Source: a bacterium (lineage in GTDB: Bacteria > Patescibacteriota > Minisyncoccia > UBA6257 > Brennerbacteraceae). Taken from it: a stretch of 31,128 bases of DNA. Positions 1 to 31,128 of the stretch are shown here, piece after piece. The translations under genes were made by a program, and so were the position numbers. The stretch spans positions 1 through 31,128 of the forward strand of contig DAIDAW010000001.1 of assembly GCA_027310425.1 (NCBI GenBank), in the 5' to 3' direction. Under the pieces are notes generated by a model. That model saw nothing but the letters and a program-made list of their open reading frames with translations. It searched no databases and was not told the DNA's origin. Within the stretch, counting starts at the first letter, position 1, and the number at the start of each line of letters is the position of its first letter.

Positions 1-386
1 AGCATACTCAGTGCGCCTACTATATTGCCGATAATAGTAAGCAATAATCCAAAGAGCTTATCCAGAGGCTTTTTGATCCAGTCGCTGAAATCCGGAAGGC
101 CGTTTTTTACGTTGTCGACCAGAATACCCTTGCAATCAATGTCTTTCCCCTGAATTTTGCCGGTGAATATACATTTCGTAAGGTCAATCCAGCTTGAAAG
201 TTTCGTCGGGTCAAGCGGCGTCGTTCCCCCTCCCGCGTTCGGGCCGTCGTAGCCGCCTTGTTGGCCCTCGCCTTGTGCCATGGCGATGTTCGGACGCGCG
301 GAAAACACGCCTGCGAAAACCTGCATTGCGAGAATTGCGAACACGAGAATCGTTTTGATATTTGATTGTGCTTTTCGGCTCCGCAT
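1..386 (-). CDS. Secreted/membrane protein, 3' end outside the window (possibly TrbL/VirB6-like)
   Basis: Not in the ORF track; translated by hand from ATG at 386: MRSRKAQSNIKTILVFAILAMQVFAGVFSARPNIAMAQGEGQQ...KPLDKLFGLLLTIIGNIVGALSM. It has a signal peptide ending in A-M-A, stays open to the window edge and is entering a hydrophobic helix. It starts 10 nt after the stop of the 688-aa gene. The VirB6-like label is a guess from context. Confidence 0.7.
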   Translation of the reverse strand, partial: MRSRKAQSNIKTILVFAILAMQVFAGVFSARPNIAMAQGEGQQGGYDGPNAGGGTTPLDPTKLSSWIDLTKCIFTGKIQGKDIDCKGILVDNVKNGLPDFSDWIKKPLDKLFGLLLTIIGNIVGALSM

Positions 387-396
387 GTGTTGGTTA

Positions 397-2463
397 TTAT
401 TGCGTTGCGCAGACATTTTCGTATTTCGCGGGCACCGCGCCTACGCACCATGCATTCGTGCCGTCTCCCGGCGCTAGTGCGCCGGTGAGCGCGTCGCAGA
501 ATTCAGTGGTTGCCTGGTTTGCCACGCATTCATGAAGCGGCGGGGTTTGCGCGCTCGCGGTTTCGCAGGATTGCACATAGCAGCGCGTGCCGACGCCTGC
601 CGGAACGCTCGCCGCGCAGAGTGGATCGCCGCTTGTCGGATCGGTTGCCGCCATATCAACCGTCGTGCTGCCGGTGCCAACGATTGTCACGGTAGTGGTT
701 GCCTGGGCAAACGTATCGAAAATCGCGAACATGGACTTCGGAATGAACGAGGCGGTTGTCGAAGCAACGAATGCGTTTGCGGATGCAAGCGTTACGCCGT
801 CGAACGACAGGCCTGCGTCGCTGTTCTTTGTTACCGTGATGGTCCCGGGCATTTCAATCGAAAATCCTTCTTTGACCGTATCAATATCGCGCCACACGAG
901 GGAAGACGCGTCTGTCGGAACGAATGCGGCGGGATTCGCGCTGATGCTGCACGCACCTTGAACCGTTACGGTAAGAGGCGTGTTGGTTTCGCAGGTCTTA
1001 CTCGTGTTCTTGATCGATACCCGCGCGTTGATGCGGGCAGTGCCTGCTTTGAGGCCTTTGATTGAAATGGAATAATACTGGGGCGTTGTCTGCTCGTCGC
1101 CGCTTGCCGGGCTTGCGCTCGAAGGCGAAATCGAAACAACGGAATCGTCGTCTGCCGTGAAAGCAATGCTTTTCATTTTGGTTTTGCTCACGAGCACCAC
1201 GGTCGCGGTTTCATTGGCTGCATCCTGGACTGAAACGGTTTTTTCAAGATCAGTGAAATTCACGAAACAGGTCGCGGGAACCGGAATCGTTCCCGAAGTC
1301 GGTCCGGTTTCAAAGAATCCCGGCCCGCCGGTGCCAGAGTTCCCAATGCCGCGCAACAGCAGCAATCCGCCTTCAAACAAGCCGGTTTTTTCGTTGAACG
1401 ACGGAAAGATTGAGCTTTGCACAGCAGGCGAGAATGTCGAGTTGATCGCCTTTTGGAATCCGGCGCTCACTGCATCGCGGATCGATTCATTCATCATCAA
1501 TTCCGTAGTATTGGCGGAATATCTTTTGCCGACCACCTCTCCTGTTGTCGCATCGATGATGTCATAGACCGGCTCGTCTGCCGAAAGCGCGCCTTGCCCC
1601 GCGAGCGCCTGATTTTTCAGATCTTCCGCTGCCTGGTCAGTGCGCTGCTGGAGTTGCGATTCCGCAAGCCGCGTCAGGCGTTGGGTATTGAAGTATGTGC
1701 CGTACAGGAATGCGCCCGCGAGCGTGGTGTTCGGCTGCAGGAAGAAAACAGACCCGTCGCCGCTTTTGATGCCGAATTGTTCCGGAACCAGGGTGTCCAA
1801 GCGGTTGGTGTCGTACCAGGTGTCCTGTCCGAGGCCGAGCTGGTCAATGATCGCCTGCATCCGGTCCGGCGTAAGGCCTGCAACCCTGCCAAGTTCGATG
1901 TATGTGTCTTTGCGGATATTTTTGCCGACGTCTGCGAATGCGTATTTCCAGTTTTCGATGAAACTCCGGCATACTTGTTTTTGGCCTTTTTGCTGCGCGC
2001 CGAATTTTTCCTTGTAAGAATCGCACTGGGTTTTATCTGCCTGAAGTTGAGCGAGAATGGTTTCCCCAAGAGTTTTCATCGCGTCAATTCCCGCTTGTTC
2101 CTGCTGAGTAATGGTGTTTTTATAATAGGAATAAATTGCAGAGGTATTTGCTGCTGTTCGTTGAGTATTTTCCATTATAGGTTTAAGATAGTTTGTCGCA
2201 ATTTCATCCAATTTTTTATTCGTCGCCAAATCGAGTCCTGCAAAACAGGCGCATGCATTACCTGATTGGTCTGACCCACTACCTCCTCCGCTTCCTCCGA
2301 TGGCCGGAGGAGGTGGGGGTGGCGGATTTGCTATTGCGTATGCTGATCCGATTTCAAATACGAAATAGTTTCGCGCTCCTCCGATGTACCATGCTAAAAA
2401 TATGACTACAAGACAGGCAATATATTTCAAGATATTTCTTACAACAGGAGACTGATTCGTCAT
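397..2463 (-). CDS. Large secreted hypothetical protein (688 aa): helical N-half, Ig-like beta-rich C-half, Cys-rich tail
   Basis: Long ORF with N-terminal hydrophobic signal, a poly-Pro/Gly-Ser linker, paired Cys and a Thr/Ser/Val-rich C-terminal region. Overlaps the upstream gene by 4 nt (2460-2463). Confidence 0.8.
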   Translation of the reverse strand: MTNQSPVVRNILKYIACLVVIFLAWYIGGARNYFVFEIGSAYAIANPPPPPPPAIGGSGGGSGSDQSGNACACFAGLDLATNKKLDEIATNYLKPIMENTQRTAANTSAIYSYYKNTITQQEQAGIDAMKTLGETILAQLQADKTQCDSYKEKFGAQQKGQKQVCRSFIENWKYAFADVGKNIRKDTYIELGRVAGLTPDRMQAIIDQLGLGQDTWYDTNRLDTLVPEQFGIKSGDGSVFFLQPNTTLAGAFLYGTYFNTQRLTRLAESQLQQRTDQAAEDLKNQALAGQGALSADEPVYDIIDATTGEVVGKRYSANTTELMMNESIRDAVSAGFQKAINSTFSPAVQSSIFPSFNEKTGLFEGGLLLLRGIGNSGTGGPGFFETGPTSGTIPVPATCFVNFTDLEKTVSVQDAANETATVVLVSKTKMKSIAFTADDDSVVSISPSSASPASGDEQTTPQYYSISIKGLKAGTARINARVSIKNTSKTCETNTPLTVTVQGACSISANPAAFVPTDASSLVWRDIDTVKEGFSIEMPGTITVTKNSDAGLSFDGVTLASANAFVASTTASFIPKSMFAIFDTFAQATTTVTIVGTGSTTVDMAATDPTSGDPLCAASVPAGVGTRCYVQSCETASAQTPPLHECVANQATTEFCDALTGALAPGDGTNAWCVGAVPAKYENVCATQ

Positions 2464-3260
2464 ATCGCGTATCCAAGTTTTTTCATATTTGTTTGGATTT
2501 CATCCCCGGTTGTCTTTACTTGAGAAAGAAGTGCTGGATAGCTGCGTGTCATGATGTTCGCGCGCAAAGGATCGCTTTGTTGCGCAAGCAGGGCGAGCGC
2601 GGTGTAGCGCGCTTGGGATAGGATGTTGAGATAGAGTATTTCGATTGCTGTCCATGATGTGGGCACTGGCACGGATTCCAGATATTGGATCATTGCTTGC
2701 GACGCGTCTATATACGCGACGAGGTCTTTGCGCGCCTGTGCGTCGTTGTTCGTGTTCGCTTCATACGCGAGCTTGAGGATGTCTTTGCCGCGGAACGGTT
2801 TCAAATACTGATTGACGCCCGCGATGAATTTTTGCGCGTATGCCTGGTTGCTCTCCGGCGTGTCCGCAACGATTTTGAGGTCTGCGTCGCTGAAGCGCGG
2901 AATTTCCTGGAGAACTTTGTCCATTGCTGCGCCGAACATCTGCGCCGCGGTTGCGTTTTCATCCAAAGAAATGCGCACCGTCCCCGATGCTATCGTGCGC
3001 GGGCCCTGCGGATTTTGCGCGAGTATGCTTTCCGCAAATACCTGGCTCGCGATTTTCGTCAGATTCGATCCCAGCAGCGTGTCCGCGTCCAAGGCAAGCG
3101 CCGTTTTATCGGACAGTGCCCCCTGCGCGGCAAGCCCGGATTGCTGTTTTGCTCCGAGCGTTGCAGAATAGCTGCGCGTGTAGGAAAACGCAACAAGTGT
3201 CGCGGCAAGCGCGGCGGTCGCGAACGCAATCGGAACGAGAGCTGAAAAAATTTTCCGCAT
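2460..3260 (-). CDS. Hypothetical exported protein (266 aa), predicted mainly helical
   Basis: N-terminal hydrophobic anchor; TGATATACT extended -10 lies 11 nt upstream of the ATG; 4-nt overlap with the next gene. Confidence 0.8.
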   Translation of the reverse strand: MRKIFSALVPIAFATAALAATLVAFSYTRSYSATLGAKQQSGLAAQGALSDKTALALDADTLLGSNLTKIASQVFAESILAQNPQGPRTIASGTVRISLDENATAAQMFGAAMDKVLQEIPRFSDADLKIVADTPESNQAYAQKFIAGVNQYLKPFRGKDILKLAYEANTNNDAQARKDLVAYIDASQAMIQYLESVPVPTSWTAIEILYLNILSQARYTALALLAQQSDPLRANIMTRSYPALLSQVKTTGDEIQTNMKKLGYAI

Positions 3261-3271
3261 TGATATGCTCT

Positions 3272-3280
3272 AGTATATCA
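3272..3280 (-). promoter_or_regulatory. Extended -10 promoter (TGATATACT) for the 266-aa/688-aa/membrane-protein operon
   Basis: Plus strand agtatatca at 3272-3280. Confidence 0.6.
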
Positions 3281-4078
3281 AGGCACGCGCGGTTTTAACA
3301 GTGTGGAAATCCCGATCCATTGGTCCGGTGAGAGATCTTGGGCGCGCGCATCTATGCGGATATGAAGGGATGCGAATGCGTTTGCAACAACTGTCTGGTC
3401 CACGCCGAGTTCCGACGACAGATTCGATGCGCACCGCTTGCGCGGATGGGAAAATCCTGCACGCACAACTGTTTTGACTGCTGCGTAAGCATGCTGTGGC
3501 ATAGGGATCTTCGGCTCGAGCGTCAGAATGGCGGAATCAACCTTGGGGACCGGCCAGAACGACCCTTTTTTGATGTTTCCGACGATGCGGGGCGTTGCAA
3601 GAATCTGCGTGAGCACGCCGAGGATCGAGAGATTTCCCGGTTTTGCGCAGATGCGCTGAGCAACTTCTTCCTGCAGCGTGAATACAATGCGTTTTGCCTT
3701 GGGCCATTGCTCGAGTGCGATGCGCATGATTGCGCCGGTCAGGTAATACGGGATATTGCCGCACAGGATGAATCCGGGTTTGACGCCGCGCTGATGCGGG
3801 TCGAAGCGGAGTGCGTCTGCCTGCACGATGGTAATGTTGGTATTTTTCGCGCACTGCGCGCGCAATATTGGAATCAGGTCGCGGTCTTTCTCAATCGCAA
3901 TGACGCTGCCGGCGCGCCGAGCAAGAAGGGTTGTGAGTGTTCCTTCGCCCGCGCCGATTTCAACAATCGTATCGCGCGGAGTCGCTCCGCATGCATCGGC
4001 GATGCGCGAAAGAATTTTTTCGTCGCGCAGGAAGTGCTGGCCGAAGCGTTTTTTCGGATGTGTCGTCGCGCGTTCCAT
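3278..4078 (-). CDS. rsmA: 16S rRNA m6,2A dimethyltransferase RsmA/KsgA
   Basis: KKRFGQHFL, VEIGAGEG, NIPYY, F-x-P-x-PKVDSA motifs. Confidence 0.96.
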   Translation of the reverse strand: MERATTHPKKRFGQHFLRDEKILSRIADACGATPRDTIVEIGAGEGTLTTLLARRAGSVIAIEKDRDLIPILRAQCAKNTNITIVQADALRFDPHQRGVKPGFILCGNIPYYLTGAIMRIALEQWPKAKRIVFTLQEEVAQRICAKPGNLSILGVLTQILATPRIVGNIKKGSFWPVPKVDSAILTLEPKIPMPQHAYAAVKTVVRAGFSHPRKRCASNLSSELGVDQTVVANAFASLHIRIDARAQDLSPDQWIGISTLLKPRVP

Positions 4079-4079
4079 A

Positions 4080-6023
4080 TCACAGATAAATCGTATTTTC
4101 GCTGTCGTACAGGGATGAAAGGATGCCTTGGTCCACGCGTTCTATCAGGGATTCCGGAATGTCGTTCAGGAAACGCGAAGGTTCATTCGCGCTGTATTCG
4201 CCGTGGATGAATCGGTGTTGCGCGCAGGTTAGAAACAAGTCATTCTTCGCGCGCGTCATGCCTACGTAGAGCAAGCGGCGTTCTTCTTCGATATCGTCAG
4301 GCGACCGGAGCGAACGTTCGTGCGGCAGGATGCCTTCTTCCACGCCGGCGATGAATACGATGGGGAATTCCAAACCCTTGGCGCTGTGGAGCGTCATAAG
4401 CGTGAGCACGTTGGTTCCGGTTTGCATGCGGTCCGTGTCCTGCACGAGCTGTACGCTTTCCAGGAATTGTCCAAGCGATAATGCCGCGGGTTCGTTCGGG
4501 TACGCGCGCGCGAGGCCGATCAATTCCTGAACGTTGTCCCAGCGTTCCGCTCCCTGCTCGGTTTCCGGGTCGCACCATTCTCGGTAGCCGATCTTGGCAA
4601 GTATGGTTTCGATGAGTTCGGGCAGCGGCATTGTTTTCGCGGAATCGCGGAAAAAGGCCATGGATGCTGCGAATTTCTGCGCTGCCCCCCCGATTTTCAA
4701 AGAGAGTTTCTGTGCTGCCTGTTCGATGTCCCAGCCGGTATTTTTGATCGTTTGGATCGCGCCCGGCCCGATGCCGCGCTTCGGCACATTGATGATGCGT
4801 TCCATACTCACGGAATCTTTCGGGTTGGCGATGCATTTGAGATACGCGAGCGCATCCTGGATTTCCTTGCGTTGCCAGAATCGGTATGCGCCCACGATCT
4901 GATATGGGATGGCGCGTTCCATGCAAAGCTCTTCAAAGACGCGCGATTGCACGTTCGTGCGAAACAGCACTGCGCAATCGCCCAGCGCGCATCCCTGTTT
5001 CAATTTTTCCGCGATGCGTTCCATGATCCACCACGCTTCCATGCGTTCGTCCGCCAGGCGCGCCACGACGATTTGGTTGCCGCCCGCATGTTCCGTGAAC
5101 AGGCGTTTCTCCGTGCGGTATGCGTTTTGCGCAATGACGCCGTGGCTTGCATCCAAAATCGTCTGGGTTGAACGGTAATTCTGTTCCAGAAAAAACACGC
5201 GTGTGCCCGGCCACTCCTGTTCGAAGCGGAGCAGGTGCGTGAAGTCCGCGCAGCGGAATGAATAAATGGATTGCCAGTCGTCTCCGACTACGCAGATGTT
5301 TGTGTGTGCGCGCGCGATGAGTTTCACGAGCGCGTACTGGGGAGAGTTGGTGTCCTGAAATTCGTCGATGAGGAAATAGCGGAACCTGCTTTGCAGGTTT
5401 GCCAGAATGTCCGGATGGTTTTTTGCAAGCGAGAGCGCGTGAAGGATAATGTTGTCGAAATCAACGGCATTTTTCTGTTTCAGGAGCGATTCGTATGTGT
5501 CGAACGCCTGCCGGAGCGTTTGTGGCACCGCTTCTATTCCTTGCTCGACGATTTCGCGGCCGTTCTTGATCCGGGAGATTTTCGAAAGTACGCGCGCGGC
5601 CGCATCCGATTGTCCGGTTTCTCCTCCTCCTGATTGCAGGGCATGGCGCATTAGAGTAAGCGATTCCGATTCGTCGTAGATGCTGAGCGGCAGGGAAAAA
5701 CCGAGCGTCGCGCAATGTTTTTTGAGAATGGAAAGCGCGAATTTATGGAATGTCCCCATGAATGGCAGGTTTGTTTCTCCGCCGAGCAGGTTGAGGATCC
5801 TGCGTTTCATTTCATCAGCTGCCTTATTGGTAAATGTCAGGCATACGATGGAATGCGCAGGAACTCCCGAGGCAACGAGATATGCGACTTTATGGGTAAG
5901 AGTTTTTGTTTTTCCCGATCCTGCGCCTGCGACAATCAAAACAGGACCATCTGTCGCAAGGACCGCCTGTTCCTGTCTTTTATTGAGACCCTCTAAAATT
6001 CTTGATTTTGCTTCGGGATTCAT
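4080..6023 (-). CDS. pcrA: UvrD/PcrA family SF1 DNA helicase
   Basis: AGAGSGKTK Walker A, TFTNKAA, DEFQD, VGDDWQSIY, LEQNYRST, TLHSAKGLEF, EERRLLYVGMTRA. Start moved from GTG 6065 to ATG 6023, because TGATATACT (6031-6039) sits 7 nt upstream of that ATG. Confidence 0.95.
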   Translation of the reverse strand: MNPEAKSRILEGLNKRQEQAVLATDGPVLIVAGAGSGKTKTLTHKVAYLVASGVPAHSIVCLTFTNKAADEMKRRILNLLGGETNLPFMGTFHKFALSILKKHCATLGFSLPLSIYDESESLTLMRHALQSGGGETGQSDAAARVLSKISRIKNGREIVEQGIEAVPQTLRQAFDTYESLLKQKNAVDFDNIILHALSLAKNHPDILANLQSRFRYFLIDEFQDTNSPQYALVKLIARAHTNICVVGDDWQSIYSFRCADFTHLLRFEQEWPGTRVFFLEQNYRSTQTILDASHGVIAQNAYRTEKRLFTEHAGGNQIVVARLADERMEAWWIMERIAEKLKQGCALGDCAVLFRTNVQSRVFEELCMERAIPYQIVGAYRFWQRKEIQDALAYLKCIANPKDSVSMERIINVPKRGIGPGAIQTIKNTGWDIEQAAQKLSLKIGGAAQKFAASMAFFRDSAKTMPLPELIETILAKIGYREWCDPETEQGAERWDNVQELIGLARAYPNEPAALSLGQFLESVQLVQDTDRMQTGTNVLTLMTLHSAKGLEFPIVFIAGVEEGILPHERSLRSPDDIEEERRLLYVGMTRAKNDLFLTCAQHRFIHGEYSANEPSRFLNDIPESLIERVDQGILSSLYDSENTIYL

Positions 6024-6134
6024 TAAAAATAGTATATCATTTTCCTCTAAAAAATGTTTTTCCACTAGTTTTCCACAGGCATTGTTTAGAGGGAGATCGG
6101 TTATATTTAGAGGGATTACGGAAGATATTTTGTT

Positions 6135-6163
6135 TTGATTTTCATTGCATCCGGTGATATAAT
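6135..6163 (+). promoter_or_regulatory. Sigma70-type promoter for the LysM/M23 gene
   Basis: TTGATT (6135-6140), 17-bp spacer, TG-A-TATAAT (-10 at 6158-6163). Confidence 0.65.
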
Positions 6164-6177
6164 ATAAAGATAAATCC

Positions 6178-7338
6178 TTGAATACAGTTTCTCAGAGCCG
6201 ATTCTGGCAGGATGCTTTCGGGAAGGTTCGGTTGATTTTAAAGGGGATTCGGCTTTATTTCAACAAGAAAGGGAAAACAATAGCTTCGTGGTTTATCCGG
6301 AGCTTTTTTACTATTGCGGAAAACGTAGTATTTTCCGTGAATGCAGGGTCTGCGCGTTCCTACACCGTTATGGCGGGAATCGCGATTCTGGTTGTGGCAA
6401 TGAACGCGCTTCATCTTGAAAAAACAGGCATACTTCAGGCATTCGGCGTTTCCGGCGGTCCGGAACAGGAGTACGGGATTAGTGTTTCCGCGTTTGGCGG
6501 TAAAACATTCCCTGCGCAAAGCCCGGGAACCGCTGAGTCTGCCCTGCGTGCAATGTTGTCTGGATTACAGGAAACCGGCATTCCTGCGGGCGCATTTGCC
6601 AGAGCATCAGCCCAGACGTCTAACGCAATCCTGACCTACGAAGCGAAGCAGGGCGACAGCGTGCAATCAGTGGCGCGCGCATTCGGGGTGAGCGAGAATA
6701 CGATCCGCTGGGTGAATAACCTGAAAACCGACGAGTTCGTTTCCGGCCAGCGCCTGCTTGTGTTGCCGCTTTCCGGCATTTTGCATCGCGTCGTACAGGG
6801 CGAGACAATCGATACTATCGCGGCACAATACGGCATCAGCGTTGCGCGTATCAGGGCGGCGAACGGTTTGGGCAGCGAGAATATTGCGCAGGTTGGTTCT
6901 TCGCTTATCATCCCCGGGGCAGACGCGACGCAATCGATTCCGTTCGCGCTTGCCGTGACTCCTTCGTCCGGCGGCGGAGGTTTTTCACTGCGCATTCCGA
7001 CGACTGGATGGAACTGGGGCAAATTGCATTTCAATAATGCGGTTGATATTGCGAACGAATGCGGTACGCCGGTGTATGCGTCCGCGGCGGGCGTCATATC
7101 CCGTGCTGCGCAGGACGGTTGGAATGACGGTTTGGGCGTATATGTAGCGATTGATCATGGAAACGGCGTTGAGACCGTGTACGCACATTTGTCCGCAGCA
7201 TTCGTCGCGCCCGGAACGCGCGTGCAGGCAGGAGACATCATCGGGTCAATGGGAAAGAGCGGCAGGGCGGACGGCGTCAACGGATGTCATGTGCATTTCG
7301 AAGTGAGCGGAGCAAAAAATCCGTTTGCAGACGAATAA
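6178..7338 (+). CDS. LysM-repeat M23 family peptidoglycan peptidase
   Basis: N-terminal TM segment; two LysM repeats (YEAKQGDSVQSVARAFGVS, HRVVQGETIDTIAAQYGIS); M23 motifs H..NAVDIA, YAHL, HVHFEV. Start codon uncertain (TTG). Confidence 0.9.
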   Translation: MNTVSQSRFWQDAFGKVRLILKGIRLYFNKKGKTIASWFIRSFFTIAENVVFSVNAGSARSYTVMAGIAILVVAMNALHLEKTGILQAFGVSGGPEQEYGISVSAFGGKTFPAQSPGTAESALRAMLSGLQETGIPAGAFARASAQTSNAILTYEAKQGDSVQSVARAFGVSENTIRWVNNLKTDEFVSGQRLLVLPLSGILHRVVQGETIDTIAAQYGISVARIRAANGLGSENIAQVGSSLIIPGADATQSIPFALAVTPSSGGGGFSLRIPTTGWNWGKLHFNNAVDIANECGTPVYASAAGVISRAAQDGWNDGLGVYVAIDHGNGVETVYAHLSAAFVAPGTRVQAGDIIGSMGKSGRADGVNGCHVHFEVSGAKNPFADE

Positions 7339-7370
7339 AATGAAAACCGTATTCCAGAACGGATTAATCT

Positions 7371-7392
7371 TCCCGCGCGAGCGGGATTTTTT
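7371..7392 (+). terminator. Intrinsic terminator between the M23 gene and comM
   Basis: TCCCGC-GCGA-GCGGGA-TTTTTT. Confidence 0.75.
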
Positions 7393-8911
7393 AATGTTCC
7401 TGGCGGTAGTGGAGCGCTTCGGCGATATGATCCTGCTGAATCGTTGGAGATTGCGCAAGGTCGGCAACGGTGCGCGCAACACGCAGGATGCGATGGATGG
7501 AGCGCGGCGAGAGCGTGAATTTGCGCTCCGCCTGCTCGAGCAGGGTGCGGCTATTTTGATCCAGAGTGCAGTGCTGCCTGATGTGGCGTGTTTGCATTTC
7601 GCTGTTGGAAAAAATGCGCTCGTTGGCAAAACGGTGTTCCTGAATTGCGCGCGCGCTGCGTATGCGTTCTTTCATGGCATGAGCGGATTCGGGGTGCGGC
7701 TCTGTTTGTAGTTCGCGGAACGGGATGCGCGGTACCTCGGTGAAGAGGTCGATGCGATCAAGGAGCGGTCCGGAAATTTTCTGCTGGTATTTTGTGACTT
7801 GAGCCATGGAACACGAACATGCATGGCGCGGATCGCCATACCATCCGCACGGGCATGGATTCATGGCGGCAACCAGAGTGAAGCGCGCAGGAAACCATAC
7901 GCTTCGGCGCGAGCGCGCGACCATGATGGTCCCGTTTTCAAGCGGCTGGCGCAGGCTTTCGAGCACCGACCGGGGAAACTCGGGAAATTCGTCCAGAAAC
8001 AGAACGCCGCGATGCGCCAGGCTTACTTCTCCCGGCTTGGGATTCGATCCTCCTCCCACGATGGAAACGAGCGAAGCGCTGTGGTGCGGCGCGCGCCACG
8101 GCCGCGCGGTGATGAGCGGCTTGTTCTCGTCGAGCAATCCGCTTACGCTGTAAATTTTCGTGATTTCCATTGCTTCGTGCCTCGCGAGCGGAGGAAGGAT
8201 CGATGGTAACGCCTGCGCGAGCAGTGTTTTGCCGGTTCCCGGCGAACCGATGAGTAGAATATTGTGGCCTCCTGCTGCAACGATTTCCAGTGCGCGCTTT
8301 GCCGACTCCAGTCCGGCGACTTCGGAAATATCGAATGCAGGTTCTTCGCTTTCCGCGCCCGATTCCGGCGCGAGCGCGCTGATCGGCGCGGATTGCTCCA
8401 GGTGCTGTACGCATTGCGCGAGCGTTGCGACCGGAATCGCTTTGATGCGGTCTGCAAAAAATCGCGCTTCGTTTTTGTTCTGTTCCGGCAGCACGATGGT
8501 TTCAAATCCTCGTGCGTGCGCCATTTCGATGATCGGTAGAATGCCTGGCGTTTTGCGCACGGTACCGTCGAGCCCGAGTTCGCCGATGAAAACAGTCCGC
8601 GCTGCGTCGGGGCAGAAAAGCTGGCCTGACGCGATCAAAAAACCGACTGCGATGGCAAGATCGTAGCCGGACCCTTCTTTTTTGAAATCCGCAGGGGCGA
8701 GATTGACCGTGACTTTTTTGTTGAGCGCCAATGGCGAGGCGAGTCCCGAATTCTTCAGGCACAAACCGATGCGCTCTTTGGATTCTTCAATCGCTTTGTC
8801 CGCCAGGCCGATGATATGGAATGCGTGGATGCCGCCGGATACGTCAACTTCGACTTCGATGGGGAGCGCTTCAATGCCGATGGTTGCCGCTGAAAATGTT
8901 TTCGCGGGCAC
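7391..8911 (-). CDS. comM: ComM/YifB Mg-chelatase-like AAA+ ATPase
   Basis: IIGLAD, TVNLAPA, KEGSGYDLAIA, GELGLDG, GSPGTGKT, PGEVSLAHRGVLFLDEFPEF, AAMNPCPCG, SGPLLDRID. Confidence 0.94.
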   Translation of the reverse strand: MPAKTFSAATIGIEALPIEVEVDVSGGIHAFHIIGLADKAIEESKERIGLCLKNSGLASPLALNKKVTVNLAPADFKKEGSGYDLAIAVGFLIASGQLFCPDAARTVFIGELGLDGTVRKTPGILPIIEMAHARGFETIVLPEQNKNEARFFADRIKAIPVATLAQCVQHLEQSAPISALAPESGAESEEPAFDISEVAGLESAKRALEIVAAGGHNILLIGSPGTGKTLLAQALPSILPPLARHEAMEITKIYSVSGLLDENKPLITARPWRAPHHSASLVSIVGGGSNPKPGEVSLAHRGVLFLDEFPEFPRSVLESLRQPLENGTIMVARSRRSVWFPARFTLVAAMNPCPCGWYGDPRHACSCSMAQVTKYQQKISGPLLDRIDLFTEVPRIPFRELQTEPHPESAHAMKERIRSARAIQEHRFANERIFSNSEMQTRHIRQHCTLDQNSRTLLEQAERKFTLSPRSIHRILRVARTVADLAQSPTIQQDHIAEALHYRQEH

Positions 8912-8921
8912 GTAAGGAGAA

Positions 8922-9290
8922 TTAATGGCGGGGTGCGTGGTCGATGCACGTCGTGGCAGCAGGATTGACCTCGAGCCGCTTCAAAGGTATTTCCGCATGA
9001 CACACGTCGCATAGTCCGTATGCGTCGGTGTCGATGATTGAGAGCGCATGGTCTATCTCGTCGATTCTGCGCTCCAGCATAGTTTCCAGCGTCTTACGCT
9101 TTTCGAATTCTGTAACCTGTTCCGCCTGGTCTTCGGGCGCGATTTCCAGTTGGCCTTCTTCCATGACGGAATCATGGCCGCCCGGGGCGGCTTTGTTTTC
9201 GCGCGTAAAACCGTGGAGATCCTGCTCGAGACGCTCTTTTTCCTCACCAAGCATCTGTTTGAATTTTTGTTTTGTGGAATCGGGAATCAT
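8922..9290 (-). CDS. DksA/TraR-family zinc-finger protein
   Basis: Coiled-coil followed by IDHALSII..YGLCDVCHAEIPLKRLEVNPAATTCIDH. Confidence 0.88.
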   Translation of the reverse strand: MIPDSTKQKFKQMLGEEKERLEQDLHGFTRENKAAPGGHDSVMEEGQLEIAPEDQAEQVTEFEKRKTLETMLERRIDEIDHALSIIDTDAYGLCDVCHAEIPLKRLEVNPAATTCIDHAPRH

Positions 9291-9308
9291 ACGATTGAAT
9301 GGTATGTG

Positions 9309-10385
9309 TTATTTGAGCGACTGCGCGATAAGTTCGAATGCTTTTGTGTTGGTCGTAATGATGAGGTATTTGCCGAGCAGTCCGTAGATGAATTGCGCCG
9401 GTTCGCCGTCTTTTGTGACCGATATCATGCGGCTGGGCGTTTGTGCAATGAGAGAATCGGAAAACGAATCCGTAGTGCGCGCGATACGCTGCGCAGGCGC
9501 GAACAAGTTTTGGAAATCCTGTTCGATGCGCGCAGTTTCCCATCCCCGGAGGAATGGGCGCAGGACCGCGTCCTGCTCCGGCCGAATCGTGAATACCGCG
9601 CCGAGAGCTTGGCGGTCGGCTTTATACCAGTATGCAAAGAAAAGATATCGCTCGTCAAGTGATCCTTGGAAGCTTGGCAGGGATTTGGGCGCAAGAATGC
9701 GCGCCAACTCCTGCGAATTCAGATATGCGTTTGCGTTTTGGATCGGAAAGGAATAGAGCGCGATGGTTCCAGTGCCCGGGAGGATCGAGGGGAATGCGGC
9801 GCGCATCTGCGCAAGGAATTCCTGAGAGCTGGTGCCGGTAAGCGCGAGCGTGAAAAGTTTGCCGCCCGGAGGCAGCGACGCGATGCTGATGCGCGGATCC
9901 TGTGCGGGTGGCGTGGGACTCGGCGCTTGCGTGGGTATGGGCGTGGGCGTTTGCCTGCTTTGCGCAAGACGCGCCTGAACCTGCGGGTATACGATCCAAT
10001 AGCCCACGCTTCCGATGACTGCGAGCGCAATAACGCCCAAAATCGCATAGAGCCATCCCGGAATTTGTTCTGTTTGTTTTTGCGCTACCTCTGCCGGCGG
10101 GCGTGCGCTTTCCTCTGCGGGGTGCGGCTGGCGCTGGATGAACTGTTCAAGCGATGGTCGCGCGCTTTCCTGTTGCGGCTGCGCACCGAGCGTCGGTGGC
10201 GCAATCGTCGGCTGCTGCGCTGCGCGCTGTGTCTGCGCAGACACAAAATCACTGAACTGTACCTGTTCTTGTTTCACTTCCTGGACGACGCCGCCTCCTT
10301 CCTTGATCATCGCAAGGTCTTTGGCCATAGTTCTGACTCTGATATTCGGGAAATAGTCCCTGATGGAAGAAGATGGTTGCGGCAT
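9309..10385 (-). CDS. Single-pass membrane hypothetical protein with Pro/Gln-rich linkers
   Basis: RVRTMAKDL N-terminal motif, low-complexity Q/P region, TM helix (WLYAILGVIALAVIGSVGYWIVY), PTP repeats. Start placed at ATG 10385, 6 nt below TATACT (10392-10397). Confidence 0.8.
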   Translation of the reverse strand: MPQPSSSIRDYFPNIRVRTMAKDLAMIKEGGGVVQEVKQEQVQFSDFVSAQTQRAAQQPTIAPPTLGAQPQQESARPSLEQFIQRQPHPAEESARPPAEVAQKQTEQIPGWLYAILGVIALAVIGSVGYWIVYPQVQARLAQSRQTPTPIPTQAPSPTPPAQDPRISIASLPPGGKLFTLALTGTSSQEFLAQMRAAFPSILPGTGTIALYSFPIQNANAYLNSQELARILAPKSLPSFQGSLDERYLFFAYWYKADRQALGAVFTIRPEQDAVLRPFLRGWETARIEQDFQNLFAPAQRIARTTDSFSDSLIAQTPSRMISVTKDGEPAQFIYGLLGKYLIITTNTKAFELIAQSLK

Positions 10386-10423
10386 GGCAATAGTATAGCG
10401 CACTTGCGCGCTGCGCAGGCGGA

Positions 10424-12607
10424 TTATTCGCGCTGTCTGCGCGGTCCGCGACCGAAATCGGCGCGGCGTCCTCCAAAACGCGGTCTTCGCTCCGGACGCG
10501 GGCTTGATACGAGTTCCGGATTCGCGACTTGCTTGAGCGATAATCTGATTTTTCCGTCCGGTGACGCCTCGATGACTTTGACAGGGATAACTTGCCCCAT
10601 GTGTACGACGTCTTCTACTTTTTCCACGCGCTCCGGCGCGAGTTCGGAAATGTGCACGAGCCCTTCGTGGTTTTGATCGATTTCCACTACGGCGCCGAAA
10701 TCGAGGATTTTCGTTACGGTTCCTTGCGTGATTTCTCCGACCTGGAATTCTTTAATGAGCGATTCGATGGTTGCGACCGCATCCTGCGCCGATTGCGTCG
10801 TGGGCGCGGTGATAAAAACTCTTCCGTCTTCCTGGATATCGATCGCTGCGCCTGTTTTTTCCGCAATGGCGCGGATGGTTTTCCCGCCGCTCCCGATGAC
10901 CTCGCCGATTTTTTCTTTGGGAACCTGTATCGTGAGCACGCGCGGCGCGTATTCTGACAGTTGTGCGCGCGGCGCCGCAATGAGCTGCTCCATTTTGTCC
11001 AGGATCGCCATGCGCGCGGTTTTCGCGCGCGCGAGCGCTTCGCGCACGATATCGACCGTAATGCCTTCAACCTTCACGTCCATTTGCATTGCTGTGATGC
11101 CGTCGCGCGTTCCTGCCACCTTGAAATCCATGTCGCCGTGGAAATCTTCGGGTCCCTGGATATCGGTCAGGAGTTTATATTCGCCCTGCGCGTTGCTCAT
11201 GAGTCCGATGGAAATGCCTGCCACGTGTTTCGGAAGCGGTACGCCTGCGTCCATGAGGGCAAGCGACGTGCCGCATACCGACGCCATCGAGGTCGAGCCG
11301 TTGGACGAAAGAATTTCCGTGACGACGCGAATCGTATACGGGAATTGTTCTTTGGATGGGATGAGCGGCGCAACTGCTTTTTCTGCAAGCGCGCCATGGC
11401 CGATTTCCCTGCGCCCGGGGCCGCGGAACGATCCGGTTTCGCCCGTGGAATACGGAGGGAAATTGTACTGATGCATGAATCTGCGCTCTTCATTCACTTC
11501 CATGCCTTGCACGAAGAGAAAATCGCCCGGCGCGCCCAGCGTTGCGACTGAGAGTGCATGCGTTCTGCCGCGCAAAAACAATCCGGTGCCGTGCGTGCGC
11601 GGCACGACGCCGACCGCCATATCGAGCGGCCTGATTTCGTCGAGTTTTCTGCCGTCGGCGCGTTTTTCGTATTTGATCGCGTATTCGTGCACGAGTTCAT
11701 CCAAGAGTGTGTATACGCGTTCTTCTGCTGCCTGTCGCTGTTCTTCTTTCCCCTGCTGTTTCAGGAATTCGGCAAGCAGTTCGGTTGCTTTTTGCGAATG
11801 CACGTCTCCCTCCGGAAAACGTTCCTTAAACAGAATCTGCTCGAAGTGTTCGCGGATCGTCGTAGTGATGAAGCGTTCGATTTCCTGATCCAGTCCTGCG
11901 GGCGCAGGCGCGATTTTTTCCGGCTGCCCGAATTCTTTAAGAATCTGTTCCTGCCATGCGATGAGTTCTTTGGCTTCTTCGTGCGCACGCGCGTGCATAT
12001 CGGCAACGGCATCCTCGGGCAATTCTTTGGCGCCGAGTTCGATCATATTAATTTTGTTTTTCGTTCCTCCTACAAAAAGCTCTCCCGTCGCCTGCTGGCG
12101 CGCTTCATAGGAAGCAAGCACGATGTTTTCATTATTGATACGCGATACGCGCATGCCGGCAACCGGACCTTTGAACGGTACGGGTGAAAGCATGGAAACA
12201 AGCGAAGCTCCAAGCAGTCCCAGGAAATCAGGATCGTTTTTCTGGTCGATCGAGAGAATGGTCACTACGATTTGCACGTCCCTGCGGATGCGCTTGTCGA
12301 AGAGCGGACGAATGGTGCGGTCGATGAGTCGTCCGGTGAGCACCGCGTTTTCCGTGGGCCGCGTTTCGCGGCGCACGAAGCGCGATCCGTAGATTTTTCC
12401 CGCTGCGTAATATTTTTCTTCGTATTCGACCGTAAGCGGGAAAAAATCAATGCCTTGCCGATCCTGTTTGCCTGCCACCAGTGTGACAAGCGCCATCGTA
12501 TCGCCGTACCGGACCAGGCACGACGCATCCGCTTGCTGGGCAAGCGGGGAAAACGTGACCGAGAGCTGCTGCCCATGGAAATCACGCGAAAAAACTTTTT
12601 GTTCCAT
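10424..12607 (-). CDS. pnp: Polyribonucleotide nucleotidyltransferase (PNPase)
   Basis: DFFPLTVEY, RLIDRTIRP, YNFPPYSTGE, RREIGHG, SSNGSTSMASVC, GDMDFKVAG; C-terminal KH and S1 domains. Confidence 0.98.
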   Translation of the reverse strand: MEQKVFSRDFHGQQLSVTFSPLAQQADASCLVRYGDTMALVTLVAGKQDRQGIDFFPLTVEYEEKYYAAGKIYGSRFVRRETRPTENAVLTGRLIDRTIRPLFDKRIRRDVQIVVTILSIDQKNDPDFLGLLGASLVSMLSPVPFKGPVAGMRVSRINNENIVLASYEARQQATGELFVGGTKNKINMIELGAKELPEDAVADMHARAHEEAKELIAWQEQILKEFGQPEKIAPAPAGLDQEIERFITTTIREHFEQILFKERFPEGDVHSQKATELLAEFLKQQGKEEQRQAAEERVYTLLDELVHEYAIKYEKRADGRKLDEIRPLDMAVGVVPRTHGTGLFLRGRTHALSVATLGAPGDFLFVQGMEVNEERRFMHQYNFPPYSTGETGSFRGPGRREIGHGALAEKAVAPLIPSKEQFPYTIRVVTEILSSNGSTSMASVCGTSLALMDAGVPLPKHVAGISIGLMSNAQGEYKLLTDIQGPEDFHGDMDFKVAGTRDGITAMQMDVKVEGITVDIVREALARAKTARMAILDKMEQLIAAPRAQLSEYAPRVLTIQVPKEKIGEVIGSGGKTIRAIAEKTGAAIDIQEDGRVFITAPTTQSAQDAVATIESLIKEFQVGEITQGTVTKILDFGAVVEIDQNHEGLVHISELAPERVEKVEDVVHMGQVIPVKVIEASPDGKIRLSLKQVANPELVSSPRPERRPRFGGRRADFGRGPRRQRE

Positions 12608-12631
12608 AGCTGTTGTGTGTCGCGAGCGTTA

Positions 12632-13159
12632 TTATTTTTTGATCAGGAAGAAACGTGGGCGTTCCGCGATGTCCACGAACATATCCGCAGTTTCTTTTAA
12701 TTTGCCGGATGCGCTTTTGCTGAACGCGTATACTTCGACTTGCTTGCCGTGCGCCTGGAGGTATTCGACGAGCGGGATAAAATCGCCGTCGCCGGTCATG
12801 AGCACAATTGTGTCGACGCTCGGTGAGAGCCGGATCGCGTCCACCGCGAGACCGACGTCCCAATCGGCTTTTTTCGATCCGCCTGCGTAGATGAGCAGGT
12901 CTTTCATGCGCAGCTCAATGCCGAGTCCGGTCAGCGCTTCGAAGAATGCGGATTCCCCGACCGCGGGCCGTTCGGTCTCGATCCCTTCTGATTTCACCAC
13001 GTAGGCGAACATGCGCACGAGTTCTCTCCCTGCGAGCGCGTCCTTGACGAGGTTTTCAAAATTCACCCGCGCCTTGAATAAATGCTTGGCCGAGTGATAG
13101 AGGTTTTGCACGTCGATGAAAATCGCTACGCGCTGAGCTTTATGCCGTGGACTTGCCAT
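12632..13159 (-). CDS. NYN-domain (LabA/DUF88, PIN-like) putative ribonuclease
   Basis: AIFIDVQNL, K-K-A-D-W-D-V-G-L-A-V-D, LMTGDGDFIPLV, GKQVEV; the acidic catalytic set looks intact. Confidence 0.92.
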   Translation of the reverse strand: MASPRHKAQRVAIFIDVQNLYHSAKHLFKARVNFENLVKDALAGRELVRMFAYVVKSEGIETERPAVGESAFFEALTGLGIELRMKDLLIYAGGSKKADWDVGLAVDAIRLSPSVDTIVLMTGDGDFIPLVEYLQAHGKQVEVYAFSKSASGKLKETADMFVDIAERPRFFLIKK

Positions 13160-13165
13160 ATGGGA

Positions 13166-13432
13166 TTATCGTGTTTCGCCGACGAGTTTCGCAACCCGGG
13201 AAAAACGGCGCGGATCGTTGGTCTTGAGCCAGTTCATGAGCCGTTTGCGTTTGATAATCATCTGCAGCAAGCCTCGTCTGCTCGACGCATCTTTTTTGTG
13301 CATTTTCAAATGCGCCGAGAGTTCCTCGATGCGCTTGTTCAGGAGCGAAATTTGCACTTCGGCGGATCCGGTATCGGTCGCATGCCGCTGCACTTTTTTC
13401 ACCAGTTTTGTTTTTGCGGTTTTCGTAAGCAC
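13166..13432 (-). CDS. rpsO: 30S ribosomal protein S15
   Basis: DTGSAEVQISLL, HLKMHKKDASSRRGLL; GTG start. Confidence 0.97.
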   Translation of the reverse strand: MLTKTAKTKLVKKVQRHATDTGSAEVQISLLNKRIEELSAHLKMHKKDASSRRGLLQMIIKRKRLMNWLKTNDPRRFSRVAKLVGETR

Positions 13433-13473
13433 GGTTTAAGTATATCACGGATGTGGATATTTTGAAATATCAG

Positions 13474-14715
13474 CTATCCGCTTTCCGTTTCTGCTTGCTG
13501 TTCTATTTTCTGTTCCGGCGCCGCTTCAGGAGGCGTCTGGGCATTTTCTTTATTTGCGGCGGCCTCTCCGTTTTCTGAGCGCGCGCCTTCGATTGCTTCG
13601 TCGGGCCGCGCGGATGACCTGATTTCAATGCGCCATTCGGTGAGTTTGTGCGCGAGGCGCACGTTCTGGCCATTTCTGCCGATAGCGAGCGATAGCTGGT
13701 CCGCGGGCACGAATACGCGCGCTTCGTGGTTGGGCAAGATATCAACGTCGGTGACCTTCGCCGGCGCCAGCGCATTCGGAATGAATGTTTTCGGATCGTC
13801 CGACCACAGGATGATGTCGATTTTTTCATTGCCCAGTTCTCCCATTACCGTGGTTACCCGTGTTCCTTTTTGCCCGATGCACGCGCCTTGCGGATCGACA
13901 GATTCGTTTGACGACCAGACCGCGATTTTCGTGCGCGATCCCGCTTCGCGCGCAATGGATTTGATTTCCACTGTTCCTTCCGCGATTTCCGGAACTTCCG
14001 CCTCAAAGAGTTTTGCAACGAAGCGCGGGTGCGAACGGGACAGCACCACGGATAATCCTTTGGGCGTCTGTTCGACTGCGAGCACGTAGAATTTCAGGCG
14101 TTCGCCTATGCGGTAGCGCTCCCCGGGGATAATTTCGTCGCCGAACAGGATGCCGGTTGTTTTGCCCAAATCCACGAATACGTTGCGGCCGTCCGCGCGC
14201 TGCACCGATCCGGTGATGATTTCCCCTTCTTTGGTTTTGAACGCGTCAAACATGGTTTCTTTTTCCGTTTCATGGAGTTTTTGCAGCACGGTTTGTTTTG
14301 CGGTCTGCGCCGCGATGCGGCCGAAATCAAGCTTGGTTTCGAGCGGAAATTCCAATTCTTCGCCGGGAAAAATCTCGGCATTGAATGCGCGCGCGTCGTC
14401 AATCATGATGTGCCGGTCTTCGTTGAATTTGATTTTTTTCTGCGCTTCGGAATCGTCCATGACCGGCTCTTCTTCACCCTCCTCGGTTTCTGGCTGGAGC
14501 ATGTTTTCGTCTACGACGAGCTTCACTTGCGCAAACGTGATTGCGCCGGTTTCCGGATTGAATTTCGCGCGGATGACTTCGTTTTTCGTGCGGTATTCCC
14601 TGCGGTATGCAGCGGCGAACGCAGCTTCCACGATTTCCCTGACGCGGTCCTGCGAAATGCCGCGCTCCTCGGCGATCTGGTTGATGGTTGATATAATGGT
14701 TTTGAGGTCAAACAT
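13474..14715 (-). CDS. nusA: Transcription termination/antitermination factor NusA
   Basis: FGRIAAQTAKQ, S1 domain, IAREAGSRTK, GACIG, EKIDII, SLAIGRNGQNVRLA. Start is ATG 14715; the ORF-track start (TTG at 14856) is the -35 box. Confidence 0.97.
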   Translation of the reverse strand: MFDLKTIISTINQIAEERGISQDRVREIVEAAFAAAYRREYRTKNEVIRAKFNPETGAITFAQVKLVVDENMLQPETEEGEEEPVMDDSEAQKKIKFNEDRHIMIDDARAFNAEIFPGEELEFPLETKLDFGRIAAQTAKQTVLQKLHETEKETMFDAFKTKEGEIITGSVQRADGRNVFVDLGKTTGILFGDEIIPGERYRIGERLKFYVLAVEQTPKGLSVVLSRSHPRFVAKLFEAEVPEIAEGTVEIKSIAREAGSRTKIAVWSSNESVDPQGACIGQKGTRVTTVMGELGNEKIDIILWSDDPKTFIPNALAPAKVTDVDILPNHEARVFVPADQLSLAIGRNGQNVRLAHKLTEWRIEIRSSARPDEAIEGARSENGEAAANKENAQTPPEAAPEQKIEQQAETESG

Positions 14716-14827
14716 AAAGGTAGTATGTAGTAGTTTGTATATAGTATATAGGTTTTTAGCCGTTGATAGGCATTTTCCGATTCTTTTTAAAAAGATGTCC
14801 GCTCCAAGGAGCGGCTGAACTATGTAG

Positions 14828-14856
14828 AGTATACATCGCGCAGGCTGCTCTGTCAA
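14828..14856 (-). promoter_or_regulatory. Consensus sigma70 promoter of nusA
   Basis: Minus strand TTGACA (14856-14851), 17 bp, TATACT (14833-14828). Confidence 0.85.
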
Positions 14857-14863
14857 ATGCCTG

Positions 14864-14900
14864 AAAAAAGCAGCAGCTGCATCATATTGATGCAGCTGCT
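14864..14900 (-). terminator. Intrinsic terminator of the 75-aa membrane gene
   Basis: 13-bp perfect hairpin AGCAGCTGCATCA-TAT-TGATGCAGCTGCT, with a T6 tract shortly after it on the minus strand (A6 at 14864-14869). Confidence 0.8.
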
Positions 14901-14910
14901 TGGTTATTGA

Positions 14911-15138
14911 TTACGGCAAAGATAAGAATAGGACCATGAGAATGCTTGTTCCTAAAATAACAGATCCTGTAAGGCCTATTCCGAAGACATCTTTGGCGAT
15001 TTGCCGACTCCATCCCCATTCTCGACGTTCGGTAATGAACTGAAGCGCAAGCGCGCCTACAAACATTATAAACAATGAAGCGAAGAACGGGATGATCAGT
15101 AGCATCAGAACGATGGCTGCTGAATCTCTGGTATACAT
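14911..15138 (-). CDS. Small membrane protein with two TM helices (75 aa)
   Basis: AAGGAGG Shine-Dalgarno about 5 nt upstream of the ATG, two hydrophobic segments, own terminator. Confidence 0.7.
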   Translation of the reverse strand: MYTRDSAAIVLMLLIIPFFASLFIMFVGALALQFITERREWGWSRQIAKDVFGIGLTGSVILGTSILMVLFLSLP

Positions 15139-15262
15139 ACCTGCCTCCTTCGGCGATTTGATTGCTCTATGAAATCAAAAAACGCGTTACGCGTCAAGCG
15201 CTGGACTGATGCGTGAAAATCCTGTATGCTGGCTACCACATCTTATACAGGAGGCGCCATCT

Positions 15263-15532
15263 ATGAAAAAAATGGCAATCAGTGCGTTGGTTCTGCGCGG
15301 CGAGTCATGCGTCGAGGAAGGTGACATTGCATTGCTCGTACTCATGAGTCTTGACGGTGAACGTCCGGTTGTGCACGTGAGTGAATCCGTTATTGGATTC
15401 GAATCTGTGAAAGCACTCTTCGAGGGGAAGGATCCTGATGACAAAATTCAGATAACGCTTGAGGCGGAATATCCCGAAGATCCCGCGGATTGTTGTTCCA
15501 GCAGCATCAAGCCAATCGCACTATTCATCTGA
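15263..15532 (+). CDS. Small acidic hypothetical protein (89 aa)
   Basis: AGGAGG at 15249-15254, ATG at 15263, terminator directly after the stop. Confidence 0.65.
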   Translation: MKKMAISALVLRGESCVEEGDIALLVLMSLDGERPVVHVSESVIGFESVKALFEGKDPDDKIQITLEAEYPEDPADCCSSSIKPIALFI

Positions 15533-15534
15533 CA

Positions 15535-15558
15535 GAAAACCGCCGTATGGCGGTTTTC
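15535..15558 (+). terminator. Intrinsic terminator
   Basis: GAAAACCGCC-GTAT-GGCGGTTTTC followed by ACTTTTT. Confidence 0.8.
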
Positions 15559-15582
15559 ACTTTTTCCTACATATGCGATGCC

Positions 15583-15611
15583 TTGTAATTATATAGATTA
15601 TATGGTATAAT
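15583..15611 (+). promoter_or_regulatory. Promoter of candidate ncRNA-1
   Basis: TTGTAA (15583-15588), 17 bp, TG-G-TATAAT (-10 at 15606-15611). Confidence 0.7.
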
Positions 15612-15617
15612 ATAACT

Positions 15618-15739
15618 ATACGGTGAGGAGGCAAGGAGAAAACGGCGGCTATGAGCCGCGGACGCCATTGGGCGCAATAAAAATCCTCCCCTCCTCACCA
15701 TTCTAAATATAGAGGCGTTGCCATAAGCGGCGCCTTTTT
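15618..15739 (+). ncRNA. Candidate structured small RNA-1 (~120 nt), unknown class
   Basis: Ends pair: GGTGAGGAGG (15622-15631) with CCTCCTCACC (15690-15699), extended by GGAG/CTCC after a CAA bulge. A-rich internal loop, two apical hairpins, own promoter and terminator. Confidence 0.6.
15713..15739 (+). terminator. Terminator of ncRNA-1
   Basis: AGGCGTTGC-CATAA-GCGGCGCCT-TTTT; two G-U pairs favour the plus strand. Confidence 0.7.
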
Positions 15740-15750
15740 ATTGCACTCAC

Positions 15751-15778
15751 TTGACTTTTCTAGAATTAGTGCTATAAT
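15751..15778 (+). promoter_or_regulatory. Promoter of candidate ncRNA-2
   Basis: TTGACT (15751-15756), 16 bp, TG-C-TATAAT (-10 at 15773-15778). Confidence 0.8.
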
Positions 15779-15783
15779 ATACC

Positions 15784-16172
15784 TATCGTTCTTTCGATAG
15801 TCGGAAGGTTCTGAACAGATTATGTACGTAGTTTGTTCGGAGCCCTCCGGCACACCTTTTTTCCGGAGAGCAAATTCCGCTTCCCGGTGAAGACCGGGAA
15901 CTTATTGATAACGGGCCAGCGCATTTTCCATTCGCACAATCAGGTGCGCGCGCTGAATCTCCTAAGGCGTTTTCTGTGATTCGGTCGCTCCGAACACGAA
16001 ACTCTTCGCCTTTCCGTTATCGATCAATTTTTCGCGCGAATTCCGGAAATCCGCGCAAGGGAAAGTTGGGAGAACTTTCCAAGACCTGTGCCGCCAAGCC
16101 TTATGGCGCGGCGGCACAGGGGCAATCTGTTCTTTATACTATATATCGCCCAGCAATTGCTGGGCGTTTTTT
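15784..16172 (+). ncRNA. Candidate large structured RNA-2 (~390 nt), unknown class
   Basis: 23-bp 5' hairpin (15800-15851, one mismatch, five G-U pairs); TTCCCGGT-GAAG-ACCGGGAA hairpin; 11-bp long-range helix 15904-15914/16014-16024; hairpins at ~16062-16082 and 16085-16120; strong promoter and terminator; no credible ORF. Confidence 0.65.
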
Positions 16173-16491
16173 ATTTGCCAAACCGTGACAATCAATGGTA
16201 TATTTACCTTGGCAACAGGTTGCGCAAGCGCATGGTGCTCCTGGCAGCTTCCTTCGCTGCCAACTCCTTTCGTCTACTTGCTCAATGTTCTGCGTTTGCG
16301 CGAGCCGAGCTTTGCCTGTTGCCAGTTCTTTTTCGTCCGATTGGACGCTTATATTAAAAGGCGCGAGCTGATGCCCGCGCCTTTTCCCGTTTTTATAAAA
16401 AGGGGCCGCCATTGCGCGGCCCCATACGATTCTGTGCAAAGAACTGGTGTTCTGCGCCAGAGTGAGCTGAGGCACCCTGGCGCAGAACACC
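16140..16491 (-). ncRNA. Candidate large structured RNA-3 (~350 nt), unknown class
   Basis: 19-bp 5' hairpin (16446-16491); 10-bp long-range helices 16438-16447/16322-16331 and 16315-16324/16210-16219 enclosing several GC-rich hairpins; G-U pairs and A-rich loops favour the minus strand. Confidence 0.6.
16147..16172. terminator. Hairpin terminator shared by converging ncRNA-2 and ncRNA-3
   Basis: CGCCCAGC-AATT-GCTGGGCG followed by T6 on the plus strand; only an AT-rich tail on the minus strand, so weaker in that direction. Confidence 0.7.
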
Positions 16492-16494
16492 GGC

Positions 16495-16522
16495 ATCGTA
16501 GCACGGCAAGGATTTTTTGCAA
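16495..16522 (-). promoter_or_regulatory. Promoter of candidate ncRNA-3
   Basis: Minus strand TTGCAA (16522-16517), 16 bp, TG-C-TACGAT (-10 at 16500-16495). Confidence 0.55.
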
Positions 16523-16525
16523 TCG

Positions 16526-19500
16526 TCAAAGCGATGCGCTATTTTGTGCGCGCGGCGTGCCCAAAATCTGATTTTGGCCCGCGTCAAGACCATTGATGGT
16601 CGTGCCATTATTCGTTTGCCAGTTCGCAGCGAGGTTCCCCGGCGCATGCGCGTCAACGCGTTCCATGCTTGCGTTTGTTGCGTTATCTCCGGCAAACCAG
16701 CCGGCTGTCGCATCGACTTCATCAACAGTGTTGTCATGCGCATCAACAAGAAGCAGGCGTTCGCCGTTGTTGTTCAGCGCGCCGGCATATATCAAATCAG
16801 CAGGAATATCGGAAATGGTCGTATCATTCGTGCGTTCAAGCAGGAAATAGCCGTGCGTGTCGATAGATCCGGTAAGCGCGATATCGAGCGTTGCAGACGC
16901 ATTCGTGAGATGCCAGCCGGAAAGATCAACAGGGCTCTCCGAAGCATTGTACAGTTCCATCCATTCGTCATACGCAGATGTTTGCGTTCCCATCCACGCG
17001 ATTTCGTTCATGACAACCGATGAACCTGAGATCGGTTGCGGTTCAGAAGTCGGTTGCGGAGATGGGCTTGGCAACGCAAGCGGCGAATATACGGGCGAGA
17101 AATGCCACTGACGCGCATCGATCTGGCGCAGGTACAGGCCGGAACTCGGGCCTGCGTCGTATACGGACATGCTCGTTGTCAGATAATCGTTTGATGTGAT
17201 GAGCGCCGTGTCTTTGGGAATGCTCCAAATCGGCAGACGCACGATCCAAGAACTTTGTTCCGGGAACTGTTTTTGCGCGAGTTCGTTCGGGTTGATTGCC
17301 GTTGTGCTGAATCCGGAAATCGAGCATACGCCGTTGATGGGATAGCGAAATCCCGGTCTGCCGGAAAACGACGAGTTCCAGTCGCACGTGTAGTATTGCA
17401 CCGGCACGAGATTATTCTGGAAATTTTCCAGAAATCCCTCGGCGCCGATTGTGATGTCATAGTTATAGATGAAATCAGCAGTGCTGTTCAGATGAAAGCG
17501 TAATTCGTAACCGTCCGTGCTCCACGAATCCGGAGTTTGAGCAAGCGGCAGCGAATACAGGAATTCAATGCTCCATGCGCCGTTTGGTTCCGGACCCCAG
17601 CGCAGATTTTGCAGATTGGGAATCGGATGCGGTGTGGGATAAACCATCTGAGGAGACGAGGCACTCAGGAATGAGCCGAAATAACGCGTTTGATCGGGAA
17701 TAGGCGTGTCATTGGCGTAGAGCGGCCAGTATGCAAGCGCAAGAAAATCATTTGTGCCGATTTCCCTGCCGAGTGTTTGTTCGAAATGGCTGCGCGTGAT
17801 GCCTGAAGGCGCGTCTGCCTGAAGCCAATTGCTCGTGGAAAGCCGCAGCTGCGTGGGATGAACCACGATGTGCTTTGGGAATTCAGCGCTCTGGCTGTCA
17901 AATGTTCCTTGCCATTCCCAGGTTGTTTCCGAAGGACCATAGATGGGGTTGATCGTGTCTACGAATATACCGGTTTGTCTGGGAATGCTGTAGCGCGGCA
18001 TAATGGTATTGCCGCCTTCTGGTTTTGATTTTGCGGTGAGCGCCAGATCCGTATTCCACGCGGCGACAATCGTGTGGTAATCGTTGTTCGGCAAAAACGT
18101 TTGCGCGTCGAACTGAATCGTGAAAATGCCGCCCGCATCCGATGCCATGCTCGTGTCAAAATACCACGCGACATTGGTGAAGAAATCATTGCGGGATTGC
18201 TGAATCCACGGCGTTGGAGCAGGAGCCGGAGAGGGTGTCGGGAGAATGGTCGGCTCGATCGTCGGCGTAGGCTCAATCGTCGGTTTTGAGGAAGGAGCCG
18301 GTGTTGGTTCGGGCGAGAGGGTCGGTTCGGGAATCGGCGTTGGGCTTGAATTGGAAAATGCGAATGGCGCAGGATTGGTTGGAGGAACATTCGGCGCCTG
18401 TACATTGAGGAATTGCAAAAATTGCTGCGGAGTCGGGGCAGGAGCGTCGGTCTCAAGGAAAAAATTCATGAGCGGAAGCGCTGCGTTTATGTTGCGGATT
18501 TCGTCTTGCGTTGGCGGATTCGCATGTTCCTTTGCAGGATTCGGCAGAATCAGAAAAAGCGGCGGAGAGCTTGGGATTTGACTTGATGGTGTTGTTTCCA
18601 GCGCTTGCTGGTTCGCATTGTAGACAAATACCCGGGCGAATGTGTCCTGCAACGATTGCTGCTGTGTTTGAATCCATTGCAAGATCGAATCAAGCCAGGA
18701 TTGATGCTGTTGGATTTGGTGTTGTTGGGCTTCTTGGAGAAATAATGCAAGTACGCCAGCGCCATGTTGTACTGCTTTCGGGCCAAGACGAGACCAGTAA
18801 TCCTTGTTGATTAGAATGTTGTCTATTGTTGTATCAAAAATATTTCTAGTAATAAGTCCTCCATTTAAAGATTTATTCAATACCAAATGATAATCTCCGT
18901 CGTTATCCTTATCTATCCCATAATAGAATTCACCAATTTTTTCATACATAAGTGGCTCGGGCAGATTATATCCGCTTTGTATGCCGATTGTATCTTTGCT
19001 GTAAAAACCTTTGTTTGAGTAATTCGCAATCGAATCGAAATACTGATTCAAGTTTGCAAATACAACCGGTTGCTTGCTTTGCATATACGTTGCGAACTGC
19101 GTATCGGGATTGGAGAGATTGAATTGCGCTGTCCATTGTTCATACGGGCTGCCTGTTGCATGGCCGTTGTTGCGTGTATGGTCAGGCACGGATGCGTCTT
19201 CGATGAGATGCAGGATATGGCCCAGGGCAAACATCGCTTTTTCTTTGTTCGCGTTTGTCCAGTAGTCAAGCGCGGCATTCCAGGAATAATCGCTTTCCGT
19301 GCTGATCGCGAGCTTTTTCTGCTGGATTGAATCAAGAATTGACGCGATGAGCCCCGCGACTTTGTATGTCGGTTCGTTTTGTTTCGCGCTGTCCTGCGCC
19401 CAGAGCTTTGACGATTCATGCGATGTGCCGATATTCAGTTCCGCGCCAGTGCGCGTGTCGTACGTATAGCCCCGGTTGTATATGGGATCGTAGAAATGAT

Positions 19501-19732
19501 GCAGCCAGCGCGGAGAATCGTCTTCCCTGCGCGAGCCATCGATCAAATACGCTCCCAATTCTTTTGGAAATTGTTCTGCATGTGTTTGGTTATAGAGTTT
19601 GATGATTTCTTGAGTCAAAAACGCATGCGTTTCATAGTCATACGCATGCGTTTGCGAGATATTCCAAAATGTTGTTGCGAAAACAATGAGTGCTGGGATC
19701 AACGAAAGCTTCACAAGCTTTCTATTTTCCAT
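16526..19732 (-). CDS. Secreted multidomain protein (1068 aa): Zn-dependent phospholipase C/S1-P1 nuclease-like N-domain, Pro-rich stalk, unknown middle domain, C-terminal lamin-tail domain
   Basis: Signal peptide then AYDYETHAFLT, WLHHFYDP, LGHILHLIEDASVPDH, SPYE (tri-zinc helical hydrolase pattern); PEPT/PSP repeats; VVMNEIAWMGT..DEWMELYN..LNNNGE is lamin-tail-like. Confidence 0.8.
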   Translation of the reverse strand: MENRKLVKLSLIPALIVFATTFWNISQTHAYDYETHAFLTQEIIKLYNQTHAEQFPKELGAYLIDGSRREDDSPRWLHHFYDPIYNRGYTYDTRTGAELNIGTSHESSKLWAQDSAKQNEPTYKVAGLIASILDSIQQKKLAISTESDYSWNAALDYWTNANKEKAMFALGHILHLIEDASVPDHTRNNGHATGSPYEQWTAQFNLSNPDTQFATYMQSKQPVVFANLNQYFDSIANYSNKGFYSKDTIGIQSGYNLPEPLMYEKIGEFYYGIDKDNDGDYHLVLNKSLNGGLITRNIFDTTIDNILINKDYWSRLGPKAVQHGAGVLALFLQEAQQHQIQQHQSWLDSILQWIQTQQQSLQDTFARVFVYNANQQALETTPSSQIPSSPPLFLILPNPAKEHANPPTQDEIRNINAALPLMNFFLETDAPAPTPQQFLQFLNVQAPNVPPTNPAPFAFSNSSPTPIPEPTLSPEPTPAPSSKPTIEPTPTIEPTILPTPSPAPAPTPWIQQSRNDFFTNVAWYFDTSMASDAGGIFTIQFDAQTFLPNNDYHTIVAAWNTDLALTAKSKPEGGNTIMPRYSIPRQTGIFVDTINPIYGPSETTWEWQGTFDSQSAEFPKHIVVHPTQLRLSTSNWLQADAPSGITRSHFEQTLGREIGTNDFLALAYWPLYANDTPIPDQTRYFGSFLSASSPQMVYPTPHPIPNLQNLRWGPEPNGAWSIEFLYSLPLAQTPDSWSTDGYELRFHLNSTADFIYNYDITIGAEGFLENFQNNLVPVQYYTCDWNSSFSGRPGFRYPINGVCSISGFSTTAINPNELAQKQFPEQSSWIVRLPIWSIPKDTALITSNDYLTTSMSVYDAGPSSGLYLRQIDARQWHFSPVYSPLALPSPSPQPTSEPQPISGSSVVMNEIAWMGTQTSAYDEWMELYNASESPVDLSGWHLTNASATLDIALTGSIDTHGYFLLERTNDTTISDIPADLIYAGALNNNGERLLLVDAHDNTVDEVDATAGWFAGDNATNASMERVDAHAPGNLAANWQTNNGTTINGLDAGQNQILGTPRAQNSASL

Positions 19733-20343
19733 ACATTTGAATAAGTATTGAATCTTAAAAATAATGAATAATCTGCAACACCATCTTTATTCAAAAGTAC
19801 ATAGACAGAACTGTTCTTACCAAAATTTTGATTTATAGATGGTTTCATTTTTTCTACAGTTGAGATTACTGTAGAAATTTCTCCTTTTCTTTGTTTATCG
19901 TTTAATCCATCGATCCATTCCTGGCGCGTAAGATAATATGGGCTTTGCTCGTTGGTGTTGAGCATAAAATACTGGGCAGCTTGTTCCATATCTCCCGTCT
20001 TAAGTGCTGCAAGAAACAGCTGGATGGTTTCTTCCGGAGTTTTTCCTCCCGTGATATCGTTGGCAAGCGCTTGTTTTTGTTCTTCAGCGCGTTGGAGCGC
20101 GATGCGGTCTGTTTCGGAGTTTTCCTTGGCTTGCTGCGGGCTGATGGTATTGATGAGCGCGATGGCGAACATCGCAGCAATGAAAATCACGAATAAGGCG
20201 ATTGCGTAGCGGTACCATGATCGTTTTCCGAACGCGTCCAAACGCGCCGGAAAACGGAATTTCCGGATATTCTGCCTTTCGCTGGGTTTGTTTTGCGCGT
20301 GTTGATCCATGCCAAGAAAGGGCTTGGTATGATTTTCCGCCAC
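19711..20343 (-). CDS. Membrane-anchored hypothetical protein with an NTF2/DUF4878-like periplasmic domain
   Basis: One TM helix, then GGKTPEETIQLFLAALKTGDMEQAAQYF...WKIESL. Its 3' end overlaps the downstream gene by 22 nt. Start uncertain. Confidence 0.75.
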   Translation of the reverse strand: MAENHTKPFLGMDQHAQNKPSERQNIRKFRFPARLDAFGKRSWYRYAIALFVIFIAAMFAIALINTISPQQAKENSETDRIALQRAEEQKQALANDITGGKTPEETIQLFLAALKTGDMEQAAQYFMLNTNEQSPYYLTRQEWIDGLNDKQRKGEISTVISTVEKMKPSINQNFGKNSSVYVLLNKDGVADYSLFLRFNTYSNVWKIESL

Positions 20344-20346
20344 CGA

Positions 20347-20670
20347 CTACAAGATTTGCGCGATGACAAGCGCGATGCCTTTGCTGATGAGTACGATGCC
20401 GAATCCGATTGCGGCGTACACGATAATCATCATTGCCTGATTGAATTTTTCCGGTTTTCCTTCGGAAGTCAAAAGCACGAACGCGGCATAGAGCACGACC
20501 GCGGTAAGGATGGGCACGCTGATTGCGATGAGAAAATTGATTACGCGGTCAAGCAAGCCGCCGATCGTATTCACTTTGAGCGGATTCTCGAACGTGAGCG
20601 CGCCTGCTTGCTGCGTGGATGCGATCGCGATTGCAGCGAGCGCCAGGAAAAGGATAATGCGTTTTGTCAT
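20347..20670 (-). CDS. TrbC/VirB2-like pilin (CPR type)
   Basis: Signal peptide, FENPL motif, two hydrophobic helices separated by TSEGKPEKFNQA. Start set at ATG 20670 below a TTGCCC-16-TACACT promoter. Confidence 0.75.
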   Translation of the reverse strand: MTKRIILFLALAAIAIASTQQAGALTFENPLKVNTIGGLLDRVINFLIAISVPILTAVVLYAAFVLLTSEGKPEKFNQAMMIIVYAAIGFGIVLISKGIALVIAQIL

Positions 20671-20720
20671 AGTACGGATATAGTGTATATGCTTTGCCCC
20701 GGAGGGCAAGAGTGCATAAC

Positions 20721-21107
20721 TTAGCACGAAATTTTATTCCAAAACAGCACGGATCCTTTTGCAAAGAAATTCAAGACCGTGTTGAGAATTACCCATGCGG
20801 AGAGCATAATCGCGAACCCGATGACTCCGTTCGTCAGCTGTTTCATCGCATCTCCGAACGCATGCGGGTTGCCCTTGGAAGCGTAGAGGCTCAATCCCGC
20901 AAGGATCGTCACAAGCGTTACCATAATAAATCCGAGCGCGATGATAAAGTTGACGACTGCCTGCACGGTGGCGAGGAGCGCGCACAGGTTGCAGGATCCG
21001 ATGACTGCTGGGTTGCATTGCACGAGCGCAGCCGATGCGCCATGCAGCGGTACGAAAAGAAACGAGAGAATCGCAATCGCGCCGAAAAGCGCTGGGATGA
21101 TCTTCAT
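20721..21107 (-). CDS. TrbC/VirB2-like pilin (CPR type, Cys-containing N-terminus)
   Basis: Signal peptide, LVQC..CNLCALL, two hydrophobic helices separated by SKGNP, GFAIMLSAWVILNT. Confidence 0.75.
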   Translation of the reverse strand: MKIIPALFGAIAILSFLFVPLHGASAALVQCNPAVIGSCNLCALLATVQAVVNFIIALGFIMVTLVTILAGLSLYASKGNPHAFGDAMKQLTNGVIGFAIMLSAWVILNTVLNFFAKGSVLFWNKISC

Positions 21108-22375
21108 AAGATGTCTTCAAATAATTTATTAACCTGTTTTGCCATCGCGTCAAGTGCGTCTGAAGTGGTCATGCGGCGCGCTGCCACGTTATCAATGGCG
21201 TCGCGAAATACTTTATCAACAATCGTGGGATCGGGTTGGGGCCAGCTTCGGGCGGTGTAGGCCTGGCGGTTGAATGTGTCGAAAATGGGATTGCCCTGCG
21301 TGCTTTGCAGTAGTACGCGCTTTGCCGGCGGCAGATTGGTTGCATTCATATATGCTGCGCTCGGATTCGCCTGAGTAACCGCGGAAATGAGCTGCCAGGC
21401 CGCGTCGCGGTTGGGCGTTTGTCTGCTTACGGCAAGCCCCCAGTAGGATGCGTAATCCGTGCGGAGCGTCGCGCCTTGCGGCTGGGGAATGGGCGCGATT
21501 TTGAAATCGAGATACGGCGCCACGGAGCGGATCGCGGCAAGGTCGGATGCATAGCCGAATGCGATCGCGGCTTTGCCTTTCGCGAATGCTTCCAAAGACG
21601 GTTCCATATTCTGATTCCAGGTGTATGCGTCCGTGCCGAGCTGCGCGAACTGCGCGGTGAAATCCATCGCTTGCCTGCCCACTTGATCGTTGAACGTGGC
21701 CCGATTCGTGTTGTCGATCATCTGGGAACCGGATTGCATCATTAAGAGCGACAACAGATCGCTTGCGTATTGGACATTCGATCCGAGTCCAAGCGCGACG
21801 CCTGCGACCTGGATAGTACCCGAGAGATCAACGCGTTTCAGTTTCGGAACCATGGCAAGCAATTCCTGCCATGTTTTGGGCGGGAACGGAATTGCGGCCT
21901 GGTCCAGGAGCGCAGGGTTATAGAACATCGCGAGCGAGTCGATGTAGAGAGGTACGGCGTATACGTTTCCGTTCGTGACGAAATCGCGCGACGCAACTTG
22001 CGGATACGTGCTTTCCATAGATTGCGGCGTGAACGCGCTCTGCGGCGCAGGCGCAAGTTTCTTGAAATGTTTCACGAGCCAGGTGTTTTTGAAATAAAAT
22101 ACGTCCGGACCATTGCCTGCCGCGAGAGCGTTCACCAGATCTTGTTCATACGTCTCCGGGCTTTTCTGCACATACACGACTTTATTGCCGGTTTCTTCGG
22201 AATATTGCTTGGTCATTTGAATCCATAATTCGCCCGGATCGTTCACGCCCCACACCGTGACCGTTGCGGTTTTACCGAGATTCGGGCGCAGGCCTGCCTG
22301 GATCAAAAGCCAACCCACGACGCCGAGCGCGACAACAATGCCGATAATCATGATTTGCCGCTGGGAAAGATTCAT
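21104..22375 (-). CDS. Extracellular solute-binding protein (sugar-binding family 1-like)
   Basis: TVWG, DLVNALAAGNGPDVF, YAVPLYIDSLAMFYN, PPKTW, YWGLAVS; N-terminal TM anchor. No permease genes nearby. Confidence 0.88.
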   Translation of the reverse strand: MNLSQRQIMIIGIVVALGVVGWLLIQAGLRPNLGKTATVTVWGVNDPGELWIQMTKQYSEETGNKVVYVQKSPETYEQDLVNALAAGNGPDVFYFKNTWLVKHFKKLAPAPQSAFTPQSMESTYPQVASRDFVTNGNVYAVPLYIDSLAMFYNPALLDQAAIPFPPKTWQELLAMVPKLKRVDLSGTIQVAGVALGLGSNVQYASDLLSLLMMQSGSQMIDNTNRATFNDQVGRQAMDFTAQFAQLGTDAYTWNQNMEPSLEAFAKGKAAIAFGYASDLAAIRSVAPYLDFKIAPIPQPQGATLRTDYASYWGLAVSRQTPNRDAAWQLISAVTQANPSAAYMNATNLPPAKRVLLQSTQGNPIFDTFNRQAYTARSWPQPDPTIVDKVFRDAIDNVAARRMTTSDALDAMAKQVNKLFEDIL

Positions 22376-22384
22376 GTGATGAGA

Positions 22385-22915
22385 TTATTTTTCGAATATC
22401 ATGCCGAAATGGCGCGCGTCTGGCGCGAATTCCGAGACATACGCGAACCCCGCTTGTTCGAACAACGCGCGCGTCTCCTGCTTGTCCAGTGGATGATGGT
22501 CCGCGCTTGGCATGAAAGCGGGATTCCATTCCGCGACTGCGATTTTGCCGTGCGGTTTTGCGATGCGCTTTGCTTCCGCGACAATCGTCTGATGGTTGGG
22601 AACCTGAAACAGGAGGTTTGATATCACGATCCAGTCGCACGAATTGCTCGCAAGCGTCGAGCCTTTGGGCTGTTCAAGATCAGACTGCACTGCTTTGATG
22701 TTGAATAAGCGCTGGGTTGTTGCTTCGGTGCGGATGACTTCGAGCGGCGCCTCCTGGATGTCGATGGCGTATACCATGCCCGCTGCGCCCGTCTGTTTCG
22801 CGAGTTCGATTGCCACGAATCCAGAACCTGCGCCGAAATCGGCAATGACCATGCCCGGCGCTACGCGCATTGCCGCAACAAGATTTTTGATTGATTCCGG
22901 AATAACTGGAAGCAT
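22385..22915 (-). CDS. Class I SAM-dependent methyltransferase
   Basis: IADFGAGSG, VYAIDI, D..VISNLLFQ, G..AVAEW. Confidence 0.88.
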   Translation of the reverse strand: MLPVIPESIKNLVAAMRVAPGMVIADFGAGSGFVAIELAKQTGAAGMVYAIDIQEAPLEVIRTEATTQRLFNIKAVQSDLEQPKGSTLASNSCDWIVISNLLFQVPNHQTIVAEAKRIAKPHGKIAVAEWNPAFMPSADHHPLDKQETRALFEQAGFAYVSEFAPDARHFGMIFEK

Positions 22916-23041
22916 TATGAATTCAGTATAGAAAGATTTGCCGGAAAAAGAAAGGCATACGCAGGAAAAGTTATGAACACTTGACGGATAAACAGCGATG
23001 TTGTTTACTTGTTTTCAAATACTTCGAAGGAGGAGGACGCT

Positions 23042-23257
23042 ATGAAAACGCTTAAGTTGAAAGCGTTCGCAAAAGGGGCTGGAGTTTTTGCAATTCGAGA
23101 GGCGACTATTCTTCTTTGCGCATTTATTTTAGTCTCCCTCCTGATTGCAGCGGTGGTATCAATTTTGTCCATCGCAACAGGGGTGAATCTTTTCAGGGTT
23201 GTGCGTTTCAATCCTGAATATTTCAGATCATTTTTGAACGCAATACCACGCCAATAG
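23042..23257 (+). CDS. Small membrane protein (71 aa)
   Basis: AGGAGGAGG at 23028-23036, ATG at 23042, long hydrophobic segment, terminator at the stop. Confidence 0.6.
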   Translation: MKTLKLKAFAKGAGVFAIREATILLCAFILVSLLIAAVVSILSIATGVNLFRVVRFNPEYFRSFLNAIPRQ

Positions 23258-23270
23258 GCGTGGTTTGTGT
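23245..23270 (+). terminator. Probable terminator
   Basis: ACCACGCC-AATA-GGCGTGGT followed by a T-rich tail. Confidence 0.55.
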
Positions 23271-23346
23271 TTGTGAAACATTTTAGAACAAAAATGTTTT
23301 TAGAGTGGGAATATTTTTAACCTGTGAAACATGTTTCACAGGAAAA

Positions 23347-23362
23347 TGTTTCACGTGAAACA
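23347..23362. other. parS: parS centromere site (perfect consensus)
   Basis: TGTTTCACGTGAAACA, the canonical chromosomal ParB-binding palindrome. Confidence 0.9.
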
Positions 23363-23507
23363 TTTCCATCCCTTTAAAATTTTATATGATCTTTTTCTTG
23401 TGAAACTTTAATCGTTATTTTCATCTTTCTGTTATACGACGTTCTTTTTCTAAATAAGAAATCAATTCTTCTTTATTCCAACAAAATTTTCTTTAGAGAG
23501 AGCTAAG

Positions 23508-23523
23508 TGTTTCACGTGAAACA
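23508..23523. other. parS: parS centromere site (perfect consensus)
   Basis: TGTTTCACGTGAAACA. Confidence 0.9.
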
Positions 23524-23582
23524 AAATCCTGTGAAACATGTTTCACACTCTAAATGATTTTGTGGAACAGGTGTTTCACAAG

Positions 23583-24032
23583 TCAGATTTTTTTCTTTGT
23601 TTTGAGATTTTTCCGGAAATCGACAAGCCATTCGTTGAGCGAATCTCCTGGGCACTCAGTTGCCGACCCAGGAACTTCACGATGGCCTAGAATATTGTCA
23701 GTTTCTATTTTGTACCTGAAAGCAAGGTCTTTGAGTATGCGTTCCAAAGAAGCAAGTTGCGATATTGTCGGTTCTTGGGTATTGAAATTTCCCGCAAGGC
23801 AGATACCCAGACTTTTTGTTGCCATGCCTGCTGCCTTGGTGTGCGTGCCAGCACTTGCTTCGCTTCTGCCGCGCCTGATTTTTCCGCGCGCGTCAATGAA
23901 ATAATGGTAGGCGATATTGCCCATACCTTGCCAGATATGGAATTTTTTTATTTGCTCGAATGTGGTTTCGTCGCGGTCCGTAGCGCTCTGGTGCACGATA
24001 AGATACTTGACATTTTCTTTCAAAAGTTTCAT
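23583..24032 (-). CDS. N-acetylmuramoyl-L-alanine amidase (Amidase_2/PGRP-like)
   Basis: YLIVHQSAT, IAYHYFI, GTHT, SLGICLAGNF, ILGHRE...TECPG. Start set at ATG 24032. Confidence 0.92.
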   Translation of the reverse strand: MKLLKENVKYLIVHQSATDRDETTFEQIKKFHIWQGMGNIAYHYFIDARGKIRRGRSEASAGTHTKAAGMATKSLGICLAGNFNTQEPTISQLASLERILKDLAFRYKIETDNILGHREVPGSATECPGDSLNEWLVDFRKNLKTKKKI

Positions 24033-24089
24033 AAAAATATTGTGCGCTGTTTCTCCTGCATATTGTATCATGCGCAAAAGATCGGGGAA

Positions 24090-24117
24090 TTGACTTTTTT
24101 TGTCCCGGGATTACAAT
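24090..24117 (+). promoter_or_regulatory. Promoter upstream of the rny leader
   Basis: TTGACT (24090-24095), 16 bp, TACAAT (24112-24117). Confidence 0.7.
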
Positions 24118-24122
24118 GGGAC

Positions 24123-24350
24123 ATCCATTACCATAAACCGCGCGCGCCCAACGGGCGCGGAGCGGACTGAAATTGGAACAAGGTCATCAAGAACTAATTT
24201 CCGGGCCCGAACGATCTGAATCCGAATATCTGAAACGTCATCCTTTGAGCATGCATTTTCGCTTCGAACTTTTCTTGTTGTGCATCGCAGCGCGCACGCG
24301 CGCATAGGTTTGTCGTCAGGCATTCGCCAGGCGTTCTGATCCGGCATCTC
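24123..24350 (+). ncRNA. Structured ~230-nt RNA/leader upstream of rny; 6S-like candidate
   Basis: Long-range pairing AAACC-GCGCGCG (24135-24146) with CGCGCGC-ATA-GGTTT (24297-24311); AACAAG/CTTGTT inner helix; GGCATCTC near the 3' end resembles the 6S 3' strand. Confidence 0.4.
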
Positions 24351-24354
24351 TCGT

Positions 24355-25872
24355 ATGTCAGTTATTTTTATTTTCGGCGCGCTCGTTGCTGGCGCCGGCA
24401 TCGGATATGCGGCGCGCAAATACCTGGTGCAGCGCGCGATGAAAAATGTCGAAACCGCGATTCAGGAAAAACTTTCCCGAGCGGAAGAACAGACGAAAAA
24501 ACTCATTCTGGAGGCGAAAAACAAAGCGGTTACGATTCTGGAGAACGCGGAAAAAGAAATCAAAGAGGAAAAGTCGCAGCTTCACAAAAACCAGGAGCGC
24601 CTGCTCAACAAAGAAGTCCTTTTGGATGAGCGCTCCAAGCGCCTGGAACAAAAGGAAGAGAAGCTCGTGGATCAGATTGACAAAGTGAAAGCGATCAAGC
24701 AGGAGCTTGAGCAGTATGAAGAAAAGCAAACGACGCTGCTTGAAGAGCGCGCAAAACTTTCGCGCGATGAAGCAAAGCAGTATCTCTTAAATCAGGTCCA
24801 GCAGGCCTACCAACAGGATTTATTCGATTCCTTACGCAAGCTCGAAAAAGACCGCCAAGATGCGTTGGAAAAACGTGCTGCAGAATTGCTTGCAACCGTG
24901 ATTCAGCGCTATGCGCGCTCGCATGTTGCGGAAATCACGACGTCATCCGTGCCGCTGCCCAACGAAGAAATCAAAGGCAGAATCATCGGAAAAGAAGGCA
25001 GGAATATCAGGCACTTTGAACAAGTGACCGGCGTGGAAGTCATTATCGACGAAGTGCCCGATACCATTACGCTTTCGTGTTTCGATCCGGTGCGCCGCGA
25101 AGTCGCGCGTATCGCCCTGGACCATCTCGTGCAGGATGGCAGGATTCAGCCGGCGCGCATCGAGGAATTCGTCGAAGACGCGAAAAAAGAAGTGATGCAA
25201 AAGATAAAGGAAGCGGGTGAAAATGCGGTGTACGAAGCAGGCATTGTTGATTTCCCGCCGGAAATCGTGCATCTGCTTGGCCGTCTTGCGTTCCGTACGA
25301 GTTACGGTCAGAACGTGCTCATGCACTCGATTGAAATCGCGACGCTTTGTTCCATGATTGCGCAGGAGCTTGGCATGGACGTTGAAATCGCCAAAAAAGC
25401 CGGCATGGTGCACGATATCGGCAAGGCGGTTGACCACGAAATCGAAGGAAGCCATCTGGAATTGGGCATTAAGATTCTGCAGAAATATAAAGTGGACGAG
25501 CGGATCGTGCTTGCCATGCGTTCGCATCACGACGATTATCCGGTCGCGATTCCCGAAGCGTATATCGTGAACGCCGCGGACGCGATTTCCGCGGCCAGGC
25601 CTGGCGCGCGCAGGGAATCGCTTGAAAATTACATCAAGCGGCTTACGGATCTTGAAAAAATCGCGCTGGAATTCCGCGGCGTGGAGAAGGCGTATGCCAT
25701 CCAGGCGGGAAGGGAATTGCGCGTGTTCGTGACGCCCCAGCAGACAACCGATTTCGAAGCGGCGCAGCTTGCGCGCGATGTCGCGGTGCGCATCGAGCAG
25801 GAATTGAAATATCCGGGCGAGATCAAGGTGGTTGTGATTCGGGAATCGCGCGCGATCGAATACGCCAGGTAG
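24355..25872 (+). CDS. rny: Ribonuclease Y
   Basis: N-terminal TM and coiled coil, KH domain (KGRIIGKEGRNIR), RTSYGQNVLMHS, HD motif (HDIGKA), ADAISAARPGAR, YAIQAGRELRV, YPGEIKVVVIRE. Confidence 0.97.
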   Translation: MSVIFIFGALVAGAGIGYAARKYLVQRAMKNVETAIQEKLSRAEEQTKKLILEAKNKAVTILENAEKEIKEEKSQLHKNQERLLNKEVLLDERSKRLEQKEEKLVDQIDKVKAIKQELEQYEEKQTTLLEERAKLSRDEAKQYLLNQVQQAYQQDLFDSLRKLEKDRQDALEKRAAELLATVIQRYARSHVAEITTSSVPLPNEEIKGRIIGKEGRNIRHFEQVTGVEVIIDEVPDTITLSCFDPVRREVARIALDHLVQDGRIQPARIEEFVEDAKKEVMQKIKEAGENAVYEAGIVDFPPEIVHLLGRLAFRTSYGQNVLMHSIEIATLCSMIAQELGMDVEIAKKAGMVHDIGKAVDHEIEGSHLELGIKILQKYKVDERIVLAMRSHHDDYPVAIPEAYIVNAADAISAARPGARRESLENYIKRLTDLEKIALEFRGVEKAYAIQAGRELRVFVTPQQTTDFEAAQLARDVAVRIEQELKYPGEIKVVVIRESRAIEYAR

Positions 25873-25972
25873 TCTTTGCAGAAAATCCTTTCCGTATATG
25901 TGTGGATAAATAGCGCCATAGGGGCAAGTTCTTTTCGTATTTTCTCTAAAAAATGCAGAATTTCTTGCGGGA

Positions 25973-26000
25973 TGGACAACTAGCTATTTTGGCGTATAAT
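25973..26000 (+). promoter_or_regulatory. Promoter of hup
   Basis: TGGACA (25973-25978), 16 bp, TATAAT (25995-26000). Confidence 0.65.
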
Positions 26001-26055
26001 TGCCCTTAAAGCAGTCGAATCCCGCTTTGCGGGAATAGTAATGAGGCACACAATC

Positions 26056-26328
26056 ATGAATAAAATAGAATTGGCGAATAAGATCTCGGACAAATTCGAG
26101 CTCTCGAAGAAAGCGGGCGGCCAGATTGTTGATATGGTTTTCGGAGAAATCATGGCGGTCGTGAAAAAAAATTCCGAAGCGTCGATCGCAGGATTCGGTT
26201 CATTCAAACTCGCGATGCGCAAGCCTCGCATGGGCGTGAACCCGAAGACCGGCGAGAAAATTTCCATTCCCGCGACCAAAGTTCCGAAATTCAAGCCCGC
26301 AAAAGCGTTTAAAGATCTCGTGAAATAA
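26056..26328 (+). CDS. hup: HU family DNA-binding protein
   Basis: MNKIEL, IAGFGSF, RKPRMGVNPKTGEKISIPA, PKFKPAKAFKDLV. Confidence 0.96.
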   Translation: MNKIELANKISDKFELSKKAGGQIVDMVFGEIMAVVKKNSEASIAGFGSFKLAMRKPRMGVNPKTGEKISIPATKVPKFKPAKAFKDLVK

Positions 26329-26353
26329 ATTTTGAGTTTAAGGACATTTAAGA

Positions 26354-26392
26354 GCGCAAAACCCCTTGCCGAATCGGCAAGGGGTTTTGCGC
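26354..26392. terminator. Bidirectional terminator between hup and rpsA
   Basis: GCGCAAAACCCCTTGCCG-AAT-CGGCAAGGGGTTTTGCGC. Confidence 0.85.
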
Positions 26393-26429
26393 GTCAGCGC
26401 GCGCGCAGGCGGCGCGCGTCTTCTATGCC

Positions 26430-27482
26430 CTATTTGTGGTATGACAAGAGAAGGCGCTTTTCGTTCTGGTCGATGCTTTCAATCGTAAACAAATACGTTT
26501 CGCCTGTTTTGATCGCTTCCTTGAGCGCGTCGAGATTGTCGCCGAATTTCGCAACCGGGCACAGGCCGTAGATGGAATCTTCGAACATCGCGAATGCGCC
26601 GACCGGATTGATTTTAATGACTTTCGCAGGATACGGTTTTCCGATTTCGTAGCGCTGACTTACCGTGGTCCACGGATCTTCTTTAAGCGCTTTAAGAGAT
26701 AAGAACAGTCTGCCGTTGTTGATGTTCACGATTTTCGCTTTCACGGTTTCGCCTATCCGAACGTATTTTGCCGGATCGTCGATGAGCTTGTAGTCGATTT
26801 CGGAAATATGGATCAGGCCTTCCAGGGGCGGCGTGCCGAATTTGATGAATGCGCCGAAGTTCGCGATGCCGGTTACTTCTCCTTCCACGATGTCGCCGAC
26901 GCTGTACTTGGCAATGACTTTCTGCATTTCCTCTTCCGCTGCTTCGCGCTCTGAGAAAATGAGCTTCTCTTCTTTTTCGCTCATATCCAGAATTCTCACT
27001 TTCAGCTCTTTGCCGACGAATTTGCGCAATTCCTCTATGATTTTCGTTTTGTCGCCGCCCTCAACCCGCGGATAGTGCTCAAGAGATAATTGGGAAACAG
27101 GCATAAATCCTTCAATGCCTTCAAGCTGCAGCAAAAGCCCGCCGTGGTTTGCTCCCAGCACCGTAACGAGCAGAATGTCACGCTTGTCTTTGAGTTCGCG
27201 CAATCGTTTCCACGCCGCTTCGCGGTCCGCCTGGTTCATCGACAGCTCCCAGTATCCGTCTTCGTTCATCATGCCGATGATTTTCACCGTGACGTCGTCG
27301 CTCTGGTTGAGCGATTTGATGCGGCTGATCGCGGAAAAGTATTCCCTGCCGACCACGACGCCGGTGCCGACCGTGTCCAGATCAATGAACACGCGGCGCG
27401 GCTCTTTTTGGATCACCGTTCCGGCAAGCACGTCGCCCACCACGGGCGCCGGTTTCTTTGATGTTTGCGCTGTTTGTTGCAT
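26430..27482 (-). CDS. rpsA: 30S ribosomal protein S1 (short form, 350 aa)
   Basis: Tandem S1 repeats: GFMPVSQLSLEHYPRVEGGDK, NFGAFIKF, EGLIHISE, LSLKAL..DPW. Confidence 0.9.
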   Translation of the reverse strand: MQQTAQTSKKPAPVVGDVLAGTVIQKEPRRVFIDLDTVGTGVVVGREYFSAISRIKSLNQSDDVTVKIIGMMNEDGYWELSMNQADREAAWKRLRELKDKRDILLVTVLGANHGGLLLQLEGIEGFMPVSQLSLEHYPRVEGGDKTKIIEELRKFVGKELKVRILDMSEKEEKLIFSEREAAEEEMQKVIAKYSVGDIVEGEVTGIANFGAFIKFGTPPLEGLIHISEIDYKLIDDPAKYVRIGETVKAKIVNINNGRLFLSLKALKEDPWTTVSQRYEIGKPYPAKVIKINPVGAFAMFEDSIYGLCPVAKFGDNLDALKEAIKTGETYLFTIESIDQNEKRLLLSYHK

Positions 27483-27527
27483 ACAATAAATCTGACGTCC
27501 GCAGCTTGGGCAGACGCAGTGAAGAGC

Positions 27528-27556
27528 AGTATAGGCGAAAAACGCCGAAAAATCAA
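27528..27556 (-). promoter_or_regulatory. Promoter of rpsA
   Basis: Minus strand TTGATT (27556-27551), 17 bp, TATACT (27533-27528). Confidence 0.7.
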
Positions 27557-27648
27557 TGAATCCCGTTAGAAATTATGGGAAGGTATCCGGCCGGAAATTA
27601 CATGAAGGATGTTCGAATTGCCGTTCGGGTTTGCTATAATGCTGATGC

Positions 27649-27719
27649 GCGGGTATCGTATAGTGGCAATACCCCAGTTTTCCAAACTGGCGCCGGGGGT
27701 TCGATTCCCCCTACCCGCT
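27649..27719 (+). tRNA. tRNA-Gly (anticodon TCC), CCA not encoded
   Basis: GCGGGTA/TACCCGC acceptor stem, CCAGT-TTTCCAA-ACTGG anticodon arm, GGTTCGATTCC T-arm; TG-C-TATAAT promoter at 27632-27640. Confidence 0.95.
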
Positions 27720-27780
27720 CACACAAACGGTTTATCTCGAAGCATAAGGAAGGAATTGGGATAAAAATACGGCATTTTCC

Positions 27781-28155
27781 ATTCTTCATCTGCCGCAAGG
27801 CAGCAGCGGGAAAGCGGGCGAAGATATCGCGTGCGACTTTTTGCGTTCCCAGGGATACAAAATTCTTGTGCGCAATTTCCGCACGAAGATCGGAGAACTC
27901 GATATTGTGTGCCGCAAAGGAAACGTGACGGTATTCGTTGAAGTAAAAACAGTGCGCGCGGGAAATGACGCATATTCGCCGGAATTGCATTTCACGCAGA
28001 ACAAGCTCCGAAAAATGCAGCGCGCTGCCCTGCTTTTTTTCAAAATGAACCGTTTGTCTCCGGAGGCGGCGATGCGTTTTGATCTGGTTGCCGTGGAAAT
28101 CGGCACAGAAAAAACAAAGCCGCTCATCCGGCACTACGAAAATCTTGGCGCATAG
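27781..28155 (+). CDS. yraN: YraN (UPF0102) family PD-(D/E)XK nuclease-like protein; start codon uncertain
   Basis: GKAGEDIACDFL, RNFR, GELDIV, FVEVKT, RFDLVA. The conserved N-terminal motif lies upstream of the first TTG (27841), so ATT 27781 is used provisionally. Confidence 0.85.
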   Translation: MLHLPQGSSGKAGEDIACDFLRSQGYKILVRNFRTKIGELDIVCRKGNVTVFVEVKTVRAGNDAYSPELHFTQNKLRKMQRAALLFFKMNRLSPEAAMRFDLVAVEIGTEKTKPLIRHYENLGA

Positions 28156-28161
28156 CCGAAG

Positions 28162-28575
28162 TTATTTCTTCGTATACGTTCCGTCAAACGATACATTGAG
28201 TCCGCCACACACGCTGCCGTTTCGCTCTTGAAGCGTTACCTGGCTATCCGCGAACGCGAAATCGATGCTGCACTCGGCATTTTTATAAACCCCTTTCGAG
28301 GAATCCATCGCGAGAATTCCCGCGATTTCGCCGGTATTTACTTCGCCGGAATTTTTCCCTTGCCAGTATGCTTGCCCCGAAACCCGCATTTCTCCGGAAG
28401 TTGCAGCTTGTACGTTGATGAAGTTGCAGAAAGTTTGCCCGGGGCAGTACTCATAGCGTCCGCTGAAATCAGGCCGCTTCCCGATTTCCGAATACTTCGC
28501 GTACCAGAAGAAAAGTAGAACCAGCGCTGAAGCAAAGAGCGCGAGAGAAGACGCAATAATCATTTTTTTCTTCAT
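28162..28575 (-). CDS. Membrane-anchored hypothetical beta-rich protein with two Cys pairs
   Basis: ATGA overlap with the ROK stop; MKKK then a TM helix; ends C..GGLNVSFDGTYTKK. Confidence 0.75.
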   Translation of the reverse strand: MKKKMIIASSLALFASALVLLFFWYAKYSEIGKRPDFSGRYEYCPGQTFCNFINVQAATSGEMRVSGQAYWQGKNSGEVNTGEIAGILAMDSSKGVYKNAECSIDFAFADSQVTLQERNGSVCGGLNVSFDGTYTKK

Positions 28576-29441
28576 GGGCGTGGTTTCCCTTTTTCCTGCG
28601 CGAGCATCGCTGCGCCGATCGCGCCGATCCATTTATGCGACCTGGTTTTTTTTATTCTCACTTTTGCGCGCGCCACATTCGATAAAACCAGGTGTTTCAT
28701 AGTTGCGCGCGCGGTGGCGATGTACAGCGGCCATGCGTGGCTCATGCCGCCGCCGATGATGATAACCTCGGGTTCGATAAAATTCACGATATTTGCCAAG
28801 GCAATGCCGAGGTTTTCTCCAAATTGCCGCCAGAGTTTTTTGTGCGTCACACTGCCTTGTCGGGCTTTCATTTCTGACGCAAGCGGGTCAAGGCGTTTGC
28901 GCATAAAGAATTTCCGCGCGCAGAAATCTTCGAGTTCGTAGAGATGATTCGGCGTTTTATCGGTGATAAGATGTCCGATTTCGTACGCGGTGCCGAATCC
29001 CCCGCGCATAATGTGTCCGTCGAGGGACCATGCCGCGCCGATGCCCGTGCCCAGCGTAAGCATAAATACGGATGCGAAACGCGTATGGAAAGGAAGCTCG
29101 GCGCGCAAGGCGACTTTCACATCGTTGTCGAGCGCGACCCGCGTTTTATATTTTTGCTCCACGATTTTTTTTACGTCGATGCGCGTTAGGATTTTCACAT
29201 TGCCTGCTCCGACGACGCGGTTGTTCGTGATGACGCCCGGCAAGCCGATGCCGATATTTGATACGCGTGTAGAATATAGCCGATCGATAACGGTATACAG
29301 CGAACCAAGGAATATTTTTTTCGTTAACGTTTTTTGGGGATGAAAAAACTCCGCGCGTTTAAGGATTGCGGTGCCGCGCATGAGCACGCCGCGGATTTTC
29401 GTGCCGCCAGCGTCGATACCGATGGCGAGATGATTTTGCAT
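28572..29441 (-). CDS. ROK family sugar kinase
   Basis: IGIDAGGTKI, GIGLPG, LDND, LTLGTGIG, EIGH, IIIGGG, GAIGAA. Confidence 0.93.
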   Translation of the reverse strand: MQNHLAIGIDAGGTKIRGVLMRGTAILKRAEFFHPQKTLTKKIFLGSLYTVIDRLYSTRVSNIGIGLPGVITNNRVVGAGNVKILTRIDVKKIVEQKYKTRVALDNDVKVALRAELPFHTRFASVFMLTLGTGIGAAWSLDGHIMRGGFGTAYEIGHLITDKTPNHLYELEDFCARKFFMRKRLDPLASEMKARQGSVTHKKLWRQFGENLGIALANIVNFIEPEVIIIGGGMSHAWPLYIATARATMKHLVLSNVARAKVRIKKTRSHKWIGAIGAAMLAQEKGKPRP

Positions 29442-29496
29442 ATTATTCTTCAGTATAACATCAAAAATACTCCATAAAATTATCCACTTTCTATGA

Positions 29497-29524
29497 TTGA
29501 CGTCGACGCATTTCTCGCTAGAAT
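29497..29524 (+). promoter_or_regulatory. Promoter of candidate sRNA-4
   Basis: TTGACG (29497-29502), 16 bp, TAGAAT (29519-29524), pointing towards the thrS 3' end with no ORF in between. Confidence 0.65.
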
Positions 29525-29529
29525 AGAAG

Positions 29530-29660
29530 AAGCAGGAGGATTTATTTTTTTTAGGAATTATCCGGCCGGCATTGTCCGGTGGTCGGGATTCTAGAAGCCA
29601 GTCGCAAGGCTGGCACTATAACCATTCAAGAAAGGTGTCGTACGACACCTTTCTTTTTTT
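29530..29660 (+). ncRNA. Candidate small RNA-4 (~130 nt)
   Basis: Promoter; 5' AGGAGG plus U-run; hairpin ~29560-29589; GCCAGTC-GCAA-GGCTGGC GNRA hairpin (29597-29614); terminator with U-tract on the plus strand. Confidence 0.45.
29628..29660. terminator. Terminator after thrS, also usable on the plus strand
   Basis: Near-continuous palindrome AAGAAAGGTGTCG-TA-CGACACCTTTCTT followed by T5. Confidence 0.85.
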
Positions 29661-31128
29661 ACTTTCGTTCTCTGATTTCTTCTTCGAGCTGTTTTACAAA
29701 TGCGGCGATTTTTTGCATGCCGATATCGCCTTTTGCGCGCTGCCTGACGGCAACTGATTGCGCCTCAACTTCTTTGTCGCCGATCACGGCAATATACGGG
29801 ATTTTCTGCAGTTCCGCGTTGCGGATGCGCTTCCCGATCGTGTCTTCATCCCACAGTTCTGTGCGGATGGAACGCGCTTTGAATTCTGCAAGCGTATTCT
29901 GTGCTGCTTCAAGATGCTTGAGCCCGATGGGCATAACCACGACTTGCACCGGCGAAAGCCACAACGGAAACGCACCGGCATAATGTTCGATCAGGATCAT
30001 GAGGAATCGTTCCGGCGAACCCACAATTGCGCGGTGCAGCATCACGGGATGTTTTTCTTTTCCGTCTTTATCGATGTAGGTCAGATTGAATCGTTCTGGC
30101 ATTACGTAGTCAATTTGCACAGTTGAAAGCTGCCATTCCCTACCCAACGCATCGGTCGCCATCAAATCCATTTTCGGCGCGTAGAATGCCGCTTCGCCTG
30201 GACCATTGAAATAGTCAATTTCATTGCGTTTCATAATCTGTTCTGCCCATTTCTCGACTTTATCCCAGGTTTCGGGATTGCCGAGGTATTTTTCTGGATG
30301 CTGAGGGTCGCGCGTGGACAAGCGGTAGCGATATGTAAAACCGAACGTCGCCATAATTTGCTTGGTCATGGCAAGTGCTTTGTCGATTTCCTCGTCTACC
30401 TGGTCTTCGCGGCAGAAAATATGGCAGTCGTCCTGGGAAAATGAACGCACGCGCGCCAGGCCGGAAAGCTCGCCCGGTTTTTCGTCGCGGTAAAGCATCG
30501 CAAAGTCGGTGTAGCGCAACGGCAGTTCGCGGTAGCTGCGCGGCCTGCTTGCATATATTTGCGTATGCTGCGGGCAGTTCATTGGCTTGAGATAAAATTC
30601 CTCGTCGCTGTAATTGGAAACCACGCGAAACATATCGTCTTTGTATTTGTTGTAATGTCCGGAAATTTTGAACAATTCTGCTTTTGCGACCTGCGGCGTC
30701 CAGACCTGGGTATATTCCTGCTTGCGCTGGGTTTCCTCCACGTATTCGTTCACGAGCCGGCGAATAAGCGCGCCGCGGGGCGTATAAAGCGGGAATCCAG
30801 CGCCAACCAATTCTGAAAATGTGAACAAGTCCAGTTCTTTGCCGAGTTTGCGGTGGTCGCGCTTTCGCGCTTCTTCCTGTTGCTTCAGGTATTCGTCCAA
30901 TTCTTTTGGGGTCGGATACGCGGTCGCGTAGATGCGCTGGAGCATTTTGTTCTTTTCGTCGCCATGCCAGTACGCGCCGGCGACAGACAAAAGTTTGAAT
31001 GCTTTTACTCTGCCGGTTGAAGCAGCGTGCGGTCCAGAACATAAGTCAACGTCTTCATCACCCATTTTGTAGAGAGATACTTTTTCCCCGCGTTGCGCGA
31101 TTTCTTCGATCCATTCCAGTTTGTACGG
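29659..31128 (-). CDS. thrS: Threonyl-tRNA synthetase (5' end outside the window)
   Basis: DLCSGPH, GAYW, RDHRKLG, LKPMNCP, YRDEKPGELSGLARVRSF, EAAFYAPK, QLSTVQID, PLWLSPVQ. Confidence 0.98.
   Translation of the reverse strand, partial: PYKLEWIEEIAQRGEKVSLYKMGDEDVDLCSGPHAASTGRVKAFKLLSVAGAYWHGDEKNKMLQRIYATAYPTPKELDEYLKQQEEARKRDHRKLGKELDLFTFSELVGAGFPLYTPRGALIRRLVNEYVEETQRKQEYTQVWTPQVAKAELFKISGHYNKYKDDMFRVVSNYSDEEFYLKPMNCPQHTQIYASRPRSYRELPLRYTDFAMLYRDEKPGELSGLARVRSFSQDDCHIFCREDQVDEEIDKALAMTKQIMATFGFTYRYRLSTRDPQHPEKYLGNPETWDKVEKWAEQIMKRNEIDYFNGPGEAAFYAPKMDLMATDALGREWQLSTVQIDYVMPERFNLTYIDKDGKEKHPVMLHRAIVGSPERFLMILIEHYAGAFPLWLSPVQVVVMPIGLKHLEAAQNTLAEFKARSIRTELWDEDTIGKRIRNAELQKIPYIAVIGDKEVEAQSVAVRQRAKGDIGMQKIAAFVKQLEEEIRERK

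Follow-up and report, generated by a model that had tools for sequence, protein, structure and literature searches.

What does a bacterium with a small genome encode in a protein-free kilobase crowded with hairpins? We analyzed a window of 31,128 nucleotides (the whole stretch of DNA studied here) from a CPR/Parcubacteria genome of the Brennerbacteraceae (548 kb, 91% complete, 77% called coding) and confirmed within it a protein-free gap of ~1 kb at 15533-16525, the sequence of which is present in four DNA runs of one mine-drainage sample and in no listed RNA run. Hairpins are dense throughout the gap, with shuffle z-scores of -5 to -10, and for GC-corrected folding energy the gap windows are in the top 40 of 5,365 genome windows. 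We give a probability of roughly 0.6 to the reading that the gap holds three same-strand tandem cassettes with predicted RNAs of ~128, 390 and 185 nt; in each, a promoter is followed by a structured RNA that ends in an intrinsic terminator. The cassettes are probably new orphan small RNA genes outside any catalogued family; their transcription and their roles we infer from the sequence. The features on which the argument rests are as follows.

14857-20346, no strand assigned: roughly 5.5 kb inserted in this lineage, with pilin2 on one side and nusA on the other; absent in four family relatives
15209 or 15263 (start) to 15532, plus strand: orphan gene o107/o89, with a strong GGAGG Shine-Dalgarno (SD) sequence before the ATG at 15263
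15535-15558, plus strand: intrinsic terminator of this upstream orphan gene, a 10-bp stem followed by a T-run
15583-15611, plus strand: promoter P1, TTGTAA-17-TGgTATAAT with extended -10, 10/12 with TG
15618-15745, plus strand: predicted RNA-1, about 128 nt, minimum free energy (MFE) -60.6 kcal/mol, z -6.3
15751-15778, plus strand: promoter P2, TTGACT-16-TGcTATAAT, 11/12 with TG
15785-16172, plus strand: predicted RNA-2, about 390 nt, MFE -174.7 kcal/mol, z -10.05, centroid equal to the MFE structure
15901-16040, plus strand: strain-variable inner domain of RNA-2, with a second haplotype at roughly equal depth
16175-16204, plus strand: promoter P3, TTGCCA-18-TGgTATATT, 10/12 with TG
16211-16395, plus strand: predicted RNA-3', about 185 nt, MFE -77 kcal/mol, z -4.9, under promoter P3
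16397-16525, minus strand: 3' UTR of a 1068-aa LTD-domain gene, with a hairpin at 16491-16446 and then a terminator at 16423-16402 with U5

The terminator at 15535-15558 forms the left boundary of the RNA cluster, and fewer than 10 nt separate each terminator from the -35 box of the next cassette. On the right lies the LTD-domain gene, with its stop codon at 16526-16528; the 16491-16446 hairpin in its 3' UTR is 19 bp long and allows one G-U pair on the minus strand only.

We scanned both strands of the 548-kb genome for the strict motif TTGNNN-N13-15-TGNTATAWT and found 17 copies; none of the 17 lies in called coding sequence, and three are P1, P2 and P3, so that all three units have a promoter of their own, as a stand-alone small RNA gene does. 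Similarly, TGNTATAAT is intergenic in 34 of its 38 genome occurrences. Between strains the promoters are stable: in the variant L199, both hexamers and the TG of P1 are unchanged, and 9 of the 43 remaining positions within 15559-15616, around these intact elements, differ; P2 is the same in L198 and L199. A previous reading from the sequence alone (hereafter the sequence-only reading) had proposed three promoters with a TG extended -10, at 15583-15611 and 15751-15778 on the plus strand and at 16522-16495 on the minus strand. The two plus-strand promoters held up (10/12 and 11/12), and the third did not: TTGCAA-16-TACGAT matches at 8/12, is sub-threshold and overlaps the stop region of the 1068-aa gene. 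P3, at 16175-16204, had been overlooked.

Promoter P3 bears directly on the orientation of the third unit. The earlier layout had RNA-3 as a 350-nt minus-strand RNA running from 16490 to 16140 and converging with RNA-2 on a common hairpin at 16147-16166. In favor of such a transcript are the z-score of -10.2 for the minus-strand fold of 16140-16492, a minus-only G-U pair in each of the hairpins 16491-16446 and 16385-16360, and the TG-TACGAT element at 16503-16495. However, it would start from a promoter of 8/12 that lies less than 35 nt from where the 1068-aa gene stops, facing a better promoter (10/12, with TG) that points in the opposite direction, and would have to pass two strong minus-strand terminators, at 16423-16402 with U5 and at 16385-16356, long before reaching 16140. 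The supposedly common hairpin has its U-run on the plus strand only, and a G-U pair in the helix 16222-16232/16291-16301 becomes C.A on the minus strand. We therefore hold a minus-strand RNA-3 to be highly improbable. The 3' UTR and terminators of the 1068-aa gene account better for its stretch, and the UTR at 16397-16525 takes in both the proposed minus-strand promoter and the 5' part of that RNA.

The tandem, same-strand reading also agrees with the predicted folds and their 3' ends. RNA-1 is predicted to form a closing stem (15622-15631/15690-15699), an inner stem (15634-15637/15684-15687) and two small apical hairpins, and its terminator at 15711-15737 is followed by U5 on the plus strand. 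The fold of RNA-2, with ~127 predicted pairs and 11 G-U pairs in its helix list, starts with a 5' hairpin of 23 bp, six of them G-U (15800-15851), after which a long-range helix (15865-15878/16121-16135) encloses a multi-branch core consisting of a hairpin at 15881-15900, a domain at 15904-16024 closed by a 12-bp helix (15904-15915/16013-16024) and hairpins at 16034-16056, 16060-16080 and 16085-16120; the terminator at 16147-16166 ends in U6. RNA-3' has a Y-shaped core of about 117 nt, built on a closing stem (16209-16220/16314-16325) and the 16222-16232/16291-16301 helix with its plus-strand G-U, with a hairpin at 16242-16262 and a small one at 16334-16347; its terminator at 16356-16385 is bidirectional, with U4..U5 after it on the plus strand. 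Thus, each of RNA-1, RNA-2 and RNA-3' ends in a Rho-independent terminator on its own strand. The dense structure and terminator-like hairpins claimed previously were borne out, the latter numbering 11 in the gap against 2.7 +/- 2.1 in shuffles. Folding energy favors the plus strand over the minus for all three units, by a difference of only 2-5%.

No credible open reading frame (ORF) had been seen in the gap, and we came to the same result. The overlapping ORFs have codon log-odds of -0.10 to -0.27, resembling shadow ORFs (mean -0.18) and not real genes (mean +0.26), and the public assemblies contain no gene calls across the gap and no gene on record for any gap ORF. Two insertions segregating in the population, 5 nt after 15854 and 1 nt at 15687, are both non-triplet; the latter, one additional C in an internal-loop C-run, is the sole strain difference in RNA-1. 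In another strain, a loop change from ATG to ATA removes the start of a 22-codon ORF in RNA-2. Codon scores, indels and gene calls thus agree on the lack of a translated ORF, while leaving room for small ones.

The alternative, in which at least one unit would be an mRNA encoding a tiny protein, centers on two such ORFs, one of 9 codons in RNA-1 (15651-15680) and one of 41 hydrophobic codons in RNA-3' (16232-16357), which might make RNA-3' resemble a type I toxin. Elsewhere in the genome, on contigs C15, C55, C43 and C1, copies of the same strong promoter drive small-protein mRNAs; the 9-codon ORF has AAGGAG upstream, and the 41-aa peptide has a GRAVY of 1.07, the AUG of its ORF being buried in the helix 16222-16232, an arrangement familiar from type I toxin mRNAs. 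Yet in the genuine small-protein mRNAs of this genome AAAGGAGG precedes the ATG by 4-8 nt, whereas no SD stands before the 41-codon ORF and the GGAG of the 9-codon ORF stands 12 nt from its ATG, a poor spacing. The maximum 19-residue hydropathy of the 41-aa peptide, 1.48, is under the usual transmembrane cut-off. Codon scoring gave a shadow-like value, Pfam no match and the gene callers no gene, and the toxin reading would need an overlapping antisense RNA, for which we found no credible promoter. The ORFs of RNA-2 are disrupted in other strains by the 5-nt indel and the ATG-to-ATA change. Taken together, a small-protein mRNA in the gap appears highly improbable.

Given structured and apparently noncoding units, we compared them with known RNA families. 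At the gathering threshold, the 4,227 models of Rfam 15 gave no match in the gap, as the sequence-only reading had anticipated, and a single match in the window, a tRNA at 27649. The best sub-threshold matches in the gap, the trpB motif (31.8 bits, threshold 59), BjrC174 (31.3 bits, threshold 45) and miRNA hairpins, can be put down to a resemblance to hairpins or terminators. The genome has a tmRNA (contig C5, 128.6 bits) and a weak RNase P match (C13:5273-5768, 40 bits, E 1e-11), both outside the window, and the gap units are therefore not those RNAs. Stand-alone structured RNAs outside the catalogued families, as first proposed, are most likely what the gap encodes.

Two housekeeping RNAs deserved separate attention, as the whole genome, 91% complete, contains no Rfam match to 6S RNA or to small SRP RNA and strong promoters would fit abundant RNAs of this kind. 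That the units are highly divergent forms of the two is nevertheless scarcely credible. Neither 6S RNA (RF00013) nor bacterial SRP RNA (RF00169) gave a match even at E<=10 when the search was restricted to the 1.3-kb region, and the SRP domain IV motif was not recognised in the units. A 6S RNA folds into a rod of ~180 nt whose closing stem leads through a large central bubble to an apical stem; the core of RNA-3' is only about 117 nt long and lacks such a bubble with its apical stem. Furthermore, housekeeping RNAs are not expected in a lineage-specific insertion missing from relatives.

The evidence for such an insertion comes from gene order. In the four family relatives L209, L210, L211 and L213, pilin2 directly adjoins nusA, and we conclude that 14857-20346 is a lineage-specific insertion; it contains p210, the LTD protein, the three RNA cassettes, o107/o89 and o75. 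The previous suggestion that a reduced genome was keeping these RNAs is at odds with this arrangement. The conservation expected in the nusA regions of relatives did not appear either: the gap gave no homologue by BLASTN in 40 relatives, nor by blastn and nhmmer at 80 genome and 80 metagenome nusA loci, among which the best NusA identity was only 74% and the gene order upstream of nusA differed. Three single-sequence covariance models, searched against 150 genomes of the order or the 39 nearest relatives, likewise found no homologue; their non-self matches were limited to an apparently coding stretch at G001:C44:2998-3091 (E 0.45) and a 22-nt match of 12 bits at G074:C4:19231-19252 (E 0.24). 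Within the genome we found no paralogues, and the three RNAs are not paralogous to each other. A match on C55 was rejected as a paralogue, having in common only the promoter of a small-protein mRNA. The three RNAs are most likely lineage-specific accessory extras and not a conserved core system, and nothing indicates the joint action that the term "system" had implied.

The setting invites the further explanation that the units are inert cargo, brought in on an island by horizontal transfer. They would then be remnants of a mobile or foreign element (e.g., of its regulatory or replication region) and would serve no present function for the cell, whether transcribed or not. The gap lies within a 5.5-kb insertion missing from four family relatives, and the neighboring genes are all orphans: o107 has no homologues that we could find, with a weak lead to LppP/LprE in the ESM Atlas, the 1068-aa protein matches other proteins in its LTD domain only, and the flanking orphan proteins have no PADLOC match and NCBIfam matches that are sub-threshold and far below the cut-off. 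Co-existing strains differ in hypervariable blocks of the gap, and SNP density is about 1.1-1.4% in the RNA bodies against about 0.6% in the coding flanks; not being below the flanks, the RNA bodies show no sign of purifying selection. Against this explanation, the insertion has no integrase or transposase and no flanking direct repeats that we could find, and searches of phage and plasmid DNA with the gap gave no match. Near-consensus promoters, with hexamers intact amid variation, and perfect terminators should decay fast without selection.

The small strain variants also weigh against inert cargo, as they mostly spare or preserve pairs. Four of the seven lie in loops or linkers; at 15787 a pair is kept (C-G to U.G), at 16375 one is created (A.C to A-U), and G>A at 15796 breaks a pair of the predicted fold. 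The 16375 change, C>T in 4/4 runs, converts a mismatch in the terminator stem of RNA-3' to an A-U pair. Compatibility of six of the seven variants with the predicted structure (p about 0.06, an estimate) is suggestive. All in all, we consider inert cargo unlikely and retain the three small RNA genes as the preferred reading.

Beyond loop, linker and non-triplet indel changes, the co-existing strains differ by a swap of the whole inner domain of RNA-2. In the second haplotype, 98 other letters stand in place of 107 nt, and the preceding 33 nt are about 27% different; the depths at the joint 15933->16041 were 15.5 versus 13.7 in run X1 (records 5 and 6) and 33.5 versus 31.8 in run X2 (records 12 and 13). 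The alternative version of 15871-16098 is carried by contigs of 220 and 576 nt from the runs SRR5161795, SRR5161805 and SRR5161794. Such free exchange of the domain counts against the preferred reading. The pattern could be modelled as RNA-2 being a new class of large (~390 nt), complex-folded and highly expressed noncoding RNA on CPR accessory islands, in which the 5' hairpin, long-range helix and 3' hairpins would form a fixed scaffold and the inner domain 15901-16040 a specificity or recognition module exchanged between strains, with RNA-1 and RNA-3' as accessory partners. We regard this elaboration as distinctly doubtful.

As to function, our best guess is that the three RNAs would be abundant, stable and trans-acting regulators. 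Pyrimidines prevail in most of the single strands predicted for RNA-2 and RNA-3', an exception being the A/U-rich 16136-16146 in RNA-2, and base pairing of such segments with purine-rich ribosome-binding sites could dampen translation. In RNA-2 the candidates for this pairing are ACACCUUUUUUCC, AUUUUCCAUU and AAUCUCCU; in RNA-3' they are UUCCUUC and ACUCCUUUC. The accessible pyrimidine-rich motif typical of anti-SD small RNAs is found in the CU-rich single strand 16263-16290 of RNA-3', where CUCCUUUC at 16264-16271 has an unpaired probability of 0.82-0.99. Scans for duplexes between the RNAs and targets gave best energies not above those of shuffled seeds, and the neighboring genes contained no outliers as targets except those with generic strong SDs. 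The pairing mechanism, which would resemble that of the C-rich small RNAs of Firmicutes, is tentative and has perhaps a modest chance of being right; a protein-binding or scaffold role of the 390-nt RNA-2 seems about as likely.

The CPR/Patescibacteria have tiny genomes, and their regulatory RNAs are almost wholly uncharted. If expressed, the cassettes would mean that much of the strongest transcription is spent on lineage-specific RNAs evolving too fast for comparative discovery, and that these bacteria have a sizeable unseen RNA layer. At present, the value of the locus is as a well-delimited candidate: the strand is predicted, as are the approximate 5' and 3' ends of each RNA (15618 and 15742 for RNA-1, 15785 and 16172 for RNA-2, 16211 and 16390 for RNA-3'). 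Elsewhere in the same genome we observed several more such units, ORF-free and with RNAs predicted to be hyper-stable.

Among known systems, type I toxin-antitoxin pairs such as bsrG/SR4 and txpA/RatA resemble the locus in their lineage-specific, highly structured transcripts (predicted ones here), in the small hydrophobic ORF of RNA-3' with its AUG within a helix and in transcription converging at terminators. The locus differs in having no SD, clear transmembrane segment or credible antisense promoter: the antisense promoter is an 8/12 match, and the terminators prevent overlap of the transcripts. With OLE, GOLLD, ROOL and the raiA motif RNA, RNA-2 shares a long, multi-branch, ORF-free form and a place in an accessory region. 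What defines those classes is their conservation and covariation in many genomes; RNA-2 matches none of their Rfam models, is without a detected relative and has its inner domain swapped between strains.

The remaining comparison is with RsaE/RoxS and the tandem genes of Listeria LhrC1-5, trans-acting small RNAs with C/U-rich unpaired seeds that bind SD regions. Unlike these, our units have no sequence or Rfam kinship and are not mutual paralogues, their apical loops lack UCCC or CCCC motifs, RNA-2 is far larger (390 nt) and no target rose above background. The likeness lies in the organization: every unit is ORF-free, with a sigma-70 promoter and an intrinsic terminator to itself, and the units are arranged in tandem, are predicted to be separately transcribed and have mostly pyrimidine-rich unpaired segments, among them the accessible motif of RNA-3'.

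The gap at window 15533-16525 most likely holds three new, lineage-specific predicted small-RNA genes carried on an accessory insertion. The source genome, a CPR/Parcubacteria assembly of 548 kb in 84 contigs (91% complete), comes from a mine-drainage metagenome, and the gap sequence is present in just four DNA runs, all from one sample. The three proposed RNA units (RNA-1, RNA-2 and RNA-3') and the flanking genes are arranged as follows:

block ending at 14856, minus strand: PNPase, NYN protein, ribosomal protein S15 and NusA
14911-15138, minus strand: o75, tiny orphan gene with a strong GGAGG Shine-Dalgarno (SD) site
15209-15532, plus strand: o107, tiny orphan gene with a strong GGAGG SD site
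15618-15745, plus strand: RNA-1, terminator 15711-15737 then U5
15785-16172, plus strand: RNA-2, terminator 16147-16166 then U6
16211-16395, plus strand: RNA-3', terminator 16356-16385 with U-runs
16526-19732, minus strand: 1068-aa protein with a lamin-tail domain, bordering the gap

Beyond the 1068-aa gene lie a 210-aa partner, two T4SS-pilin-like genes, a solute-binding protein and a methyltransferase. The real start of o107 is probably ATG 15263 (an 89-aa gene) rather than 15209 (107 codons); this ATG has AGGAGG ahead and is the start used by public gene calls. The product is the sole member of its cluster among 5.8 billion proteins.

The sequence-only reading, borne out in part for both its observation and its interpretation, had placed two promoters on the plus strand and one on the minus strand. 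A promoter scan confirmed both plus-strand sites but did not list the minus-strand one (TTGCAA-16-TACGAT, score 8/12), and it revealed a third, overlooked plus-strand promoter at 16175-16204 (TTGCCA-18-TGgTATATT). The strict motif TTGNNN-N13-15-TGNTATAWT has 17 copies genome-wide, always outside the 77% called coding, and three of the 17 are the tandem gap sites; three such promoters within 1 kb on one strand cannot be put down to chance. In all three units a structured body begins ~7 nt past the promoter and leads into a plus-strand terminator, with less than 10 nt from terminator to next -35 box throughout, and this order defines three same-strand cassettes. The minus strand past the 1068-aa stop (16526) carries a 19-bp hairpin at 16491-16446, with one G-U pair formed on that strand only, then a canonical terminator at 16423-16402 followed by UUUUU and, after that, a bidirectional hairpin at 16385-16356. 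The 350-nt minus-strand RNA proposed earlier would need read-through of both the latter terminators and is unlikely. At hairpin 16147-16166, its supposed meeting point with RNA-2, the minus strand has no U-run.

Per-codon log-odds run from -0.10 to -0.27 for the ORFs that overlap the gap (among them 15976-16188, 16134-16529 and 16185-16571), compared with means of -0.18 for shadow ORFs and +0.26 for the long genes of this genome. These shadow-like scores, together with the lack of public gene calls within the gap across four independent contigs of the sample, bear out the earlier view that it contains no credible ORF. No proteins similar to the gap ORFs are on record, and strain indels further disfavor a coding reading. 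RNA-3' contains a moderately hydrophobic 41-codon ORF, which would fit a small-protein or type I toxin mRNA, although we give this low odds. The claim that the RNAs fall outside known families also held: Rfam gave no match in the gap at gathering level, and at E<=10 just hairpin or terminator look-alikes (trpB motif, BjrC174, miRNA precursors).

Against dinucleotide shuffles, the folding z was -6.3 for the RNA-1 span (15616-15746), -10.05 for RNA-2 (15784-16176) and -4.9 for RNA-3' (16208-16398). By GC-corrected folding energy, the gap windows are within the top 40 among 5365 windows genome-wide, and the gap holds 11 terminator-like sites versus 2.7 +/- 2.1 in shuffles. The plus strand is predicted to fold 2-5% better than the minus for all three units, a weak indication of strand; G-U pairs in RNA-2 number 11 (six in the 5' hairpin) and become A.C if read on the other strand.

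Co-existing strains were visible in Logan contigs of the four runs (L198 and L199 are two such contigs). One hypervariable block, 15559-15616, is the spacer around the RNA-1 promoter and contains seven substitutions and two insertions, none of them in the -35 box, TG or -10 box (p ~0.05 by our own estimate). The other, 15901-16040, is the entire RNA-2 inner domain, in which 107 nt are swapped for 98 unalignable letters, the two forms having about equal depth in two runs. The small variants were:

RNA-1 internal-loop C-run: extra C
15787: C>T, C-G pair to U.G
15796: G>A, breaks one pair in the small first helix
15824-15826: GUA>ACC, inside a tetraloop; removes the ATG of a 22-codon ORF
after 15854: 5-nt insertion, unpaired linker; frameshifts ORF 15833-15979
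16156: A>C, terminator loop
16375: C>T, all four runs; A.C mismatch to A-U in the RNA-3' terminator

Six of the seven are compatible with the predicted structure, compared with about half expected, which is only suggestive. SNP density is not lower in the RNA bodies than in the coding flanks, and sequence-level purifying selection is therefore unsupported. At 16375, the window has C, yet contigs of all four source-sample runs have T, which completes the bidirectional terminator stem; the C of the window is either a minor variant or an error of assembly.

The gap showed no similarity to 40 relatives by BLAST, to 160 nusA-centered loci from genomes and metagenomes, or to phages or plasmids. Single-sequence covariance models, limited in reach, of RNA-1, RNA-3' and the core of RNA-2 (275 nt, 92 pairs) gave self matches alone in 150 genomes of the order or the 39 nearest relatives; a lone weak family-level match resembles coding sequence. 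The NusA of the nearest available relative is only 74% identical. Four family genomes share the gene order methyltransferase, solute-binding protein, pilin1, pilin2, nusA. As pilin2 abuts nusA there, gene order indicates that window 14857-20346 is a ~5.5-kb lineage-specific insertion, containing orphan genes (the 210-aa gene, the 1068-aa gene, o107 and o75) and the RNA cassettes. It shows no repeats, integrase or defence-family matches that would mark its origin. The earlier argument that a reduced genome keeps these RNAs is weakened, since they sit in an insertion absent from those four genomes. The tandem T4SS-pilin-like genes (PF18895; window 20347-21107) are located upstream of the genes for the 210-aa and 1068-aa proteins, and the placement of such a pair next to nusA is conserved in relatives.

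Elsewhere in the genome, the strict extended -10 promoter also precedes very stable folds (z of -4 to -12), ORF-free in the first five cases listed:

C44 near 7180, minus strand
C77:12717-13010 (L100:718-1011), plus strand
C10:952 onward, plus strand: precedes a tRNA
C66:19674 onward (L093:675 onward), plus strand
C66 near 402, minus strand
C2:7312 onward (L095:913 onward), plus strand: has SD and ATG

A gathering-level Rfam scan of the C77, C66:19000-22400 and C2 loci returned just one tRNA (C77:12517-12591, minus strand), and further orphan ncRNA genes may be among these loci. Among the standard RNAs, the sole RNase P RNA candidate (C13:5273-5768, L004:1501-1996; 496 nt, 40 bits versus a gathering score of 100) is probably a divergent form with large insertions, and neither SRP RNA nor 6S RNA was found by Rfam at E<=10 in the whole 91%-complete assembly. 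In the C12 region at about 4740-4800 (L101:3240-3300), the 16S rRNA gene ends ...GUGGAUGGAAAAUUUCUUU and lacks the canonical CCUCC anti-SD tail, although many mRNAs of the genome have strong GGAGG sites, which in some cases extend to AAAGGAGGUGAUCC. Its match spans 1929 nt versus a 1533-position model and thus includes insertions; the altered end may reflect a 3' intron or insertion, mis-binning of the rRNA contig, or a genuine change.

We could tie the three RNAs to no known mechanism, and duplex scans that covered all start regions and the neighboring genes gave no signal over shuffled controls. The predicted single strands of RNA-2 and RNA-3' are mostly pyrimidine-rich, with an accessible CUCCUUUC predicted at 16264-16271 of RNA-3', and the ribosome-binding sites of the genome's mRNAs are strong (A)AAGGAGG. 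From these two features, our leading guess is that the gap RNAs would damp translation by an anti-SD type of action.

Follow-up and report, generated by a model that had tools for sequence, protein, structure and literature searches.

Streptococcal csRNAs and the RNAs RsaE/RoxS are about 100-130 nt long, start at their own promoter and end at an intrinsic terminator; they do not need Hfq, and they hold a C-rich motif exposed in loops or single strands. Other compact bacterial RNAs with which a small structured transcript can be compared include 6S RNA, in which long helices flank a large central bubble to make a rod of about 150-200 nt, and the purine-riboswitch-like aptamers, in which a helix P1 closes two hairpins through short junction strands and a terminator follows a few nucleotides past P1. 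In the ultra-small bacteria of the CPR/Patescibacteria, regulatory RNAs are almost unexplored, and our literature search on the topic found no study of them.

Here we describe RNA-1, a structured element in an intergenic gap of a genome from the family Brennerbacteraceae (hereafter G000; 547,969 bp in 84 contigs, 91% complete and 87% coding). The organism is of CPR/Parcubacteria type, and its relatives have genomes of 0.4-1.3 Mb. The window is the whole stretch of DNA that was analysed, 31,128 nt of contig C11, which also carries nusA, pnp and a NYN-domain gene. RNA-1 has, in silico, the generic features of a stand-alone sRNA gene: a promoter and a terminator of its own, an intergenic position and no credible open reading frame (ORF). 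We put at roughly 55% the probability that it is a genuine sRNA gene, non-coding, independently transcribed, about 125 nt long and private to its lineage.

An intergenic unit with its own promoter and terminator

RNA-1 lies in a long gap that is bordered by an orphan ORF and a large convergent gene:

14911-15138, minus strand: orphan hydrophobic ORF of 75 aa, with the leader GAAGGAGG-N5-ATG
15263-15532, plus strand: orphan ORF of 89 aa upstream of RNA-1, with its own terminator at 15535-15558
15533-16525: the 993-nt gap that holds RNA-1, between the 89-aa ORF and the 1068-aa gene
16526-19732, minus strand: gene for a 1068-aa lamin-tail-domain protein, the other border of the gap

The 75-aa and 89-aa ORFs have zero matches in Pfam, PHROG and PADLOC, relatives of the 89-aa ORF were not found in the genomes of the family, and the proteins neighbouring RNA-1 gave no phage or defence-system matches. 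Because the 89-aa ORF terminates at its own terminator, RNA-1 is not its 3′ UTR, and because the next gene on the plus strand is more than 4.5 kb away, RNA-1 is not a leader either.

The complete unit, 15618-15742 on the plus strand (about 125 nt), consists of a three-way junction, a linker and a terminator behind a promoter, and its two transcription signals are:

15583-15611, plus strand: promoter of the TG-extended sigma-70 type, with -35 box TTGTAA at 15583-15588, a 17-nt spacer, TG at 15603-15604 and -10 box TATAAT at 15606-15611
15711-15742, plus strand: intrinsic terminator including its tail (hairpin to 15737), from folding and a terminator scan

The promoter agrees with the consensus at 10 of 12 positions and carries the TG extension in addition, which places the predicted transcription start near A15618. 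Only 28 matches of this quality exist on both strands of the 548-kb genome, and 20 of them are intergenic, yet intergenic DNA makes up just 13% of the genome. The -10 region, ATATGGTATAATATA, recurs letter-perfect upstream of two protein genes (C55:1451 and C15:8037), so the RNA-1 promoter is of the organism's own type.

The terminator was absent from the output of a simple scanner and was found by a separate custom scan together with folding. Its stem of 11 pairs includes 8 strong ones (GGCGUUGC/GCGGCGCC), the loop reads CAUAA and the tail is UUUUUAUU. Read on the minus strand, this stem would have A·C mismatches in place of its three G·U pairs and would lack the U-run; together these fix the orientation of RNA-1, which the core itself does not, as its stems are all Watson-Crick paired.

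The gap as a whole is rich in such signals. Three of the 28 strongest TG-extended promoter matches, at 15583, 15751 and 16175 and all on the plus strand, fall within its 993 nt, against about 0.05 expected, and downstream of each one lie a strongly folded segment and a terminator. One further segment, RNA-2 (15785-16175), has a z-score of -9.4, and a third unit (16210-16392) has a z-score of -5.5. At several other sites of G000, for example C2:5112-5150 and C23:2766-2806, an ATG stands only about 10-12 nt past the -10 box of a strong promoter, which suggests that leaderless mRNAs are frequent in this host.

A three-way junction closed by a GGAGG/CCUCC helix

For 15618-15739 the minimum-free-energy fold and the centroid fold are the same. 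From the 5′ end to the terminator, the elements of this fold are:

5′ end, plus strand: unpaired tail of 4 nt
15622-15631 with 15690-15699, plus strand: helix P1, GGUGAGGAGG with CCUCCUCACC, 10 Watson-Crick pairs
between P1 and P1b: 2x2 internal loop, CA/CC
15634-15637 with 15684-15687, plus strand: helix P1b, AGGA with UCCU
at the junction: A-rich strands, GAAAAC and CAAUAAAAA
15643-15661, plus strand: hairpin P2, GCGGCU/AGCCGC with loop AUG and an outer C-G pair
15663-15674, plus strand: hairpin P3, CGCC-AUUG-GGCG
15674-15683, plus strand: junction strand J3/1, GCAAUAAAAA
15700-15710, plus strand: AU-rich linker of 11 nt, AUUCUAAAUAU, with pairing probability of about 0, the longest accessible segment

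Together, P1 and P1b form a GGAGG/CCUCC helix of 10+4 bp that closes a Y-shaped three-way junction; the P1 arms were also recovered as an inverted repeat (I3). A first-pass annotation of this DNA had described a 14-bp closing stem with one bulge, and the number of pairs holds, whereas the supposed bulge is the CA/CC internal loop. Its two apical hairpins are P2 and P3, the A-rich strands do lie at the junction in the shared minimum-free-energy and centroid fold, and its general picture of a compact, stand-alone structured RNA is borne out in silico by promoter, fold and terminator. Pairing probabilities are about 0.9-1.0 in P1, at least 0.9 in P2 and P3, and 0.6-0.9 in P1b. The 3-nt loop of P2 is the AUG of a 9-codon ORF, to which we return below.

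The whole unit has a predicted folding energy of -58.2 kcal/mol (z = -6.0), and 0 of 200 shuffled sequences were as stable; lengthening it to 15750 brings the z-score to -6.8. The core without the terminator (15618-15710) folds at -42.0 kcal/mol, again with z = -6.0 and with 0 of 300 shuffles as stable. Among 93-nt windows of the host genome, a z-score of -6 or lower is reached by 0 of 150 genic and 3 of 146 intergenic ones, so that the core of RNA-1 belongs to the top 2% or so of intergenic windows in fold stability. By these folding models the structure is real and well beyond chance.

Two features of the fold bear on how the RNA might work. The motif CCUCC occurs in two adjacent copies, both of which are buried in the closing helix P1. 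GGAGG-containing inverted repeats are not over-represented in the genome (6 of 306, comparable to other 5-mers), and RNA-1 is thus not one of a class of SD/anti-SD (SD, Shine-Dalgarno) hairpins. Second, J3/1 is an exact 10-nt complement to the terminator tail UUUUUAUUGC at 15735-15744 (inverted repeat I2). These are the only two sites of the 10-mer in the window, where 0.15 would be expected, and 0 of 100 shuffles had two matches. Such exact complementarity could allow a pseudoknot or a capture of the 3′ tail.

A trans-acting RNA as the preferred reading

On the evidence of these signals and folds, transcription of RNA-1 would start at about 15618 from the strong promoter type of the host. The transcript would fold, nearly from its 5′ end, into the Y-shaped junction locked by the 14-bp GGAGG/CCUCC helix, and would end at the plus-strand-specific intrinsic terminator, with no downstream plus-strand gene to serve as a target in cis. 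The paired 5′ end, the terminator hairpin and the possible pairing of the U-tail with an A-rich strand would favour a long-lived RNA that acts in trans.

How such an RNA would act is far less certain. Neither Hfq nor CsrA (PF02599) was found in the 91%-complete G000, so any pairing by RNA-1 would be chaperone-free, and chaperone-free antisense pairing is the mode that we prefer, tentatively and with the odds against it. The seed could be the AU-rich linker, the junction strands or, once P1 opens, the pyrimidine-rich CCUCC tract, and the targets could be the purine-rich GGAGG leaders of the host's approximately 28 small-protein genes.

The genome offers RNA-1 no extended complement elsewhere, the longest matches being 12-13 nt at E-values of 1 or more. 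A duplex-energy scan of 523 start regions did not rise clearly above shuffled controls, and its best match (C16:4147-4494) contains a mere 8-nt complement to RNA-1. The missing extended complement counts against an sRNA gene, as do the lack of a homologue in the genomes searched, the burial of CCUCC in P1, the purely Watson-Crick stems of the core, which by themselves leave its strand unfixed, and the chance that the island around RNA-1 is an insertion, either young or in decay, that serves no function.

An orphan in a lineage-private island

No homologue of RNA-1 was found across the genomes of about 700 relatives, a collection of species-representative genomes, viral contigs and phage records, and its own genome holds no paralogue. 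BLAST searches with 15560-16430 against 60 relatives and with 15612-16175 against 400 genomes of the order returned promoter and terminator look-alikes only; the latter query and genomes yielded no homologue of RNA-2 either. With a covariance model (R1), built on the single RNA-1 sequence and its fold, we searched 150 genomes from the order and 150 from the class, as well as the family's 7 genomes under laxer filters. It detected no homologue; its best matches were 3′ halves of tRNAs with terminators, coding DNA and bare terminators. A GTDB-wide scan for the P1 arms retrieved at least 120 unrelated long hairpins or repeat elements, each of which scored about 22 bits or less with R1. Nor was RNA-1 found in a pattern search of viral contigs or by BLAST against phages, and a metagenome scan anchored on the 89-aa ORF gave 5 matches, all of them out of frame inside an unrelated gene.

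A few unrelated metagenome-assembled genomes (MAGs) hold several copies each of the probe GGTGAGGAGG-N45-75-CCTCCTCACC. Four copies are spaced about 1.2 kb apart in an Armatimonadota MAG (JAPLCQ010000069.1, 680-4429), and many more loci occur in the Alphaproteobacteria MAGs JBKQRV01 and CAVVLJ01. These multi-copy matches look like genome-specific palindromic repeats that are unrelated to RNA-1.

In the closest genus (G003, with a NusA 74% identical), the order pnp-NYN-nusA is kept and is followed by different, AT-rich DNA. Together with the lack of homologues, this places RNA-1 in an island that is private to the lineage and is made up of small orphan ORFs and of units with a promoter and a terminator.

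The same observations feed the alternative that survives best, although we consider it improbable: RNA-1 might be transcribed but functionless, either inserted recently or left over from a small-protein gene, of which the promoter, a GGAGG-type leader and the terminator would have been kept. The 5′ arm of RNA-1, GAGGAGGCA, is indeed similar to the AAGGAGGCA leaders of GGAGG-led small genes, every genome searched lacks the RNA, the closest genus has unrelated DNA after nusA, and the 75-aa and 89-aa ORFs that flank it are orphans as well. Against a relic speak the 87% coding density of the host, a z-score of -6 combined with three nested perfect stems, which is unlike decay, and the completeness of the unit from promoter to terminator, in which 125 nt are too few for a former ORF of 50-150 aa.

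If RNA-1 is a functional sRNA, it need not pair with other RNAs. As a decoy or scaffold, it could offer its A-rich junction and two GC hairpins to an RNA-binding protein or to an RNase. The rigid structure with its exposed A-rich junction and the failure to find an antisense target agree with this, and we rank protein binding at the junction nearly as likely as the antisense mode, which still leaves it doubtful: a partner is not identifiable, with CsrA, Hfq and Ro/TROVE not found in G000, and a repeated binding motif is absent.

CCUCC-bearing RNAs in a host that has lost the anti-Shine-Dalgarno

The leaders that RNA-1 might address belong to an unusual translation setting. Approximately 28 small, mostly membrane-like ORFs of the host have (G)AAAGGAGG 4-6 nt upstream of their ATG, one example being the 75-aa gene at 15138 with its GAAAGGAGG leader. 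The 3′ end of the 16S rRNA, which also has long insertions in this host, reads GGAUGGAAAAUUUCUUUA (G000:C12:4743-4779) against the bacterial consensus GGAUCACCUCCUUU, and the CCUCC core of the anti-SD is missing from it. The same core is absent from the 16S rRNA of 11 relatives of the order, and loss of the anti-SD in a subgroup of Parcubacteria has been published before (PMC9297842). The GGAGG-led small genes persist despite this 16S rRNA. Judging by the letters, AAAGGAG could pair with the 16S tail UUUCUUU by way of two G·U pairs.

A second RNA of the same genome, with relatives in two further genera, carries CCUCC in a loop:

G000:C77:12717-12850, plus strand: CCUCC-loop sRNA, with its own TG-extended promoter and terminator
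G003:C36:30011-30066, minus strand: relative of the CCUCC-loop sRNA
G005:C1:89285-89337, minus strand: relative of the CCUCC-loop sRNA

The loop of its 5′ hairpin reads UAUCCUCCUU, and the anti-SD-like UCCUCCUU is invariant in the three genera, while the stem shows compensatory changes between them (A-U to G·U to G-C at one pair, G-C to A-U at another). For the GGAGG-led small genes, the CCUCC-loop sRNA is a good candidate as regulator, and its conservation shows that CCUCC-bearing sRNAs are in use in this lineage. RNA-1 does not belong to its family, as a covariance model of the 5′ hairpin with the UCCUCCUU loop (R2) gave no match in 15618-15742 at E ≤ 10 with filters off.

RNA-1 and the CCUCC-loop sRNA might nevertheless work together in an RNA layer specific to this lineage, with GGAGG leaders as its targets while the ribosome itself lacks the anti-SD, an idea that we regard as a long shot. 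The tandem CCUCC of RNA-1 would then pair with the (G)AAAGGAGG leaders of the roughly 28 genes after opening or processing of P1, or else its GGAGG arm would be a decoy for the CCUCC-loop sRNA; either way, GGAGG and CCUCC motifs would serve riboregulation instead of ribosome recruitment.

Further structured RNAs were seen in G000. A non-coding unit of about 200 nt at C44:6950-7207 (minus strand) has a promoter with 11 of 12 consensus positions plus TG and no match in Rfam; its first element is a long hairpin, CCCUCCUCUU/AAGAGGAGGG, with AGGAGG behind it, the order of the arms being opposite to that in RNA-1. Near-identical copies of a promoter and a structured RNA of about 100 nt, GACAACAGGCAG.GGAGAUAUCCCGCAAGACCUGUCGAGG..., occur at G000:C77:24440-24594 and G000:C29:1-134 (both minus strand), also unmatched in Rfam, and may reflect the duplication of an ncRNA gene or a repeat in the assembly.

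Known families and the riboswitch layout

At gathering thresholds, Rfam matched nothing in the whole window but one tRNA elsewhere in it, and at E ≤ 10 it returned only noise on the RNA-1 region. A known riboswitch or cis-acting leader was thus rejected: Rfam has no match, and the nearest gene downstream on the same strand is more than 4.5 kb away.

The layout of RNA-1, with a terminator 11 nt past P1 and RNA-2 at most 45 nt downstream, is nonetheless that of a transcriptional riboswitch, and one may imagine an orphan element in which a ligand-binding junction and the terminator gate RNA-2, or a riboswitch-like sRNA that is simply terminated. We think this less likely still than the RNA layer just described, given that Rfam yields no family for it even at E ≤ 10, that inspection of folds and repeats shows no evident antiterminator alternative, that RNA-2 is served by a separate and stronger promoter (11 of 12 positions plus TG) and that a protein gene downstream is absent.

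Other families were considered and set aside. For the signal recognition particle (SRP), the RNA models RF00169 and RF01854 and the protein models PF02978 (Ffh M domain) and PF00448 (SRP54 GTPase) are all unmatched in G000. RF00169 and PF02978 are likewise unmatched in all 7 genomes of the family (G000-G006), which are 91-100% complete; the undetected SRP pathway may reflect a lineage-wide loss or extreme divergence. A bacterial Y RNA was rejected with Ro/TROVE (PF05731) unmatched in G000.

The 9-codon ORF and 6S-like or sponge readings

The first-pass annotation had pointed to a Shine-Dalgarno and a very short ORF inside the structure, and had offered a structurally gated micropeptide as one of three functions. 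The letters are as it gave them, AAGGAG at 15633-15638 and ATG...TAA at 15651-15680:

15651-15680, plus strand: 9-codon ORF, MSRGRHWAQ*, judged to be a chance ORF

Its own caution that so short an ORF may arise by chance proved apt. Complete ATG ORFs of at least 9 codons turned up in 27% of the core's dinucleotide shuffles, and 16% of intergenic windows had one too. The distance from AAGGAG to AUG is 12 nt, whereas the SD-led genes of the host keep a sharp 4-6 nt (among ORFs of at least 80 aa, GGAGG peaks 5 nt and AAGGAG 6 nt before the ATG). With this spacing and a 16S rRNA that has no CCUCC, it is not safe to read AAGGAG in RNA-1 as a hidden Shine-Dalgarno.

A small mRNA or dual-function RNA, whose fold would gate the start of the 9-aa peptide or of a 27-codon GTG frame at 15623, has the purine-rich AAGGAG 5′ of the AUG in its favour. 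We hold it to be very unlikely, as the ORF occurs at chance level, its spacing misses the 4-6-nt optimum by far, its AUG is held in a 3-nt hairpin loop and the anti-SD is missing from the 16S rRNA; the proposed micropeptide falls with it.

Weakest of all are the two remaining proposals of the annotation, a miniature 6S-like promoter mimic and a CsrA-type (CsrB/RsmZ-like) GGA sponge, which have in their favour the internal loop in the closing helix and the presence of several GGA triplets but which we consider scarcely credible: the 6S model RF00013, the check that the annotation itself had suggested, gives zero matches at E ≤ 10 in 15400-16400 and zero genome-wide, the core is of the wrong size and shape (an 85-nt three-way junction with two short hairpins, not a bubbled rod), a CsrA gene was not found, and two of the three GGA triplets lie mostly within P1/P1b, only the one in CGGAC (J2/3) being largely unpaired.

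Significance and comparison with known systems

RNA-1 is a clean candidate from a little-explored group: its 5′ end, fold and 3′ end are all predicted exactly, and its 0.55-Mb genome has little room for spare DNA. Taken alone it is an orphan of modest weight, to which the context adds value: the ribosomal anti-SD, Hfq, CsrA and apparently the SRP pathway are missing from the host, and GGAGG-led genes and an sRNA with a UCCUCCUU loop have been kept. If RNA-1 did take part in a circuit with the CCUCC-loop sRNA, it would help to explain what GGAGG does where the ribosome cannot read it.

Set beside known systems, RNA-1 resembles 6S RNA (RF00013) in its stability, its high degree of structure, its stand-alone nature and the long terminal helix that closes it, but it is half the size, forms a three-way junction and has no central bubble of the open-promoter-like kind. 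It shares with three-way-junction riboswitches a P1 helix with two hairpins, short junction strands and a nearby terminator, and differs from them in having no family match, no downstream coding gene and no evident antiterminator. The CCUCC-loop sRNA comes from the same genome and has the same promoter type, a similar length, a terminator and an AUCCUCC motif in common with RNA-1; it is, however, conserved in three genera and presents the motif in a hairpin loop, whereas RNA-1 is an orphan.

The csRNAs and RsaE/RoxS, covered here by the scan against all of Rfam, in which RNA-1 had no match, resemble RNA-1 in size, in having a promoter and terminator of their own and in a C/U-rich tract that can pair with ribosome-binding regions of the GGAGG type, although the CCUCC copies of RNA-1 are locked in a helix. 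The stand-alone bacterial sRNA is a kind already known, and RNA-1 is probably a further case of it.

Follow-up and report, generated by a model that had tools for sequence, protein, structure and literature searches.

The window, the whole stretch of 31,128 nt analysed here, is contig C11 of a 548-kb genome assembly (84 contigs, 91% complete), and its DNA is present in four runs, all from one mine-drainage sample. The nearest named relatives of its NusA come from Parcubacteria-group MAGs. About 1 kb of DNA with no credible ORF separates a small orphan ORF (15263-15529, plus strand) from the 3' end of a gene for a lamin-tail-domain (LTD) protein of 1068 amino acids (16526-19732, minus strand). 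This gap is made up of three promoter-to-terminator units on the plus strand, RNA-1, RNA-2 and RNA-3, with RNA-2, the subject of this study, in the middle. The cluster is placed between the nusA operon and the gene of the predicted secreted LTD hydrolase, and gene order in a relative indicates that this position is conserved.

Two distant relatives (L005 and L086) have the genes for an SBP, two pilins and nusA directly adjoining. The window (14857-20730) and contig L185 (7420-13575) carry an extra block between pilin and nusA, consisting of a gene for a protein of about 200 amino acids, the LTD gene, small ORFs and the RNA cluster. Brennerbacteria have the pair of 200-aa and LTD genes at another location, with four small paralogues encoded behind it on the opposite strand. 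Small acidic proteins of two families, neither with a Pfam hit, are also encoded at these loci. Members of one (89-109 aa, 31% identity) are encoded beside nusA in the window, L185, L206, L208 and L209; the other, with a 'PGDxF' motif (65-92 aa), is encoded convergently directly after the LTD gene in relatives and is absent from the window. Genes for small acidic proteins were located at 15263-15529 (plus strand) in the window, 13174-13464 and 10851-11450 in L185, and 8341-10385 in L201. Such proteins might inhibit the secreted hydrolase or act as its partners. No PADLOC defence family was found among five adjacent proteins tested.

RNA-2 (15784-16172) is preceded by the promoter TTGACT-16-TATAAT with a TG extension (15751-15778), which matches the consensus at 11 of 12 positions. 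This promoter class is rare, with 20 sites in the 548-kb genome (six with TG), and other sites of the class stand upstream of tmRNA and tRNA-Leu. The unit ends at a predicted intrinsic terminator (16147-16172), composed of an 8-bp GC-rich stem (16147-16154/16159-16166), an AAUU loop and six U residues. The MFE of the 389-nt RNA is -174.7 kcal/mol compared with a shuffle mean of -117.3 kcal/mol (z = -10.3), and none of 100 shuffles was as good. Its GC-corrected energy is the lowest of 318 segments of 389 nt across the 31 kb, the plus strand is more stable than the minus strand by 10 kcal/mol, and the MFE pairs have a mean probability of 0.95.

The 5' leader (15784-15799) contains a 5-bp hairpin, P0 (15784-15788/15795-15799), and is followed by P1, a long 5' hairpin of 23 bp with a GUAC loop (15800-15851; pair probability 0.99). 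P1 consists of two helices (15800-15805/15846-15851 and 15807-15823/15828-15844) on either side of an A.C mismatch (15806/15845); the inner helix holds five G-U pairs and the outer one more. A pyrimidine-rich linker that is unpaired in the MFE structure (15852-15864) leads to the purine-rich 5' strand of P2 (15865-15878), which closes the core by pairing with 16121-16135 (helices 15865-15872/16128-16135, 15874-15876/16124-16126 and 15877-15878/16121-16122; probability 0.90-0.93). Enclosed by P2 are the 8-bp hairpin P3 (15881-15900; probability 0.96), a three-way-junction domain P4-P5-P6 (15904-16024) closed by a 12-bp helix (15904-15915/16013-16024), P7 (16034-16056) with the palindrome UUCCGGAA in its apex, P8 (16060-16080), formed by GGAAAGUU/AACUUUCC with a GGGAG loop, and P9 (16085-16120), of 11 + 3 bp with a probability of 0.999. 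The 3' strand of P2 includes the 10-mer UCUGUUCUUU (16126-16135), which is paired in the MFE structure of the window with a probability of 0.93, and an AU-rich spacer separates P2 from the terminator. Eight nucleotides of the linker region, UUUCCGGA (15860-15867), are complementary to the apex of P7, UCCGGAAA (16042-16049), and a pseudoknot between them is possible. The original prediction, which described a 23-bp 5' hairpin with five G-U pairs, a multibranch domain, three further hairpins (now P7, P8 and P9) and a terminator, is thus borne out by folding in all of these parts; P3 was absent from its list.

Homologues of RNA-2 were hard to find by similarity. BLAST returned nothing, whether from its own genome, from 40 relatives or from 400 genomes of the order, and there was no match in nhmmer searches over 160 nusA loci or in phage and plasmid collections. 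The route to a homologue was the neighbouring LTD protein, whose best relative (P0003, 60% identity) is encoded on L185 (ENA ERZ27237541, also GCA_021815625.1). Gene order on L185 is that of the window: rny, SBP, two T4SS pilins, the 200-aa gene, LTD, the small-gene/RNA region, nusA, rpsO, NYN and pnp. NusA of L185 is 81% identical to that of the window; GTDB or JGI matches reach 74%. Searching with the window's intergenic region, nhmmer gave collinear matches on L185, where the 3' end of RNA-1 and the promoter, leader and P1 of RNA-2 matched with E = 6e-7. The RNA-2 promoter of L185 is TTGACT-16-TGGTATAAT (12758-12731, minus strand) and a terminator occupies the equivalent place (12319-12296, then T7). 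From promoter to terminator the L185 homologue measures about 435 nt and folds at -185 kcal/mol (z = -7.6), its antisense being 16 kcal/mol weaker.

The 89-aa ORF upstream of the cluster (15263-15529) had no close relatives in an initial search. A profile search with this small protein recovered three distant relatives, whose contigs are too short or end inside P1; one led to L209, which has an RNA-1 homologue, the RNA-2 promoter and leader, and most of P1 up to the contig end. A covariance model of the core built from a single sequence (R1) matched nothing in 150 order genomes and also missed the true homologue in L185, and two P1 models (R2 and R3) matched their training lineages only. By BLAST and these three covariance models, RNA-2 was not found in six other genomes of the same family or in some 150-400 genomes of the order, so any essential role must be lineage-specific. 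The LTD loci of Brennerbacteria (L200-L205) contain small paralogous protein genes and no RNA-2. The RNA-2 family, which is previously undescribed, appears to be narrow, with members in the window's species, on L185, and in the source organisms of L208 and L209 (ENA ERZ27237563).

The TTGACT-16-TGnTATAAT promoter is kept in the window, L185 and L209, and the leader sequence A-U-n-G-U-U-C is kept across lineages. P1 has 27 bp in L185 and is also paired in the assembled part of L209. Comparing the window with L185, 16 pairs of P1 are identical, two have one-sided changes, four have changes on both sides and are still paired, and one pair is lost; the A.C mismatch of the window is a G-C pair in L185, which also has three extra base pairs inserted as whole pairs. 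In an alignment of the window, L185, L209 and a strain variant, 97.4% of P1 cells are paired (31-52% in slid controls) and five pairs are double-changed; none of 500 shuffles reached the covariation score. With three lineages, one of them partial, the covariation reflects few independent events. Neither the centre of P1 (GAACAG/UUGUU) nor four of its G-U positions vary, evidence that an RNA helix is what is selected on this strand. At the 3' end, L185 has an identical copy of UCUGUUCUUU in the corresponding position (12387-12378, minus strand), with a near-copy directly after it. The cores of the two RNAs, including P3, are unalignable. What they share is limited to their overall layout, in which a purine-rich strand on the 5' side and a CU-rich strand on the 3' side close off seven or eight stable hairpins; the closure in L185 is analogous to P2, weaker and not alignable with it. 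L185 has a P8-like hairpin, GGAAAGGG/CCCUUUCC, but elsewhere in the order of hairpins.

Variation among co-existing strains was read from contigs of the four source-sample runs. A second haplotype of approximately equal depth has nine mismatches in 15871-15933, and 98 other letters in place of the 107 nt at 15934-16040, while its flanks hardly differ; it is represented by 220-nt bubble contigs in runs X1 and X2 and by a 576-nt contig in X4. This variable block corresponds to the P4-P6 domain, and the strains differ by the swap of a segment of about 140 nt that contains this domain and the adjoining junction (15901-16040). P1 is changed by strain variants only in its loop, where there is a triple substitution (15824-15826). 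Most strain contigs have a CCTTC insertion in the linker after 15854, and an A>C variant at 16156 falls in the terminator loop. In P0, the pair 15787-15796 occurs as C-G, U.G and C.A, its partners changing in different haplotypes. P0 is therefore unconstrained, in agreement with its absence as a helix in both L185 and L209. Around the RNA-1 promoter (15559-15616), a second strain haplotype has seven substitutions and two one-base insertions in 58 nt, and the flanking coding DNA differs by about 1% between haplotypes.

RNA-2 does not belong to a known RNA family as judged by cmscan with all 4227 families of Rfam 15, none of which reached its gathering score on the region; matches at E <= 10 within 15400-16600 were terminator-driven or miRNA-like chance matches only. 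No match at E <= 10 was obtained with the models for RNase P, OLE, GOLLD, ROOL, HEARO and raiA, the comparison that the original prediction had proposed, and none of the known RNA families tested matches the L185 homologue at E <= 1. CTCCGG (15846-15851) and CCGGAG (15862-15867) are both present. The faint resemblance to RNase P P3-P4 that had been seen in the sequence does not hold up, and a full-length RNase P candidate (RF00010/RF00011) is found elsewhere, at C13:5273-5768, covering model positions 1-367 with E = 1e-11 and 40 bits, below the gathering score. This candidate spans 496 nt against a model of 367 positions; the 16S rRNA match (C12:2851-4779) likewise has 1929 nt against 1533 model positions, so the 16S rRNA carries insertions. 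ARAGORN detected no tmRNA in the window and one elsewhere in the genome. SRP and 6S RNA (RF00013, RF00169, RF01854) had no match in the region or anywhere in the 91%-complete genome, and RNA-2 folds as a wheel of hairpins, not a rod, with neither an SRP helix-8-like loop nor a central bubble seen by eye. A sponge of the CsrB/RsmZ type was rejected because GGA occurs in only two loops (P7 and P8) and a search of the 91%-complete genome did not find CsrA. TIGR and other repeat arrays were rejected because there are no repeats except the similar promoters of RNA-1 and RNA-2. A diversity-generating (DGR) template/variable-repeat pair and a MITE were set aside, as the segment is present only once in the genome. 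The claim of a multi-domain RNA of about 390 nt without a recognisable family is upheld, and gains comparative support from the promoter, the 5' hairpin, the 3' motif and the terminator.

Taken together, RNA-2 is very probably a real, independently expressed structured RNA gene, because its promoter is among the 20 best of the genome, its signals and P1 are conserved against an unalignable background, and hyper-stability is specific to the same strand in both species. Like a trans-acting sRNA, it has its own promoter and intrinsic terminator and no ORF. On balance we favour a stable, independently transcribed non-coding RNA of about 390 nt, the member of a small new family in a narrow Parcubacteria clade, that would work as follows. 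P1 and the terminator would protect the two ends of the RNA and possibly bind a protein, P1 being long enough to offer a site for RNase III or a dsRNA-binding protein. Functional contact would be made through the CU-rich UCUGUUCUUU, which would serve as a protein-binding site or as an antisense seed that pairs with purine-rich (Shine-Dalgarno-like) RNA; the purine-rich 5' strand of P2 would mask it in part. The core would be a fast-evolving scaffold whose exact sequence is unimportant. No conserved target of UCUGUUCUUU was found near start codons in the window and L185 loci, and a duplex scan of the tail against start regions returned spurious ORFs only and nothing common to both species.

Several other explanations were weighed against this account. 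A regulatory switch was at the centre of the original prediction, in which the RNA toggles between the local 5' hairpin and an end-to-end closure that pairs 15813-15821 with 16124-16132. The 9-bp complement exists and is perfect (GAACAGATT, RNA GAACAGAUU; AATCTGTTC, RNA AAUCUGUUC). A second complement, of 10 nt and also perfect, links the other P1 arm to the core (15834-15843/15987-15996), and L185 conserves both AACAG and CUGUU, which form the centres of the 9-bp partners. With these extra complements of 10 and 8 nt, the idea is not absurd from the window alone. On its own, the 9-bp complement is weak evidence; a perfect complement of at least 9 nt occurs somewhere in 16% of mononucleotide shuffles, and one of at least 10 nt in 3.7%. 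When forced, the end-to-end fold has an energy of -159.7 compared with -174.7 kcal/mol, a cost of 15 kcal/mol, its pairs have approximately zero probability in the ensemble, and the MFE partner of 16121-16135 is 15865-15878, not the P1 arm. P1 is also transcribed first, would fold first during transcription and is the most strongly conserved helix, and the core partner of the 10-nt complement sits in the strain-variable domain. In L185, the single full-length homologue, the 9-bp complement shrinks to AACAG/CUGUU (5 bp) and neither P1 arm has a complement of at least 8 nt in the rest of the RNA. The original prediction had itself named loss of conservation of the complement as grounds for giving up the switch, and L185 decides against it; we regard a riboregulator of this kind as very improbable. 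Even less probable is a coding or dual-function transcript with one or more small ORFs. It would account for the Shine-Dalgarno-like boxes (GGAGAG at 15865, and AAGG 8 nt before a GTG at 15976), and the neighbouring RNA-1 contains a 9-codon ORF. The conserved GGAG box, however, has no start codon at a usable distance in either species, the 70-codon frame overruns the terminator and begins in the strain-variable domain, and no ORF is common to L185. ORFs over RNA-2 match no Pfam family and are left uncalled by the gene callers behind public collections, and exact-protein look-ups of these spurious ORFs found no matching protein on record. Least credible of all is that RNA-2 is an unrecognised housekeeping RNA (RNase P, SRP, 6S or tmRNA) or belongs to one of the known families of large RNAs. 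The SRP and 6S roles are formally unfilled, as neither was detected in the genome with Rfam, but no model matches the region or L185 at the thresholds above, the RNase P candidate and the tmRNA lie elsewhere, and an unalignable core at 81% NusA identity together with absence from the rest of the family and order would be unexpected for a universal RNA.

The chief competing explanation takes the core, or all of RNA-2, for a weakly constrained, hairpin-rich spacer. RNA-2 would then be transcribed and essentially functionless, with only P1 and the signals under constraint and with hairpins that are gained and lost through quasi-palindrome or template-switch mutation, or that are remnants of a decayed element. 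A core that cannot be aligned at 81% NusA identity and a domain that is replaced entirely between strains fit this explanation, and a core that can be swapped wholesale is also expected of weakly constrained DNA. The helices are mostly long, perfect and generic, with no recognisable tertiary motifs, and the genome contains many other orphan hyper-structured stretches. Against it, at least three lineages retain about 1 kb of such sequence in a genome of about 0.6 Mb, under one of the strongest promoters there, P1 covaries while retaining its G-U pairs, an invariant 10-mer stands amid unalignable sequence, and extreme stability falls on the same strand in both species; we consider a functionless spacer unlikely. 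Somewhat more doubtful is that the P1 duplex is the active part and the rest of RNA-2 a precursor or scaffold for it. P1 would then be a substrate of RNase III or a site for a dsRNA-binding protein, and the RNA would work as a processed product or a protein sponge, not through its 3' motif. At 23-27 bp, P1 has a length usual for RNase III substrates, neither its centre nor four of its G-U positions vary, and the genome encodes RNase III. This would leave the invariant 3' 10-mer unexplained, and neither of the usual sponge partners, CsrA and Hfq, turned up in the 91%-complete genome. Tentatively, and with hardly any difference in likelihood from the P1-duplex explanation, the locus may instead be a 'handle plus cassette', where a conserved handle (promoter, P1 and UCUGUUCUUU) presents a hairpin core that is swapped between strains under diversifying selection. 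The cassette could be a decoy or specificity module directed against phages, the host cell of the episymbiont or the neighbouring secreted nuclease-like LTD protein; if true, this would be a new kind of hypervariable RNA locus.

The non-coding RNA that we favour resembles several known RNAs in part. OLE, ROOL, GOLLD and raiA are also stand-alone, several hundred nucleotides long, multi-domain and very stable, and were discovered before any biochemical function was known for them. They have conserved, covarying cores across many genera or phyla, whereas RNA-2 keeps only its 5' hairpin, its 10-nt 3' motif and its expression signals, in a few close lineages. The C/U-rich-seed sRNAs of Gram-positive bacteria (LhrC of Listeria, RoxS/RsaE and the streptococcal csRNAs) are 90-200 nt long and expose the seed in loops. 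RNA-2 shares with them its own promoter and terminator, tandem sibling genes and a conserved pyrimidine-rich stretch, a potential partner of purine-rich ribosome-binding sites, but it is about 390 nt long, part of its motif is taken up by pairing in the closing helix, and no target was found. The handle of bacterial Y RNAs (YrlA with Rsr/Ro60) is built from both ends of the RNA, 5' and 3', and their gene lies beside rsr. A conserved helical handle with a variable modular remainder is common to both; in RNA-2, by contrast, the conserved helix is a local 5' hairpin, and there is no rsr neighbour in the window.

Genomes of the CPR/Patescibacteria are about 0.5-1 Mb in size, and this one still spends about 1 kb and strong promoters on three folded RNAs of no known family, an arrangement that close relatives retain. 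The pattern of RNA-2 is unusual: on either side of its core stand a strictly selected helix and an invariant 10-mer, yet the core itself is replaced even between strains of one sample. If RNA-2 is functional, it would be a lineage-specific RNA of organisms whose regulation and host interaction are almost unknown, and P1 and the tail would be targets for pull-down. If it is not, it is a caution that low folding energy in CPR intergenic DNA does not by itself amount to a conserved RNA architecture.

The sibling RNAs are conserved to different degrees. RNA-1 (15612-15745, plus strand) has a homologue in L209 (412-545) with the same promoter type and a terminator, an AAGGAGG box paired with a CU-rich 3' strand, and a GCGGCU...AGCCGC hairpin, and L185 retains the 3' half of RNA-1 only. 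The 9-codon ORF in the window's RNA-1 is not conserved, L209 reading UUG-CGG-CUG-UAA there. The promoters and 5' ends of RNA-1 and RNA-2 are 74% alike over 31 nt. RNA-3 (16175-16396) is best on the plus strand, with the promoter TTGCCA-18-TATATT, a terminator (16356-16396) and z = -5.4; its homologue in L185 (about 11912-11745, minus strand) has the same closing stem, GGCAAC.GG/CC.GUUGCC. All four runs have T at 16375, which changes an A.C mismatch of the window's RNA-3 terminator stem to A-U. Hairpins on the minus strand at 16402-16491 resemble terminators of the LTD gene. L185 has an additional promoter-to-terminator RNA between RNA-2 and RNA-3 (12290-11945, minus strand) with no counterpart in the window; it is preceded by three copies of TGTTTCACG about 30-50 nt apart, possibly a regulator-binding array.

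A genome-wide folding scan revealed many hyper-stable stretches that lie behind strong TTGAyT-17-TGnTATAATATA promoters and match no Rfam family. They include C44:7207-6967 and C44:14703-14526 (both minus strand), C77:12689-13050, C4:14645-15000, C18:748-1100, C9:956-1650, C2:7284-7800, C66:19646-20700 and C17:244-1200. The stretches on C2, C66 and C17 are structured leaders followed by a Shine-Dalgarno sequence and an ATG. Those at C44:7207, C77 and C4 resemble further orphan RNAs, and the one at C44:7207 has an RNA-1-like 13-bp hairpin rich in CCUCC/GGAGG.

Follow-up and report, generated by a model that had tools for sequence, protein, structure and literature searches.

The window analysed here is a contig stretch of 31,128 nucleotides from a member of the Patescibacteria. 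The region of interest lies between the terminator of a plus-strand unit, RNA-2, and the stop codon of a gene for a protein of 1068 amino acids with a lamin-tail-domain region. The RNA-2 terminator (16147 to 16166, plus strand), in which TTTTTT follows an 8-bp G+C-rich stem and has no T-run opposite it on the minus strand, is outside the element under study, which a sequence-only reading had described as one minus-strand RNA, RNA-3. Every helix listed in that reading was found in the sequence where it had been placed. A 356-nt stretch covering the region folded to -167 kcal/mol on the minus strand (z -9.1) and to -164 kcal/mol on the plus strand (z -9.5), with shuffles at about -114 kcal/mol in both cases. 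Structure is therefore far beyond chance, yet the strong scores on both strands leave the strand unidentified. At least one long-range 10-bp inverted repeat was present in 4.9% of dinucleotide shuffles of the region, and at least two were present in 1.25%.

Conserved units upstream of nusA

We compared the region with its counterparts in related genomes. Two lineages, L093 and L101, kept the gene order and an RNA island between the gene for a lamin-tail-domain (LTD) protein, present in L093 only, and nusA. The NusA of L093 is 84% identical to that of the window, and the L107 locus is identical to L093. A DNA search of 40 related genomes with the region returned only the region itself, and blastn and nhmmer searches of 80 NusA-anchored Patescibacteria loci gave no match to it. 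At 64-75% NusA identity, the DNA upstream of nusA was compact (L014, L015) or unrelated (L013), and in three of the five P0125 loci it carried transposase or integrase genes. P0123, P0124, P0241 and P0242, whose contigs were too short upstream of nusA, were left out of the comparison. No paralog of the region was found within the genome.

The minus-strand unit, RNA-B, is headed by a promoter (16495 to 16522) made of TTGCAA (16522-16517), a 16-nt spacer and TACGAT (16500-16495) with TG before it. This promoter starts 4 nt past the stop codon of the 1068-aa gene and ends 3 nt before a long hairpin; it is weak (8/12 plus TG) and falls under the threshold of the promoter scan. The arrangement TTGCAA-16/17-TAnnnT nevertheless immediately precedes the hairpin in all three lineages (with a 17-nt spacer in L093 and L101), in agreement with a predicted minus-strand start near 16490 that the sequence-only reading had proposed. 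The hairpin itself (16446 to 16491, minus strand) has the 19 pairs attributed to it, 12 of them G-C, with an apical stem AGGGUG/CACUCU and the loop CCUCAGCU. Located 22 nt downstream is an intrinsic terminator, GGGGCCGC/GCGGCCCC (16402 to 16423, minus strand), whose eight G-C pairs are followed by TTTTT. Equivalent terminators lie 11-24 nt past the hairpin in L093 (9695-9716) and L101 (3485-3506), and promoter, hairpin and terminator are all kept in the three lineages. RNA-B would thus start at TTGCAA-16-TACGAT just past the stop codon and form a small RNA of ~95 nt (about 16488 to 16396, minus strand, both ends being predictions) that is made up of the long hairpin, 22 nt of linker and the GGGGCCGC/U5 terminator and folds to -60.7 kcal/mol. 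Transcripts of the 1068-aa gene probably stop at this terminator too.

The plus-strand unit, RNA-A, has an extended -10 promoter (16175 to 16204, plus strand) of TTGCCA, an 18-nt spacer and TATATT, with TG before the -10 element (10/12 with TG). In L093 and L101 the orthologous helix is preceded by a matching layout, TTTGCaAAA ... ATGgTA. From the window promoter, transcription would run straight into the 5' arm of P1, a closing helix of 10 bp in which TGGCAACAGG pairs with CCTGTTGCCA (16210-16219 with 16315-16324) to enclose a domain of ~115 nt (16210 to 16324, plus strand). P1 is kept through compensatory changes. Ten of its ten pairs form in the window, 9/10 in L093 and 10/10 in L101, and both sides of a pair have changed in six positions between the window and L101, in five between L093 and L101 and in one between the window and L093; the distance between the arms is 95 nt in the window and in L093. 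Next comes a small hairpin, CGTCC/GGACG (16334 to 16347, plus strand), which appears as GCCC/GGGC in L093 and L101 with one compensatory change and whose outer pair is U-G on the plus strand. RNA-A would end at the hairpin AAAAGGCGCG...CGCGCCTTTT (16356 to 16394, with the hairpin at ~16356-16385), which has T-runs on both strands in the window and which we assign to RNA-A as its terminator. This hairpin was seen in the folds and was not called by a simple terminator scan. Its orthologs (L093 9771-9748, L101 3562-3537) carry the T-run on the RNA-A strand only, and compensatory changes keep the terminator across the three lineages.

The predicted RNA-A of ~180 nt (about 16211 to 16392, plus strand), both of whose ends are estimates, the start being set by the promoter-to-helix spacing, folds to -76.8 kcal/mol (z -5.1), and folding energies favoured neither strand. 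Orthologs in L093 and L101 have the same parts in the same order. These comparisons cover three lineages only, between which the interior of RNA-A aligns poorly, and a three-way MAFFT/RNAalifold alignment put the 5' arm of L101 in the wrong place. No Pfam family was matched by the small open reading frames of the RNA island. In L093 and L101 the two units likewise meet tail to tail, and these relatives have additional units as well. We conclude that the stretch is probably two small RNA genes facing each other and not one 350-nt antisense RNA. That RNA-A and RNA-B are separate tail-to-tail sRNA genes, with RNA-B a diverged member of a family of hairpin sRNAs, is in our judgement likely; transcription, strand and RNA ends in the window are predictions from sequence.

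The hairpin family of RNA-B

RNA-B was placed by means of a pattern scan and a covariance model, R1, and probably belongs to an undescribed family of hairpin RNAs found in Anaerolineales bacteria and viral contigs. Members have a promoter directly upstream, a stem of 16 bp with free covariation in its 10 lower pairs, an apical AGGGUG/CACYCU and the loop CCCCCCU. The exact pattern was present in 103 stretches of species-representative genomes, of which nearly all bore the label Chloroflexota and most were Anaerolineales; the pattern used to find these hits itself accounts for part of the constancy of their apex. In a Chloroflexota-wide sample, 14 of 151 genomes carried the hairpin at 1-4 copies per genome, and Anaerolineales copies scored 44-69 bits with R1. 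The hairpin occupies core positions on Anaerolineales chromosomes. Almost half of the family hits (47/104) follow tRNA-Arg(CCU) at a distance of 72-145 nt, with housekeeping genes, FtsK and RecN for instance, around them. The hairpin is also carried by 29 viral contigs, in one case between the terminase and portal genes.

Alignment of the stem in 50 sequences revealed that 97.3% of cells were paired, with 212 cells showing double changes, distributed over 11 pairs. The covariation score was 0.718 as compared with 0.207 in shuffles, none of 500 shuffles reached 0.718, and control pairings in which the stem was slid out of register gave 38-47%. Furthermore, 19 U-G and 15 G-U pairs in the stem fit only the strand that bears the promoter. 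We take the minus-strand hairpin to be a genuine RNA structure that covaries. Sigma-70-type promoters were found upstream of Anaerolineales, viral and model-only hits as well, with the form TTGCAA or TTGACA, a 17-nt spacer and TAnAAT, the -10 element ending 3-9 nt before the stem. Among the hits found by R1 only, two pairs of the apical stem covary while the loop is kept, and CCCCCCU was constant wherever it was examined outside the diverged copies. Many copies have a U-rich tail or a separate terminator soon after the hairpin, as in the window.

The window copy of RNA-B, the only R1 copy in its genome, reached 43.2 bits with R1 when read on the minus strand (E 2.7e-11) and 18.8 bits on the plus strand, a score that is somewhat inflated because the window sequence is one of the 50 from which R1 was built. 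Its stem has 19 contiguous pairs, including a G-U pair found in 15/50 family members. The loop CCUCAGCU, at 8 nt, differs from the 7-nt CCCCCCU of the family, which is kept in L093 and in the first copy of L101, the second L101 copy having AACCCU. This difference marks the window copy as a diverged family member, one that may have been retargeted or may be decaying.

Across the phylum Patescibacteria, the family hairpin was present in none of 150 genomes. Among 150 Patescibacteria genomes of the same order there was one weak R1 hit (L213, 26.8 bits); no TTGCAA promoter accompanies it, and it may be no more than a normal terminator. The near-absence of the hairpin from other Patescibacteria suggests that RNA-B was acquired horizontally by this lineage, a suggestion drawn from distribution only. 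RNA-B stands without RNA-A at all Anaerolineales and viral loci, and comparison of the RNA islands with Anaerolineales loci revealed nothing in common except RNA-B. No Rfam 15 match was obtained for the family, in the window or at the Anaerolineales loci. At Rfam gathering thresholds a tRNA was the only match in the window, and with E up to 10 the region gave only sub-threshold, chance-like matches (miRNA precursors, BjrC174 and the trpB motif). The hairpin did not turn up in the literature that we searched.

Alternative readings of the locus

RNA-B might act in cis, either as a promoter-proximal element for RNA polymerase or read-through, or by sequestering a nearby G-rich ribosome-binding site with its C-rich loop. 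At all loci the hairpin is within a few nucleotides of the predicted transcript start, and many copies end in a weak AUUUAA tail with further sequence or genes behind it. In the first 60 nt downstream, 31% of loci have a GGGG run, compared with 14% in the next 60 nt; this enrichment is modest and not universal. Many other copies run directly into a strong terminator or a convergent gene, so that nothing is left downstream for RNA-B to control there, and in the window a terminator is the next element. We therefore regard a cis-acting RNA-B as unlikely.

It is unlikely, too, that the locus produces no free-standing sRNAs, the hairpins at 16334-16491 being a terminator stack and 3' UTR for the 1068-aa gene and for plus-strand read-through from RNA-2, and the promoter-like sites being chance matches. 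The long hairpin does begin 35 nt past the stop codon, T-runs accompany three hairpins, and promoter-like sites in the region number just 6 versus 2.6 expected. In addition, contigs assembled from four metatranscriptome runs at the Anaerolineae locus L177 were continuous through the flanking genes, although assembled contigs say nothing about a discrete RNA or about its strand and ends. Against this reading, the hairpin belongs to a family whose members, at over 100 loci, have an invariant apex and a promoter of their own, and at many of these loci no same-strand gene lies upstream. In L093 the hairpin is cut off from the LTD gene by opposite-strand genes and a separate terminator, and RNA-B is therefore not the 3' UTR of that gene there. 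The compensatory changes in P1 would be needless in a spacer.

The original proposal of one ~350-nt minus-strand RNA, reaching from ~16490 to ~16140 through two abutting domains, related to RNA-2 and using its terminator, appears very unlikely. Such an RNA would accommodate all of the helices, the minus-strand z-score and the conserved promoter near 16490, and both closing helices are present in the minimum-energy structure. However, it must read through two consecutive terminators (16423-16402, then 16385-16356), and a canonical terminator follows within ~25 nt of the hairpin unit in all three lineages. The ~125-nt domain was to be closed by the inverted repeat CCAGTTCTTT (16322-16331) / AAAGAACTGG (16438-16447), a feature of neither strand in particular (16322 to 16447). 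This pairing spans both RNA genes and encloses two intrinsic terminators, and the helix is not kept in L093 or L101, neither of which has a matching inverted copy; CAGTTCTTT is present in the RNA-B linker of L101. Since the two arms are inverted, CCAGUUCUUU is present in RNA-A and RNA-B, each in its own sense. As for the ~115-nt domain, its closing helix is real but its assignment to the minus strand is not supported, as the domain has a conserved promoter of its own on the plus strand and the relatives' terminator has its T-run on that strand only.

Sequence comparison and duplex prediction did not support a relationship to RNA-2. The terminator that the two RNAs were thought to have in common, at 16147-16166, lacks a minus-strand T-run. 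As a possible paralog, RNA-2 was compared by blastn (15785-16172; word size 7, E up to 10), and no sequence similarity was detected. As a possible partner, it paired no more strongly than shuffles in RNAduplex, a program that permits unrealistically long loops (z -0.8 with RNA-A, z -1.9 with RNA-B). Instead of converging on the element, RNA-2 lies in tandem with RNA-A on the plus strand, and it is RNA-A and RNA-B that converge.

In type I toxin-antitoxin systems such as txpA/RatA, two short transcripts converge tail to tail, and this layout is what RNA-A and RNA-B have in common with them. A convergent toxin-antitoxin-like or mutually antisense pair is nonetheless scarcely credible here: the layout is kept in three lineages and RNA-A contains a hydrophobic 41-codon frame (ATG at 16233, inside the 16088-16357 frame), but this frame lacks a Shine-Dalgarno sequence, and neither L093 nor L101 conserves it (L093 has stops after 11-16 codons, and its frames are unrelated), the predicted 3' ends abut without overlap, complementarity is not significant (RNAduplex z -1.4, -2.6 and 0.0 in the three lineages), and RNA-B occurs elsewhere without RNA-A.

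Likeness to known RNAs and significance

Under the preferred reading of two convergent sRNA genes, RNA-A may be a fast-evolving, lineage-specific RNA acting in trans. The working surface of RNA-B would be its C-rich loop, held on a stem that is free in sequence; the loop would most likely contact a G-rich RNA partner, a protein-binding site being less likely. The RsaE/RoxS-type sRNAs of Bacillota (RF01820) use an exposed C-rich motif to pair with G-rich ribosome-binding sites. Like them, RNA-B is a short free-standing RNA with its own predicted promoter and terminator and an exposed C-rich motif as its most conserved part. Unlike them, it has no Rfam match, belongs to another phylum and consists of a single 16-bp hairpin with one 7-nt loop in place of several C-rich regions. 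Yfr1 of cyanobacteria, whose C/U-rich motif is unpaired between two hairpins, is also a very small sRNA with an ultra-conserved C/U-rich motif and variable stems; in RNA-B, by contrast, the motif is the apical loop and part of the stem, and there is neither sequence relation nor an Rfam match. Intrinsic terminators resemble parts of the locus in that 16402-16423, ~16356-16385 and 16147-16166 each combine a G+C-rich stem with a U-run, and many family members have a U-rich tail. Terminators do not, however, keep their loop and apical stem unchanged over many species, nor do they have a dedicated promoter 3-9 nt upstream. RNA anti-CRISPRs are small RNAs of hosts and phages that copy CRISPR repeats, and the occurrence of the same small structured RNA on host chromosomes and viral contigs recalls them in concept only, as the RNA-B hairpin differs from CRISPR repeats in its length and in the size of its stem, and neither an array nor a cas context was observed.

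RNA-B joins three kinds of genome, namely Anaerolineales chromosomes, viral contigs and one Patescibacteria lineage. Its family is a well-defined and easily testable new RNA family with textbook covariation, and cultures exist for some Anaerolineales. For the symbiont, which is uncultured, the distribution gives a hint of gene flow and perhaps of a link to a host. A far-reaching version, to which we give very little weight, is that the hairpin is a core regulatory RNA of Anaerolineales and that parasites (phages and this Patescibacteria lineage) carry copies in order to mimic or interfere with it. If true, Anaerolineales would be identified as the host of the lineage, and an episymbiont would for the first time be seen to encode an sRNA of host type, one that adjoins its LTD protein gene. 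Patescibacteria genomes are tiny and gene-dense, and to our knowledge almost nothing is known of regulatory RNA in them; the present lineage has nonetheless retained RNA units, each running from promoter to terminator, that together exceed 1.6 kb. For annotation, the locus illustrates that stacked perfect helices on both strands can conceal two convergent genes rather than one large RNA.

Two known bacterial RNAs were also considered as identities for the region and rejected. The model of 6S RNA (RF00013), a rod with a central bubble, had no match in the genome, nor did it match the region with E up to 10, and the small bacterial SRP RNA model (RF00169) had no match in the genome or the region. 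In Anaerolineales, SRP RNA is located at other loci.

Two predicted convergent genes in the RNA island

The structured region lies in an RNA island of 1.67 kb that holds no credible long reading frame and is flanked by nusA (13474-14856, minus strand) and the gene for a 1068-aa lamin-tail-domain (LTD) protein (16526-19732, minus strand). A sequence-only reading had placed a single minus-strand RNA of about 350 nt at 16140-16491. All of the helices named in that reading are present in the sequence: the 19-bp hairpin (16446-16491), GGGGCCGC/GCGGCCCC (16402-16423), CGTCC/GGACG (16334-16347), the AAAAGGCGCG/CGCGCCTTTT hairpin, a further hairpin at 16147-16166 and two long-range inverted repeats of 10 bp. 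The folded structure of these 356 nt is real (z = -9.1 for the minus and -9.5 for the plus strand); the strand is not told by folding.

DNA searches revealed no relatives of the region in 40 related genomes or 80 NusA-anchored loci. Protein searches with NusA and the 1068-aa protein reached two syntenic loci in ENA and NCBI assemblies, L093 (the same locus as L094, L105 and L107) and L101, both stored in the opposite orientation, such that their minus strand corresponds to the window plus strand. The NusA of L093 is 84% identical to that of the window. Adjoining its island, L093 encodes a homolog of 932 aa that shares 62% identity with the 1068-aa protein within the aligned part. The space before nusA in both relatives again contains promoter-to-terminator units and small unnamed reading frames.

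The 19-bp hairpin opens a predicted minus-strand sRNA, RNA-B (~16488-16396). Its promoter consists of TTGCAA, located 4 nt past the stop codon of the 1068-aa gene, 16 nt of spacer and TG-c-TACGAT; the long hairpin begins 3 nt after TACGAT and is followed by 22 nt, then GGGGCCGC...GCGGCCCC and UUUUU. The parts come in the same order in L093 and L101 (TTGCAA, 17-nt spacer, TAnnnT, hairpin, 11-24 nt, canonical terminator). The lower stem differs in sequence among lineages while pairing is kept, and the apex AGGGUGCC...CUCACYCU is common to them. A second, more diverged copy in L101 has its own TTGCAA-17-TATACT promoter and terminator. Since RNA-B is set apart from the LTD gene in L093 by two opposite-strand genes and a separate terminator, it cannot be a 3' UTR of the LTD gene at that locus.

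The TGGCAACAGG domain is found instead in a predicted plus-strand RNA, RNA-A (~16211-16392). The position of its promoter (16175-16204, plus strand, 10/12 with TG) predicts a start at ~16211, the first base of the 5' arm TGGCAACAGG, and the same layout (TTTGCaAAA, ATGgTA, 5' arm) is seen in L093 and L101. All ten positions of the closing helix pair in the window and in L101, and nine of ten do so in L093; the arms are exactly 95 nt apart in the window and L093. Pairs changed on both sides with pairing kept number six of the ten for the window against L101, five for L093 against L101 and one for the window against L093. In all three lineages the domain is followed by a small hairpin (GUCC/GGAC, replaced by GCCC/GGGC in L093 and L101) and a terminator, both kept through compensatory changes; the terminator T-run is on the RNA-A strand only in L093 and L101 and on both strands in the window. 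Folding energies favored neither strand for RNA-A, no conserved reading frame was found on comparing the window and its relatives, and the interior of the domain is poorly conserved. Known from three lineages, RNA-A would most simply be read as a lineage-specific trans-acting sRNA.

We infer from these comparisons that the 19-bp hairpin and the TGGCAACAGG domain are parts of two separate genes that converge, with predicted 3' ends abutting at ~16388-16397. The minus-strand start and 19-bp hairpin of the single-RNA proposal are supported, and its TGGCAACAGG domain is a real, selected structure, but one located in RNA-A and not with the 19-bp hairpin. The proposed CCAGTTCTTT/AAAGAACTGG helix does not hold up: it would take in two terminators and reach across both genes, neither L093 nor L101 has a counterpart, and an inverted repeat of this kind arises in ~5% of shuffles. 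Because of this repeat, RNA-A and RNA-B each carry CCAGUUCUUU in their own sense; the RNA-B linker of L101 has CAGUUCUUU in common with them. The neighboring RNA-2, which had been suggested as a diverged paralog or partner, is itself conserved and lies in tandem with RNA-A on the plus strand; no sequence similarity with it was found, and its predicted pairing was not above background.

The RNA-B hairpin family

An exact pattern (promoter hexamer plus apex), scanned against one genome for each prokaryotic species, yielded 103 stretches, as compared with ~7 expected by chance (a rough estimate from collection size and pattern information), nearly all labelled Chloroflexota and mostly Anaerolineales. 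A good -10 hexamer stands at the right distance in all of them, though the pattern did not demand one. When 46 pattern matches were aligned with the four Patescibacteria copies, standard pairs occupied 97.3% of the cells of the 16-bp structure (38-47% in slid controls), double changes were present in 11 pairs (212 cells), and the covariation score was 0.718 versus 0.207 in shuffles (0/500 reached 0.718). The strand is fixed by 19 U-G and 15 G-U pairs, which would be A-C mismatches on the other strand. Matches found only by R1, a covariance model built from 50 sequences, have promoters upstream too; among them the outermost apical pair covaries (A-U to U-A or C-G), as does the fourth (G-C to A-U), and the loop CCCCCCU is constant. 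Rfam 15 gave no family matches at any of the hairpin-family loci examined, and the SRP RNA of the Anaerolineales genomes is located elsewhere.

Distribution and candidate function

R1 detected a single copy in the window's genome, scoring 43.2 bits on the minus strand versus 18.8 on the plus. Four Anaerolineales genomes had 1-4 copies each, and R1 matched 14/151 genomes evenly sampled from the Chloroflexota phylum. It gave one weak, doubtful match in 150 genomes of the window's own order, and none in 150 genomes sampled across Patescibacteria. In 47/104 family matches, tRNA-Arg(CCU) lies 72-145 nt upstream on the same strand; these copies have housekeeping neighbors, such as FtsK on the upstream side and, convergent on the downstream side, a class-V aminotransferase, RecN or GcvT. 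Some family copies end in AUUUAA or a U-rich tail only, facing a convergent gene; in others, like the window copy, a separate terminator follows. Among IMG/VR viral contigs, 29 bear the 19-nt apex, here too right behind strong promoters and in one case between large terminase and portal genes. The family is widespread among Chloroflexota, occurs on viral contigs and is almost missing from other Patescibacteria; judged by this distribution alone, RNA-B is best explained by horizontal acquisition in this lineage. In one group of viral contigs, the hairpin-RNA promoter spacer contains a GAAC-N4-GTTC palindrome, perfect at loci L240 and L253 and imperfect at L250, L251, L260 and L261. Gram-positive bacteria, and some Chloroflexota, have this sequence as their LexA/SOS-box consensus; such a LexA-type site would suggest induction by DNA damage.

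The stem is free to vary in sequence and the loop is constant wherever examined (among pattern matches, apex constancy is partly built in by the search pattern), which points to the loop as the functional surface. Within the accepted model, the favored reading, though held at less than even odds, is that the loop of the hairpin RNA would pair with a G-rich RNA site. Next, and rather unlikely, the hairpin would be a protein-binding site. The window RNA-B loop has diverged from the family loop CCCCCCU, and this copy may thus be decaying or act on another partner. Less likely than either the pairing or the protein-binding reading is a cis role of the hairpin on downstream sequence, which we regard as improbable: GGGG runs that could pair with the CCCCCC loop cluster 10-27 nt downstream of the hairpin, and are present within 60 nt in 31% of Anaerolineales loci L108-L210 versus 14% in the following 60 nt, a modest excess that weakly supports this role.

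Other units of the island and its setting

RNA-2 is conserved in both relatives (window 15751-16172, plus; L093 10758-10296, minus; L101 5018 to ~4608, minus), and all three loci share one and the same promoter (TTGACT-16-TATAAT with TG) and have a plus-sense terminator as well as 5' hairpins that resemble each other; RNA-2 matched no Rfam family. RNA-1 (15583-15745, plus) has a sequence match in L101 (~5030-5202), and at its position in L093 (10887-11105) the other strand holds a 72-aa hydrophobic reading frame. L093 (10290-9945, minus) and L101 (4400-4100, minus) have an additional promoter-to-terminator unit of ~200 nt that the window lacks; it is preceded by three operator-like GTTTC-N4-GAAAC-type palindromes. 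A further L101 unit (4044-3800, minus), which shares the promoter TTTGCAAAA...TGGTATAGT with RNA-A and is closed by an 11-bp helix (AGCCAGGCAGA/TCTGCCAGGCT), may be a paralog of RNA-A. A 107-aa reading frame (window 15209-15532, plus; L093 11464-11174, minus) is only 29% identical between the two loci, and the same terminator hairpin is kept right after its stop codon. Several further small unnamed frames of 74-92 aa lie on the same strand in L093 and L101; neither these nor the 107-aa frame match Pfam.

The window is contig C11 of a 548-kb genome (52% G+C, 91% complete) that, by its NusA relatives, falls within the Parcubacteria/Paceibacteria part of Patescibacteria; its DNA is present in sequencing runs labelled mine-drainage metagenome. 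Rfam models applied to the whole genome did not find SRP RNA or 6S RNA, an absence not established at 91% completeness; RNase P RNA scored only 40 bits (C13:5273-5768), and tmRNA was found normally (C5:6190-6563). Of the best matches to the lamin-tail domain, which makes up the C-terminal third of the 1068-aa protein (16529-19732, minus), many are labelled Chloroflexota, Anaerolineae or Anaerolineales, the same group as bears the hairpin RNA family; these matches span only about one third of the searched region. The 460-aa nusA frame from TTG 14856 is probably too long (14718-14856, minus): L093 NusA aligns with it from MFDLKTI onward, 46 codons into the frame, and 14856-14828 is overlapped by a promoter-like site (11/12). 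Loci L096-L100, whose NusA is 75% identical, vary in what lies upstream of nusA, with an IS1595-type transposase or rve integrase gene in 3/5; in the wider group this site thus resembles a hot spot for insertions.
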